Notes under the pieces: generated by a model
What the model was told of the DNA's origin: nothing
Database searches by the model: none
What the model saw: the letters and a program-made list of their open reading frames with translations, nothing else
Part shown: positions 1 to 64,000 of the stretch, piece after piece
How positions within the stretch are numbered: the first letter of the stretch is position 1
Layout: the number at the start of each line of letters is the position of its first letter
NCBI GenBank assembly: GCA_946965045.2
Contig: OX337231.1
Span: 248,001-312,000 of the forward strand
From: Epithemia pelagica
Taxonomy: Eukaryota > Protista > Bacillariophyta
Reading direction: 5' to 3'
Length of the DNA stretch: 64,000 nt
Program-made: the position numbers and the translations under genes

Positions 1-173
1 ACAGCGGAAACGCTGAGGAGTAGATCATCGGGATCTAACCCTCGAGCGTCTGCACCACATGTCTTTGCCTTGACTAGCCACCACAGCTGACTGCGGAGTG
101 TGAGGGAGTAGCCGATAGGACAATTGGAGGGCGTAGGACATGGGCACAAAGATACGGTTGCGGAAGAGGTGAG

Positions 174-1178
174 ATGAGTTCTGCAGCTCGGAGAACAGAA
201 GAAAGCGAAACGACGGCTGAACAACTGGATCGTTTAAAAACAGTTGTCGAGGCACAACGCAAAGAATTGCACTGCGCTTTAGGAGGAGTGGATATCGCGC
301 AAACAGAGCTGGATAAGACTCGCGTGTTGCACGCCCAAGAGCGTCAACATTTGGAAGACGTGCAAGGCGGGATACTTGCATCCAAAGAGGCGTCGGTGAT
401 TCAGACGCAGAAAAACGTGCGAGAGTTGGTGGGCGACCATCAAGCGGAGATCGATCGACTAGTGACCCGTGTGTGTGAAACTTTTGCGGAGGAAGGAGGA
501 GACGGGGAAGACTTCGTGGAAACGGTGTTTCGAAGAGCATCGCCAAGCAACAAGAAGGTCGTGGTGGCTCTAGAGCTGTTGTTTCCGCACCCGGAAGACC
601 AAGAAGTCGTTTTCCACCAGATTTGTGGATTGGCCTTGGCTGGCGGACGGGAGAGGCCTTCTGCAGAGGAGGTTGTGGAACGAAAAGTGGCCGTTGTTCG
701 TGAGTTGTTCGCACAGAACTCTGCCCGCCGTGGATTGCCTGTGCCAGTTCCCGGAGGGAGAGCCGCGACGGCTGCCGCAGCAGCCGACCGAAAAGATAAG
801 AAACCCGAGGCGGGTAAAAAGAGGTCCGAAGGGAAAGGAACTGGTGAAGCGTTTTCGAAGCGCGAGAAGCGTTCTTTGGAAGAGTGGTTGGGCCAACCGG
901 GTTTCAGTACCCTACCCAAGAAGCAGCGCAAAAGCAGTACCCCTGTGAAGAGGAGCGCGAGTGTTTCGCCCAAGGAGAAAGGCAAGGGGTCGATCAAGGA
1001 AACTCCCACGAGGGAGAAATCGATTAAGGAAACTCCTACGAGGGAGAATACGGCGACGAGGGAAAACACGGCGACAGAGGACGAGCCGTTGTCGGGGAAG
1101 AAACATTTACCGGAAGTGGTTGTCCTGTCTGGCGATTCGTCGGGACGCGCGTCGAAGTTGGAATCAGACAGTGAATGA
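174..1178 (+). CDS. Unknown protein (334 aa) with N-terminal coiled coil and Lys/Thr-rich repetitive C-terminal half; probable accessory ORF antisense to the YR retrotransposon
   Basis: ATG-initiated ORF with a helical N-terminus (AEQLDRLKTVVEAQRKEL) and KETPTRE repeats. Its stop overlaps the next start codon (ATGA, 1175-1178). Confidence 0.6.
   Translation: MSSAARRTEESETTAEQLDRLKTVVEAQRKELHCALGGVDIAQTELDKTRVLHAQERQHLEDVQGGILASKEASVIQTQKNVRELVGDHQAEIDRLVTRVCETFAEEGGDGEDFVETVFRRASPSNKKVVVALELLFPHPEDQEVVFHQICGLALAGGRERPSAEEVVERKVAVVRELFAQNSARRGLPVPVPGGRAATAAAAADRKDKKPEAGKKRSEGKGTGEAFSKREKRSLEEWLGQPGFSTLPKKQRKSSTPVKRSASVSPKEKGKGSIKETPTREKSIKETPTRENTATRENTATEDEPLSGKKHLPEVVVLSGDSSGRASKLESDSE
990..1049 (+). 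repeat. 30-bp tandem duplication (SIKETPTREK/N), followed by two degenerate 18-bp units
   Basis: tcgatcaaggaaactcccacgagggagaaa / tcgattaaggaaactcctacgagggagaat. Confidence 0.85.
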
Positions 1179-1771
1179 AGATGGAGGAGATGGCCGAGTT
1201 GATTGAGGAGCTGGATCAGATGGCAGATAGGCAGGCCCAAATGGCCGAGATTATGGGAGAGTTGGGACGGATGGCCGAGAGGCAAGTGGAGATTTCTAGT
1301 CGATTGCTTGAATTGAAGGAATTGACGGAGAGGAGAGTGCAGCAGGCGATTAATGTGGTGGCGGCAGCGAACGCGGCTGTGGCCGACGGAGGAGGAGGGG
1401 GGGAGTGGGAGCCCTATGGAGTGGGCCCTACGGGCAGAGATGGAATGCGAGAGGGCACACCACGGGGCCGAGAGGAAGGGTCGACGGCCCGTGGAGGAAG
1501 ATGGGGCTGGCGAGTGGCAAGCAAAGGGGTGGGTGGACCGAGTCCCCGTGGACGTACGAGTCCACGAGCACAAGGTGGATTTCGGGGTCGGCGGGCGAGC
1601 CGTGGATCGGAGGAGCGTTTCAAAGTTGGGGAGCGGGTCCGGATTCGAAACCCAAACGATCCCGCTGACCCAACTGGGCGGGTGGTGAAGGTAACAGACG
1701 CACGTATCCACGTGGAGACCGACAATGGCGTGCGTTATTCTCGAGCGGACAAGAACATAGCGAGGATTTAA
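1175..1771 (+). CDS. Unknown protein (198 aa): coiled coil, Gly/Arg-rich linker and C-terminal KOW/SH3-like beta-barrel
   Basis: The C-terminus FKVGERVRIRNPNDPADPTGRVVKVTDARIHVETDNGVRY fits the KOW/SH3 pattern (FxxGxxVxI...GxVxxV). The N-terminus shows heptad repeats (MEEMAELIEELDQM). Confidence 0.65.
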   Translation: MKMEEMAELIEELDQMADRQAQMAEIMGELGRMAERQVEISSRLLELKELTERRVQQAINVVAAANAAVADGGGGGEWEPYGVGPTGRDGMREGTPRGREEGSTARGGRWGWRVASKGVGGPSPRGRTSPRAQGGFRGRRASRGSEERFKVGERVRIRNPNDPADPTGRVVKVTDARIHVETDNGVRYSRADKNIARI

Positions 1772-1786
1772 TGTTGGACCGGACGA

Positions 1787-1836
1787 AATAGTGATACTAT
1801 AACAGAATAGTGAGATACATTTGATGTGAATAGTGA
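1787..1836. terminator. AT-rich spacer between convergent stops containing three AATAGTGA octamers
   Basis: AATAGTGA at 1787-1794, 1806-1813 and 1829-1836, within the 68 bp between the stop at 1771 and the stop at 1840. A terminator role is inferred. Confidence 0.35.
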
Positions 1837-1839
1837 TAT

Positions 1840-2925
1840 TTAAATATTTAGGACGCCCGCAATGGCCGCTTGACTATGAGGACCAATTGCTTTCGAGCAG
1901 TCACGGAGGTAGTGTTTGATCGAGTCTTCTTGCCATCTGAGTCTGAAGGCAATTTGGGGAAGGGGAACTTGAACGTTCCACAACGCTACAGCGGCTGTGA
2001 CGCGTGTAGAATGGGCGACGAGCAAGTGGGCGTGACGCCGGTGGTAGTTGTGAGGGTTTGGGTACGCCTCCAGGCAAGCTTGACGGAGGGCTTTGATGAT
2101 ATCGGCCGACCGAAGGTAGGCTATCTTCCCCGGTTTTACCTGATAGGAGGCCAGGGGCAGGTGGGCTCCGACTTGGAGGGAGAGGGAGCGGCGGGCAATT
2201 GAACAGGATGCGAGCACTGGACAGAGATAAGAGTGGCCGGAACGACGGAAGATGCGTTTCGTGAAATTATGAGCGCTTTTGTCATGCCGAAAGCGGATCT
2301 GGACTGCCGAGACGGTGTGTTCGTGTTTGGGGAGGGAAGCAAGTGGAAGCATGTCGTTCGCTTGAGTCAAGAAGACGAAGTCACTGGAGACAAAGGCAAT
2401 AGGTCGATCGTTCCAGGATGGATCATTGGGACAATTGGGAACGGCCGCGAAGACAAACTTTGAGCCAGAGGTTTGGGCAAATTCACTGGCACGGGAGCCG
2501 GTGAAGAGGCCAAGCCGAACCCAGTCGAAGAGAGTTGCGTCAAGTGACGAAGGAGGGGCCCCGACTGCACGGCAATAGAGCACGCTAAGGATGGCATCGG
2601 TGATGGGTTCCTTACGATCGCGTGGACGTTGCCAGCGACGATGAAATTGTAATGGGTCGGATAGCAGTGGGTGCAGCAGGGTTGAGTTGGTTGGGTTGGA
2701 GATGTTAACAGGGCGGTTGAGGGCAACCTGAAGTGCGGAATGGGCAGCAGTTACGTAAGATTGAATGGTATCTGCCGCCAGGTCGGACCTCCGGTAGTAG
2801 TTCTCGCCGTTTGTGACGTGATGTAGGTAAAGGTGGAGGATGTGTATGCATTCGTTATCGGTCAGGCGAGATAAAAGTTCGGGGGTGAGGTGATTGCGAG
2901 CGGACCATCGGGAAAAGTGAGCGCC
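1840..2925 (-). CDS. Tyrosine recombinase (YR) of the retroelement; reading frame open 2925-1840 with no upstream ATG
   Basis: Catalytic motifs GSRASEF (R), RHDKS (K), AHSTRVTAA (HxxR) and RWQEDSIKHYLRD (W/Y). Manual translation shows the frame continues upstream of the tool's GTG start to a TGA at 2926-2928 and overlaps the RNase H end. Confidence 0.9.
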   Translation of the reverse strand, partial: GAHFSRWSARNHLTPELLSRLTDNECIHILHLYLHHVTNGENYYRRSDLAADTIQSYVTAAHSALQVALNRPVNISNPTNSTLLHPLLSDPLQFHRRWQRPRDRKEPITDAILSVLYCRAVGAPPSSLDATLFDWVRLGLFTGSRASEFAQTSGSKFVFAAVPNCPNDPSWNDRPIAFVSSDFVFLTQANDMLPLASLPKHEHTVSAVQIRFRHDKSAHNFTKRIFRRSGHSYLCPVLASCSIARRSLSLQVGAHLPLASYQVKPGKIAYLRSADIIKALRQACLEAYPNPHNYHRRHAHLLVAHSTRVTAAVALWNVQVPLPQIAFRLRWQEDSIKHYLRDCSKAIGPHSQAAIAGVLNI

Positions 2926-5771
2926 TCAAGAGTCCAAAGTTCGATCATTCTTGTTCCTAGTTCGTCCTCGGTCCTGTTGAATTTGAAGCTCGTTAATATC
3001 ACTGATAGCAACCTGGAGGGCACGCGGTAGGCGGTGGATGGGTCCAGCACTGGCTTGGACTGCTCGATAACGGAGGCCCAAGTGGGCGCAAGGGACGGGC
3101 GGGACAACAGGTCGGCATTGTGATTGAGCTCGCCCGCAATATGTGAGGCCTGTAATTGAACGGGAATAGGGGCAGAAGTGAGCATGGCTTGAAAAAGACG
3201 AGCAAGACGACGAGTTGCGGGCCGCTTGGCACGGGCGGCATGGGAGAGCCACGAGAGCGCCGACGTGTTGTCGGTGCGCATGGAGATGACAAGGGTCTGG
3301 GGTTGCGGGGTGGCGTGAGAAGCCACTCGCTGCAGGAACCAGAAGTTTATGAGAAGGACGACGAATTCAAGCAAGTTGATGTGCCACAGGGCATCGGGCG
3401 TGTCTTGAGTTGGATCGGATAATTTGGTGGACTGCATATCTTTTGGCAGGATGAAGCCCAGGCGAAGTAAGTCGGGTTTGGTCAGTCTCCACATGAAGGG
3501 GTAGTGGGTGGATAACCAGCCTCCCAGCCCTTCAATGGAAGCGTCGCCCAAAATTTCAAATTGCGAAATCCGCGGGATGCATAAAGCAATGGGACGGGTC
3601 CAAATGTGGGTCCGAGAAGAATGGAGGGTGGCCAAGAGCGTTCGGAGGTCCATAACGGTTTCTCGGGTGAGGGTGAACCGGGTTTTGTGCCAAAAGGAGG
3701 CGGCACGGGTGGATTTGCCTGCTGCTGCGGTGGCACGGAGGCGGTCGTTGAGTGCATACTGTAGGGACAACGTGTAATAGATGCCCAAGAGTGAGACTGG
3801 GGCGCTGTGACGGACGAGGCCCAGAATCGTGGCCGCCATTTGCGGTGAAAGCCGACGCCCGTCGGAGGGCGTGGTGGGGAGGTCGAGGGCGTGTTGAAGA
3901 TAGACCTGTAGTTGTGTCTGTTTATGGGACGGCCAGGAAATTGTCATAGTTCGAGTGTTGATGATATACCCCAGGAATTTCAGGCTGTGACTGATGTCAC
4001 GCACAAATTTTATTGGATTAATAGGGTCGGGTCGATGGGGGTCTTCGTCGGGGAAGCCGAAGGTGACGTATGCGGCGAGAATACTGCTATTGACTAACTG
4101 GTGGATCTCCGAGCGGATGGCCGCTCCACCGGTGTCGTCAACGAACGGAGCATACACCGGACGAGGAAAGGAGGACGGTTGGGATGCTAGCAAGTGGGAG
4201 GTGCCTTGATTGAGAGCGTCGGGAGTGGCGGTCGTTAAGGTTCTGAGGGTGCGGGGGGACGGAGGGGGTGGGATAGCAATGGTGTCCGCCAAGAGAGTAC
4301 GAGCGGAAGTGAGCTCGGCAAGGTAACGAGAGAGATGGGCTCGTAGCTCTCCCGGTAGCATGTAGTAGGAAGGACTGTTTTTGGCGCCAAAAATCATTCC
4401 AATGGGTATGATTAGGAACCAGCCGAGGACGCTTGCAAATGCTAAGGCAGCGTTGGGGTTGTATGTGACCCGACGGAAGGCGGCACTGATATCATCGGCG
4501 CTGAGCAGTATGTCTTCCGAGGGATGGTCAATACGCAGATTGTAGATGTACCGCAAAAAGCGTAGGAAAGCCGTGCCGTAAGCCACCGCGGGGTTACAGT
4601 CATCGTCATGTCCAGCATCAGGAATTTGGGCATTGGTGTTGCCGTCATCAGTGTCTGTGATTTTGGAGCTTGGATCGATGCACAAGCGGCCGGTGTCGCC
4701 GATGCGGTGGGGTTTGGGCGCTACCCAGTTAATGAGTGAAATGAAAAGACCTGGGAAGAACCGCCAGATAATGCGGGGAAGGAAAAGATGATACTGTAGC
4801 TGTTCCTCTTTCTTGAACTTTTTGGTGATTTCCTCTAAGTTTTCTTGGACCCCGGGGTAGTTGTCAAGGAGGTTGCGTTGGGAAACGGCAACGCGACTAC
4901 AGGAATAGTGGCCTGCGAGAGGGGCGCCCAGGTGAAAAAGTTGCCAAGTGCGGGCATAGTCCAACCGTGGATAGTCCGGTGGGGGCTCAAAAGCTTTGAC
5001 GCGGTCGATGATGTCGAAGGTGTCTGCCAGGCGTCTGTGATGATTATTGTAGATTCCGCCAAGCCAGCGGTACATGTCCGCATAGACGAAGTTTGCGCGA
5101 CAAAGGGCAACGGCAAGCAGAAAAGCCTTACGGAATGGAAGGGGTTGGGATTTGTCTTCGCAGGGGGGTATGCGACAGACAGCGAGAGAGGTGCCATGAG
5201 CAGCGGCAACGCGGAGACGATGATAGAAGTGGAAGCTTGGCGAGGAGGCGACTAGGTTTTGTTGGTCCTGTGGGGACAAAAAATCCCATGCGTAGTGGCC
5301 GAGCAATTCAGGGGAAACAACATGGGGTGCGGTTGCGGCAAGGGGAGTGCCGTCAGGAGCAGCATGGGATGTGCCGACGTTGAGACGGTCGGGACCGAAA
5401 CCAATTCTTTTGCGATGGTGTGTGAACGACCAGAGAGGGAACAGGGGAAGAATTCCCCAGTTGGGCACCAAGGAAGAAGAGGCAAGGAGGAGTTGGGAGC
5501 GATCGGCGTCGGTCAAAAAGGGGTTGACGGTGGTTAACACCGTGTGCAACGTTGGCAACTCATAGGAGATCCAAGAGGGGGCAGCACGTGGGTGAGAAGG
5601 AAATACTGGTAGCGTGGGGACAGTAGGGACATCCTCAGTAGTGGGAGCGGGAAGGGAGAGGAGAAGATCTGCCGTAGAGGTGGGATAAAATGTCTCTGGT
5701 GAAGTGGGAGGCATTTCATCAGACCACGGCGAACGGGCGCAAGTCGAACCTGGGCAAGGATGTGCCGGTAG
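2862..5771 (-). CDS. Reverse transcriptase - RNase H (pol); first ATG at 5714
   Basis: RT motifs ADDISAAFRRV, GMIFGAKNSP, PFVDD (YxDD variant) and LKFLG. RNase H motifs GDASIEGLGG, HINLLEF, TDNTSALSW and HIAGELNHNADLLSR. Confidence 0.95.
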   Translation of the reverse strand, partial: LPAHPCPGSTCARSPWSDEMPPTSPETFYPTSTADLLLSLPAPTTEDVPTVPTLPVFPSHPRAAPSWISYELPTLHTVLTTVNPFLTDADRSQLLLASSSLVPNWGILPLFPLWSFTHHRKRIGFGPDRLNVGTSHAAPDGTPLAATAPHVVSPELLGHYAWDFLSPQDQQNLVASSPSFHFYHRLRVAAAHGTSLAVCRIPPCEDKSQPLPFRKAFLLAVALCRANFVYADMYRWLGGIYNNHHRRLADTFDIIDRVKAFEPPPDYPRLDYARTWQLFHLGAPLAGHYSCSRVAVSQRNLLDNYPGVQENLEEITKKFKKEEQLQYHLFLPRIIWRFFPGLFISLINWVAPKPHRIGDTGRLCIDPSSKITDTDDGNTNAQIPDAGHDDDCNPAVAYGTAFLRFLRYIYNLRIDHPSEDILLSADDISAAFRRVTYNPNAALAFASVLGWFLIIPIGMIFGAKNSPSYYMLPGELRAHLSRYLAELTSARTLLADTIAIPPPPSPRTLRTLTTATPDALNQGTSHLLASQPSSFPRPVYAPFVDDTGGAAIRSEIHQLVNSSILAAYVTFGFPDEDPHRPDPINPIKFVRDISHSLKFLGYIINTRTMTISWPSHKQTQLQVYLQHALDLPTTPSDGRRLSPQMAATILGLVRHSAPVSLLGIYYTLSLQYALNDRLRATAAAGKSTRAASFWHKTRFTLTRETVMDLRTLLATLHSSRTHIWTRPIALCIPRISQFEILGDASIEGLGGWLSTHYPFMWRLTKPDLLRLGFILPKDMQSTKLSDPTQDTPDALWHINLLEFVVLLINFWFLQRVASHATPQPQTLVISMRTDNTSALSWLSHAARAKRPATRRLARLFQAMLTSAPIPVQLQASHIAGELNHNADLLSRPSLAPTWASVIEQSKPVLDPSTAYRVPSRLLSVILTSFKFNRTEDELGTRMIELWTLEALTFPDGPLAITSPPNFYLA

Positions 5772-8700
5772 TCACGACAAGGGCGGGGGTTGTTGAGGGG
5801 CGTTTGGACGGTTCGGACGGTCTGAAGCCATGTGGGCTGCAAATTCCGGTATAGGTTGGAGAAGGTGCCGAACGCGATCATGGTGACAGAACTCCCAGAG
5901 CGGTTTAAGGGAGAATTGGGGCCAGTTGGAGATAGCTTGGGGAGAAAGGCAGACGTGGTGTCGATTGCATTGCAACGGTTGGCCTTCCGAGTTTGTGCGT
6001 GAACGATGGGGACCGGTGCACCCGACAACAGAGTTCTTGTCGATGTACATAAAGCAATATTGCTTTTGGTCGAAACGGGGAATGGTGAGGGAAGACGCGA
6101 GGTCGGCAAGGAGCTTACCTGAGTGGGTATAACGTTCCTTCCCTGCCGCAGTGAGGGTGACAAGCGGGACGAGAGCTTTTTGGCCAGGGCGACGCTGGGG
6201 TTGAGCGGAGTCAGAACGAGCACGCTTGGGCGGTGGTTGGTCGGCAGCACGGTCAGGAGGACGGTCCGAGGGAGAGCGACGCCGTTGGGCACGATCGTAG
6301 CGTTCAAGAGGAGAACGAGAGTCACCCCGGTGATCAGGACGAGATGGTAGGAGATAGTTGGGGGTGGAGCGGCAAAACAAGGGTGACATGGAGTTGGTGT
6401 GTTGGTGGGAGAGTATTGTAGGAGCCGTAAATAATAGGGTAAAGGTGGATCTCCAATCCAAACAGTAGGTGAGATTTGAGTCGGTTGAGTGCGGGCTCAC
6501 ATCGTAGATGAGAGTGCACTGGGGAACAAAGCCTTCAGGGTCTGCGGTGGCGGGGCAAGCTATTTTGGTACGATTCTGGGCGCCCCAGCGGAGGAATTGT
6601 TGAAACAGGTCACAGGTGTGATGGAGAAGGGCCTGAGACAGTTGTAGCGTGTGACTGGGTTGCGAGGAAGCCAATGTCGACCAGGCATCTCGAGTTTGAG
6701 CTTGATCAAACTGATGAGCTGCCCAAAGCAATTGACCGGCAAGGGGACCGCGGAGAAGAAAGGGGCTAAAACCTGGAGGGAATTGGGGGAAGGAGTCGTC
6801 GTTGGTGAGTACCGTGTTTAAGAAAAACACAATATGATGGAAGAACAGCTTAAACTGGGTGCAGGAGAGACCTTGTTGCCGGAGGCGACCCTCTGGGGAC
6901 AAGGGGATGGACCAGAGGAAGTGCCAAGGAGTGAGGGATAGATATAATGACTTAGGGTCGTCGAGATGAAGAGTCTGACCTGCGTTGATTCGGAATGTTC
7001 TCAGTGCTTTACGCGGGGCTTCTGCGTGAAGGAAAGACTAAGAAAAATCGACGCGGAACGGAGCCACCGGGTATTTGGAAGCTTCAATGGCGGCGGCGAG
7101 GAGGTCAATGGCCGCTACCTCGGCGGCAGAGCTGCGATGATCAGCGCCTGCGTAGGGCAGAACTTGGCGCAGCCAATCGTTGTTGAGATGGCTTGGGGTA
7201 TGGAGAAGCTCGTGGGAATAGGAGGGACGTCTCGTGGTTGTGGGCAAGTTGGGGTCAACCAAACGTAGATCAGTAGGTAGAGCAACGATGCCCAGGAAGG
7301 CCCATTGGACTACATGAGGTGGGAGTTGGTCTGTTTCCTGGAAAATAAAGCGGTCAAAAGTAAATTGACCGCGCTCTTCCATGGTGCGTCGGATGAGGGG
7401 AAGATACGCGGAGGAAGCCAAGGTGGAATGCACATATTTGAGCCGTGTGCTCGTAAACCAAGTTGGGTTGTCAACCGGGAGATACCAGGGTGAGGTAGTG
7501 GTGGAAACCAGGGGTGCGTCCCAGGCCTGACGTTGGTGCGCCAAGGGGTTGAAGGATTGGGAGTGGTAGGACGCCATGGCTGGAGAGGCTGGGTGATAAT
7601 GAGTGGGTCGACGTGGTGGGTTGTGGGGTGCATGAGGAGAGGCGTTGGAGTAGGCATTGGCTGTAGAGGTGGAAGGAGACCGCTGGAGGCGGGGGGGAGG
7701 AAGAGGGGGGGGGGGGAGGAAATGCTCCTGTCGCGAGGGAGGACGAGGCGGAAGTTGCTGAATGGGGGTTTGAGTGGGAAAGGGCGGTGGGTCCGGACCG
7801 ACGAGGAGACGAATCTGATGGGGTTGAGGTGGCGGCTGCTGTGGTTCCAGCTGCTGAGGGGGTGGAGGAGCACGCTGTTGTGGTTCCATCTGCTGGGGTT
7901 GCAGAGGAGCACGAGAGACAGGGACGGGGGCAGGAAACCCTGGCGAGGGGTCCAGGGCTGCTGGTGAGGGAATGCGAGCCGTTGGAGGGTGAAAGGCTGT
8001 AGGACGACGAGAGAGGCTTTCTGCGGGAGGTTCCAGAGGGAATGGTCGAACTTCCGGTGTCTGGGGAGAGGAAGGAGGGTTTTTTTGCGAGGGTTTGTCC
8101 GGGGAATCGACATTCAAACGGGTAACTGTGTTGGGTTGGGGTGGGTTGAGGGACGAAGATGGTGACCGATCGTGTGGGGTGGATATGACGCGTTGAGCGA
8201 GATGATCGTTTAGGAGGTGATTCAAAAAATCCGGAAGGTATTTTTGGACATCAAAGGAAGAAAAGGATTTGAAACCGTAGGAGGTGGACCACGACTGTGT
8301 TTGAGGGCGAAAGAGGAAAGGAACGTATGTGTGGGTGTTGTCCACGTGAGGGATGTTTTGAGGGAGGAACAGGTCGACGTCTTGGGAGGATAGCATGTTT
8401 GCTTTCTCCCGAAAGAAAGTGAAGAATTTGGTTTGCATGGTATGCAACGGATTGTTTTGGAGGAGTGCATCTGAGAAAAGCTTGGTTGTAAGGGAGAAGA
8501 AAGGATGCACAAACAGGGCGTCATAAGGGTGGATACGAGCCGGATAAGAACGGGGAAGGTTGGTAGAGATGGGGACGTTCTTGAGGGTGGTGAGGTCGGA
8601 TGCTATCTGCTTGGAAGTGTGCCAAACAGTAGCAAAGTCGTCGGCGCGTTGACTCACGGTGAGGAGCCAATCGTTGACAAAAGGGACGTCAAGCCAAGAG

Positions 8701-9446
8701 AGAGAATGCCACGGGTCGTCAGGCGAGTGGAGGCGTGACGTAGACTGTTCAAGGATAACAGTGGAAAATAGGGCTCGGTGAGCACGGAGGGAGGCCAGTA
8801 TGGAACTGGGGTGGGAAGTAATCCACGAGTAGGGGTTAAGTTGTGAAATGGATTGGGGACGGATGCCCGATTGGAAAGCGAACGCGGGGGCAATTAACGT
8901 TGTAGGAAAACGAAACTGCGAGGAGCTGATTTTCTGGGGGGTATCGGAAAATACATGTGCTTGCAAGCCTTTTCCATTGAAGGCAAACGCCGTGGGCCCG
9001 AGGACAACCAGGTAAGGGCCGGACGGGGGTGGGATTTTGGAGGAAAGCTTGCTGGGATCGGTGGTGGGAGCCGAGTCAAGCTGAACAACGGCTAGGAAGC
9101 CGGCAATAGTAGGTGAGTCCGCAGCCAGGGTATACTTGGCAGGGGAAGTAACTACGGTAGCGTCGGGAGAGGAATTATTTGGCCCAAAATTCAAGGAAAG
9201 AAGATTGGCCAAAAATTCCTTCTGGATTTCCTTGGATTTTTCTTCAGGGGACAAGAAAATAAAGTCTTTAGAGTTTTGGAGATCGGTAGGGTGAAGAGGA
9301 GACATGCCGGAGAACTGATTTGGATAGGTTGTGGTGGATGCCACAGGCTTGAACAAACCAGAGGGGGAAAACGAAAGGAACGACTGGGTCGTATCGGGAG
9401 AGATTAATCCGCGAAGGGTAGGATTAATAGCGAAAGATAACGACAT
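5772..9446 (-). CDS. Gag-like ORF1 (about 1220 codons from the likely ATG at 9446), interrupted by one in-frame TAG at 7038-7040
   Basis: Tool ORFs 7038-9695 and 5772-6902 are in the same frame, and manual translation of 7037-6903 is stop-free (SFLHAEAPRKALRTFR...). A Pro-rich central region is followed by a C-terminal YCFMYIDKNSVVGC...CNRHHVC zinc-knuckle-like motif. Confidence 0.75.
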
Positions 9447-10058
9447 GACAAAGGAAGCAAAGGCAAAGACAAGAAAGAAAGAAGAAAGGAAGAAAAACAC
9501 CAACAGCAAACTTGATAGAGATTGCGTTGCTCCAAAAACTCTGAGCTCCATGGCTGCTGTTGGCAGACTCCTAGACATAGCTAGTGATCTAGCTAGACTA
9601 CGTGTAGCTACCTGAGTGTCCTGTCGCTGACGCACATTCGAAATTTCCTTGAAATTTATCTCCGGGTAGTCAGTCATTGCTCGTGGTTGACCCATTTCTT
9701 GAAAGACTCAAATTATGTATGCAGTTTCCATGCTATGCTCCTAGCAGGGATGCGGACCATGGCGGCGGGATCAACAGGCGCATCTAGGGAAGGAGAGGAG
9801 AAGAATGGGACTGGCAATGTGCAAAGCATGAAAGACGAACCCCGTAATGTGGGGGTGTTGCTCCACGTTTTTATTCTGGAGGCAAATCATCATTGAGTTG
9901 GAATTCCAAGGACGGAAACGGGTGTCCGTTCTATGGTGTAGTACGTTTCTCTTCTCGTTCGTAGTAAATATAAATGCCAAGAACGAAAAGAGCCTCCAGT
10001 TCCATAATGGAACATGAAAACAGGGCTTCTCGTCGTTTCTCTTTTCTGCTACACGACA

Positions 10059-10404
10059 CCCAGCTTTATGGGAGTATGCGACGTTTTGTCGGTTGTGACA
10101 CAGTGTATGTGCCATGTTGCGTATTTCCCATGAAATGCTTCATTACATTGTCCCAGAACCAAATCTTTCATTAGGGACCACGTAGATTGTTGACACCTGC
10201 GCACAGACAATGAAGGACAAGGATGAATTTCCAATCTACTGGTAAATCAAAAGTCTCCTATTCGACGTGACTGTTGATCTCATGTCTTCTTTTAAAATCT
10301 GTTTACTAATTTTATGACTTTGCTTAATTTCTGGCCACCTTGATGGATTTGGATATGGTGATGCGTTGAATAGGAGGGGCCGAGGAACATGCACATAATG
10401 TAGA
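10059..10404 (+). repeat. Diverged direct repeat, copy A (partner at 12880-13162); degenerate coding-like sequence
   Basis: Shared blocks include acaatgaaggaca..., atctactgg(t/c)aaatcaaaagtct and ggaggggccgaggaacatgcaca. Copy A has about 60 bp extra. Confidence 0.85.
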
Positions 10405-11490
10405 GTATAATGAAGAGAAGAAAGAAGATCCGAGTTGGCAGATTTCGGGAAGAAATGGAATGGTGATGATGTGTGTCCCTTTGTGCCGCACATTTCAGCG
10501 CACAACCAATCCCTCGCCAACAAATGAAATCAAACTACCTCCTGCAGCTCAAGCGAGCCAATGTCGTTCGCGCCACGGGCCGGTCGAGGTAAACCTCTCT
10601 GGTCGAAAGCATTCTTGGGACATGTGTCACCGGCGTTCACCGCGGGGCTGCCTTCGAGGAGGGCATGCGTGGGATCCTGCAGAGGACCCAACATTACTTC
10701 TGCGACGGATGCGACGACAACATCAGTGGTTGTTGTCGGACAGGATGATTCGGTGACGAATAAGTTGTACCCCAGAGACGTGAACACGGCAATGCTCTGC
10801 AAGGCACAGTTGATCGCGGTCGCAGGGTTGTTGACGATGATAGAACCCTGATATGTCACTTGACTGTTTCCTTCTGCAAACAATCCTGACCCCGACACCG
10901 TTGCGTCATTGTCAAACATGGTCGAGCAGCTGATAGCAACCGTAGATTGCGATGATCGTGATGGCGAGCTCGTGGCAATTCCTCCTCCAATGAAGGCGCT
11001 GTTCCCGCTAAACGTAGAGCTCGTGACGGTTCCGAATCCAATGAGTCGGACACCACCTCCTCTTCCATTGAGGGCCGAGTTTCCGCTTACCGTGATATCC
11101 GAAATCTCAAAACTCAACACCGTATAAATAGACAGGCCACCACCATTTTGAGAGGCAGAGTTGCCACTTACCACGGTTCCTCCAAACACGCGGAGAGGGG
11201 CAGCCCATGGACTTGTGTTTAGGTCACTGTACCACAAACCCCCACCACTACCTAAGCCACCGGTGCTTCCAGCAACGTTTTGAGTAATCCTGACATTTTC
11301 TAGGGTCAATGCGGAATTCTGAACAAAGAGACCACCGCCGAAATTTCTGGCATTATTCTGGCTGATGACACTTTCTCGGATCACAGCACTAGGCGAGCCT
11401 GATAACCCTGAACAGACTCCTCCACCAAAAAATGCTTCATTGTTGGTCACTGTAACCCTTGTTAGTGTGACGAACCAGTCGTAAATAATT

Positions 11491-11512
11491 CCCCCCCCCC
11501 CCCCCCCCCCCC
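11491..11512 (-). repeat. 22-nt G homopolymer within the coding sequence (W-G7)
   Basis: C x22 on the + strand, in frame as TGG followed by seven Gly codons. Confidence 0.9.
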
Positions 11513-11904
11513 AACGTCGATCCTGGTCACCATTATCGAATGGCAAAAACCCGTTGCTAACAACGAGATCCGAAATGTCCACTCGCGTTCCGACAACTTG
11601 AGGAGGCGTGACCCGGAGGACGCGAAATTTACCATGACCGTCCAGTGTCACGGGGCCCTGTGGTCCGTCACCAGAGATGGACATTCCTTTGTCCACCAAC
11701 AGCTCTCCACACGTGAGCGTTATAGTTTGACGGGAAAGACTTGGAGCAAAGCTCACTCTCCCACCATCAGCCACCACTTGCAAGCGCATCGAATGAAACC
11801 GTCGCCATAGTCGAAAAGATTTTGGACTACAACTTCCATTGGCGATGGTGTAATCAGGGTACAGGGCAGCTCACAAACTGGTATCGAGGGCATATCCGAC
11901 GTTG

Positions 11905-12180
11905 TGGGTGTCTCGGAAGGTGTAGCCGAAGGTGTCTCGGAAGGTGTGACCGAGGGTGTCTGGGATGGTGCAGCCGAAGGTTTCTCGGATGGTGTAGCCG
12001 ATGGTGTCTCAGATGGTGTAACCGATGGTGTCTCGGATGGTGTAGCGGAAGGTGTCTCGGATGGTGTTACCGAAGGTGTCTCGGATGGTGTAGCCGTAGG
12101 TGTAGACGACGGTTTCTCTGATGGTGTAGCCGAGGGTGTCTCGGATGGTGCAGCCGAAGGTTTCTCGGATGGTGTAGCTG
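11905..12180 (-). repeat. About 11 copies of a 24-bp unit encoding TPSE(T/K)PS(A/V), a mucin-like stalk; adjacent GAT/GAC acidic tract at about 12200-12283
   Basis: Repeated cgaaggtgtctcggatggtgtagc-type units on the + strand. Confidence 0.9.
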
Positions 12181-12879
12181 AATTTCCTTTGCGTCCGTTG
12201 TCATCATCATCTTCATCGTCGTCCTCGTCGTCATCATCATCATCGTCATCCTCGTCGTCATCTTCGTCGTCGTCCTCTTCGTCCCTCTCAGAACTCGTCT
12301 TGCGACTGTTATGTTCGCTGGCACTGGAAATGGCCCGAACCATTCTCATCTTTCGGAGTCCTCGAACCTTACTTCCGACCATTAGCTGCTCGCTGCGATT
12401 GTTTGCGTCGTCGGGTAGACTGTGCGCCCATGTGACAAACATGGCGAGATTGAAAACGAACAACGCCACAAAGTTCCAAGTTTTCATCATTGTAGTAGTA
12501 CTTCGGATACCCTGGGCTCTCTCTGAAAATGCCACAAGTAAGTTAGTTTTTGACAAACGAGGCCAGAATAATAGCTGATGCCGTGTTGTTGCGAAAAGCA
12601 GCGGGGGTAATCACTAAAAAAATATGAGTGGCCGAGCCGGCAAGCTTTCGAGAGTCCAGTCCACATGCTCTACGTTCTATTTTTTGGATACTTAGGAACA
12701 GGATAAGTATACTTACAGAGTAGTTGGGCATTGGGAACCGCCAAGGCGGTCGAACCAGCAGACATAGAGAGGCATTAGCTACGCTACCCCTTCCTCTCTA
12801 GCTAGTCTATGGTACTCCTATGTCTCTCCTGCTGATATGCCAAGATCCTTACAACATACACACGAAACTGTCTCTTCTG

Positions 12880-13162
12880 CCCAGCATTGTGGGAGTAGGC
12901 GACGTTTTGCGGGTGTGTCACATTGTATTTGCCATGTTGCGCATCATATCATCTATCCCTACAATGAAGGACAAAGTACGAGTTTCCCATCTACTGGCAA
13001 ATCAAAAGTCTGTTGTACGACGTTACTGTTTATCTTCTGTCGTTCTTTTTTTAATCTCTTAATTAACTTCATTGCTTTGCTAAATTTCCTGGCCACATTG
13101 GTGGATTTGTGTAGGGCCACACCTTGAATTGGAGGGGCCGAGGAACATGCACAGACTGTAGA
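12880..13162 (+). repeat. Diverged direct repeat, copy B (partner at 10059-10404)
   Basis: Same shared blocks as copy A. The + frame reads EFPIYWQIKSLLYDVTVYLL here versus EFPIYW*IKSLLFDVTVDLM in copy A. Confidence 0.85.
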
Positions 13163-13368
13163 ACAGGACAAATCCAACAATGAAACCTTGGGGTGCATGT
13201 CATGACACCTGACTCGACAAAGAAATCCAACTTTAATAGCTCCAATCGTTGCGACAAGAATAAATCCGAACATTGCGGCTTTGTCTTTTCTTGACAAGCA
13301 ATCGCCTTGTTGCAATTCTCGTACGAAACAGTCCCATTTGCCGGATCGTCAGTTTCCGGACAGTTTCA

Positions 13369-16300
13369 TCAGCACTTCTTGTCAAAACTCTGAAACGGCC
13401 AGCATGAGAAGCACTGGTCCATATGTTCTTGCTGAAAACGATGTTCAAACAAGTGCTTCTTGGTATGATACGCTGCTCGCTTCAAATGCGCCTGTTGGAT
13501 TGGACAGTCCCATACCAGTTCTGTTCCCTGTGTCACATTTACGGGGAGGCGATTCGGTTCACTCGCCACACACGCCAAATGATGACGATCAGCAAATGGG
13601 TCAAAAAAGGCAGAAGCTCCATTCTCGCAGAACGAAGCCAAGGGAACTGTCCCGTTCTTGGTAGTTGTCTTGGAATCCCGATCTTTCTTGGAATAATTTG
13701 GCCCAACTTGACAGGCTGCAAGAGACAAAATCTGGGGCTGATCAACCAGAATGTGACAGGTAGCAGTGTCGCTCTCGCTACTTCTTGTACATCCGTTGAG
13801 CACAAAGCGCAACAGCGTCTGGATATTTGTCGCCACGGACGCAACAATCTTCATGAGACTTAACTGATATGGATTGACAATCAACCGGTGTACATTCTCT
13901 TCCAACAATAGATATGATCCACGATGGAAAACGTTTCCGGAATGTCTTTTCTCTCCATTTTTGAGGCCACCCAGAAACACACCTTTGCGAGGATGGAGCT
14001 GCAACGATTTCACAACGGATTTCACCTCCAATGTTGTTGACGGTATGTTGTGGACAGTTTCATCAAAGGCTAATCCTCCACCCACTCGTCGGCTTCCGAA
14101 ATTATCTTGACAGGTATGACTTTGACAGTATCGGTGTTGATCGATACGACAAGGGTACTGATAGGAAGCGAGAAAGGTTGGGGCGTCAAAGTAGAGGAAC
14201 GGGATTTGCATCGGGCTGTGCTGCTGTTCAATATGCTTGCCGCTATTGGTCTTGGGAGATGCCCGTCGTGCCAATCGAAGCGTCATGGAGGCCGCAGTGG
14301 TTAAGTCTTCTTGGCACCAATGACGGGGCATGGAATTCTTAAAGAAGATTCGAAAGGACCATGGGCCCATAAGCTGACCATGCGACTCACTATAACTTTT
14401 CATACGATGCATTCCATGCCCCTGCAAGATGAGAGTAAACTCGTCCACGTCGGTGGCGCGGTCTTTGCGCGTCAATCCCAATGAGGGTGTTCCATTCATA
14501 TTGGAGACTGGGCCTACTTGAGAAACCAAAATGCCACCCGAATTCAGTCCGTTTGTCAGCGCATAAAGAAGCTCATCGGTATACTCCATACCTAGATTCT
14601 CGATGACGCTTGAAAGTTCACTGAGAAGCAAAAAAGAATTTGTCAGACGTGGAGTCGCACATGTCAATAATTTCTCGACGAAAGGTGCCCTCCGACATGA
14701 AACTTACAGTGCGTCAAGAATTATGACATCAAATTTTTCGTAGCCATGTCCTTTTTTCGATGCATTTCGTCCATATCGTTCGACAAACCATGCAAATGCA
14801 TCTTCGACAAATAGTTTCACACGAGGATCATCGAAACAAGACGTAGAATTCGATGCCAAACAAGTTTTATCCTGTTGCATATCCCACAACTGCGTACAGT
14901 CATTCCATTCTCGGAGGTATTCTCTGGCCAGTTCAACCAGGGTACCATCCTGTTCGATCATGACCACTTCAGTTACTGTTGTCGAATGCTTCAAAACTTC
15001 CCGGAGTGTGGCACCTTCTCCTCCTCCCACAATGGCAATGCGTTGTGGAGCTGGGTGAGCTATCAACGCCGGTTGAACCAAAGCTTCATGGTACGCTTCA
15101 AGACCGTACAAAGAACTTCGCATAGCACCGTCAAGATAGAGCATTTTGTTGCTACCCCGGGCATTTGGGCGTCCCTGTGCGACAGAATAGGATGAGAAAG
15201 AAGAATGGGCATGGCGACTTAAGGGGGGCACAGTGGCCAATAATGATGCCTCATAAATTTGCACATGTTGAAAGGGCGTTTGAACATTGACAAGTAGCTT
15301 CTTTTCCTGATATCCCATCCAACCAAGCAAATAAGCTTCCAAACCAGCCGATTTATGACCTAGCTCAGCCGATACACGATCTTCCTTGTCTGCTGCGACA
15401 GTATGCGGTGCATGAGACTCGCGATGATCGGATATAGATGTCTGTTGCATTTTATAGTGCTGTCCTCGGAATCCTCGCTTCTTGTGCAGCCATCGCATGA
15501 CAGGAGGTGGTGAAGTCAACCAGTCCGTGTCATAGTTAGCATACTGCGAATAATTTGCCTGATCGCCGGTCGAACCCGTATGGTTGCTCTTGTTGTTGCC
15601 GTGGGCCTTGGTAGAAACGGCAAACAAATCCTGAATGAGGGGTACTAGGGGCAGCAAACTTTTCGAGCCACACGTGAATAAATCTAGGGACAGAATTCCA
15701 GCCGAAGGCCACGTATGCAAACTCAGATGCGATTCCAACAAGACCCCCATACACGAGACACCAGCACCAGCACCATTCCATTCATGACAATGATACGATA
15801 GGAGAGTCAGTTGAGACTGTTCAGTCAAGGCAATCATGGATTTTGCCAATTGCTCCATATCCGTCAGAAACTTTGGGGTAACATTGGAAATGTCAACCAA
15901 GAGGTGTTGTCCAGACGGTTCGTGCACCTCATCAAACAAATCCTCTTCCGCATCGTCTTCTTCGGTCATGTACTCGTCGTATTCATCCATATCAATTGTG
16001 CTGTGATCCAAATGGACGTTGACATGGTACTGACTTTGCATGGACAAAGAGGACCATGTTTCACTATTACTTGCCATATTGCCCAAAGACTCTGAACCTT
16101 GCAAGTGCGCTGCCCCTCCAAAAGAAACCGATTGCATGACAAAGGATTGACTGGTATAGACAGCTTTGGGAGGGCGTTTCCCTTCCGGCAGCTTGGGTAG
16201 AGGAAAGTTGCGAGGAGGCGACACAGAGTCGTTGTCCATGGGATCATGGTCTGGTGTAACCATGTCCTTGTTTTGGTCCTTATCATCCTGTTCCAAAATG

Positions 16301-19300
16301 ATTAGTTGTTCCATGGTGCTAGAACTCCTCTCGAACCACACCTCTTGGTGTTCTTGTACCGGTATGGAGTCTCCTATCGGAGCATGGGGGAAATGTTGCT
16401 GGTATTCTCGCTGCTGTTGTTGCCGTAGCTCCCACAAAAAGTGATCATACTCCATTTCCAAAATGGATCGACACATGAGGTACGGCAAGATTATCGCGGC
16501 CAACAGGTTTTTCCAAAACCGAGTGTACGACATGCGGAACTTAAAGTCACCTTCATCGTCCTCTTCTTTGTCAAAGGGAATGTGAACTCCGTCAACATCT
16601 GTATCATCTTCGTCGTCGTCGTCATCGTTGTACAAATCCACATCCTCCAAATGTTCCGAAATTACGGAACCATTCAAATGCGGCGGATCTTGTCCCATTG
16701 TTCTGGAAGTAGTTTCTTCCTCCATATCCGGTACCAAGGAACGTATTGGTGTTTCCTTTTCCTCAATTAGATCTTTCTTGTGTGGTTCTGCTTTAGAAGA
16801 CAACGAGGGTTTGGAGCCCTTGTTGTTATTCTTGGTCTTGTCGAGTGGTGCTTGACGACGGTCCTTGTGTTTGGACTTTGGGCTGTTGTGATCGAATCGC
16901 AAATCCACAAAATCGTCATCGTCGTCGCCTGCTTCTTGCAATAAAATGGAATCCACCAAGGATGGGGATGATTGGGAGGATGAATTTGCCTCCTTGACGT
17001 TCTTGTTGCTCGTTTTGGAATGGTTGTTATTGTTTGCTCCATCCGGCGAACGCAATCGACTACCCTTATTATTAGTATTCGCAATCTTGTTGTGGTTGGT
17101 GATGGTGGCTGTGGTTTGTTGATCCAGATGGGCAAACTTTTGGGTCAAGGATTTGGTTGTGGGAGTACCTTCGCTTCGCGGTCGCATGGACGATAGAGGC
17201 GTCTTGGGGGAGGACGACGACGATGACAGAACGGACGACGGAGACGTCATGGCCGATGCCGCGGCACCACGACGACGCAACAAGGATGATGGTGTATGAG
17301 GTCGTTTCTGAGAGCTGTTGTTCGTCGTAGTACTCGCTGTGGATCCGCCACTCCCGGGTGTTGGAATCCGAGTTTTACCAGTACTGGACGTTGTTGTTGT
17401 CGACTTGGTGGACGACGACACGGAGGCACTACCACGGGGCGTGGTTGTGGTGGTGGTGGTTGAAGAAATGGGACTCGTCAGGGGAGTACCCTCCAACTCG
17501 GCCGTTGGAGTCGCAGCAGCAATCGGTTCGGGTCCATGATACTCATAGGTGGTTTTGGGCAAGGGTCGAGCCTTGAACGGTGGTGGATCTAAGGAATGGG
17601 CATCCGGGGGATTGGGACGCAAATAGTTGAAGGAAGCATGAGGTGGATGGTATTCGTAGGTTGATTTGGGGACGGGACGAGCCTTGAACTGAGAAGGATC
17701 CGGCGGAGCCGGATAGGGAAATCCTCCAGAGCTGTTTGGGGATGCTAGAACGGCGGCCGTAGTTTCTTCCTTGATGACAAGAGCTTCGTCGTCAGTCTCT
17801 TTTTGGCTATCATCTTGTTGCTGCACCAAAATGACTTCTTCCTCTTCATTATTGCTACTACCGTCACGAGTTCGATTCGGGCGAGACTTGTCGTCGTCCT
17901 TATGATGGTCGCCATCCTTGGAGTGTGTCCATGTGGAAAACCAGGATTTTTGAAAGAGCGAGGACGAAGACGACGAGTTTCCCTCGGTCGTCTCTGACGG
18001 AAGAAATGGGTCATTTGCAGTCTCGTCTGTCTTTTTGGGATGCTGCGCCGACCGTGTCACGGACTCGCTCTTGTGGGAACGTTCCGTTGTTGTGGTGGAA
18101 TGAGTCGCAGGAGTCGTTGTTTGTGTTGGTGGAGTCGTTGGTGTTCGACGACGATGTCGTAAGGGACTGTTGCTAGTACTCGATATTGCTGTGGTGGAGG
18201 ACGCCGGACGTCCTCCTTGTCGTCGTTGTCGAGCGGGGGACCGAGATGGCGACAATTGTTCATTTTGTGCTGTACTGCGTCGTCCTCGTTGGGGTTGCAA
18301 GGGATATCGTCGAATGGGCAATTCCGATCCTTCCGATTTGTACCAAGAGGCGGACGAATAAATGGACATGTGACTGGTCGTATCATCATCGTCATCATTT
18401 TCTTCCTCCACGACGGTATCGGGTGGTCGTCGACGGGGATCTTGGTCGGATTCCATCATGATTCCATTATTCTGTGTATGTGGATAATGATGGGGTACGG
18501 CCGCATGGGCACTGGCAGTATCGTCCCACAAGACGGAAGGATGAGGATGATGGTTTTGGGGACTTGTCGTTGCTGGAGGTGTTCGAGCCATGACCAAATT
18601 TTGGGGAACCATTGCCGAAGGATGAGGCGATTGCGGACTGTTCATACCATGACTGCTGCTGCTGTAATTGCTGTTACTGCCCATGGTCGTACTGCACTTG
18701 ACCGAAGGTGGACCAAAATTGGGCATGGGTCGAGCCTTGAATGTCGTGGTTGTGGGTGGTACAATGCCCGAGGACGATGCCGCCGAAGCTCCCGATCGGT
18801 AGTGATACGAGGAGGATCGTGCCGACGAGGAAACCATGGAGGACTGGGTACTGCCTCCTCCAATACTGGCACTAGCACTGAGAACGACGGGAGAGGACGA
18901 CCACTCTTGTGGTTGTTCTTCCAGAGGAGACGCATGGTGTTGTTGTTGATGTTGAAGAGGGGAGGACCATCCTCCTCCTGTTCCCATGCGGGGACTGGGA
19001 ATGGCACTGGGCGACGACGCGGAATGGGCATGATGATAGGCAGCGGAGGAGTGATGTGTTGCCGGAGCATGATGATGAAAGGGAGGACTGCCGGTGCTGG
19101 TCGTACTGCCACTGGCCGCAAAGGACGGAATGGAACTGCTACTGTTGGCTGTTGCTGTCGGCGACGAGACATGACCTCGCAAGGGTGGATACACGTGTTT
19201 GGCCGTGTGGGCGGCGGTTGCTGTCGCGGCTTGAATGCGACGACGACGACGTTCCGTGGCCGTCAGGGGCGTGGGCAGCGAAGAGGACCACTGAGACGAC

Positions 19301-19338
19301 GACGACGAAGCCGGTGGAGGTATGTGGGACGAGGACAT
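13369..19338 (-). CDS. S-adenosylmethionine decarboxylase - aminopropyltransferase - degenerate SET fusion (candidate diatom long-chain polyamine synthase) with a low-complexity N-terminal extension of more than 1100 aa; intron 14621-14707
   Basis: AdoMetDC: GQHLLVD and GVLLESHLSLHTWP...LDLFTCG (intact ESH cleavage site). Spermidine-synthase fold: QTPFQ, LYLDG, YHEALVQP, IVGGGEGATLREVLKH and DVIILDA. The intron (CT|GTAAGT...CTGAC...CTCAG|T) joins in frame to ELSSVIENLG. SET remnant VTQGTELVWD. First ATG at 19338 (the tool's start is TTG). Confidence 0.88.
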
Positions 19339-20957
19339 GAATGTGAATTGGGGAGATGAGAGAGGTACTGACGAGCCGATGTCTATTTCCCCACAAAAAA
19401 GAGGAATGCGGATTGTCCAGGGTTCCTTTTCGTCCAAGAGGAATCACGAGACTAATGTTCCTGTTTTGCAAAGCCTGTGGTTGTAAAAAGAACCAAGTCA
19501 GAAGGTCAACTCTGTCTCTTTCGATGCCTTGAATTCTTGAAACAGTGTCCGGCTGCAAAACGTTTCTTGGGTTGGGAAACAGATGAGTTGCCTTCACTAT
19601 AGAATAGGTATCTAGTGGCGCCGACGTTGATTCCAGAAGGTATAGCAGAGGTAGCAAATGGAAAAAAGCCGGTATGGATCAATGAGAGTAATAGATCCGT
19701 CTTTGGTGGTTGTCGTTTGGTAGACTGGATTCACACACTCCAAACGATGGAGAATCTCCCCTCTTGTAAACGAGATTGATGGTCGGTGGATGGGGGTGCT
19801 TCTCGACACACACACAGACACTGGATGGAGGGAATCCAACCCACAAAAACTCTCTCTCGTTTTTTTCTTTTCTTCTTCTTCTTCCTTCTGTGACACAAAG
19901 AATTCAAGTGTGGTGGTGATGGTGGTGGTACGTGTACTGTTGTTTGGGTGTGGGTCGACAACAGGTATATTCTATCCAAGCATGCAATAGCAATGCGCCG
20001 TTTCCCTCTTTCTCTCTCGTTCGACGGTCCAATAAACGAATCAAGATGCCACCCACTGATATATAGTGGTTGCTAGGTAGGTCGATTGAATGTTCGGGAG
20101 AGCCAACCGTAGGGTCTTGTTTCTTGTTGTTGCTGTTTGGAACCAGACCACAACAGTTCCTTCCGTCTCGACAAAAATGAGACGACGACGACAACGAGGT
20201 GCGCCCATCGCCCACAAATTCCATTCCTTGCTGGTTCTGTGGATCTTTGTAGTACAGTTTCCGCTACAGTGACCTGTCACACCGGGCCATTCCTACTACA
20301 AGTACCCCATGGTCATCGTACTATTCTTTGAAAGTTCATAAACCTTCTTTCAACAGTCGAAACGCTGGAGAATCTACCCATGATAGGCTTTGGGGGGAAT
20401 GTAGCCTATCGTAAGGAGAAGATAAATCCATCTATAGAGATAAGGATGATTCTACCATTTCAACGACTACGCTCTAACGTTAAAGGTTTATGCCTTCCTT
20501 CTTTCATTGTATTGTATCTTTTGATCGGTGACTTAAACGCGACGCCATCACGCGAGGGGCTACTGCATGATTCTCCTCGATCCACCATTCACCGCACCTC
20601 AAGCGAGTAAATACACAGATCTATTATTACAACCAAAACAGACAACGGAGACAACAACAAGCTCGTCACGGAGAGGCAGGCAGCAACCATTCGGGAGAGA
20701 GGCTCCAACCATCACAACAACTCTCTCCAAGAGGGACGACGAGAAGCGGAAAACGCGAGGCGCTCGGTTCCTTGCTCTCTATTGTATCGTAGAGAGAGAG
20801 GTTTTGTTACTTGTTTCACTGCGGCTGCTAGTGCCCTTGGTGAGAACGAGAGAGAGACCTCGAGTGTGCGTGTTGGGTCATTTTTTCACTCCATTACACT
20901 TCTCTCTCGAGACGCAACACGTGCCAGACCCATTCAAGGCAGAGACAAGCAGCAATA

Positions 20958-23117
20958 ATGAAGCGATCCTCACCAAAAAGAACAACAACAAGAAGAAGGA
21001 GCCAAGGCATGGAAACGAGTCGACAAACAGAACACCACTGGAGGACGAAACCAACCGTTCTTTGTTGGATGTACGGTTTGTTGCTGATACTCTGGATTCC
21101 TCGTACGACTGCCTCTTCTTCTTCTTCTCCTCCCTCCTTGGAGGGTCGTTTGTTGCGCATTACTGTCTTGTTGGAGGGCGGGTTTTTGGATCGGCGCTTT
21201 AACGACAATGGCCAGCCCGTCTATTCCGGTTATATCATTGATGTCGTCAAAGCCTTGTCGCAACGGGCCAATTTTACCTACGAATTGCGAACGCCCAGTG
21301 GCAAGGGATCGGATTGCACGCCGCAAATTACCGGCGACCACCAAGACGACCGCTTGTACCACGCAGACTATACCAATCAATACAATTGTGGCAGCAACGA
21401 TGTCAATGAATTGCCGGCGTCGGATGGACAGGCGACGGACCTCTATGCCGGCATGTTTTATATTTCGCCGCCCCGACAGTTGAAAAATCGCTTCACCATG
21501 CCCTTTTCGCCGCCCACCAAGGGCACCCTCGTCATGTATGGGACGGCCATGGAATTGGATCGCATCGACGATTTGGTCGTGGCGCAACGTGAGGGTCGTC
21601 AACCACCGGCCTGCGTGTTTGGATCGACCGCCAATGTCGAGTTTTTGCAACAAGCCTTTCCGGGCATTCAAATTGCCGAGTTTTTTGGAGCCGACGGCGA
21701 TGTCTATCAAAGCATGCTTTCGGGCGAATGTCCCATTCACATTGTCGATTATCCCATTGCCACGCAATTTGTCTTGCATCAATTTGAAAAGGATCAATGT
21801 CTCGGGGCCAATCAACAACCCATTGGGGTGATTGGAGAACCCATGTCGTTTGGGTTGACCCATTATGCCTTTGGCGTGCGCAACGAATTGCCCTTGAACG
21901 TCGTGGAAACCTTGTCGTATTGGATCAATATTTTAATGACGTGCAATCCGCAAGATCCCGTGGGGGCCTGTCCCAATGGACAAGGCCTGGCCGCTCTCTA
22001 TCAAAACCAGGGTGGTACCGGCAAGGAATGTGGCCATGTCTTGTATCCACCCACCACGGAAACCAAACAAGACAAGGTCAATGTGGCCGTCGTGACGGGC
22101 GTCCTTGTCGGCAGTGTGGGCCTCATTCTGGTCGTCTTGACCATTGCCCATGTATTGAGACTCAAACAACAAGAACAACGCTACAAACGACGCTTTGTCG
22201 AACAAATTGCCCGCAATATTGAAATTGGACCCTCGCCCGGACTCATTACACCAGAAAAATTGGCCCAAGAAATTCAACACATTGCCCATGGCAAGGGCTT
22301 TATTTGCAAACAAGATTTGCAACAATGGATGAATGATATCAAATTAACGTTTTTGTCCGAACGCGATTTCGATGCCCTGTGGGATGCCATGGATATTCGA
22401 CGGACCGATCAAGTGGATCCCATTGAATTTCTCCTCTTTTTGTCGGCCTGCGGGCCCCAATTTGAACAAGTTTATCATCATCATGCCTCCTTGCCCAAAA
22501 CGGAACGACTCAAATTGGCCGCCCGACGCTTGTCCAATTTCACCGCGCTCGGAGAAGAAGGGGTGCGCAAAATTGAACACAAACTCGATCGGGGATCGCG
22601 TGAATTGGTTCCCATGGCCATGACGGGCGCCGCCGACAATCACAAGAATAATACCATGGAGGGTGGATTGTTTGGCAAACCCAAACGAAGTGGGACCAAC
22701 AGTCTTGAGCAACTCATCAATAACAACAACAATATGACATCACGACCGCGATCGCTTCGACGACTCTTTACGGCACGAACCGTGAACACAATGACCGAAA
22801 CACAACCTTCCTCCTCGGTAGTATTGCCTTACAAACAAGACGAGGATGAGCCAGATGCCAGTGACGTGACAGAGGAGGACACCACCAAGGAACTATCGGA
22901 CCGACAACCGCATTCGGTCACAACCTCCTTGGCATACCAATCATCCAGAAGTGATCCTCCTCTGTCGCCTTCTCATTTTGACGAACACGAGGAGGAAGAG
23001 GAAGAAGAAAAGCAAGAAGAAGAGGAGCAAAAGGAAGAAGAAGAAGACGACGACGACGAGGAAAACAAGGACAACCCTCCAGTTCTACCACACGAAGTCA
23101 GTCCAACCTCCAGATGA
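20958..23117 (+). CDS. Single-pass membrane receptor: N-terminal hydrophobic signal, periplasmic-binding-protein type II (iGluR-like ligand-binding) domain, TM helix, cytosolic EF-hand pair and acidic tail
   Basis: GRLLRITVLLEGGF...YSGYIIDVVKALSQRANFTYEL and DLYAGMFYISPPR...FTMPF. TM segment VAVVTGVLVGSVGLILVVLTIA. EF-like motifs IQHIAHGKGFICKQDL and AMDIRRTDQVDPIEF. Confidence 0.8.
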   Translation: MKRSSPKRTTTRRRSQGMETSRQTEHHWRTKPTVLCWMYGLLLILWIPRTTASSSSSPPSLEGRLLRITVLLEGGFLDRRFNDNGQPVYSGYIIDVVKALSQRANFTYELRTPSGKGSDCTPQITGDHQDDRLYHADYTNQYNCGSNDVNELPASDGQATDLYAGMFYISPPRQLKNRFTMPFSPPTKGTLVMYGTAMELDRIDDLVVAQREGRQPPACVFGSTANVEFLQQAFPGIQIAEFFGADGDVYQSMLSGECPIHIVDYPIATQFVLHQFEKDQCLGANQQPIGVIGEPMSFGLTHYAFGVRNELPLNVVETLSYWINILMTCNPQDPVGACPNGQGLAALYQNQGGTGKECGHVLYPPTTETKQDKVNVAVVTGVLVGSVGLILVVLTIAHVLRLKQQEQRYKRRFVEQIARNIEIGPSPGLITPEKLAQEIQHIAHGKGFICKQDLQQWMNDIKLTFLSERDFDALWDAMDIRRTDQVDPIEFLLFLSACGPQFEQVYHHHASLPKTERLKLAARRLSNFTALGEEGVRKIEHKLDRGSRELVPMAMTGAADNHKNNTMEGGLFGKPKRSGTNSLEQLINNNNNMTSRPRSLRRLFTARTVNTMTETQPSSSVVLPYKQDEDEPDASDVTEEDTTKELSDRQPHSVTTSLAYQSSRSDPPLSPSHFDEHEEEEEEEKQEEEEQKEEEEDDDDEENKDNPPVLPHEVSPTSR

Positions 23118-23393
23118 AGAATGGCAGTGGAATGAGAGTATCAAAGCTGCTCATACATTGACAAAAGCTCCAGCCAAGAGGACTGTCAATCGAGAGATTT
23201 CGCAGAGGAGAACGGCATGTTACGTCGAGTCAATTCTTCACCATCCTCCAACACACCCGAGAGTGGCATTGTGTATACTATAGAACGACTACTTCATTTT
23301 TGCATTTCTGTTTTCGGATTCCCAGTTTGTGGTTAGATTGGCTCCAATTTGGATCGCACTGATACGGATAAGAATTAAGATATGGTAGCACCC

Positions 23394-23447
23394 AAGAAAA
23401 ATGAGGCTTATTCTCAACGACTAAGAAAAATGAGGCTTATTCTCAAC
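23394..23447 (+). repeat. 29-bp tandem duplication
   Basis: aagaaaaatgaggcttattctcaac occurs at 23394 and 23423. Confidence 0.85.
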
Positions 23448-24026
23448 CAAATCAATACACGGGGTACAGCAGCTTTGCTCCAGAAATCCAACGACTTTTA
23501 CCAACTGGCGAGCACATTGACAAGGATTCCTCGCCGACTCAAAAAGCTTTCGTTCCCAGGCAGACAGTGTGTTGTCGGCATGGTCCGGAGACTCAAATTC
23601 ACATGCTAGCAAAAGAGCGCTTCACCACATTATATGTGTTGTGCGTATCAGTCCAAGTGGTTTGGCCATCTAGAATTCCCCAGGGTTGATTCACAGGAAA
23701 CAATGTCGCTTTGTAAGTGCAGAAAAAGAACGATGACGAAGTGAGGGGTGGACGGACATTGTGGACATGGTTGCCTAACTTGGCTGCCAGGGTCAGGTTC
23801 CCAGTATATCAAGTTGAAGGATTCTTATCCGAAAGCTACTGTATTCTATAGTCGAGGAGGAGAATAGCATTTTGCCAGCCAACTGGAGCCACAGAGACAT
23901 ATATCACTATGCTTTAATTATCCAAGCGTACTTTCATGTTTCATTTCTACCACACAGTGATATGGAATCTTTTGCATTATGTTAATATGGAATGTTTTGT
24001 GTTCTGCTGTGGTTTCCTCACAACAG

Positions 24027-27000
24027 TCAGTAAACCAACTCGACAAGCCACTTTGCAAACTGCTTGGTTGATTGCATATGGGGAGTCAAGGCATTGCGGT
24101 ACAAAGGTTGAAGGTCTCGCAACGCAGAAGTGGGTGCCCAAAAGACGGCATCCGTTAGGGGAATACAGTGCTTGTTGCAGATCTGTGTTTTATCCATGAC
24201 CAACGACTCCATGCACTCATCCACAATCATCGATCGTCGTTCTAGGACATTGTCATCATCAAGATCATCATCCTCTCCATCAGAACCGAGAAACAGGGGT
24301 GCGTCATCGTCCCCTTCCTCCCACATTGCTTGGTCTTCCATGGCAATAACCTTGTTTCGCAGAACGCAGTCCACATGGGAAAGAACAATACGAACCTTGC
24401 ACGTTTTGCGGACCTTGTCAAGTAACTTTTTCGCTGGAAAGCAGCGACTGTTCAACTTGATAAAAAATAAAATACAATCAACGGCAGGTAGCATGGCTAC
24501 AAGGTTGGACACATCCGCACCGGCAAATGTATCGTTACCATTCATACCGGGGAAATCCAATACGTTCACCAAAGTCTCCGTGCCATCCAAAGTCTGAACT
24601 CGTATGACATAAGTTTGCTGCTCCGTAGTACGTTCGTGGTATTGTTGACGACACGCGTTGGCCACAAATGAAGTCTTGCCGCTCCCGGGCTCTCCTACGA
24701 CTGCAATGGTAAAGACGCTCTTTTTAGCCAAATGCAATCGCAAGGACAAGATGGGATCCACATAGTTGCGGGCAAAAGAGACAATCTCGCCGCGGTCCTC
24801 GGTCCTCAAGTCTTCCAAAGCTTCATCTCCAACCACACTTTTCCCCGTGTCGTCCGATACGCGCACTAACTGCATTTGTTTCAACAACGTCAGTTCATGA
24901 CTCTGTAAACTATTACTGTTGTACCCTCCTGAAGAGCATTTCTCCTTGACAAGTGTCGATAGAATAAACTTCTCCGCGATGGCACAAGAGACATGGGAAC
25001 CCAGTCTCCTTTGCATCATAATTGCAGCAAACCCATTGAATGTCAAAACCATACCAACACTCACACATGTTAACGCATCAAGCGCCGTTACAATCCCTAC
25101 TGCAACCGGACCTCCAAGCATCCAAAATCCAAAAAACATTGCACCAATGCCAAGTTTCGCAACATTCCCATTAAATGTCCGAAACTTATTTTGAGCCTTG
25201 GAAATGAGTGAACCAAATTTTGTCAAAGTGATATAAATAATGGCAGCTTCATAGCGATACATTCCAGTAGATGCCTTAGCAGCCGTCACATCTACTGACA
25301 AGAAATTGGTTGTCAGAGGCATTGTGAAAGCAGTCGTCCTTGTTCTTCCGTCGCCTCCCGAAGAGAATCTCGATGTCACGGTGGAGACTTGGAACTTCTG
25401 ATTTTTTGTCAATGCGGCCACCATTGACAACGTCAGCTCACAAAGTACCTTTGAACGATCCTGTTGCGGCAAGTCCAGAACTCGAAAGATTTCTGCCATT
25501 TCCTCTTCTTCTTGTTTATTAATGTTTGACGAAACAAGGAAATCGTCCATTTTTTTGGCGATCGCTAGAGTTTCCATTGCAGAAATGACATGCTCGCCAT
25601 TATCAGGTTTCTTTTTAGAAGACCCACTGTGTTGAGAGGCATCATGAATATCACGCGGTCTTCCCTTTACTTGATTCTTGCGATTGATGCTCAATAATTG
25701 TAATGCTCGAGTGTGTGCCAGCAAATCCATGTATGAGCCTTGTTCAATCCTGCGTTGACGATTTTGAAACCAATCCTGTTCTACGTCTATTTCCTTGACC
25801 ATCTCCGACGATAAGAAGGTCGACCGGAAAACCAGTTTAAGCTTCATTGGGCGTTCCCCCTTCGGAGAGCGGTATGACACAGAGAAATAGTATGACAAAG
25901 CCATAGACGAGACCGATATCAAGCATGCTTCCGTAATCCTGTGGTGTTCACCATTATGTCCCACCAGAGACACATCCCCCAAGGACAAAGGAAGTATCGA
26001 ACCAAGACGACGACCAAGGATTTCAAATCGAATTCGATTGCCATCTTCAAAGCCAATACGCATGATATCCGAAAAATGGGGTTCCCATAGTTCTTGAATG
26101 TTCTTGGTTTCGTATGGGACATTTACAACATCACAATCTTTGAAGGTTTCTGTTGCGTGAAGCTGCGGTTTAACCTTGACGCATTTCTGTAAGAGATCGA
26201 AATAGGTCTTCATTCTGTGAATTTGATTGCCGGTCACTGATGAGTGTTTTTTCCCAGCGGCCCGTACCTTCCTCGCCGCACCTGTCAATCGAATCTCGGA
26301 TGTCTCAGATATCGGAGTTTTTCCCGACTGAACATTGTACGTGGATCCTACAGGTACGTATGTGAGTCCACTAGCACATGTTTGAAAAAGGAGATCAGGA
26401 CCAACGTCATCGGGATGAGCCCAGTTTTCCAAGGAAGTGGAATCTCCAACTGTGTTCAACGTTTCAGCAAATTTTTCACTGGCAAAGTAGGGGGATCCAA
26501 AGGTATAGCAGACAATACGATCTTTCCCAAAGGTGGCATTTTTGAGTAAAATGACTGTTGCGATACTTGCGATTGTGCCTCCCCACTCCCCACCCATGGC
26601 CACACAACACCAAACGTTTCCCTCCCTCACTGTGTTCCATTTCGAGGTCCACAAGAGGGAGATATGTTTCAGCAAGTTCAAGACAACCGCGATGAACGGC
26701 ATCAAAGTCAATGGATGAGTCGTAGGTTTTTGGAATACCAAAACCGCACGCCTCTCCAGGGTCACGGGTAGCGTCCGTTTCAGTCTTGCGGGGTGGTTGT
26801 GATGGGGAAGAGCTAACAACCAGATACAAAGTGTCTCGGTCCGTATCCGACCCAATGGCGTACAAGAAAGCTTTGCCGCTTCGTGACGTTGATGGGGCAC
26901 ATGCCAATCCGTCCAAGGAACAAAAATTGAACTTGTTCAGAAAAGTGAGGGGTGGCTGATGGTTCTGAGCCTCACATAATAGAGCCGCATTGAGACGCTC

Positions 27001-27036
27001 ATAGTCGTAATGGTTTGGCTTCGAAACCGTCTTCAT
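24027..27036 (-). pseudogene. Class-3-lipase-like domain + central helical/TM region + C-terminal P-loop GTPase fusion (1000 aa when repaired), frameshifted by a 7-bp duplication at 26580-26593
   Basis: Lipase_3 motifs VHRGCL, LVLCGHGWGG (nucleophile elbow without Ser), IVCYTFGSP and AHPDDVGP. GTPase motifs GEPGSGKTS, VLDFPG and LSHVD. Removing one GTGGGGA copy joins the two tool ORFs into one 3003-nt frame. Confidence 0.8.
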
Positions 27037-27075
27037 GGTTCTGTTATGGATTGTTGGCTTTGGATATCTTTCAAC

Positions 27076-27790
27076 TTAGGTCACTATGACTGAGGAAACC
27101 TTGAGGCTTGTTTGAGACTTTCCTGTGAAAGATTTTTCGATGGAAGAAAGATCTTTGGACATGAAGTTCAAGCATTTGAGAATTTCCTGTGAAAAATATC
27201 CTTGCAACGAGTAACCATCGGTGCTCATGAAGTCGTACGACATCACACTTCCGGGTGCTTCTAAGGTCTCCGAGGAGAACTCTCCCCTCGTGCGTCGATA
27301 GTTCCTAGGTTGTTTGAGGCTTGCAGTAAAACAAAAGATTGTTTTCTGTAGAGGTCCCGTCTTTGTTCTCGAATCCTGATATTTGGAGGCATTTTTCTTC
27401 TGCGAAACAATGACTGTCTCTTTGTATGAGCTGCCTGCCTGGCTCTCTTCTTGTTGCTGTAACTCTTTTGCAATCCGACTGACACGATGGTTTCCATTCA
27501 GGACAATCTTTTGCTTTTGGATACGAATCCCTTTCCTCAAAAATGGCAACAGGATGACGAGAAGGGGGTCGTAGCACAAGGACTTTTCCGTGTCAGTAGG
27601 TTCTGAGAGAGGTTGGACGTTCGAAAACGAGCCAATGGCACCGACACCAAAGACTATATAGGAAGCAGAGCACGACACCATAACAACCCCCAGGACCGTC
27701 GTCTCGCCACTTGCATAGTCGTGTAGATATACCCCACTCCAAACAGTCCTCTCTATGCCACGCAAGAAATTGTTAGTCCTTGTCAATTGT
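27076..27790 (-). other. Open frame of unknown function between the GT15-like pseudogene and the lipase-GTPase; its upstream part is duplicated at about 46885-47110
   Basis: DYASGETTVLGV...QPLSEP...EKSLCY versus NYASDETTVLVV...LSQPIGNEKSFCY at 46.95-47.1 kb. No clear start codon. Confidence 0.3.
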
Positions 27791-28950
27791 TCATCCTCCC
27801 ACCATGACGGGACTACTTGCGAAACTCGGCGGGTATGGAGCGTTCCTATAGCCCTCCAGGGCCGCATTGTGAAGAACCTGGAGGGTTGCGACTGCATATT
27901 CCAGACCAAGATCGGTGTCAAGACGGCGCAACGCCACCTTGATCGTCGTATTCGCGACACAAGAAACAATCGCCAATCCACGTTTCGGCAAAGTGTTGGA
28001 CTTCAGGACTCCGATAAAAGTCGAGATTGGTGATATGGAAAAATCCATGAATCAAGGGAATGCGAGCGTCGGGACAGTCTTCCAGACTGGCACCCAAATG
28101 GCTCACCAGTGTCCCATTTTGCAGTCGGACACGACACTGGGATTGTGGAAAGGAATCGTTACTGTGTCGTTGCATCTCAGGACCCTTGGCGCGTCCTTGA
28201 GGAAAATTGTCCAAGAAACTGGCGAGATTGTGTTGCAAAAAGAAGGCAACTGGATCGCAATCCCACACTTTGGTACAAGAACCGTCGGTATCCATCCAGA
28301 GCATAGTGTGGTACGACGCCAGTGATGGATGCGTCCAAATATGCCAGGCTCGAAATTCCGCTTGCCAATTTTAGGCAATGCGACCCGGACCATTGGAACC
28401 AGGTGAAATTGTGCGGTGTGGTACCATTACAACGCTCCCGAAATTTGGCACGGGCGCGACAAGGCTGCAATTTCGGCATGTCATCCCCAATGGTCGAACA
28501 CGACCGTCCACTTGGCCGGAGCGACCAGGCCTCCAACCACTATCGTACAAGACTCGGTGGATGGATGTTGTAGGCATGTCGCAACAAACAGGGGGATTGT
28601 TCCAACAACCAGTGCCATGGATGCAAACCATGACAGGCAAGTTGGTAGCAATCACGACACGGATGAAATGCCGTTCAACTTCCGGAACGGAGGAACAAGG
28701 AGTAAAGATCGTCGATGGAGCAGTAGTCGTATCCAGACTTGTGCTGGATGGATCGTCCGGTTCAAGACAAGTTGTTGCTGCTGCTGCTGCCAGTGGTGGT
28801 TGTCACTACGAGAGGAACCCAGATCGAGGAACGTGCAGCGTTTAACTTGACCACCACAATCCAAATGACAAACGCCATCCCAATGACCATTCCTGGTGGT
28901 AATGGGCGGACGTAATCGACGCAAGTTGGAAGAGGGAAGGAAACCATCAT
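27791..28950 (-). pseudogene. GT15 (KRE2/MNT1)-like glycosyltransferase paralog 1, multiply frameshifted
   Basis: Fragments in three frames match the intact copies, including MLWMDTDG...IHGFFHITNLDFYRS...EYDDQGG and the TM segment GMVIGMAFVIWIVVV. Confidence 0.85.
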
Positions 28951-29314
28951 GGTCCTGCTGCTTCCCGTCCTCGGTTGGAAAAGATGGGGGGAACAATAAA
29001 TCAAATCGAATGGGGGTTCCATAAAATGGGGGCGCGGGGCCCCCAAACTCTCGGGCGCCTCCGGAGATCAGCGGGTCCGCATGGTGGTCGCGTTTGGGTG
29101 CACCACGTCACGCAAACAGCAAGATTCTGCACCTCGGTTTTGCTTTCGCTGCTGCGCTCCATCATGTAGATATGGGATATGGGGCTAGACGATCCACAAG
29201 TCCATTCCCACAGCACGACTTTAGACAAGAAGAAGAAAGAACGAACGAACAAACAACAACAACAGCAGAATTCATCAACCCCTTCTCTCCGCAAGGAAAA
29301 AACGGCAAACCATC

Positions 29315-31584
29315 ATGAGGCTGTCGTGGAACCTGGCGGTTTCGATTCTTCTTCTTCTTGTAGCTGCGGCCAGAGTGACGACCTTTTCCATTTCTTTGTC
29401 GTCGTCGAGACCCGCTGTTGCAACATCCCCAAAACGGACAGCGGCCGGTTCGGGAACGTCCATTCTTCATGCTCCCCAAAATCCAATACTCCATATTACA
29501 ACCACAAAAAGAACAACAACCAGTGCCTTGTCCATGGTCGTGGGTGGTTCCTCGTTGGAAGCCTTGAGGGAAGAATTGCCCTCGCAGACTGTCATTAATG
29601 CCATTGTTCAAAGCAGCCAAACAAGCCGGGGCGACAGCAACACCAAACAGGTGACGGTCGTGGCGGCCGATGTGGCAGCCACGGCCGGTGTGAGTTTGAC
29701 GCAAGCCCAACGCGACTTGTCCGTCTTGGCCAGTTTGGTCCAAGGCGATTTGGCCGTGGACGAGAGTGGCGAATTGCTCTATACCTTTTCGGGCGACCTT
29801 GCGGCCGCCTTGGCCCAGTCGTCGGTTCAATACAAAGTCTTGCAAACCTGGCAACAAGTGTGGCCCGTCTTGTTTTGGGGATTGCGCGTCACCTTTGGGG
29901 CCGCCCTCGTTGCATCGATTGCCGCCATTTTTTCCACAATCTTTTTCCTGCAAACGAGCAGTAGCAGCAGTGACAGTGACGATCGTCGCGACAATGGCAA
30001 TCGGAGCAGCAACATGAGTTTTGGCGGTGGTTGGTCCTATTGGTGGGGACCGAGTCCCTTTGATTTCTTTTATTATCGTCCCTACGGGGCCTATGGTTAC
30101 TACGGTCGACAAGGCAACAACAACCAAGACGAAATGGGATTTTTGGAATCCGTCTTTTCCTACGTCTTTGGCGATGGCAATCCCAATGCGTCCTTGGACG
30201 AACGACGCTTGACCTTGGCCGCCCAAACCATTCGACGAGCCGGAGGAAGTGTCACGGCCGAACAATTGGCACCCTTTTGTGATCCGCCTTCAAACAACAA
30301 CAACAACGAGGATGATGCATCCTATGTCGATGAGGTACGTACGTGCGACCGACAAGAATCGTAGATATCCTCCACCTTGTTGTGTTGTGTGTTCCAGTGC
30401 AAGACGATGCACCATTTGTGGGAGGAGGAGGACGTTTTTGCAGTTTTCGCACAGTGTGTCTCATGGAATGTGTCATTCGTCGTGTCAATGTTGTTGTGTT
30501 TGTGTGTATGGTTCCATGGCCCTCCCCTTTTTCGCAACGACAGAGTTTTGTCCTTCCCATTGTCACCGCCTTGAATGGCGAACCTCGTGTCACACCCGAC
30601 GGCGATATTGTCTATGTCTTTGGCGAGTTGCAAGTCACGGCGCAACAACAAGAGGATGACGACAACCAAACCACTGGCACTACTGGCAATTCCAAAGAAG
30701 CCCTATTGTTGCGTCGTGCCGGCTTGTCGGAAACGGCTTCGACCCGAGACATTGCCCGATTGTTGGAATACAGTGGCTATCGCCTTCCTCGTCGGCGTGG
30801 TGCGGTGGAACGAGCGGACTTGCTCCAAGTCTTGGAACAAGTCGTGCCGCCCCTCTCGGCAAGGGAACAAGAAGAATTGGAACTGGCCTCGGAAACGTCC
30901 TTTTTGCAAGAACGGGAATGGCAATTCAGTGTGGCCCCCGACTTGAACAAGGGATTGGCGGCGGTCTTGGGCATTGTGAATTTGGGAGGAGCCGCCTATT
31001 TGGGCAACTTGTTGGGGCAACTAAAGGCCGCACAAGCAGCTGGCATGGTCCTGACGTTGCCGCCCTGGTTGACCGTCGTCCAAGGCTTGTATCCGGCCCT
31101 CTTGACCTATGCCGTCTTGTTCAATGTGATTCCCCTCGTGCGCAATTTTTGGCTGCAACAACAAAATGCCAAGATTCGACAACGCAATCAAGCCCGACGG
31201 AATTGGAAAGTCGCCTTGGCCCAAGCCCTGGAATCCAAATCCAACAAGGATCCAAAATTCAGTCGGTTGCGTCGCAAAGTACAAGCGGCCAAAACCATGG
31301 GACGACAATTGTGGCGGGCCGGTCAAACCACAGTCTTTGATACCGCGCAAACCACACTGCAAGACTTGCAACAAGAAAAAAGTCAACGAGACTTGCAAGC
31401 CTTTGATCAACAATTGCAACAACAAGAACAACAAGAACAATCAGCACCAAAGGAATTGCCCGAATCGTCGTCCAATCCCGTCCTACCACTCGACGACAAG
31501 ATCAACAACAACAATAGTACAGTCTTGAAACAACCAACGGAATCCAGCAGCAGCAGCACGACGACAGAATCCTCCTCCTCCTAG
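29315..31584 (+). CDS. Plastid-targeted membrane protein similar to Arabidopsis At5g03900 / cyanobacterial homologues; intron 30335-30543
   Basis: Signal peptide followed by a Ser/Thr/Arg-rich transit peptide. Family-type motifs VVAADVAATAGVSLTQAQRDL..LASLVQGDLAVDESGELLYTF, FLESVFSYVFGDGNPN and GGSVTAEQLAPF. The phase-0 intron GAG|GTACGT...CAG|AGT yields YVDE-SFVLPIV...GEPRVTPDGDIVYVF. Confidence 0.85.
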
Positions 31585-31860
31585 CAACAACAACAAACAG
31601 CAATACTTGAGTAAGAGGATAATTCGTTTTAGAGATAGAACCCTTGGAATGGATACGGGCCTTTTACTTTTGTACTGTGATGGATTGTACTAGTTTGTTT
31701 CATTCTCCGTCTTTCAGTCGATGTGGAATCGAGATGTTGTGCTCAAAAAACCAAACAAGGACCCACACAATCTCCATACCAACCAACCTTTTTTTTTGAA
31801 GCGCATTCTCTGTATCCGAGAGTAAGAGTGCGTTTGTGGGATGTTGATTCGTGATGATGA

Positions 31861-32802
31861 TTAGACCAGTGAGAGCGGACGGTCGTCCTCTTGTGGAGGA
31901 CGAGGTTCCTTCCTATTCCTAGTAGTAGTAGTGTGTTGTTGTTGTTGTTGTTGTTGTTGTTGGGAACAAGATGGTGACGGTGAGGCACCAGACAATTGTT
32001 GCAACCGTTGTTGGACGGCGACTTGAAATCGGTAGGGATCCTGAACATGCAATATACGAATGATAGGTGGTTGTGGTTGTTCGGGAGGTGAGTTGGGACC
32101 CGAAGTCTCCGCCTCCTCATCATTATCATGGTCGGCCTGTGGATCGCAGTACAAGAGAATTTGCTGACAATTCTTCATGGGTGCGACAAAGAATCGGGCC
32201 AAGCGTCGAGATCCACACGATTGGGAGGCATACTTTTGCTCAAAGGAGGCGGTAACGTCTTGTACCCGTACCTCTCGAATACTCGACAAGGGAATGCCAA
32301 CGACACCACCACCACCCGCAATAGGAGTCCGAGTCGCAGATTCGTCCGGATTGTCCAGACGGACAGCGGATGGATCGTACCAAAGGTGGGTTGCATCCAG
32401 GGTGATTTGTCTCTGGTCTTGATCTTGTGCTTCGTCGCTCCATTTGGCAATTTTGCGACGATACTCTTGTCGCAGACGTCCCTTGCGCCACCACGAAGGA
32501 ATGAGGACCAGACCAATGGCAGTCAGCAACAAGCCATTCAAGACCAGTGTGACGGCAGCGCCCGTTTGATTTGTGGTTGTGGCAGCTACCCAAATGCCAC
32601 CTGCCAACAAGGTTGTACCCAGCCCAACCACGACGACAATCGTCCAAGCCGTAGCACGTTGCATCGTGTACAAGAGCGACATGTAAATGGTGGCATCGTA
32701 GGCAAACGTGACGACTTCTTCTTCTTCGTCTTGTTCTTCCAGTTGTACCCTCGGATCCAGAGTGTTGTCGTCGTTGTTTGGCATGCTAGCACAATTGGTC
32801 AT
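31861..32802 (-). CDS. Membrane protein with two TM helices and a PH-like C-terminal domain
   Basis: Hydrophobic segments AWTIVVVVGLGTTLLAGGIWV and AVTLVLNGLLLTAIGLVLIP, followed by ITLDATHLWY...IPLSSIREVRV...IRILHVQDP, resembling a bacterial-PH pattern. Confidence 0.6.
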   Translation of the reverse strand: MTNCASMPNNDDNTLDPRVQLEEQDEEEEVVTFAYDATIYMSLLYTMQRATAWTIVVVVGLGTTLLAGGIWVAATTTNQTGAAVTLVLNGLLLTAIGLVLIPSWWRKGRLRQEYRRKIAKWSDEAQDQDQRQITLDATHLWYDPSAVRLDNPDESATRTPIAGGGGVVGIPLSSIREVRVQDVTASFEQKYASQSCGSRRLARFFVAPMKNCQQILLYCDPQADHDNDEEAETSGPNSPPEQPQPPIIRILHVQDPYRFQVAVQQRLQQLSGASPSPSCSQQQQQQQQQHTTTTRNRKEPRPPQEDDRPLSLV

Positions 32803-32823
32803 TTGTCCTTCTAGCTGTTTGTG

Positions 32824-33396
32824 GCAGACAACAACAACATGGGAGAGACAAGAGATTTATTGTTGTTTTTGCAGGCTGATGAGTTGTGGCCGTTGTATTG
32901 TTGGGAACAGTTCCGCAACAAACGGAACAAAACCCAAACCCGTTTTTACTTCCGGATTCGTCCCATAGGTTGCGGGCGAAGGTGAGGAGCTATTGCCCGC
33001 CGAGGAGTCAATAGCCCCGACAAGTGCCCCCACGACCAGGAGGGGATGTCGCTTGCTTCTATAAACTCCGAGTCCCCCCTAATTAACTGTCACACTTTTT
33101 TCCCAGGACTGTTTTTTTTGCTCCGCACTAGCTTTTTTAGCTCCGCACTTGCTCGCGTATGAGAGCGCGGCCGTCGTGGGCAATATAAGGCTATATTAGA
33201 CGAAAATCCTACTTCCATTCCGAGGAGCCATAGTAGCAGACAACAACAACATGGGAGAGACAAGAGATTTATTGTTGTTTTTGCAGGCTGATGAGTTGTG
33301 GCCGCTGTATTGTTGGGAACAGTTCCGCAACAAACGGAACAAAACCCAAACCCGTTTTTACTTCCGGATTCGTCCCATAGGTTGCGGGCGAAGGTG
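32824..33396 (+). repeat. 161-bp near-perfect direct repeats (32824-32984 and 33236-33396) flanking a 251-bp spacer
   Basis: gcagacaacaacaacatggg...gcgggcgaaggtg is present twice with one mismatch (cgttg/cgctg). Confidence 0.95.
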
Positions 33397-34691
33397 TGCT
33401 CCGAATAGCCAATGGTGGAATCCCTATTGTTGTAGAGGTAGATCTGGTATGTTGGGTGCCCCTTTCATGGATTCCCTCCGACTAGATGTCCGCTTCTTAG
33501 CCGTCCGGCCGCTCTCCGCGACCAATCATTTTCATTTTCGTTTTTTTTCGTTTATGAAGAAAATTTCTGGTCAAAATGAAAATGATCACGCCGGCCTTCT
33601 GGATCAACCTTTCGAAATCTTGTGAGCAGACGTGCGCGCTTTGACCGTTGGTCTTGGTTCGTCTTCACTTTCCCCTCTTCCATGTTCCAATTCTTCACAC
33701 AATTTTTTCTCTTCGTCTTTTCTCCTCTTCTCTGTTTGTCATGGACAATGGACATGACCATGCATTCTCCATCATGCATACCACTGACATTTTTTGACAT
33801 GAATAGACCATAGATAGAGTTTGGCTGTGCCCCCATCCCTCCTTTTCTAGTGTTGTTTTTCCTCGTGTAGTTCTCGGTTTAAAAGAACACCCTCATCCAC
33901 AACACCTTGTCTATGCCGTAGGCTTGTCTCTTTGCGAGCAATTGACCTACAACTACACACTACACCCCTATTTTAGGATGACTCTCTTCCTGCTTTTGTT
34001 ATGGAACATGCAGAGTCCCACATGCTGCTGAGAAACACCAGGCATGCTCCGGGCAATAAAAGCAGACCAAGAGGAGCAAGTCGACAACACAAGCAACTGA
34101 AGACTCAAACTGAGCAACAGATGAGAAATGGATGGTTTGCTCCACTAATCCTATCTCACTGAGCTTTAAAACTCTATGGAATACTAAAAGAATCCTACAA
34201 TTGATTTTAGCTGCCGCCCATTGAATGGACCAAAAATGGTGTTATACGGCACAAACACATGGCAATGTGGCAAAGAAGTGAGAACCTATCCCAAACCATT
34301 GTCCAATTCCAATGCAGTGATTAAGCTTTGTGGAACTTACCATGCTAACAAAGATGAGATGCTCAGTGCTCAGCGACGAAGCATGAGGCCGTTTTGGTGT
34401 GTTGTTGGTAGTCGTTACCTCATTTTGTTGTGTGCGTCGATTTTATGACCCCTGACACAACAGGAATATTTTGAGTCTTGTTGAGCAGAGCGCCTGCCAA
34501 CTTCCAACTGCCAAAACACGCCAGCCACTCCAGACGGAAGTCAGATTTTTTTCTGGCGGAGTTGGAGTTTTTGGTGAGCGGGACAGACCATTCAAGAGTT
34601 GACAGGCAGACCACTAAAAAGCGGACACCTAGTCGGTGCCATACTGGTTGAAGGAAAAACCTCATCTCTCGTTTTCCATTTTGATCCTTTG

Positions 34692-35813
34692 AGGCGCATC
34701 AGGGTGGTAAAAAAAATTCGAGGCAAAAATCAAGATTCGAGTTTCGAGGTTGGTCTAATAGGTTATGAATAGGTTATGTGTACCCTCGAATCTTGACCTC
34801 GACTTTTGACCGAGGCGCACTTTTGAAAATTTTTGGGCCAAAGTGCGCTCCGACCAAAAATCGAGGTCAAGATTCGAGGTTGCTCCTCGTCCGAGGTTTC
34901 CTCAAAACTCCAAACATCATCCCTATCTCTTCTTGTTGTTGTCTTTGTTAAAATCAACACGAGAATCAAGAATCAACCACAATGAGTCTTCATGGAAAGT
35001 CCTCCCATGAAGACAATGTGATTGCTGAAGAAATAGATGAAGAGGAGAACCCAGCAACCACAAAATTTGTCTCGACAGAGTCGGAGCACCAATTTTACAC
35101 CGAGAAAGTCAACCTTCTCCAGGACAAGAGGCGCTACCAAACAAGACCAGGAATCACAACCACCCACCAAGCAAAAAGAGTGGACGTCGAGGAGAAAGTG
35201 TGGTTCCTCGAAAGCAACCGGTGTTGTTGGCGCTGTGTATTGGTTGCGGCGCGCTGCCATAAGTAATCGCAACGGCTGGAAGGTGCACCTTGGAGTGTGA
35301 ACAACGGACTTGCTGGCAAAATTCTAGGAGTGTCCACCAGAGAGGGAGGTCAGGCATTGGCAGAGAGAGTTGCTGCGTGACGAGAATCGGTGGTGTTGGC
35401 AGGAAGGAGAGAGAACCACAACTCCACGTGTCTTGTTGTTGTTGGTGTTGGTGTTGCTTTCCCAAACAAGCCCTGTGGACAAGACAAACCTCCACTCTTG
35501 GAGTGTGACTTGACGTCGTCTTTCACCAGTGTCACAGGATGTGGTGGAACCGTCGAGAGGAAAGCAGTAGTAACGGATATAAGCAACAACCACAACAACA
35601 ACAACAATACCTATGCACTACTTCGTCTACTGTTATGTTGGAGGCAGTTGTATGAGATGAGTAAAGGGGGTACGCGGAACCTCGAAACTCGAAATTAATC
35701 TTTTACCACCGTGAAAGATCCTAGGTTAAGAATTCGAGGCCCGTAGAAGACCCCACCTCGAAACTCGAATCTTGATTTTTGCCTCGATTTTTTTTTACCA
35801 CCCCGATGCGCCT
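34692..35813. mobile_element. MITE / non-autonomous DNA transposon (1122 bp) with 59-bp terminal inverted repeats
   Basis: 34692-34750 (aggcgcatcagggtggtaaaaaaaattcgaggcaaaaatcaagattcgagtttcgaggt) matches the reverse complement of 35755-35813 at 57/59 positions. Extra subterminal CCTCGAAACTCGAA motifs are present. No direct TSD was seen. Confidence 0.85.
34784..34879. repeat. 96-bp internal hairpin in the MITE
   Basis: Perfect 19-bp arms cctcgaatcttgacctcga / tcgaggtcaagattcgagg, with inner 9-bp arms gcgcacttt / aaagtgcgc. Confidence 0.9.
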
Positions 35814-36068
35814 GATGGAATGTTCTTCTTTCTATCCTTTCCCGTCGAATCGAACTGTTTGGCTCGAACTCTTTGTCCCGTCGAATGCTCGAGAAGCGAT
35901 CGAAAGGCGACTTCTTTTCATTCTCGAAACCTACGGTGTGACGGCGTGCTCGGAGCCGTTGGCCGTGCAGGCGCCACGAGAGCCTCGGTCACTTTTTGGC
36001 GCACTGTCTGTTGTCTTTTCCAACACCAAAAAAAAGTGAGGAAGCAAACGGCCAAGCGCATCAGGATC

Positions 36069-37406
36069 ATGGGATTCTTCTCCTTCTCCTCTAGTAGCAA
36101 GTTGCCTCCAACACAACCAGGAATGGTCCTTGGGATATTGTTTGTCATTTTGATCGTGGTCCTGACACTGGCCAATTTGCAAGCAGCACTTTCCTCCGTC
36201 TCGTTTCCTCGTAGTGACAACAACCGCTTGCAACAAGTACCACAAGAACCGGAAGAAAGTGCCATGCCTCTCTGGTCTGTCAAGAACCTTACGACCACAC
36301 ACAATGGCGCAACCACGAACGACACCAACACGAGTCTGGATACTACTACTGCTCCTACTCCAACACTGGTGCTCCACGAATCTTCGCCTCCCATCGCTCA
36401 GCCTCCTGCCTCTTTTCCAGAATTTGAACGACACGACGGTGTGGTAATTGCCACCAAATTGCATGGCATGCATCAATTGCACTTGTTGGAACAATCCCTC
36501 TGTTTGTTGCACCATGCCTATAACAATCGAGTCTTGTACGACATTGTGGTCTTTACCACCGAGCCACTCACACCCAAAGCCGTGGAATCGGTCCAATCCT
36601 TGGTCGCACCGGCCAAGTTGACGGTCGTTGTCGATAATCGGGGATTGCAACACGAAATTGCAGCCTTGTCGCCCATCCGTCGTGCCAAATTTCTGGAACG
36701 TTGCAATGTTACCACACCGCACAATTTGACGTGGTGGTCCAATTGTCCCGGTCGCATTGCCTACAATTGGCAAGCGGAATTTCGAGCTTGGCATATTTGG
36801 AGGCATTCGGCCTTGGCCTCGTACCAGACCATGTTGTGGATGGATACCGATGGCTTTTGTACGCAGGTGTGGGATCGCGATCCCGTTGCCGTCTTTTTGC
36901 AATACAATCTCACCATTTTGTTTGACAATTTTCCGCAAGGACGCGCCAAGGGGCGCGAGGTGCAACGACGCATTTACAATTCCTTTCAACAATCCCTGTG
37001 TCGTGTCCGAGTACGAAATGGGACACTGGTGAGCCATTTGGGTGCCAGTCTGGAAGACTGTCCCGACGCTCGCATTCCCTTGATTCATGGATTTTTCCAC
37101 ATTACCAATCTCGACTTTTATCGGAGTCCTACAGTCCAACACTTTGCCCAAACGTGGATTGGCGATTGTTTCTTGTGTCGTGAATACGACGATCAAGGCG
37201 GTGTGACCATTCCTGCTGCCATGTTGACGCCACACTTGGCCTGGGATATGCGGTCTCAGAATATGTCATTGCAAGTCTTTCACAATTACAAACTGGATGG
37301 CAAAGACCAAGCCGTACCCTCCGGATTTCGCAAATATTGGCCTCTTTACGGTCCGACCCAGTTTTCGGAGGCCTACGGCAAGTGTCCCGTGACGGCGGGG
37401 GGATGA
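36069..37406 (+). CDS. GT15 (KRE2/MNT1 alpha-mannosyltransferase)-like type II membrane glycosyltransferase, paralog 2 (intact)
   Basis: TM segment MVLGILFVILIVVLTLA, a stem region, WQAEFRAWHIWRHSALASYQTMLWMDTDG (DxD), HGFFHITNLDFYRS (compare KRE2 FEIxNLxFxRS) and YDDQGG. Likely ATG at 36069. Confidence 0.75.
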   Translation: MGFFSFSSSSKLPPTQPGMVLGILFVILIVVLTLANLQAALSSVSFPRSDNNRLQQVPQEPEESAMPLWSVKNLTTTHNGATTNDTNTSLDTTTAPTPTLVLHESSPPIAQPPASFPEFERHDGVVIATKLHGMHQLHLLEQSLCLLHHAYNNRVLYDIVVFTTEPLTPKAVESVQSLVAPAKLTVVVDNRGLQHEIAALSPIRRAKFLERCNVTTPHNLTWWSNCPGRIAYNWQAEFRAWHIWRHSALASYQTMLWMDTDGFCTQVWDRDPVAVFLQYNLTILFDNFPQGRAKGREVQRRIYNSFQQSLCRVRVRNGTLVSHLGASLEDCPDARIPLIHGFFHITNLDFYRSPTVQHFAQTWIGDCFLCREYDDQGGVTIPAAMLTPHLAWDMRSQNMSLQVFHNYKLDGKDQAVPSGFRKYWPLYGPTQFSEAYGKCPVTAGG

Positions 37407-38193
37407 TCAAACATTGACAGGCACTACCACAACAATCTCTCGAAGGAGATTGAAAAAACAAAGTCTGGTGTCTGATTTTCCCCCGCGAGTTCTTTGGTCT
37501 CTGGTTTCTAGGCATCTACAGATGGACACAAAAAACCGGTCGTGGTTGTGGCGGATGCTTTAAATGGCTGGGAGTCGTGCAGTGGTCCGAGATATGCCGT
37601 CGAGAGGGACTACTATGGAAAGCGCCATGTTGTTGCACACTTGTGTCGTTCACCACCACCAATGGCAGTCAAGCTAGAAGGCGGCCTTTTGTGTACCATT
37701 GCGGACGTTACGGAATATGTCGCTTCACAGTGTAAAGGACCATGATCCTTTGGAGGAGAAGGGACCATTATCCTATGTTGGAAAAGGGTTCACAACAAAC
37801 AAACTCACCCAAAAAACCCGAAACGCCTTTCAATGAAAGCGCCAGAAAAGCAAAGAGGGCGAACTGTTAAGGAAAAGTATAGTTTATGACGACGGCATGT
37901 TCCAGCACAACGCGTCGCAGATCGTTCACGCGAGAACAAAAGTGTTTTCGAAAGCAGATTTCGTCATGAATCAGAGTCCTCCGCAGCTTTATTCAAGAAA
38001 CAAGCGATTTCCAGCTGGTGTGGTTTCCGTCGCATTCTCTCTCATCACAAAGAAGAAACCCTGATTGATTCATGTGTAGCAACCATGATTTTCACAAATA
38101 CGGCCTCTACAAAAGAGATTTATTGACCTTCTTACCGAACCGTTCCAGGAAAACAAGTTCCAGAAACTTTGCAACCTCACGATTTCATGTTTC

Positions 38194-39870
38194 TTATGGA
38201 CACGCAATACGCGTGTCACCCAAAAATAATTCCCTTGTCGTCATGACGAACGTGAAGACTCGCTCATTGAAATTCTGTCGACAAATTTCATTCTGCAGCT
38301 GCATGGGGGCCGTTCCCCAGTCTTGGAAGTGCAGAATTGCAAAATCGGCGTTCTGAATTTCATATTGTGCAGTCTCAGCATTTTCTTGTGCCACAAAGCG
38401 CAAAATGTGGTTCTCCACGTCTTGTCTGGATGACGGAGTGTTTCCTTTCGTGAGAACACATTCAACATAGGAGTGGACGACAGAGTTAAAATAGATATCA
38501 GGTCGCCGTGCTGTCGTTCCAGCGGTGACAAGTTTTGGATTAAAAAGCATAACTTCCAGTGGCTTGGCATCTAACAGGTTCCACAGCAGTTCAAATGTAA
38601 GGGCATCTTCGACAGGCCCTCCGTGGGCTTCGTACTGTTTCCAAGACATACGCGGCGCAGCCCAACAAAGAAGTTGCTGAACGCCGGTGACACCCGTACT
38701 TAGACTGGTTAAAGAACAGGAATTCGCTGTCATGAGGCCTCCAAGATAAAGGTCGAAAAGCAACATCGATATCACGTTTCCATTCTGATCACAGAATCCA
38801 CGCTTCTGCAGTTTCAGAAGCTCTGGACCAAACCGATACTCTCTTGGGTAAAAGAGTGTGCGGACATTGACATCTTCCAAAGCTGGAGTAACCCTCGCGG
38901 CAAGATCTTCAAATTGCAACGAGCTGCGAAATTCTGCCGAGTTCATGTAACTGATTGTCCGGTCGGTGGTGTAACCCTCTGTCGTGAGTTTGGGTACAAG
39001 CAGTTCGGCAAGACGCATCATTGGATAGATGTGTCCCCCCACATACACGCGTATAGCCTCCAGAAGGCCCTCAATGTGTCCTCGGATGAAAGCATCTGTC
39101 ACATTTGCGGCGAAAAAATCGTAAACACCCTCACGACAAACGTCATCCGAGGTCAAAAACAAACGGTCCGGAGTGATCTTCCTTGCAAAGGAGTGCGAGG
39201 CTGTTTGAAAGGCAGGAACACCAGCTCCAATTGTGGTGACGCGGTGGCTCATGCGATTTTTCAGCAGCAACGTAAAAATCGGCGAATTCACGTTCTCTTG
39301 TGTTTCGTCGATGAGAAAGTACGCTTCCTCTTTGTTGTTAAGAATGCGTTCGATTCCATCACGGCAGTTGTCAATATCAACGGAATTGACGAAAAAATAC
39401 ACTTTCTTTTCATTTCGAACGAGGTCGTCACCAATCAATTCCAACAGGGTGGTCTTTCCAGCGCCCTTGCAGCCACTTATATGAACGGATTTCATTGGAG
39501 ACGCCTTACGTAAGATTTCGTCGCGGAGAGCGCGCCGTTCTACAGTGAAGGGGCCGAATCCGATCCCATATTCAAATGAATCATGGGTTTCGGCAGAGAC
39601 ATTGTAGCGAAAACGTTCAATATCCAACGAGGAGCCACCAACGACCATGGCCAAGGCACTTGTCGTTCTTCTTCTTGTTGTTGTGGTGGTCGTAGTTCTC
39701 CGACGCCAGGGTATGGAATTTGGCAAAGGATGACGAAGGATGGTCGTTCCAGGACCAACAGCAGACCGTCTTGTTGTGGATGCAACAACAGTGGGTCTGG
39801 AACATGAAATCGAAAAGGCCTCCACGCTGCCAGGAGCAAGAATCGAAACCAGGTTCCACGACAGCCTCAT
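38194..39870 (-). CDS. Chimeric protein: copied plastid presequence + P-loop NTPase + PD-(D/E)xK-like nuclease (Crinkler/CR-effector-type NTPase-REase)
   Basis: Walker A SGCKGAGKTT, Walker B YFLIDE and C-terminal RRPDIYFN...YVECV. The first ~83 aa are homologous to the N-terminus of the gene at 29315. Confidence 0.75.
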   Translation of the reverse strand: MRLSWNLVSILAPGSVEAFSISCSRPTVVASTTRRSAVGPGTTILRHPLPNSIPWRRRTTTTTTTRRRTTSALAMVVGGSSLDIERFRYNVSAETHDSFEYGIGFGPFTVERRALRDEILRKASPMKSVHISGCKGAGKTTLLELIGDDLVRNEKKVYFFVNSVDIDNCRDGIERILNNKEEAYFLIDETQENVNSPIFTLLLKNRMSHRVTTIGAGVPAFQTASHSFARKITPDRLFLTSDDVCREGVYDFFAANVTDAFIRGHIEGLLEAIRVYVGGHIYPMMRLAELLVPKLTTEGYTTDRTISYMNSAEFRSSLQFEDLAARVTPALEDVNVRTLFYPREYRFGPELLKLQKRGFCDQNGNVISMLLFDLYLGGLMTANSCSLTSLSTGVTGVQQLLCWAAPRMSWKQYEAHGGPVEDALTFELLWNLLDAKPLEVMLFNPKLVTAGTTARRPDIYFNSVVHSYVECVLTKGNTPSSRQDVENHILRFVAQENAETAQYEIQNADFAILHFQDWGTAPMQLQNEICRQNFNERVFTFVMTTRELFLGDTRIACP

Positions 39871-41278
39871 ATTGTATCACTACCTAGAAAACTCCATCTT
39901 CCTCATGCATTTTCCACTTTCTTTGTCGCCATACAGACTCTTTGACAGGACGAGCGTGCGCGTGCCCCTTCAAATCTGTACTGGTACACCTTGGGTTATA
40001 GTAGTACTTAAAGTTGAGAGTGACATGGTTTCAGTTTGGAACAGGCGGTGCAGGCGCTCAAGGTCACGGGAGTTGGGTCACGAATTGGGTCACAGACAGT
40101 TTTACCTTTTACCTTTTTACTTGCTTGTGGAAAGGGGGGCTCCTGCGTAGAGTTGACTTTTACGAGGCGTTTGAGACACCTTGTCTCTTCTCCGACTCCA
40201 TCCGCAACCACGTGTAGTGCAGCTTGAATGCTGTATCGTTCGTACTCCTCGCCCTCGTCACTGGAGCAGCAAGGAGTTGCCCCTTGTGGTGGGCTTCACG
40301 AGAGCCAAATCAGACGCCATTTGTTCCAACCAGTGTCCAAACTGTGCAGACGGACACTTCACAGGATGCTGGGATAGATAGACTTGAAAAACCGGATTGG
40401 AAGCTTTGCGGAGTACCAGACACAACTGTTGCGATGGAAGAAACAACTGTCAACAGTTGCTTCTGCCATTGCATAAGTTGTTTCTGATACTGCAACCGCT
40501 GGTGGACTACTCATGACCACTCGGTGTATGGACCGGGACCAGAAACTGTTTGAATGGGAGGAGAGGGTAGCTGCAAAAAGGGAAGTCCAAAGAATCGAAG
40601 ACCAATTGTCACAGCTTCGAATAGCTCAGCTTTCGTGTACGTTCACATAATGGATCATCTCCCTTCATCTTTCTTGCGTTGCTTTGCACCCTCTGAATCT
40701 TAGTTTGGTGTGTGGTGTGATTATTTGTTTCCGTTCAACCATCCTCTGACGCCTATCACCGCCACGCGGGGGAGAGCGAACAAGACCAATCACAGGACGC
40801 TTCCGTTTGCGAAAGCAAGCCTCGAGAATTGAGGAAGGTAATTACCGGTATCTGAGCATGTGGTACTAAGTGCCCTGGCGAACGCTAACGATCAATACCT
40901 TTTTATTTCGTCATATAGATAATTGCAAGGATGACGAAAAAGAGAAAAAAAGGATTAAGGAGGAAATCGAAGACGTGCTCCTTGGATGTTTAGTTCTTCT
41001 CGTCTTTTCACTTTTGAGAGAGTCGATTTCCTCCTGGGTGTTTTTTTTTTTTTTTTTCGTCGTTATTGCAATTATCTATGAGACAAACAACGAGAGATTG
41101 GTTTTCTCCTGCTCTATTTATCATGCTATTGTGAGTGTTGTGAGTTTAGGACGACCATGACGAGGGATGGGGAAAATTGTTGGCCCAACGACCCGGCACC
41201 AACGCCTTGACGGCGGCGGTTCCTCCACTAAAACATTCTCTCGTCGTGTTGCCGTGGCAGTAAACCACCACAGACAGC

Positions 41279-42469
41279 ATGAAGACTCATTCCGTGGTTG
41301 GATTCCTGATGGTGCTCCTTTGCTGGACTGAAAGGGTGGTTGCGTCTCCGGTGGCTGCTTCTGTGGATGCTCCGAATGCCGCTCCCGTCGCACTCGGAAC
41401 CAACGTTGCCGATGACGTCGTCAATAACGCGCCACAAGCGGAATGCCAGGATCTGACACGAGATGCAGACGCCAACTGTGAAGCTCAAGTCTCAGCGGAA
41501 GAGTTTGACGATGGTTCTGAGGATCGTGACGACGATCCACTAATGTTCACGGTTGATAAGGAAGGCCCGTACAAAATTGGAGTCACGAATGTGATATTGA
41601 CAGTTTCCGATGGCACCCTGACGGCCACCTGCGATGCTATCATCACTGTAAATGAATCTCCCCTTTGTTCGGATGGTGGTGGTTCGGATGGTGGTGGGAA
41701 GAATCCCCTATTTCTCTTGATTTACATGTTATTTGCCTGGCTCAAGAGTGGACATGGAATTTTCAAGATTATTGACTATTTTAAAGGTTTTCTGCATGGA
41801 CAGGGTCACACTCGTCGTCGTGTGGTCGCCAATGACCTTCCAACCAAGGGAACGACAACGACTCTTGTTCAGAATCCGACAGCCACCCAAAAGGACGTGC
41901 AAACCATTCTGGGCCACATGGAAGATGGCACCAGTTTTTCGGTTTCAACCCTCCGTTCGTTGTATGTTTTCTTGTTGTCCGGTTTGGACCTGGACGGTAC
42001 ATCACAGGACGACTTGGAGCTGTTGGTCGAAGACGCCTTGAACACGATCGACCTCAATGGTGACGGGTCGATTGATGCGAGCGAAATGGACCAGCTGCAG
42101 CTCCCTCGTGAGACGGGAGAATTCTTGTTTGAGGACGTCGTTGCCTACACTTTGTCCAATTTCCAGACCGCAACTGGAGACGCATGCGTGACACCCGACA
42201 ATGTCATTGATTTCTTGAATCAATTTTATGCCGATACCGAGGTGGTGAGTGCCAATATGGCTCAGCAAATTCGCGAGAAGAGTGGTTCGGATGCCTGATA
42301 CACCCGCCATGAATTTGAAGCAGCCTTTGCTTCCACTACTCCATCGCTGCCTTCCGACATGGAAACCTTGTCGGCTGGTGTTGCGGCTCACCAGCAGTCC
42401 ACGGTTGCTTGGACGGCTGCTGCGGGTGCAATGGGAACTGCCGCCCTCTATGTTGCTGCTGGTTTTTAA
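41279..42469 (+). pseudogene. Secreted HYR/Ig-like + EF-hand protein with hydrophobic C-terminal tail; premature TGA at 42296-42298
   Basis: Signal peptide, HYR-like NNAPQAECQDLT...DDGSED.D.DPL...GPY.IGVTNVILTVSDG...TCDAIITV, and EF loop DLNGDGSIDASE. The frame continues past the TGA to a TAA at 42467-42469, and the paralogous fragment near 43855 has TGC at that codon. Confidence 0.75.
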
Positions 42470-42719
42470 GGAACGACGGCAATCGGACGATCTGCTGATA
42501 GAGGACGACAGACTCGTATTCACGAATCGTTGCCGTCTGCTGTTTTGTGCTAACCTTACATATTCTGACGGATGAGTACTACAGGGAATTACTACTACTT
42601 AGAGGCATTGATGTAGGGAAGGATCCTTGGCATGTCTCGTTGTTGAAAGGTTGGCATGGGGATTTGTTGAGCAGAAAGGGTAATAGCTCCTACTCCTACA
42701 AGTACCCTTCAATAGCACC

Positions 42720-45070
42720 TCCACCTACCTAATGCATTTTCTTTGTCTGTCAGTCGCAGATCCGCTGCCGAAAGTCGAAACCTGACGTGCTCGGTCGTTC
42801 AGGAGCCGTTGGCCGTGCAGGCGTCGCAGAGTTCAAAGCGCGTTCACTTTTTTGGAAGCAACCGAGGAAGCCCACCAAACAAAACAAAAAAGAGAGGAAA
42901 CAAAAAAGAGAGAGGAAACAACCGGCCAATCCCAGCAGGAGCATGGAATTCTCCTCTTTCTCCTGTTGAAAGCCACGTCAACTTCGTTCATTGCAACAAG
43001 GAATGGCCATTGAAATTGTGTTTGTCGTGTTTTGTGTGGTCCTGAGTTCCCACAATTTGACTTGGTGGTCCATGTGTCCCGGTCGCATTGCCTACAATTG
43101 GTCCATCAGTTTGCCGAAACGTGGATTGGCGATTGTTTTCTCTGTCGTAATGATCGCGTAACCATCCTAGCTGCCATCATGACACTACAGCTGGCCTGGG
43201 ATATGCGAATCCCTCCAAGTCTTTCACAATGAAAGCCATGGATGAGAAGGAACGGGCCAAACCCGCTGGATTTCGCAAGTATTGGCCGCTGTACGGTTTG
43301 GCCCAGTTTCTGGAGGCCTATGGCAAGTGTCTCGTAACGGCGGGAGCATGAACCAGAATTGAGACGGACTACAATTGGTTCGGTTGGTGGTCGGAAGAAT
43401 CCCCTTTTTCTCTTGATTTACATGTTATTTGCCTGCCTCAAGAGTGCTAAAGATTATTGATGAACGATCTTGCATGTGGCCCAGAATGGTTTGCACATCC
43501 TATTGAGTTCGTTGTACGTTTCCTTGTTGTCCGGTTTGGACCTGAACGGCACGACACAGGACACTTGGAGCTGTCTGGAAATTGGACGAAGAGCACGCCA
43601 CCACATCATCGAACAAGAAATCTCCCCTCAGATACGAGCTTCGTTTAACAAGAAATCTCTCGCGAGACGGGAGATTTCTTGTTTGATGATGCCGTGGCCT
43701 ATACTTTGTCCAATTTCCAGTCCGCGACTGGAGAAACATGCGTGAATGCGTGACGCCCGACAATGGCATTGATTTCATGAATCAATTTTTTACCGATACC
43801 GAGGTGGTGAGTACCGATATGGCTCAGGAGATTCGCGACAGAGTGGTTCTGATGCCTGCTACACCCGTCAAGAATTTAGAGCAGCCTTTGGTTCCACACT
43901 AAACTCCGTGGTTGCCTTCCGACGTGGAAACGGTTTGTTGGACGGCTGCCGCGGGTGCAATGGGAACTGCTGCCCTCGATGTTGCTGGTATTTAAGGAAC
44001 TACGGCAATCGAATCGTTCTCCAAACAAAAGAGAAAGGAAACAACCGGCCAAGCGCAGGAGGAGCATGGCATTTTCCTCTTTCTCCTCTTGCAAAATGCG
44101 TCGACTTCGTTCATTGCAACAAGGAATGACCATTGGAATTGTGTTTATCGTGTTGAATGTGGTCCTAAGGCTGGCCAATTTGCAACAACCAGGTGCGGCA
44201 AGAACTGGAAGATGAATCAATGCGATTGTTCGGTTGGTGGTGGTGGGAAGAATCCCCTTTTTCTCTTGATTTGATTGTTATTTGCCTAACTCAAGAGTGG
44301 ACATGGAATCTCCAAGATTCATTGACCAGTTTTCTGGATGGACAGGGTCACACTCGTCGTCGTTTGGTCGCCAATAACCACCTGTTTCCACCCAAGGGAA
44401 CGGAATTGACTCCCATTCAGAATCTGACAACGAACGGAGGGCTGAAACCGAAGAGCTGGTGCGATCTTGGATGTGGCCCAGAATGGTTTGCATATCGTTT
44501 TGGGTTTGTTGTACGTTTCCTTGTTGTCCGGTTTTGGACCTGGACAACACGACACAGGACGACATGGAGCTGTATGGAAAATGGATGAAGTTCACGCCAT
44601 GACATCGTCAAACAAGAGCAATCCCTCGAGAGACGGGAGATTTCTTGTTTGACGATGTCGTGGCGTGTACGTCGTCCAGCTTTCAGAGATCGTCTGGAGA
44701 TCTGCTGCCCTCAATGACAACAAGCAATGAGCTGGGAGGAAGAAGACGATGACACTGGTGGGGAGGACGAGGATTATCAGTACAATGACAGTGTTCAGGA
44801 ACGACGATCGATGATTGTGAATGAGTGCATGGAGTCGTTGGTGGTGGATAAAAAACGGTTCTGTAACAAGCACTGTTTTCCCATGACGGATGCCTTCTTT
44901 TGGGCACCCACGTTTGCGTTGCGACAGCTTCAACCGTGGTAACGTAACGCCTTGACTCCCCACATGGAATCAACCAAGCAGTTGGCAAAGTGGCTCGCCG
45001 AGTTGGTTTAGTGATTGTTGTGAGGAAATCAAGAGAACGCACACAAGATTCCGTATGGACAGAATGCACC
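42720..45070 (+). pseudogene. Patchwork of decayed fragments: GT15-like 5' end (about 42740-43040 and 44020-44200), GT15-like 3' end (about 43050-43350), HYR/EF gene pieces (about 43380-44010 and 44225-44700), lipase-GTPase 3' end (about 44725-45070)
   Basis: Direct sequence matches: ggaagaatcccc(t)tttctcttgattt at about 41700, 43395 and 44250; ERRSMIVNECMESLVVDK versus ERRSMIVDECMESLVMDK; NLTWWSMCPGRIAYNW. Confidence 0.85.
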
Positions 45071-45579
45071 AGACTTCATTAAAGTCTTCTTAGGATGATA
45101 ATACAACTTTTCAATAGCCATATTTGGTATCAGGAGTAATAGCGCAACAATCGTATCTGCAATGTTTGGCAACGAAGTTTTACGGAGGGATTCAGCGCCA
45201 GTACTTGTAGACGTTGAAGCGGAACAAAACCATTCACCCTTTTTCAGTTTGAGAGTAAAGACGACATAAACTGAAGATTCTGAGGGGAGCGTTGAGTACC
45301 TTGATAGAACTCAACAATGCAATCCTCCTCCTCCTTTTTCGTTCATCCTCATCTCTTGTTCTCGGTGCGACTGCTTGTCAGTCGCAAAACCGATCGCAGA
45401 TCTGCAAGACAGTTTGTGAAACCTGGCGTGCTCGGTCGTTGAGGAGCCGTTGGCCGTGCAGGCGCCACAGAGTGTTTCAAGCCTCGCAGTCACTTTTTGG
45501 AAAAAACCGAGGTACTTTTTGTTCCAACAAACACCAAAACAAAAAAGAGAGGAAGCAAACGGCCAAGCGCAGCTGGAGC

Positions 45580-46884
45580 ATGACATTCTCCTCTTTCTCC
45601 TCTTGCAACTTGCGTCGACTTCGTTCGTTGCAACAAGGAATCGTCATTGGAGCTGTGTTTGTGTTGAGTCTGGTCCTGATGCTGGCCAATTTGCAAGTTG
45701 CCCTTTCCTCCGTCTGCTTTCCTGGAAGTCACAACCAGTTGCGGCAAGAACCGGAAGATGAAGCCATGCGTGTCTTGTCTGCCAGGCACTTGACGACCAC
45801 ACACAACGACACCACGAACAGCAGTCTGGATACTACTGCTGCTTCCCCATCGATGATCCTCCAGGCATCTTCTCCTATGATTCGTTCCTCCTTTTCGGAA
45901 TTTGAACGACATGACGGTGTGGTGATTGCCACCAAATTGCATGGCATGCATCAATTGCATTTGTTGGAACAATCCCTCTGTTTGTTGCACCAAGCCTACA
46001 ACAATCGAGTCTTGTACGATATTGTCGTCTTTACCACCGAGCCACTCACACCCAAAGCTGTGGAATCGGTCCAATCCTTGGTCGCACCGGCCAAGTTGAC
46101 GGTCGTTGTCGACAATCGGGGATTGCAACAAGAAATCGCAGCCTTGTCGCCCATCCGTCGTGCCAAATTCTTGGAGCGTTGCAATGTTACCACACCGCAC
46201 AATTTGACGTGGTGGTCCAACTGTCCCGGTCGCATTGCCTACAATTGGCAAGCGGAATTTCGAGCCTGGCACTTGTGGACCCATTCCGCACTGGCCTCGT
46301 ACCACACCATGCTGTGGATGGATACCGATGGCTTTTGTACCAAGGTGTGGGATCGCGATCCCGTTGCCTTCTTTTTGCAACACAATTTGACCATTTTGTT
46401 GGACAATTTTCCGCAAGGACGCGCCAAGGGTCGTGAGGTGCAACGACGCATTTACGATTCCTTTCAACAATCCCTGTGTCGTGTCCGAGTACGAAATGGG
46501 ACACTGGTGAGCCATTTGGGTACCACACTCGACGACTGTCCCGACGCTCGCATTCCCTTGATTCATGGATTTTTTCACATTACCAATCTCGACTTTTATC
46601 GGAGTCCTACAGTCCAACACTTTGCGGAAACGTGGATTGGCGATTGTTTTCTCTGTCGCGACTATGACGATCAAGGGGGCGTCACCATTCCTGCCGCTGT
46701 CTTGACCCCGCACTTGGCATGGGGTATGCAGTCTCACAATTTGTCATTGCAAGTCTTTCACAATGCCGCCATGGATGGCAAGCAACGGGCCAAACCCTCC
46801 GATTTTCTCAAATATTGGTCCCAATTCGGTCCGACCCAGTTTCCGGAGGCCTATGGCAAGTGTCCCGTCACGGCGGGAGCATGA
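45580..46884 (+). CDS. GT15-like glycosyltransferase, paralog 3 (intact)
   Basis: The catalytic region is nearly identical to paralog 2. TM segment GIVIGAVFVLSLVLMLA. Likely ATG at 45580. Confidence 0.75.
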   Translation: MTFSSFSSCNLRRLRSLQQGIVIGAVFVLSLVLMLANLQVALSSVCFPGSHNQLRQEPEDEAMRVLSARHLTTTHNDTTNSSLDTTAASPSMILQASSPMIRSSFSEFERHDGVVIATKLHGMHQLHLLEQSLCLLHQAYNNRVLYDIVVFTTEPLTPKAVESVQSLVAPAKLTVVVDNRGLQQEIAALSPIRRAKFLERCNVTTPHNLTWWSNCPGRIAYNWQAEFRAWHLWTHSALASYHTMLWMDTDGFCTKVWDRDPVAFFLQHNLTILLDNFPQGRAKGREVQRRIYDSFQQSLCRVRVRNGTLVSHLGTTLDDCPDARIPLIHGFFHITNLDFYRSPTVQHFAETWIGDCFLCRDYDDQGGVTIPAAVLTPHLAWGMQSHNLSLQVFHNAAMDGKQRAKPSDFLKYWSQFGPTQFPEAYGKCPVTAGA

Positions 46885-47780
46885 ACAAGAATTCACACAA
46901 AGTACAACAATCTTGTTGTTTACAAAGAGACGACTAGTCGGAGAAGGGAACAAACTACAGAACTATGCAAGTGATGAGACGACTGTCCTGGTGGTATGCT
47001 CCGGTTCCTTTATTGTTTGGCGTCGAAAGCTTTGCGTCATGTTCGAACGCCCTACCTCTCTCACAACCGATTGGCAATGAAAAATCCTTTTGCTATTGTA
47101 CCAGTCCCTTCTCGGCAGAGGACATTCTCTGACACACAACTTTAACTTTGCTGCCATGACTCCAAATGTGATCTCTCACAGGAATACGACAATGAATCGC
47201 GTCCATCGAGAGAATACGTCTCACCCAGTTTCACGATAACCCAGCCTGTATGGTTTGTGTGCAGTCGCCAAACCATTGTCTTCCACTGGCAACTCGTCGT
47301 CATCCACTGCTTGGTGGGCATCGCGAGGAAGGGATTTGGTAGTGCTGTGGTGGCTAAGCGGATGGTGGACGCTGCAGCCACCGTCTGCATGCCACGGGAA
47401 TGGTCACACCCTAGTAATACCGACCGAGGACAGCTCCGACAACAAGTGGCGGTGCTTGCATGAGGACCGTTGTGGGAGTGGTCGGAGCACAAAATTGAGG
47501 TCTCGGTATCCAACTTCTGCCGTCCGTAACATTAAGAAGTAGAACACTCCACAGTGTGGCTGTTTCAACACTCTTGTCTAAAAGTTAGCTCGGTGGATGT
47601 TCCACGAGCCTATCGTGAGTCTTGGCCATTTATTCATACGTAAGTCATTAAACTGAAGGGTTTTCGTGGCGTTTTCAACAATCTTTCTCAATTTGAAAAC
47701 GCGAGGTGCTGTCGGAACAATGAAACATGATCATACAATAAACTCGCACACACGTGCGTAGAAACTGAGCAAGACGAAAC

Positions 47781-50700
47781 TTAACCACGAATTGTGTCAA
47801 TGTCATCCTTCGCGGGATATATGCCGAGTCTTTGTGCTTCTTTGCTGCGGCCGTCACTACACGACGAGAGGTCTTTAGCACCAACCGGGGTATCGTAGAT
47901 CATGAACCCGTCCACGCACGTTTCAACATCCATATAGGAATGTGCTTCCACGTTCCTGATTCGGTCACGAACGGTATCAACCGGCATTTCCCAATGCTGA
48001 AACGTATCACTTTTGTTACATTCGACGGTAGTAATGGCTTGCCAGTCGATGGTGTCCTGGGGGACCTGCATACACTTTTCATTCTCCATGTTCTTTAGCA
48101 TGAAGGTATCGGTACCGTCGTCACTGGTGAGAAGAATCATCTTCCACGATTGTCGATCAAAGTTTAAGGTTTCCGGGTCGTTACTGCGAGGCCGGAGAAC
48201 AACCTGGTTTTCGACGGAAGGTGACACGGCTACGTAAAAGCGCTTATTTTGTTCACCTTCTTTGCCATAGAAGAAGATCTTGACCACTGTGCCACGTCTA
48301 GGGACAACGGCAAAAGTTTTGGTGTAACGAGCCGTAAGGATTAAGCCAGCTGTGACGTCCCACGGGTTCGTTGCGGTCGTCGTGCTACTGTTTGTCACTT
48401 TTGCTGCCATTTGTTTCGCGAGATCAATGAAGAGCTTGAATTTAAACGTTCCGAGGTCCCAAAGAAACCTGTTAAACTCAGTAGAGTACCAAAAGTACAA
48501 CCCTGGTCTTGTACCTGAAGAATGATCCAGGACCTCAAACCCGCCTCCAATCAGCAAACCATCATAGCTCTGAAACCAATTTGTGATTGGGGCGGTTGAA
48601 AAGGTCATCTTACCAAGATGGCCTTCAAATATTTCCCACCACGATGCCTTCTTGCATGCTTCCGCGTCTACAAGCTTTTTGTTACTTTTATAGGCTTCCA
48701 GATATTTCGTTACCTCCTTATCAATCTTGAACCAGAATTGCGTACATTTGACAATGTCCCTGGTGATCTCCGCGTCAAAAGGGTTTGTTTGGACCTCTAA
48801 GTCGTCTAAACCAATCTGGTTGTCCGGAAGCGTCTCATAGCCTGCGTAATCCGTCTCCATGGTTGATTTGCTGCAACTACTGTACCTTTCATCGGTACTC
48901 CCAGTGCCATTGATGATGTCGACGATTTTCTTCAAATATTGGCAAGCACCTGACCTGGCTCCAGTCAAGTTGGTCTTCAATTCAAATTTATCGCCATCTT
49001 CCAACTGACATTTGTCGTCAAAGTAGGTCCATGCTTGTTGCCAGTCGATGTCGGTTTTGTTCTCCGGATTGAAAGGGTCCAGCTGCCGTGAAAGTTCAAG
49101 AGTTCTTTCCCACATCTTTCTCCAACCAGACCAAACACGGGTAAAACTGAACTTTCCATCAATGCTCGTCTGAATGGCAGGATACCATCTTCTTTCATAG
49201 TTGTGATGTGTCTCCTTCATGCCAAGCTTTAATATAAGGTTTGCTCCAAAGCGTAAAAGGCCTCCCATCGGTTGCGCTTCTTTTTCCTTCGTCTTCTCTC
49301 CCTCAAACCCAAATAGGTTTATCTTCCCACCGAGTTTATAACCCGAGACATCGAATCTGTCAGAATGAAAGCCATCAAAGACTTGAACAGGCACCGAAAC
49401 TAAGGTGGCGAATCTATCAGCCAGTTCAAAGTCGTACAAATATCCAAGCGCGTTCATTAGCGAAAGACGTCGTCGATTGTCGTCGAAAAGCGCTTCAATA
49501 TCCGCTATTTTGTCTTCGACGAAGTTGTTCAAAACATCCATTGCTTCTTCTGCATCTGCAAAATTAAACTGCTCGCAGACGTCAATGTCTATATCGCACG
49601 CATCGGGTGGCACTGCCAGACCCAGCGGTTCCATAACTTGGGACATGTTAATCGTGTGAACACCCCACTTTGCACACGATACTCCCCTGAGAAGATCTTC
49701 GACTAGCTCGTCCACGCCGTCGGACAGATTATACCAACTTTCGATCTTGTCCATCAAGTCGTCAATGGACGGCCAACCAAGCGAGGGGAGGACACAGGTG
49801 ATGTTGGTTCCGCAATCAACAATATCCGAGAGTTCAGCTGGCAGTATATTTGAGACAAATTTTTCATACAAATCCATCTCGAAGAGCGGTTCCAAATCGG
49901 GGACATCAGGAAGTGAGACGTTAATAGAGTCAAAGTCGGCCAAGGGAAGCAGATCGAGGCTGAACAACTCGTCGTCGCATTCACCAAGACGCTATCAATT
50001 ACGTCCATGACAGGTTGAAGAACACCAGAGACGATTTCGTCGATACCGTTCAAAACCGTCGACACTGAGTTCCAGTCGAAATGAGAAAAGAGACAGGTTT
50101 CTTTTAGGAACGAAATCAAAACCAAGGGTTCGTCACAATATCCATCATTTCAGGACGGTCGGCTTTTATAACATGTACAGGCATTCGACTTACCAATAGG
50201 AAGCTTGCTCAAGGAGCCTAGGACCTTACCGAATTCCGTCACGATATCTTCAATGCTCACCTCGAGGGTCCCAGGCGGCCAACAAATGCCGAGTATTTCT
50301 ACCTCGTCGCTTTTACACGAAACTTTACAACGCCCGTCGAACGATATCACCCATGTGGTATCGGCTGGCTTGGTCCGATGGCTACATCCGGCAGTCCTGA
50401 CTTCTCGATTCCTTACCTTGGTCCGTCGGCAAATCGCTTTGGAGGCAGAAATCGAAAATTTATCGTTGGGGTTGCATCTTTTCTCCAAACACTTTCCCAG
50501 AACAGCAACTTGGTCTGAGTCGCATTTTTTATAACATTTGAATGGGTTGAAACCCATAATCTCATAATTATTGGGACATCGAACGTCCCAATCCAAAAAA
50601 CCGTTGCGAGTGATCCGAAGGGGCCTTGTTTGTCGGTTGTCTTTTATGTTGTTGCAGTTTCCAGCCCAATGGTTTGTGTAGTTTCCCGCGTTGCATTTGA

Positions 50701-52940
50701 TTTTCATCTTTGGAGGTAAGGATAAGGGGACACGTTTCCAGTTTTCGCTATAAGCTTCCCAGCATAACGACTGAAAAATCATGTCTCTTGAAAATCCTGA
50801 ATCACATCTGGATCGCCTGCCACAACAGTAGTAATAACATTCCTGATTTATGAGAAAAATTCCAGACGTCATGGGACGTTTCTCAAGTGTACTTACCCTT
50901 CATCTATCATGGTATATGGTGAAGAAATCCAAGGAATCTCGACAGTTTCCGTGAGCAGGTTTCCGAGCCCATTGAACGGTGTAAATACAGTAAAGATATC
51001 CTCAAGAAACTTGACAACGGTCTATAGAACATTTTTCATCGTCTCGTACTCGTCAGTTCGTAACGCTTTAAGTAGTTTTTCCAGGGCCTTCACGAACGTT
51101 TCGACGTAGTCCACAAATGTCACGAGGGCAGTCTCAACACTGTCAAAGATGTCGACTCCAGTGAGACTGTCTAGCAAAGATGGGATACACGTAGAATTCT
51201 ACAGTGAGGCGAACGTATCGGATATGCCAAGGACAACACTCATGTCTCCTGTATCAAAACTATCGATGATAGATTCAAGGTGTCCAATCGAAGACGACCA
51301 GAGAGATCCCACGGAATCCTGGAAGCTGCTCAACTTATCTTTGATCCCTCCAATACCAGTATTGATGGGATTCATAAAATTCTTGACTGGTGTAAAGGAT
51401 GATCCGACGCTGGGAATCATTGTGGCAGCATCAGCCGCTGTGTAAATCGTGCTCACCATGGATTCCACATCCGTCATGGTGGCTTCACCGGACGCAATGC
51501 CCTCCAGAATGGGGTTGAAAACGTCCAACTTGTTGATCACTTTGTTGCCCTTATCCACAATTTTATCGGCCAACTCTTGCATCTTGTCAGCGGCGCATCG
51601 AAGATCCGTTGTACCCGGATCACACCCATCCAACGATGCCAATCGTCTCAAATGGCCTTCCAGAACTTGAATGTGACCATCAAGCCGGGCGGCAAAGTCA
51701 TTGGAGGGTCTTGATCCGCCATCTGATGCCTCTAGTAGTCGGCGTTGCCTTTCAATGTTCTGACGGATACTTTGAATCGTATCGTCAGGCACGGTCCTCA
51801 GATCGGGGTTGGCACGGCTTTGTCCAGAAATCAAGCGTCGCGAGCTTGATGGCAGTATCCAAGTCCCGTTAGGGCCTTCCGTTAAATTAGCGTTCCAGAG
51901 ATACTCTTTCATTTGTTCCAGCACGGAATTATTTGCTGCTGCAAATATTTCCCGCAGTTCAGCTTGCGCATCGTTGGGAAGCATCGTGATTGCAAATTCA
52001 ACAGCGTCCTTGTCAAGGCCTAGGTCCTCAATAGCTTGGTCAAACGTTACATTCTGCAAACCCAGATCCCTCAGATCATCAATGGCGTTCGTCATATTTC
52101 CTTCCGTCGTATTCACTAATGCGTTTAACTCATTCCATTCGACTTGCTCAATCGTGATATTCATTTCAGAGTCAATATGATATTGAAGGTCTGAATCATT
52201 CTGTGGAGTATGGGTAGTATTGGCGGTTAGGAGCAAAGTGACAAACCAAAGCCAGACAAGACACATCCAGTATCGTAACGGAGGGAGAAAAATCTTACCT
52301 CAATCACATATTCGGCAAAGTCTTCATCGATTCCAACAGTGTCATTCAGAGTGCCATACATGGTGTCGAGATCGGGCATTACCGTGCCGCTTTGCAGTTG
52401 TTGCAACGTGGAGATGAAGAAGCCTCTAATCACTTCGCCATAGTCTATGCCGGGTTCACGACACCGAGGCTCCATTAAACTCTCACAGCTATCGTCGCCA
52501 TAAATCGCGGCCATGGCTTGGATGACCTCCCACGACTCTTCCGTGTCGCTCAACAAGAACGTATCCATCCAATCCGTATCCGTATCGTTGGCGTCGGGGA
52601 ACATTAGGAGCACACGTTCCAGTACAGCGGCAACCACCTCGGTCGCATTCCCGGGTTCTCCTCCTGCGTCAAAAATGTCACGATGAATTTCTTCCAGAAA
52701 CAAATTTTTCAAGTCCATGTTGGAAATCGTAACTTCTTCGGGTGGTTGTTCCGTCACACGACGAAGATGTTCATGGTCGACCAAGGTGATCTCGTCAACA
52801 CCGTTGCGTAACGACTTGGTAGCATCAGCAGGCACAAAAACGTGGGAAGCCAGCAACAGGAGGGTCCACGGCCACAATAACATGATACTTGTGGCAATGG
52901 AACTCATGCGTGCAGGCTGGATCATTCCGACCGCCTTCAT
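47781..52940 (-). pseudogene. Large multi-exon secreted protein (helical region, Cys-rich region, C-terminal ricin-B-lectin-like domain) with in-frame stops and frameshifts
   Basis: Signal peptide (IMLLWPWTLLLLASHVFVPADA). Introns at 52201-52298 (phase 0), about 50843-50896, and 50065-50193 (phase 1). In-frame TAGs at 51199-51201 and 51022-51024, and a frameshift near 49975-49985. The C-terminal MLKNMENEKCMQV...TVEC...QHWEM...IRNVEAHSYMDV resembles ricin QxW repeats. Confidence 0.7.
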
Positions 52941-54289
52941 GGTCCTTATGATCTTCGGATGTCTCTGCCGTATTCCCAAACAAACAAGAAAAGAAATTAC
53001 TCGGCGTCTCGCAGAGAGAATGAGTATATTTGGTGTGTGAGAATGGATGATACCTCTCAACAACAAACTCCCAACAAAAATTGCAAGTAAAATACCTCGT
53101 CGTTGGCATCTTGACAATCTTGACTGTTATGTTCACAACTAATAATTGTACAACATACACCTCACATATACAGTATTACTTATTACTCTCTTCGTCTTCG
53201 TGCGACTTCGAATTTATTATTGCCTCATTCACTGTCCAGAGTCATTCCCTACCAGTACGAGTACCAGTACGCGTCTACGAGTAAAAGTACGAGTACTCTT
53301 AGGAGTAGAGACTAGAGTGAAGGTCGGCAAGCTACGATTGCGAATGGGATTTAAGTAAATTGCAGCTTTTTCGTGCTCGGTCTTTCGAAGTTTGGCACTA
53401 TGACTGAAGCTTGAGGCTCCTGGCTCCTGGTCATCAACCTGAATACTATGAATTGTGCGAACGTATAGGGAATCCTTCCATGTGACCCTTAACTGGTTGG
53501 GCAATATCAATTTCACTTCTTCACCCTCCCTACTCCAAACATCTTTCCTATACAGTCGATTGATTTGTGCATGAGTAATGAGTATAGTGCGTCGTATTGT
53601 TTCTTTGTTTCACTCTACTGCTCGGTTCGATATCGCAGAGATTCGAAAAATAATAATCCACCCTGCTAGAAAGATTGAGGCTCCACAGTAGAGCGCGTTT
53701 TGGAGGGCGATTTCCGATTGGAACGCAACAGGATCTGGTGTCGGCTTCTAAAAGAGGCTAGAAACGTAATCATCACCTACATCCTTCACGGCAACAAGGC
53801 CATATTGTGCATAACTTTTGATTCGACGAGTTGGATTTCTGGAACATAGTACATTCTATGTCTCTGCATTCTGCGTAAAGATCGACCATCGACCTACATT
53901 GCGACAAGACAAGAGCCGATAATCTACATCTCCTCTATAGCATCTACATAAGGTCTCTGCACATCTACCTATTAGATTGTGGCAAGGCAAGAGCCGATGT
54001 ACATTAGGAGTAGGAGTAGATTAATTTGTGCATGAGTGTAGTATTGTCTTGTTTCTTTGTTTCACTCTCTTTCTTCTACTTCTCTGCCGTATCTCTTCCA
54101 CCGAGATTGCAAAACTCCACTATCTTGTAAAGACTGAAGCTCTAGTTGTGGGCGTCTGGGGGTCACCACCACCAAAAGGAGGAGGAGGAGGGCGAGACTG
54201 TGGATGACGTTCGTCCAAGAAGCAACTGGATCTGTAATGTCAAGTCCTGAAAGAGGCCAGAAACGCACAATCATGTCCTAATTTGCAAC

Positions 54290-55155
54290 AGGCAATGTTT
54301 GGAGCTGCCGCTCGCAACGAAATTCGACAGAGAGATTCACAGCACCACACAGTTGTAACCGTTGAAGCTGAAAACACCTTTTGTACTTGAACCTTCCTTC
54401 AAAATCTGAGCAGAGTCTTCGTTATGAGAGATACAGTAACGACGACACTGCTCAAGATTTTGAGAAAATGGCGGACAACAGGTTCTTACCCCAGAGCAAA
54501 AAGGGTTTCTACCATTGTGCTCGGGGGAACCTCAAGGGGCAACTGGAAAGGCAACCAGCGGAGCAGCAACGGGAGATTCAACCACCTCAGTATAAGCGAA
54601 GGAGCAGCAAAAAATCCAACACCTTGATGAGCATGTCGACCAGAGAAGATGAAGGATTCATGGTGTTGGATTTTTGCGGCCGGTATCTGACCGCCAAAGT
54701 ACAGGCTAATATGCCCACAAGCGTGCCCGAATAATATTCCCCCCTCACTCTTTCGTCCGCATTCTTTGGTTGCACAGTCAAGTAAGCGCTATTGGTTCCT
54801 CTGTTCATCGTCCCTGGGGCACTCCAGAAAGGCCAACCACTTGAGCTGATACCCTCTTCGTCATGTATCAATTTGGAATGTAGTCGTTGAGAAGAAGCCT
54901 CATCTCTAGTGGGTCCTATTAAAAGAGAGAGAGAGAGCAGATGAAGATTGAAATCGATGGAGTTCTGCTGCTGCTAAGCGAAGGAGCAGAAATCCAACAC
55001 CTTGAATCTTCATCTACCAAGAATCGTATCTGCAAGGTTTGGAGCTGCAGCTCGCAACAAATTCGACAGAGGGATTCAGCGCCAGTAGAGTTGTAGACCT
55101 TGTAGCGGAAACACGACACGGCTAAAGATTCGGAGAAAAGGGAGGAGTACCTTGG
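54290..55155 (+). repeat. Dispersed ~100-bp repeat: copies at about 54290-54500 and 55022-55155, and a third at about 45149-45232
   Basis: tttggagctgc(c/a)gctcgcaac(g)aaattcgacagag(a/g)gattca is shared by the two copies here; agggattcagcgccagta is shared with 45186-45203. Confidence 0.75.
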
Positions 55156-55157
55156 TT

Positions 55158-55252
55158 ACCGTTGCAGTTCAGGACGTGAAACAGAGACAATAAAGAAGGA
55201 CAGAAAACGAAGATATTCAGTTTCTTTGTTTCACGTCCTGAAGTGCAACGGT
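55158..55252. repeat. 95-bp inverted repeat (26-bp arms, 1 mismatch): tiny MITE remnant or hairpin
   Basis: accgttgcagttcaggacgtgaaaca ... tgtttcacgtcctgaagtgcaacggt. Confidence 0.9.
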
Positions 55253-55821
55253 TGCCATGGCACCAGGCAGCCAAAAAATAAAGCTTATTTCCACATAAAG
55301 CGTTCCCGAATAATTTCCACCCTCAGATCGTCGTTTCTTTGGCATTTTTGGCACAAACGAAGCGCCACTGTTTCCTGTTCGTTGACCCCGCTGTGAAGCG
55401 CTACTTTGTACTCGTTTGCGATGAAGGGAGAGGGAGCGATGGGGGGTCTTTCGAAATTACGAACAATGACTGAATCTCGATGACCCTGGTCACAAAGACG
55501 CGCAAAATCTTATAGGGAGTCCTTCCCTATGACCCGTGATTGGTTGGGAGCAATTTTGTTGGGTAGAATCGGGCAATAGAAAATAATTCAATTGACTGTG
55601 TAAAAAATCGGTAAGGAATGTCTCTCTGTCGGTGGCCTCCGAGCATCTATCACATCATGGTATAAAGGCAAAAGCCGATAGTATCCGATTGATTTGTGCA
55701 TGAAAGTATAGTATTGTTTGGTTGGGTTCTATCTATATTTCACAGAGATCGGGGAAAAAAAAGCCTTGCTCTCTGTCGAGTGCATTCGACTCGATCCGTC
55801 GCTCCATTCCTCATCCAAAAT

Positions 55822-57459
55822 ATGAAGATTCCTTTGGTGTGGGCACCGCTCTTGTCCTTGGTCATTTCCTTGGTGTCGTTGTATCATAGCATTTTGTTGA
55901 CCAGTCAGGACGACGAGGTGGCAACCACCAGATATGCACCACATTCCTATCGTCGTTCACCACGACCATCATCATCTCTGTACAATCACCAACAACCACA
56001 ACCACAACACAATTATGTTTCCCTCAACAACCAGACCACAAGAACAACGAGTCGAATGGCAACTGTCGCTTCCCAAAATTCCTACCGACAGTCTTCCAAC
56101 ATTCCTTCCAAAACGAACTCTCTGTCCTCACTTCCCGTTATTGATATTTTGAGTGTCGGATGTCGGGAACAACAACGGTGGCATCAAGCGCAAGAGGCAA
56201 GTTTTTTAGCGCACAAGGCGGTGCGGCATTTTTATGGCGTGACCGAAGACGACGATACGCATGCCCAATGTGCCGCCAAACTCAACCCCAATCGCGTCTG
56301 GCGCATTAGCACTGCCTGTGCCAAACCCAAACCGCAATACCCCATCTTGAACCAGTTTTTGCAATTCTTTTTTGCTCCCCAAACCCTCTTGAAAAAACGC
56401 AATCCCGGTGGCTGGTTGTGCGCCCAAACACGACCCTTTGATGGCTTTCGGCGCCTCGTGGACAAATACAAGTATCAAGACGCACAAAATTTGCCCGATT
56501 ATTTGATTGTCGTGGACGATGATACCTGGGTCAATATCAATCATGTTACGCAATTCGTCACTCAAGCCTATCCAGCACAACATGCGCATGTGGTGGCCGG
56601 ATGTCTCATGAAGACCGATCCCAAAGATTTCAATTTCACGGTTGCCTACGGTGGGTATGGAATGGTCTGGACCAAACAAGCCTTGCGCAGATTCTTAATG
56701 CCACTGCAATGTACTGATTTTGCCGAATCGTCGGCCAAACCAACACCACGAGACAAAAACGGCCACCCAAACCAGAACAACCAGGTCCGAAAGCCACGAT
56801 ACCAACCTCTACCGGGGGACCCGGAAGAAACCGATGCCGACTTTGTGCGGTCGGCCTGTTGGCAATTGCAACAAAATGCCATTGGAGAATTGCACCTCTT
56901 TGAAAACGGCATGAGTTTAGCTGATGTCCTGCATGCCTATGCGATTGATCAACCCTTTGAAAACGCCAAACATTGGAATGCCAACCACAGCACGGGTTTT
57001 TGTATGCACAGCGACTGGGCCTGGTCCTACTTTGTCAATTTTTATCACTTGAGCAAACCCCTCGACCATCCTCATCATGCCCGAGTTTTTCAACCCATGA
57101 TTCGCAAGACCTTGTCGCACGAACGTCATACGTTACCAGATCACTTGTTTTACAATCGAATGGCCGGTTACAATGGCAGTTTGTATCACATGTTTCAATC
57201 CCATCGGAGTAAGGATTTTCGAACCTACAACAATCCGCAACAATGCGCTCATGGAATTGACATGGTCGATGGCAGAAAAAAGTCGTCTCGATTTGGCAAT
57301 GAAAATTGCAATCTCACGGCTCATTTTTGTCATCGCATTACACCACGTCACATCCAAACCTTGCATCAACAAAGTGTCAAACAATGGCCCGATAATTATC
57401 AATCGCGTCCCAGACACCCCAAGACACGAAAGAAGAAGAATGGACGCAACGAAAAATGA
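55822..57459 (+). CDS. GT31/Fringe-like glycosyltransferase, type II membrane protein
   Basis: N-terminal anchor MKIPLVWAPLLSLVISLVSLY, DxD motif YLIVVDDDTWVN, and AYGGYGMVWTKQAL. Likely ATG at 55822. Confidence 0.75.
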   Translation: MKIPLVWAPLLSLVISLVSLYHSILLTSQDDEVATTRYAPHSYRRSPRPSSSLYNHQQPQPQHNYVSLNNQTTRTTSRMATVASQNSYRQSSNIPSKTNSLSSLPVIDILSVGCREQQRWHQAQEASFLAHKAVRHFYGVTEDDDTHAQCAAKLNPNRVWRISTACAKPKPQYPILNQFLQFFFAPQTLLKKRNPGGWLCAQTRPFDGFRRLVDKYKYQDAQNLPDYLIVVDDDTWVNINHVTQFVTQAYPAQHAHVVAGCLMKTDPKDFNFTVAYGGYGMVWTKQALRRFLMPLQCTDFAESSAKPTPRDKNGHPNQNNQVRKPRYQPLPGDPEETDADFVRSACWQLQQNAIGELHLFENGMSLADVLHAYAIDQPFENAKHWNANHSTGFCMHSDWAWSYFVNFYHLSKPLDHPHHARVFQPMIRKTLSHERHTLPDHLFYNRMAGYNGSLYHMFQSHRSKDFRTYNNPQQCAHGIDMVDGRKKSSRFGNENCNLTAHFCHRITPRHIQTLHQQSVKQWPDNYQSRPRHPKTRKKKNGRNEK

Positions 57460-58022
57460 AAAAGGGGAATGGTCAGTGATGGATTGTCAGTTCTCTCTGG
57501 TAGACAAGATTCACCATCACCTTTCTCTGGTGGTGCAGTGAAACCAAAACACTCTGCCTGAAAGAAAAACGCACTTTTTGGATGTGCTTTCTTGTAGAGA
57601 AACCTTTTGTCACTGGAAAAAAACGTTCCGTTGGTCGAGCCACGACACTTGGAGTTGGTATGTCGACTATTAACCATAAAATTCCACACTGTGATTGGTT
57701 GGTTGGTTTGTGTTGTGTTTGTTTCTCCCCGTATGTCGTCATGGTTAGAGGCTCTCGATCGGTGGTCCCGGCGGGAATCTTCTGCCGTGCACTAGACGCA
57801 TTTAGGTCGCTTTTATCAGGCAGAATTCCCTACCAATAGCAGCAATACCTGCATGTTGTGCGCGCAGGGCGATTTGATTTTGTGCGAATACCGTATCAGA
57901 AAGGTAGTTTTTACTGTGGAATAATGTATGGGGCCAATCTTGTTAAATATAAGACCCTCATTTCACCTCAAAACGACTCACCATTTACAAGACTCTCCCA
58001 TTTACCGATTTTTCAACGAATT

Positions 58023-58087
58023 TGTCAGCGGTTTGTTCCTTTGAATAAACCTGTTCCTTGAGAATTTTACGGAACTTACCGCTGACA
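58023..58087. repeat. Imperfect inverted repeat upstream of the RAG1-like gene
   Basis: tgtcagcggtttgttcc ... ggaacttaccgctgaca (15/17 match, 31-bp spacer). Confidence 0.8.
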
Positions 58088-58411
58088 GTTTCATTGAAAA
58101 ACCATGAAACGACAAGCAGTCCAAACTCACCTCCTTGCCGATCATTGGATTTGCTGCCACAATTTCCTAAAAAAAAAACCCGAGCGGTCCGTCACACTCC
58201 CTGATCATAAAATATATACAGGATTGAACATAACATAAAAGATCAGTCGCCTATCATTCTCACTTCCAACATCTCATCAAATAGCATGTTACACCTCCCT
58301 CCGACCATCTCCCTATTGCAATGTTACTGTCATTTGATCCATTGTTTCTATTTGTCTAAATTTTAGAAGTCATTATGCTGTTGATGCTTTTAAAGCGTAA
58401 TAGACTTTGGA

Positions 58412-61400
58412 ATGCCACGAAGAAAAGCCGCCAAGCGGTCGTCACAAGATGTCCAAATATCCCCATCTCGTCGTCCACCGAAGCGACAGTCTCAACGCAT
58501 TTCGGATGCTCAGAAGAGACAGGAGTACAAAGAAGCGTACAAGGTTGCTGAAGAAAATCAGTCCTTGCTTCCATCACCCAACAAACAGACCCGGCAACGT
58601 CGTGAAGAATCCCAAGTTGGCACTGATTCAAACTCTGTCGAGAAGAAACGACTTGCAAAGATTCTTCTCTCGTGCTCGGAAAACGACAAAGTTCCCTGTT
58701 CTTTATACGGCCGTGACAGGCAAACGAAGTACCCTGGCTTTAAGTTTTGTTCCAAATGTTACGACGCCGACACAGCGGAACAAACCAGACCGAATTGTTT
58801 TATAAACCGAAAAGCAAAAGATGGGCGGTACACCTGCCAATCAAACCATACCAGTTTTGTTCGGCCGACCCATCGAGATCCCAAGTCGAAGTATTATCCG
58901 TTACCACCTCCCACCTCACTGTTTTGTATTCCACTCGAGCAACGTAAAAAAACCAATCCTGACCCCCCTGACACAAAAGCAGCCGCCTCTGCGCCTCCCT
59001 CATCCCTCGAAGAAATCATGTTCAACAGAAATTTTGGTACGTCGAATGATTCTCCAGACTATCTTCAACAACAACTCCGCCAACTTGCGGAATCTATTAG
59101 CGAAGAAGAGATTCCCCAGTCATTCCAAACCCAAGAAGAGTCATCCAAATCCCACGAGACCCCATCTACCACCAACAAGAACTCTCCTGATCCTCAAGAA
59201 CCCGAAGATTTTCCGGACGACAACAGCCTTGACGATTTACCTCCATGGGAATGCGAAGTTGATATGGAGGAACAAGATGACTTACCCCCTTTCCCTAACC
59301 TCCACAAAGAAGCGCAAAGAACTTACGAATCTGACCCAAACTTAGAGCGATATGATAGCGCTGTAGACAGTACACATGATGAGAATGTTAGCCTCCTCCA
59401 ACAGAAGATCATTGAGCTCACCTTGGAATTAGAACAAACGAAGAAGGACCTTGATAAATGTCGTGCGAACCTCAAGCAACGCAACGATGATGTAGGATAC
59501 TGGCGTAAAAAAGACAAAGATCGTAAGACAGCAGAACAAACAACAGAGAAACCAAGTGCTATGGACTGTCTCCCGAAGTCTTGTTATAAAGACGACGACC
59601 GTGCTACACTCGTAGAGCACATTAGACAAGTGCTGAAGAGGGCAACATCAAACATGGAACCGACAAGTCGTGCAGCGGGCATGTTTTTTCGCGACGTGGC
59701 TTGTGTTTGTCTCGACAAACGTATCCACCACGGCTTGCTATTCGAATCCTCTTACCAGGTTTTCAGGCAATACGTGCGTAATTTTGTTTATACTCCCTAT
59801 AACATCTTGAAGAAAATGGATCTCATGGGAGGAAGGTTAAACTTTGGAGGGATTGAGGTTCTACGCTCTGTAGAAACCAACGGAAAATCTCACCAGAGAA
59901 CACTACTCCCGAGCACCTCTGCTCTACAGGATTGTGCAAACAAGGTAGAACAATATGGGTCTCGACTCTGTCCCTACAAGCTTATGCGGAATAAAACCAC
60001 TGGTGCTGAAGGCTTTACGTTCCGGGCGTCTGATGTTATGTCTTGTATTCTCATTTCGGGACATTGCCTCTATGGAGATGCCAAATGGCGGCCAATTCGG
60101 CTGGCACAGAGCCTAGATGGAGCTCTTTTCACTAGAAACCTCAGTCACACTTTGGGCGGCCTCAAGTTCAATGACAGTTCGAATAGTCTTGCACAATCGC
60201 GGAACAGTTGCTTCCCTATTGTGTGTGTCTGCCAACCAGAGAGCAAGGGCCTTGTTCGATCAATTTTCCGCAACATGTTCCAAGAAATTCGAGAGGGAGC
60301 GATGAAAATCCTCCCCAAACAGTTCGGTATCTGGCCACTTCAGATATGTACGAACTGTGATATGAGTTGTGAATGGAAGTTACTTGGGCGCGGTGGAGCG
60401 GCACAGCAAGTAACATTCCCCTGTTCGAAGTGTACCGTGCGTAGCGGCGAATTACATCTATCCAAGAACAGAGTCAGCGCATGTAAACTCTGTAAGCAGT
60501 TGAAGCATGTAGATAAACCTGGTTGGGTGTGTTACCACCATACAATGTGTACACCGGAACACATGGCCGATATGCATGGCGAAGTCAAGAGATTTACCGA
60601 CGAGATGCCCGAGATCCAAAAGAAATTTACGAAGATATGGGCGGACAGTATGATATCAATTCCGAATGACCCAAGACTTACGCCTTCGGACAAGGAGTTG
60701 GGAGACATCCGAAGCATTCATTTCGATCTGACGAAGGCATCTGCCGCTGAGAGACGTGAATATGCCCGCATCCTCACTAATGACCTTGTCGAGAGAAAGT
60801 TGGATGTCTCAGGTACACTAAAAGACCGTCAAGGACGATTGAAAACTTATCATATACGAGAGTGGGAGTATTACCAAGCTAGTCGAGTGATTGAGGATTA
60901 CAAAGCATCCAGTCAATCTACAGCAATGGTGTATCTAATGGATACAGTGCCGTGCATTCTCCACATGGAGAATCGCATGGGCATAAAAATTCTTTCGATG
61001 GCTCTCAAATACGGACTTCAGAGTGCAATGAATGACGAACTAGCTTGGATTCCTGCCGACAAGAGAACAAACGAAGGTGATAGATGCACAGCTTTCATTC
61101 AGACAATCAATGACGTCATGTGTCGTTTCTGCCTTGGTACGGTCGAGCTACCAACTCACTGGAAAGCCCCGTACGACGAGAACAAGAAAGAATTGGGAGC
61201 GATAACTATGGACAATGTACGAATCCGTCGTCTGCTTCCTCATTTTGACAAGTTAGTCAAGCTTTGCATCCACAAGGAATCCGATCGAGTTCTTTGGTCG
61301 GAATGTGTTGGTCATTACCGTGAATCAATGAGATTGATCAATGTCAAGACAGACATGACACAAACTCAGATCGAAGACTACCAAAAATCAGCGGACTACT

Positions 61401-62341
61401 TCTTTCAGATTTGGGTCAGGCTTACAGGAGAGCATGGAATCACTAACTACTGTCATCTAATCGGTAGTGGCCACCTGTTCGATTACCTAGAACACTGGAA
61501 GAACCTATCCTCGCATGCACAGCAAGGATGGGAAGGTGAGTTCAGTCCATTTGCTTGCGAGCTACATGTTGCTCCGTGGTCTGTGTTTCTAATCTCCATT
61601 GGATGAGCAGCTTTCAATAGTCTCTTTAAGACCTACTACTTCCATAGGACACAACGGGGCGGAAGCACCAATGCGGGGAAAGGCCGTCAGTCTCGTCTTG
61701 AACCAATGGCAAGATGGTTGCAGAGACGCATGGTCTTCATGTGTGGATACACATGGGAGGGTATTGTTGAGGGAAACAGGCTGACAACGGAAGAAGATAT
61801 TCGGAAACGAGATGAATGGATCCAGAAAAAAGGTGGCACCATGGAATTTTGTCGCCCTATTACTCAAAATGAACAAGGTAAGGAACAAACAAGTGCGCAG
61901 GAATCGACAGGAACAAGTAATGAAGAAGCACAAGGAACAGAAGAAGCGGAACAAGGAACAACACAAGATGGAACCCAGACATCGATGGACTCAGTCATTG
62001 TTTCGGACATAGCTCAGCAACAAACACAACATGATCCACCAAATCAAAGCGAAGTGGGGCAACAGGAAGAAAGATCAACAGACACGCAAACAAGGCAAGT
62101 TGAACCGGAAACAGCCGAACAACAGTCCACACAGAATGCATCTAAGTCTGCGAGAGATAAGGCAGCAGAAGCGGCGGAGATAGCGGCACAAGAGTTCCGT
62201 GAGGACGTAGAAGAACTTGCAAACTGGGAATTCTACGATCCTGGAGAAACTTGGAGTACACCGGAGACCATAATGCACGGCGTAGATCTGTTCGACGAGG
62301 GAGATGATCTATTCGATGCAAATACAGAATACGAATTGTGA
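58412..62341 (+). CDS. RAG1/Transib-like DDE transposase (1284 aa), intact; intron 61536-61610
   Basis: Motifs are colinear with the RAG1 core: QSLDGA (D569; RAG1 ESCDGM), SRNSCFPIVCVCQPES (RAG1 CCKPLCLMLADES), TNCDM...FPCSKC (D650, C671/C674; RAG1 GYDEK...ICTLC), PCILHM (RAG1 DALHC), GITNYCHLIGSGH (H1015/H1021; RAG1 KITNYFHKTLAH) and QQGWEAFNSLFK (E1041; RAG1 SEGNESGNKLF). The intron G|GTGAGT...CTAAT...CAG|CT joins in frame to the 61706-62341 ORF. Confidence 0.85.
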
Positions 62342-62434
62342 AGAAAATGTCATCGATAGAAGCAAGATTTAAGAAACTTATTTAGTATCTACTGGGAAAC
62401 GAAATAGATTTGAGGTGTATTCGTAGAGATGGAA

Positions 62435-63931
62435 TCAAGCAAAATCATTTATATCTTGGAGAAGACTGGCTGGATCAGTTCGGATGGTCGTCCATTGAGA
62501 CTCGGGATTGTCTTCATACTTGAACTTGGCTCCACCAACACAGCGGCATGTGTATTTGGAGACGGCACCATCCTTCCTAATTTCAACCACTTCCATAACA
62601 GAGTGGTCTCCATGAAAGTACTGGGAACCAATCTTGATATGCATAGCGGCTTCTTGGTCAGCATCAAGAATGGACTCTTGGTCTTCTTCTTGTTCCTCAT
62701 TATCGGACGACTCAGAGGTGCTATCATCAAGACGACGTCCTTCGAGTAATGCCCGAAGATTGGGGCACGGCGGAATGTTGGCCATCTTTCCTTCTTGAGT
62801 TAAAAGATAATGGAACCTCTGGCAACCAACAGTCAATCGGACATTGAATGGAGAGAAGGCAAAGTCGACTCTGGACTCAAGGCAACGACGCTTAAATGGA
62901 CGTTCTGTTTCATTGTCTTCCTTGCTTCCACCAACAACAGCGAGATTGTGTCCACGAAGAAGTGGTAAGCCATCACGTCCATCATCCAATCGGGGACGTC
63001 TCTCCGAAAAACCAACAGTAGCTCCGAGACCAAGCAACATACGGAGAATCTGGAGTTCTCCTTCCGACTTGAACCGAATAATGGCCGCGTTGAATGAGAT
63101 CTTGATCTTGGATCTGCGAAGATTTTGGTCGAGATGGAAGAAAGATTCCGACAAATTAATGGGGTGAGTATCGATAGAGGAAAGATAATTTGCGACAACA
63201 ATAATATAATGAATGGCCTCCATCGGTAGGTGTCCAATGGACAGGGACAAAACTTCTTTCTCTGAAGCTTGTCCAGACCTCTTGTTCAGGAGTTTGGACA
63301 AACCTTTCTGGAGCCCATAGAGTCCGTTCCAAATGCTTGTGTGAAGGCAGCGTTGGGGTACAATGGACGTCGTCGGTTTGATGTAGTCAGGGTGATCATT
63401 CGCAAATCCAAAATTGGCATTGTCAGGAAGGGGGCGAAGAATGCGCGTCTTGTAACCATTCTCGTACTTGTGGTCTTCCCAATAGCGGACAATGTAAACG
63501 TTGTAAAGCCCAGAAGCCCATGCATTTTTGGGTTGCGAAAGTTCGGAGATCGTGAAAACAAACGCAGGAAATAGGAAGGAGAGTTTGGCCGGGTTTGTTG
63601 TGTATGAGATCCAACATAAGTCTTGTGATTCGTAGAGTTCAACTTGATTCGCTCCAGGTCCATGGAGAAGGGAGGTAAAAGAATGGGAAGGGGGTTTGTA
63701 TTTTGACGGATCATTAGGCTTCTTGAATAGAGGATGAAACAACCGAATGCGAATGTCCCATTTGTTTTCTTCTTCTTCGTCCCATTGACGACATTCCAAA
63801 CGACCGACATAATCGATCCCTTTCTTCTTCAATACAACGAACGAACCAATTCGTAAGGTATCCTTGATGGAATTGTCAAAGTGGGCGATTTGGTTTGGGT
63901 AAACCGTTTGCTCATAAGGTTCCTCTGACAT
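62435..63931 (-). CDS. 498-aa protein with N-terminal BAH-like domain and C-terminal acidic region / small beta-barrel; convergent partner of the transposase
   Basis: LRIGSFVVL...YVGRL...IRIRLFHP...ELYES...AFVF...NVYIVRY follows the BAH strand pattern. Its stop is 93 bp from the transposase stop. Confidence 0.6.
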   Translation of the reverse strand: MSEEPYEQTVYPNQIAHFDNSIKDTLRIGSFVVLKKKGIDYVGRLECRQWDEEEENKWDIRIRLFHPLFKKPNDPSKYKPPSHSFTSLLHGPGANQVELYESQDLCWISYTTNPAKLSFLFPAFVFTISELSQPKNAWASGLYNVYIVRYWEDHKYENGYKTRILRPLPDNANFGFANDHPDYIKPTTSIVPQRCLHTSIWNGLYGLQKGLSKLLNKRSGQASEKEVLSLSIGHLPMEAIHYIIVVANYLSSIDTHPINLSESFFHLDQNLRRSKIKISFNAAIIRFKSEGELQILRMLLGLGATVGFSERRPRLDDGRDGLPLLRGHNLAVVGGSKEDNETERPFKRRCLESRVDFAFSPFNVRLTVGCQRFHYLLTQEGKMANIPPCPNLRALLEGRRLDDSTSESSDNEEQEEDQESILDADQEAAMHIKIGSQYFHGDHSVMEVVEIRKDGAVSKYTCRCVGGAKFKYEDNPESQWTTIRTDPASLLQDINDFA

Positions 63932-64000
63932 GTTCGATTAGCCTCGTTTGGGAAGAGGTATGGATGGAGAAGAATGGATGCAACTATGATCTCGTATGTT

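Follow-up and report, generated by a model that had tools for sequence, protein, structure and literature searches.

A two-gene diatom transposon pairing a RAG1-fold transposase with a convergent gene for a BAH-like protein

Introduction

RAG1 assembles antibody genes, and the origin of V(D)J recombination is explained by a Transib-like transposase having gained a chromatin-reading partner, RAG2. To our knowledge, this acquisition has until now looked like a single event. Echinoderm RAG1L/RAG2L loci are thought to be domesticated.

In the definition by Kapitonov and Jurka (2005), Transib elements produce 5-bp target duplications and end in a CACAATG heptamer, a 23-bp spacer and a nonamer; they carry a single gene, and the sequence of its transposase is significantly similar to that of the RAG1 core (PMC1131882). 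Transib transposases work without a partner (PMC10462144). Stramenopile algae also harbour RAGL-type elements (PMC9435367, PMC10462144). In the pelagophyte Aureococcus anophagefferens, the element AanRAGL is flanked by 5-bp duplications, has CAC termini and carries a RAG2-like partner (PMC9435367), so an earlier note on the present DNA was right in mentioning a RAG-like element from another stramenopile. Here, we describe a locus from a raphid pennate diatom, in a stretch of 64 000 nucleotides that we call the window, in which a gene for a RAG1-fold transposase (gene A) converges on a second gene (gene B).

Results

Extent and termini of the element

The earlier note had placed the system at 58412–63931. 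Both genes lie within that span, but the whole unit is larger: the transposon has 6403 bp and, in window numbering, occupies 57834–64236, with its right end 236 bp past the window's end (Table 1). The right end was read from L006, the window's own contig, which begins with 15589 bases that match window 48412–64000 exactly. The search past position 64000 proposed in the earlier note yielded terminal inverted repeats, which are perfect over 11 bp (5'-CAATAGCAGCA), but a 1-bp target duplication instead of the 5-bp duplication expected there. A flanking 1-bp repeat is present in eight of eight elements with defined ends, which has a chance probability of about 1.5e-5, and a 2-bp match in none of the eight. 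In the empty-site allele the target C is present once, consistent with a 1-bp duplication.

The termini are CAATAGCAGCA, CAATACGAGC or CAATAGGAGC across all lineages, with A as the third base, and they are kept in lineages with only 42–69% protein identity. Divergent family members show the same terminus type, CAATA[G/C]..AGC. The L001 and L002 elements are only 67–71% alike over the transposase-side end, yet the subterminal block next to this end is kept. The partner-side ends lack this block and have in common a different, GGTTTTTCC-like block. The transposase-side block may be a second site for protein binding within a bipartite end.

Table 1. Features of the element in window numbering (positions marked L006 are those of the contig)
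Feature	Position	Strand	Basis or remark
Left target-duplication base (C)	57833		Twin is 64237 (L006:15826), first base after the right end
Left (transposase-side) TIR, CAATAGCAGCA	57834–57844	+	Homology start of three copies; perfect inverted match to right end
5' non-coding region and presumed gene A promoter	57845–58411	+	TIR to first ATG of conserved ORF
Subterminal block, transposase side (TGCAT..GTGCGCGC..)	57850–57869	+	Same offset in L001 and L002
Gene A, 1284 aa, one intron	58412–62341	+	
Gene A exon 1	58412–61535	+	aa 1–1041 plus one base
Gene A intron, 75 nt, GT..AG, phase 1, right after E1041 codon	61536–61610	+	Sequence reading
Gene A exon 2	61611–62341	+	aa 1042–1284 and stop; A-family profile matches ORF
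Spacer between convergent stops, 93 bp	62342–62434		
Gene B, 498 aa, no intron	62435–63931	−	ORF
Gene B Tudor/chromo-barrel-like domain, aa 424–498	62438–62662	−	Barrel matches, Z about 5
Gene B middle domain, aa about 200–400		−	No fold match; acidic linker after it
Gene B BAH domain, aa 13–200	63332–63895	−	Model fold matches
Gene B upstream region, start	63932–64000	−	Element runs on 236 bp to right TIR
Right TIR, TGCTGCTATTG	L006:15815–15825		Beyond window's end

Copies and mobility

Three copies in the same assembly (the window's own, L003 and L005) are 98.9–99.9% identical and sit in three unrelated flanks, in all of which the homology begins and ends at identical bases. L005 is an internal-deletion derivative, and its joint (61283 to 63081) recurs in read contigs. 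Run X1 contains a contig without the element, at depth 80, that connects the left flank directly to the right one, and the contig of the filled junction has depth 82; the element itself reaches a depth of about 230–250, which corresponds to about three haploid copies. Since the empty-site allele is found at equal depth, the insertion in the window is heterozygous and recent. The empty and filled alleles are not identical at the junction itself, where two bases differ (GG versus TA), and the empty allele could be an excision scar instead of a virgin site. A second sample shows an extra flank for the element.

Gene A and its conserved residues

As read from the sequence before splicing, the ORF of gene A extends from 58412 to 61606 and has 1064 aa; its stop (61604–61606) lies in frame within the intron. 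The splice is supported by comparison of sequences: in about 20 intronless homologues the junction is uninterrupted (...SQQGWEAFNS.FK.YYF.RTQRGG...), and the closest homologues break at the identical position, between GWE and G. The reads of the three runs that contain the element show no skip of the intron and behave as DNA; thus, expression and splicing of gene A are judged here by comparison.

The 1284-aa spliced ORF with all of the motifs that the earlier note had listed in RAG1 order is present, as seen from both the sequence and the family alignment. Exon 1 covers the RAG1-fold core, which starts at about aa 455 and includes D569, D650, C671-x2-C674, H1015/H1021 and E1041, as well as a coiled coil and an N-terminal domain rich in Cys and His. 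Exon 2 encodes the rest of the catalytic helix and the C-terminal domain, followed by an acidic low-complexity tail. In the alignment of 36 members of the A family, D569, E610, C671/C674, L850/H851 and E853 are invariant, and position 650 is D in 35 members and N in one. The motif T1011-N-Y-x-H1015-x5-H1021 and E1041 show no variation in the 34 members whose sequences reach these positions. In the secondary structure of the model, D569 lies on strand 1 and D650 after strand 4 of an RNase-H-like core. The helix that follows the inserted domain carries E1041. The CxxC after the second D and the H-x5-H-x19-E spacing match the arrangement of the RAG1 zinc module. C694, C707, H709 and C848 are also invariant in the family, and are not known to have a counterpart among the RAG1 zinc ligands.

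Fold of the transposase

The fold tests used an AlphaFold model of a paralogue, P0010, which is 50% identical to the window protein in the core and has a core pLDDT of 80–96. In a Foldseek search of the PDB, the top 49 matches are all RAG1, HzTransib or BbRAG1L (E from 2.5e-10 to 6e-4). Superposition of the core on RAG1/Transib had been set beforehand as the point at which the reading of the earlier note could fail. For the paralogue model, VIA-align gives Z values of 18.3 for HzTransib, about 18 for RAG1 and 16.3 for BbRAG1L over 414–517 residues, and the alignment spans the entire RAG1 core (residues 461–1005). The next fold is the P element transposase with a Z of 10.3, Hermes scores 5.9, and the only solved structures with Z above 11 are RAG1, RAGL and Transib. 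Because the PDB contains no CACTA/Mirage/Chapaev-type structure, this ranking covers the superfamilies with solved structures and does not decide which of all superfamilies is nearest. Helices preceding the core (model residues 305–331) correspond in some complexes to RAG1 397–413, the nonamer-binding region, which is not known from HzTransib. In the AlphaFold DB, most of the nearest clusters consist of unnamed proteins, and RAG1 itself appears only at rank 26.

At the sequence level, none of the 36 A members matches the Pfam RAG1 family at E up to 1, and searches of all PDB sequences with phmmer and the A-family profile returned neither RAG1 nor Transib. Since no sequence method links the two, the homology between A and RAG1 is argued from the fold and the motif spacing. 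At the same E threshold, none of the 36 proteins matches a CACTA or KDZ transposase family of Pfam either.

Gene B and its linkage to gene A

The model of gene B (pLDDT 91.5, pTM 0.82) agrees with the N-terminal BAH-like fold, lacking kelch or PHD, that the earlier note had proposed for the partner. The domain matches PBRM1 BAH1 and the ORC1b BAH with a Z of 9.6 (121–132 residues aligned, r.m.s.d. 3.3–3.6). Foldseek gives a probability of 1.0 to many BAH structures, and a BAH cluster in the Atlas is matched with a TM of 0.59. One B-family member matches the Pfam BAH family (E 6e-4), and the window's own B has no Pfam match. The fold matches of the model comprise only BAH domains and Tudor-like barrels; a kelch propeller and a PHD finger are absent from them, and no catalytic or DNA-binding fold was detected. 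The B family comprises 95 representative clusters, and 83 positions are invariant among six members that are each 52–58% identical to the B of the window.

Convergence of gene A on the 498-aa ORF with 93 bp between the stops is confirmed. Beyond the window, an ORF matching the A profile converges on one matching the B profile at every one of the 12 loci that extend far enough to include a neighbour (L001–L010, L012 and L013), eight of which have defined inverted termini and three of which are metagenome contigs from other samples. The arrangement holds down to 31% A identity, and B diverges in step with A: the identities of A and B to those of the window are 69/57, 66/55, 63/57 and 48/35%, then 31% for A with B recognized by profile only. 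The co-occurrence check suggested in the earlier note therefore finds the two ORFs convergent at all 12 loci, and the possibility raised there that the partner is a single-copy host gene is refuted, as B lies inside the terminal repeats and beside A at every locus. B looks intact, is convergent, co-diverges with A and keeps these invariant positions, a pattern which implies that purifying selection has long acted on it inside the element. Gene B is inherited together with gene A as an integral part of the transposon.

Discussion

Proposed mechanism

The best explanation as a whole, to which we assign a probability of about 0.8, is an intact, autonomous and recently active cut-and-paste DNA transposon with a RAG1-fold transposase and a putative chromatin-reader cofactor, B. 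In this diatom transposon, gene A encodes a DDE transposase of RAG1/Transib architecture, in which an RNase-H-like core is combined with a zinc module (CxxC plus HxxxxxH) and a C-terminal domain of helices. The protein most likely binds bipartite ends, composed of the terminal 5'-CAATAGCAGCA and the subterminal blocks that differ between the two sides, and most likely moves the element by excision followed by reinsertion with a stagger of 1 bp; we infer its catalysis, and any hairpin chemistry, from this architecture. B would bind nucleosomes or modified histones and, in contact with A, would target or license the transposase on chromatin, as RAG2 serves RAG1. Because the folds of B and RAG2 are unrelated, such a chromatin partner would have been recruited independently. 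A bolder version, which we entertain tentatively, makes B an obligate RAG2-like cofactor whose BAH and Tudor-like modules read a histone mark or nucleosome and so permit or direct the cleavage that A carries out and its integration with a 1-bp stagger. The combination of a RAG1-type nuclease with a chromatin reader would then have evolved at least twice, and the family would be a new branch of the RAG1-fold transposons, at the level of a superfamily and still active in diatoms.

Alternative explanations

B could instead be a passenger, for example one that counters host silencing or has hitch-hiked since an ancient capture, with the transposase acting alone like those of Transib, which need no partner (PMC10462144). 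The absence of an A–B interaction from the results here fits this view, as does the absence of a detectable catalytic or DNA-binding fold in B. However, an intact-looking, convergent B at all 12 loci, co-diverging with A from 100% to 31% A identity, and the 83 invariant positions with the long purifying selection that they imply make a mere passenger improbable, and an anti-silencing role would still define a functional gene of the element. That the A/B pair is a domesticated, immobile host locus might be suggested by its two intact, conserved ORFs and by the many divergent paralogues within one genome. This is already contradicted by the near-identical copies in three unrelated flanks, the heterozygous insertion with its empty allele at equal depth, the extra flank in the second sample, the deletion derivatives, and the conserved TIRs with their consistent 1-bp duplication, and we regard it as scarcely credible.

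The classification of the transposon could also be drawn differently: the element may belong in or beside another DDE superfamily such as CACTA/Mirage/Chapaev, the RAG1 match reflecting a deeper shared architecture, so that the term 'RAG-type' would be overstated. The lack of a sequence-level link to RAG1, the CAA terminus and the 1-bp duplication point in this direction, together with the additional invariant Cys/His residues, for which no RAG1 counterpart is known, and the mostly unnamed nearest clusters of the AlphaFold DB. Against this, all of the solved structures above Z 11 are RAG1, RAGL or Transib with full coverage of the RAG1 core, the spacing of the zinc module matches RAG1, and Pfam CACTA or KDZ matches are lacking. 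We consider such a placement rather unlikely; it is a matter of classification and largely compatible with the autonomous RAG1-fold transposon that we favour.

Significance

In a second lineage of RAG1-fold enzymes, the transposase is always paired, again in convergent orientation, with a chromatin-reader-like protein of unrelated origin to RAG2, so the question of why RAG1-type enzymes recruit chromatin readers becomes testable by comparison. The 1-bp target duplication and CAA termini widen the known range of RAG1-fold enzymes. Because the element is apparently alive, with a heterozygous insertion, near-identical copies and intact genes, it is suited to excision and integration assays, and it could serve as a genetic tool for diatoms.

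Comparison with known systems

Elements of the CACTA/Mirage/Chapaev group have short target duplications, often two genes per autonomous element, and a Cys/His-rich transposase, all of which recall the diatom element. The A family has an invariant LH.EN motif, which may resemble one in CACTA transposases. However, the termini of the diatom element are not CACTA-like, and the duplications of the group are 2–4 bp in length compared with 1 bp here.

The best single structural match of the transposase is HzTransib (Z 18.3, 414 of 480 residues aligned), and the diatom element shares with Transib the DDE triad, the zinc module and the organization as a TIR-bounded cut-and-paste element. In contrast to Transib, it has two genes and a 1-bp duplication (8/8), its transposase lacks sequence similarity to the RAG1 core, and its termini are CAA rather than CAC, with other subterminal blocks in place of an A-rich nonamer.

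The likeness to RAGL elements (ProtoRAG, AanRAGL) lies in the cut-and-paste organization with two genes, in a RAG1-fold DDE transposase, in bipartite and asymmetric ends, and in a second gene with a chromatin-reader-type module; as in ProtoRAG of amphioxus, the second gene is convergent, and the two-gene unit is bounded by TIRs. The differences are in the partner, which combines a BAH domain, an unmatched domain and a Tudor-like barrel instead of a six-bladed kelch propeller and a PHD finger, in the termini (CAATAG versus CAC), in the duplication (1 versus 5 bp) and in the transposase, which has no detectable sequence similarity. B resembles RAG2 as the convergent neighbour of a RAG1-fold enzyme with a histone-reader-type domain, although it has neither the kelch propeller nor the PHD finger of RAG2; by this analogy the two may share a function. 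Since the core of the paralogue model superimposes on RAG1 and Transib, and the DDE, CxxC and two-His motifs follow in the same order, the transposase falls in the RAG1/Transib structural class, and we read the element as an undescribed lineage of RAG1-fold transposons.

Gene structure and conserved residues

Gene A, which encodes the transposase, and its partner gene B are convergent ORFs with 93 bp between their stops, and the spliced A product has 1284 aa, just as the earlier note had claimed. Excision of the intron removes the in-frame stop at 61604-61606 and brings the first ORF into frame with 61611-62341. In about 20 intronless homologues of A, the sequence ...SQQGWEAFNS.FK.YYF.RTQRGG...ARW.QRR... 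is unbroken across the junction position, and the closest homologues are all interrupted at the identical GWE/G point; the splice is therefore more than plausible. This intron behind the catalytic glutamate (61536-61610; homologues P0002-P0025) is present in closer lineages (42-69% identical) and missing from others, and its lineage-dependent presence reflects intron gain or loss inside the transposon family.

Features of the window's element and terminal sequences of divergent family members
Feature	Position in the window	Strand	Details
Element, window's copy	57834-64236		6403 bp; last 236 bp past the window's end
Gene A, first ORF	58412-61606	+	1064 aa
Gene A, intron	61536-61610	+	75 nt; GTGAGT donor at 61536, AG acceptor ending at 61610, directly after the E1041 codon
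Gene B, ORF	62435-63931	-	498 aa
Element ends, locus L001 (divergent member, same assembly)			CAATAGCAGCAGTTC / CAATAGCACCAGTTC
Element end, locus L002 (divergent member, same assembly)			CAATACGAGC...
Element end, locus L007 (divergent member, same assembly)			CAATACGAGCC
Element end, locus L012 (divergent member, same assembly)			CAATAGGAGCAT
Element end, locus L013 (divergent member, same assembly)			CAATAGGAGCC

We aligned 36 members of the A family, which are 27-61% identical to the first sequence of the alignment; residues are numbered as in the window's A. D569, E610, C671, C674, L850, H851 and E853 are invariant, D650 is an aspartate in 35 of the 36 members, and T1011-N-Y-x-H1015, H1021 and G-W-E1041 show no variation among the 34 members long enough to include them. 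The residue list proposed from the sequence of A is thus accurate, and its residues are under strong constraint. The spacing is 21 residues from the second aspartate to CxxC, then H-x5-H, and 20 residues from there to the glutamate. In mouse RAG1, the positions are D708 to C727, H937/H942 and E962, a spacing that we take to be close to that of A. Besides the RAG1-type CxxC and H-x5-H, C694, C707, H709 and C848 (window 60491-60955) are also invariant in A and may form a second metal site; we know of no such site in RAG1.

Fold of the transposase

Pfam searches of A, B and the exon-2 ORF gave no match, and neither did phmmer searches of A and of B against PDB sequences. The A-family profile against PDB sequences and Pfam on the 36 A-family members returned coiled-coil noise only. 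The structure model is that of P0010, a paralogue of 1094 aa that is the nearest one free of the intron and shares 50% identity over the core; the family alignment served as input. Its mean pLDDT is 76, with values of mostly 80-96 in the core. In Foldseek against the PDB, 49 matches have E < 0.001 (best 2.5e-10), and all are RAG1, HzTransib or amphioxus RAG1L (BbRAG1L); the next match is Hermes, with an E value of 0.15. The core superimposes on RAG1 and Transib, as the earlier note had proposed: VIA-align gives a Z of 18.3 for HzTransib over 414 of 480 residues, ~18 for mouse and zebrafish RAG1 over ~460-470 residues (model 370-1008 on RAG1 461-1005) and 16.3 for BbRAG1L, compared with 10.3 for P element transposase, 6.7 for ISCth4 and 5.9 for Hermes. 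In some RAG complexes, model residues 305-331 also align to the nonamer-binding region of RAG1 (397-413). The model places D484 (D569 in A) on the first of the strands that make up the RNase-H-like core, D565 (D650) just past the fourth strand, and E957 (E1041) at the start of the helix following the long inserted domain. A long coiled coil (aa ~320-390) precedes the core of A, and the N-terminus (window 58412-59800) contains a well-modelled Cys/His-rich domain at aa ~90-175 with a PCS..C..C...C.A.H pattern, which may be a DNA-binding module for the subterminal blocks of the element.

The element may be akin to CACTA/Mirage/Chapaev (CMC)-type elements, whose transposases are without a solved structure for comparison; the CMC-group Pfam families gave no match among the 36 A members. 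In AlphaFold DB, most of the clusters closest to the model consist of unnamed proteins, from fungi, Naegleria, cnidarians, rotifers and protists, and RAG1 comes at rank 26, so the fold class extends beyond the named families.

Structure of the partner protein

Among 1.84 billion representatives searched by profile, 95 clusters belong to the B family, 25 of them at E < 1e-30. The window's own B, modelled with a 62-member alignment, has a pLDDT of 91.5 and a pTM of 0.82. In this model, residues 13-200 are recognized as a BAH domain. They match the BAH domains of PBRM1, Orc1, EBS, SHL, BAHCC1, TNRC18, AIPP3 and DNMT1 with a Foldseek probability of 1.0, as well as BAH clusters of AlphaFold DB; the Z is 9.6 against PBRM1 and ORC1b, the TM is 0.59 against an Atlas BAH cluster, and one B relative has a Pfam BAH match (E 6e-4). 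Residues 424-498 form a small barrel with SAWADEE, Tudor and chromo-barrel matches at Z ~5, which only suggests a domain of this type. For residues ~200-400, neither the language-model atlas nor shape searches gave a credible match. Neither a kelch propeller nor a PHD finger is present in the model; thus, B is not RAG2-like in structure. The N-terminal BAH-like fold and the lack of kelch and PHD domains had both been anticipated from the sequence. We infer the cutting mechanism of A and the role of B.

Linkage of the two genes

Profiles of the A and B families were run over all fetched loci. A B-family ORF converges on the A-family ORF in all 12 loci that extend far enough to contain a neighbouring gene: nine from the host assembly (L001-L007, L012 and L013, among them the window's own contig, L006, and the near-identical copies of its element in L003 and L005) and contigs from three other metagenomic samples (L008, L009 and L010). 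The identity of A and B to the window drops in step, with values for the A core and B of 69/57, 66/55, 63/57 and 48/35%; where A is 31% identical, B is recognisable by profile only. In addition, B is located inside the terminal repeats. Because of the constant convergent pairing, the parallel divergence and this location, B is a gene of the element, kept by selection, and not a neighbouring host gene. The earlier observation of the gene pair is confirmed, and its interpretation is supported.

The upstream host gene (window 55822-57459) encodes 545 aa with no Pfam match on record and stops 375 bp short of the insertion. Compared with the window, the element-free haplotype shows several substitutions and small indels in a stretch of 100 bp, which means that heterozygosity is high locally. 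At L002, an ORF of 1082 aa (L002:15741-18989) begins in the last 61 bp of the transposase-side end and extends outward; it has no Pfam match and no match to the A or B profile. Other mobile-element genes near family members are a Copia-type RVT_2 fragment (L004:6866-7219) and a DDE_Tnp_4 (Harbinger-type) transposase (L009:7158-8420). Beside one element copy lies a TM9SF gene that shares 80% identity with its counterpart in Epithemia clementina, with the next matches in Amphiprora, Entomoneis, Mayamaea, Nitzschia and Fragilaria, and one relative of A is annotated from Epithemia. The host belongs to the raphid pennate diatoms.

Element ends and target duplication

The contig L003, which encodes a near-identical protein, matches the window at 99.9% only from 57834 onward, and a third copy (L005, 98.9%) starts to match at the same base. 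L006, identical to the window over 48412-64000, supplied the right end of the element. In all three copies, homology starts with CAATAGCAGCA and stops with TGCTGCTATTG, a perfect 11-bp inverted repeat; the sequences around the copies are unrelated to one another. The unit is therefore a transposon that reaches beyond the two genes on either side. The ends of the divergent members (L001, L002, L007, L012 and L013) are of the same kind. These ends are bipartite and asymmetric: a TGCAT..GTGCGCGC block lying ~16 nt inside the terminus is retained on the transposase side, and a different, GGTTTTTCC-like block on the partner side.

The base directly left of CAATAG equals the base directly right of CTATTG in 8/8 elements (c, g, c, t, a, t, t, a). 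These eight one-base duplications are drawn from six lineages, a two-base match occurs in 0/8, and the chance of 8/8 is ~1.5e-5. None of the eight elements with defined ends has a 5-bp target duplication. Thus, of the terminal repeats and 5-bp duplication expected once sequence past 64000 was retrieved, the repeats were found, but the duplication is of 1 bp. At L001, an apparent 5-bp duplication, GGCTC, with an offset of 2 nt, is a coincidence, absent at the other elements. A CAATTG target with an AT duplication was rejected since the empty allele of the window's insertion has no CAATTG; CAAT...ATTG is therefore part of the mobile unit.

A 31-bp perfect inverted repeat (CTACTCCCTCCGGCC...) surrounds the L003 copy at L003:9026-9056 and L003:16124-16154, ~300-370 bp outside its true ends. 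It was rejected as the element's ends, being absent from the window and outside the homology limits of the copies; the L003 copy probably landed in a small TIR element of the host that belongs to a different family. At L009, a candidate end pair (130 / 4994) is only weakly repeated and was left out of the 1-bp count. A search for the transposase-side end of the L004 element did not find it; in this copy, which looks degraded, A is spread across three frames.

Empty site and derivatives

Contigs from three public read runs were aligned to window 57700-63699. With flat depth and no intron joint, the runs are DNA and were rejected as transcript evidence for A and B. In run X1, the filled left junction is spanned by a 122-nt contig at depth 82. 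Another contig, of 210 nt and at depth 80, matches the left flank with allelic differences and then reads ...CAGAATTCCCGG|CAGAACGCAAT...., a continuation that stands immediately right of the element in L006. Since this contig joins both flanks without the element, the window's insertion is heterozygous, and the allele with the empty site has the same depth, a sign of recent mobility. The sequence is CCCGG-C-AGAAC in the empty allele and CCCTA-C-[element]-C-AGAAC in the filled allele; the single C of the former, which also has two neighbouring substitutions, fits a 1-bp duplication, and its GG may be an excision scar. The element depth of ~230-250 corresponds to roughly three haploid copies, and to about two over the deleted interval of L005, in agreement with three assembled copies, each on one haplotype. 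A further left flank was seen in a second sample.

The L005 copy (L005:9698-14300) is a deletion derivative that lacks 1797 bp (window 61284-63080), including the 3' parts of A and B, with the remnants fused; its joint (window 61283/63081) recurs in the read contigs from two runs, with a depth close to that of one haploid copy. In each of the three runs, one contig matches the element only over the first 268 bp (57834-58101) and then runs on into unrelated ATAAAAGAGGAGAACGCC..., and read depth is raised over this interval. The contig may come from a derivative that is non-autonomous or from another rearranged copy.

Comparison with Transib and RAG-like transposons

A search of the literature outside Repbase and most subscription journals, for Transib or RAG1 in connection with diatoms, stramenopiles or BAH, yielded no description of this element. 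Three features define Transib elements (PMC1131882): a duplication of 5 bp, termini of the form CACAATG-spacer-nonamer in which CAC is invariant, and a sequence similarity to the RAG1 core that is statistically significant. The diatom element differs from them in all three: duplication, terminus and sequence similarity. RAG-like (RAGL) elements have an additional convergent RAG2-like kelch-PHD gene (PMC9435367, PMC10462144). A RAGL element of another stramenopile alga, mentioned in the earlier note, does exist: AanRAGL of Aureococcus, which has CAC at its termini and duplications of 5 bp (PMC9435367, PMC10462144). The diatom element is unlike RAGL in having no RAG2-like gene; however, it resembles RAGL in the fold of its enzyme, in its convergent two-gene plan and in its bipartite, asymmetric ends.
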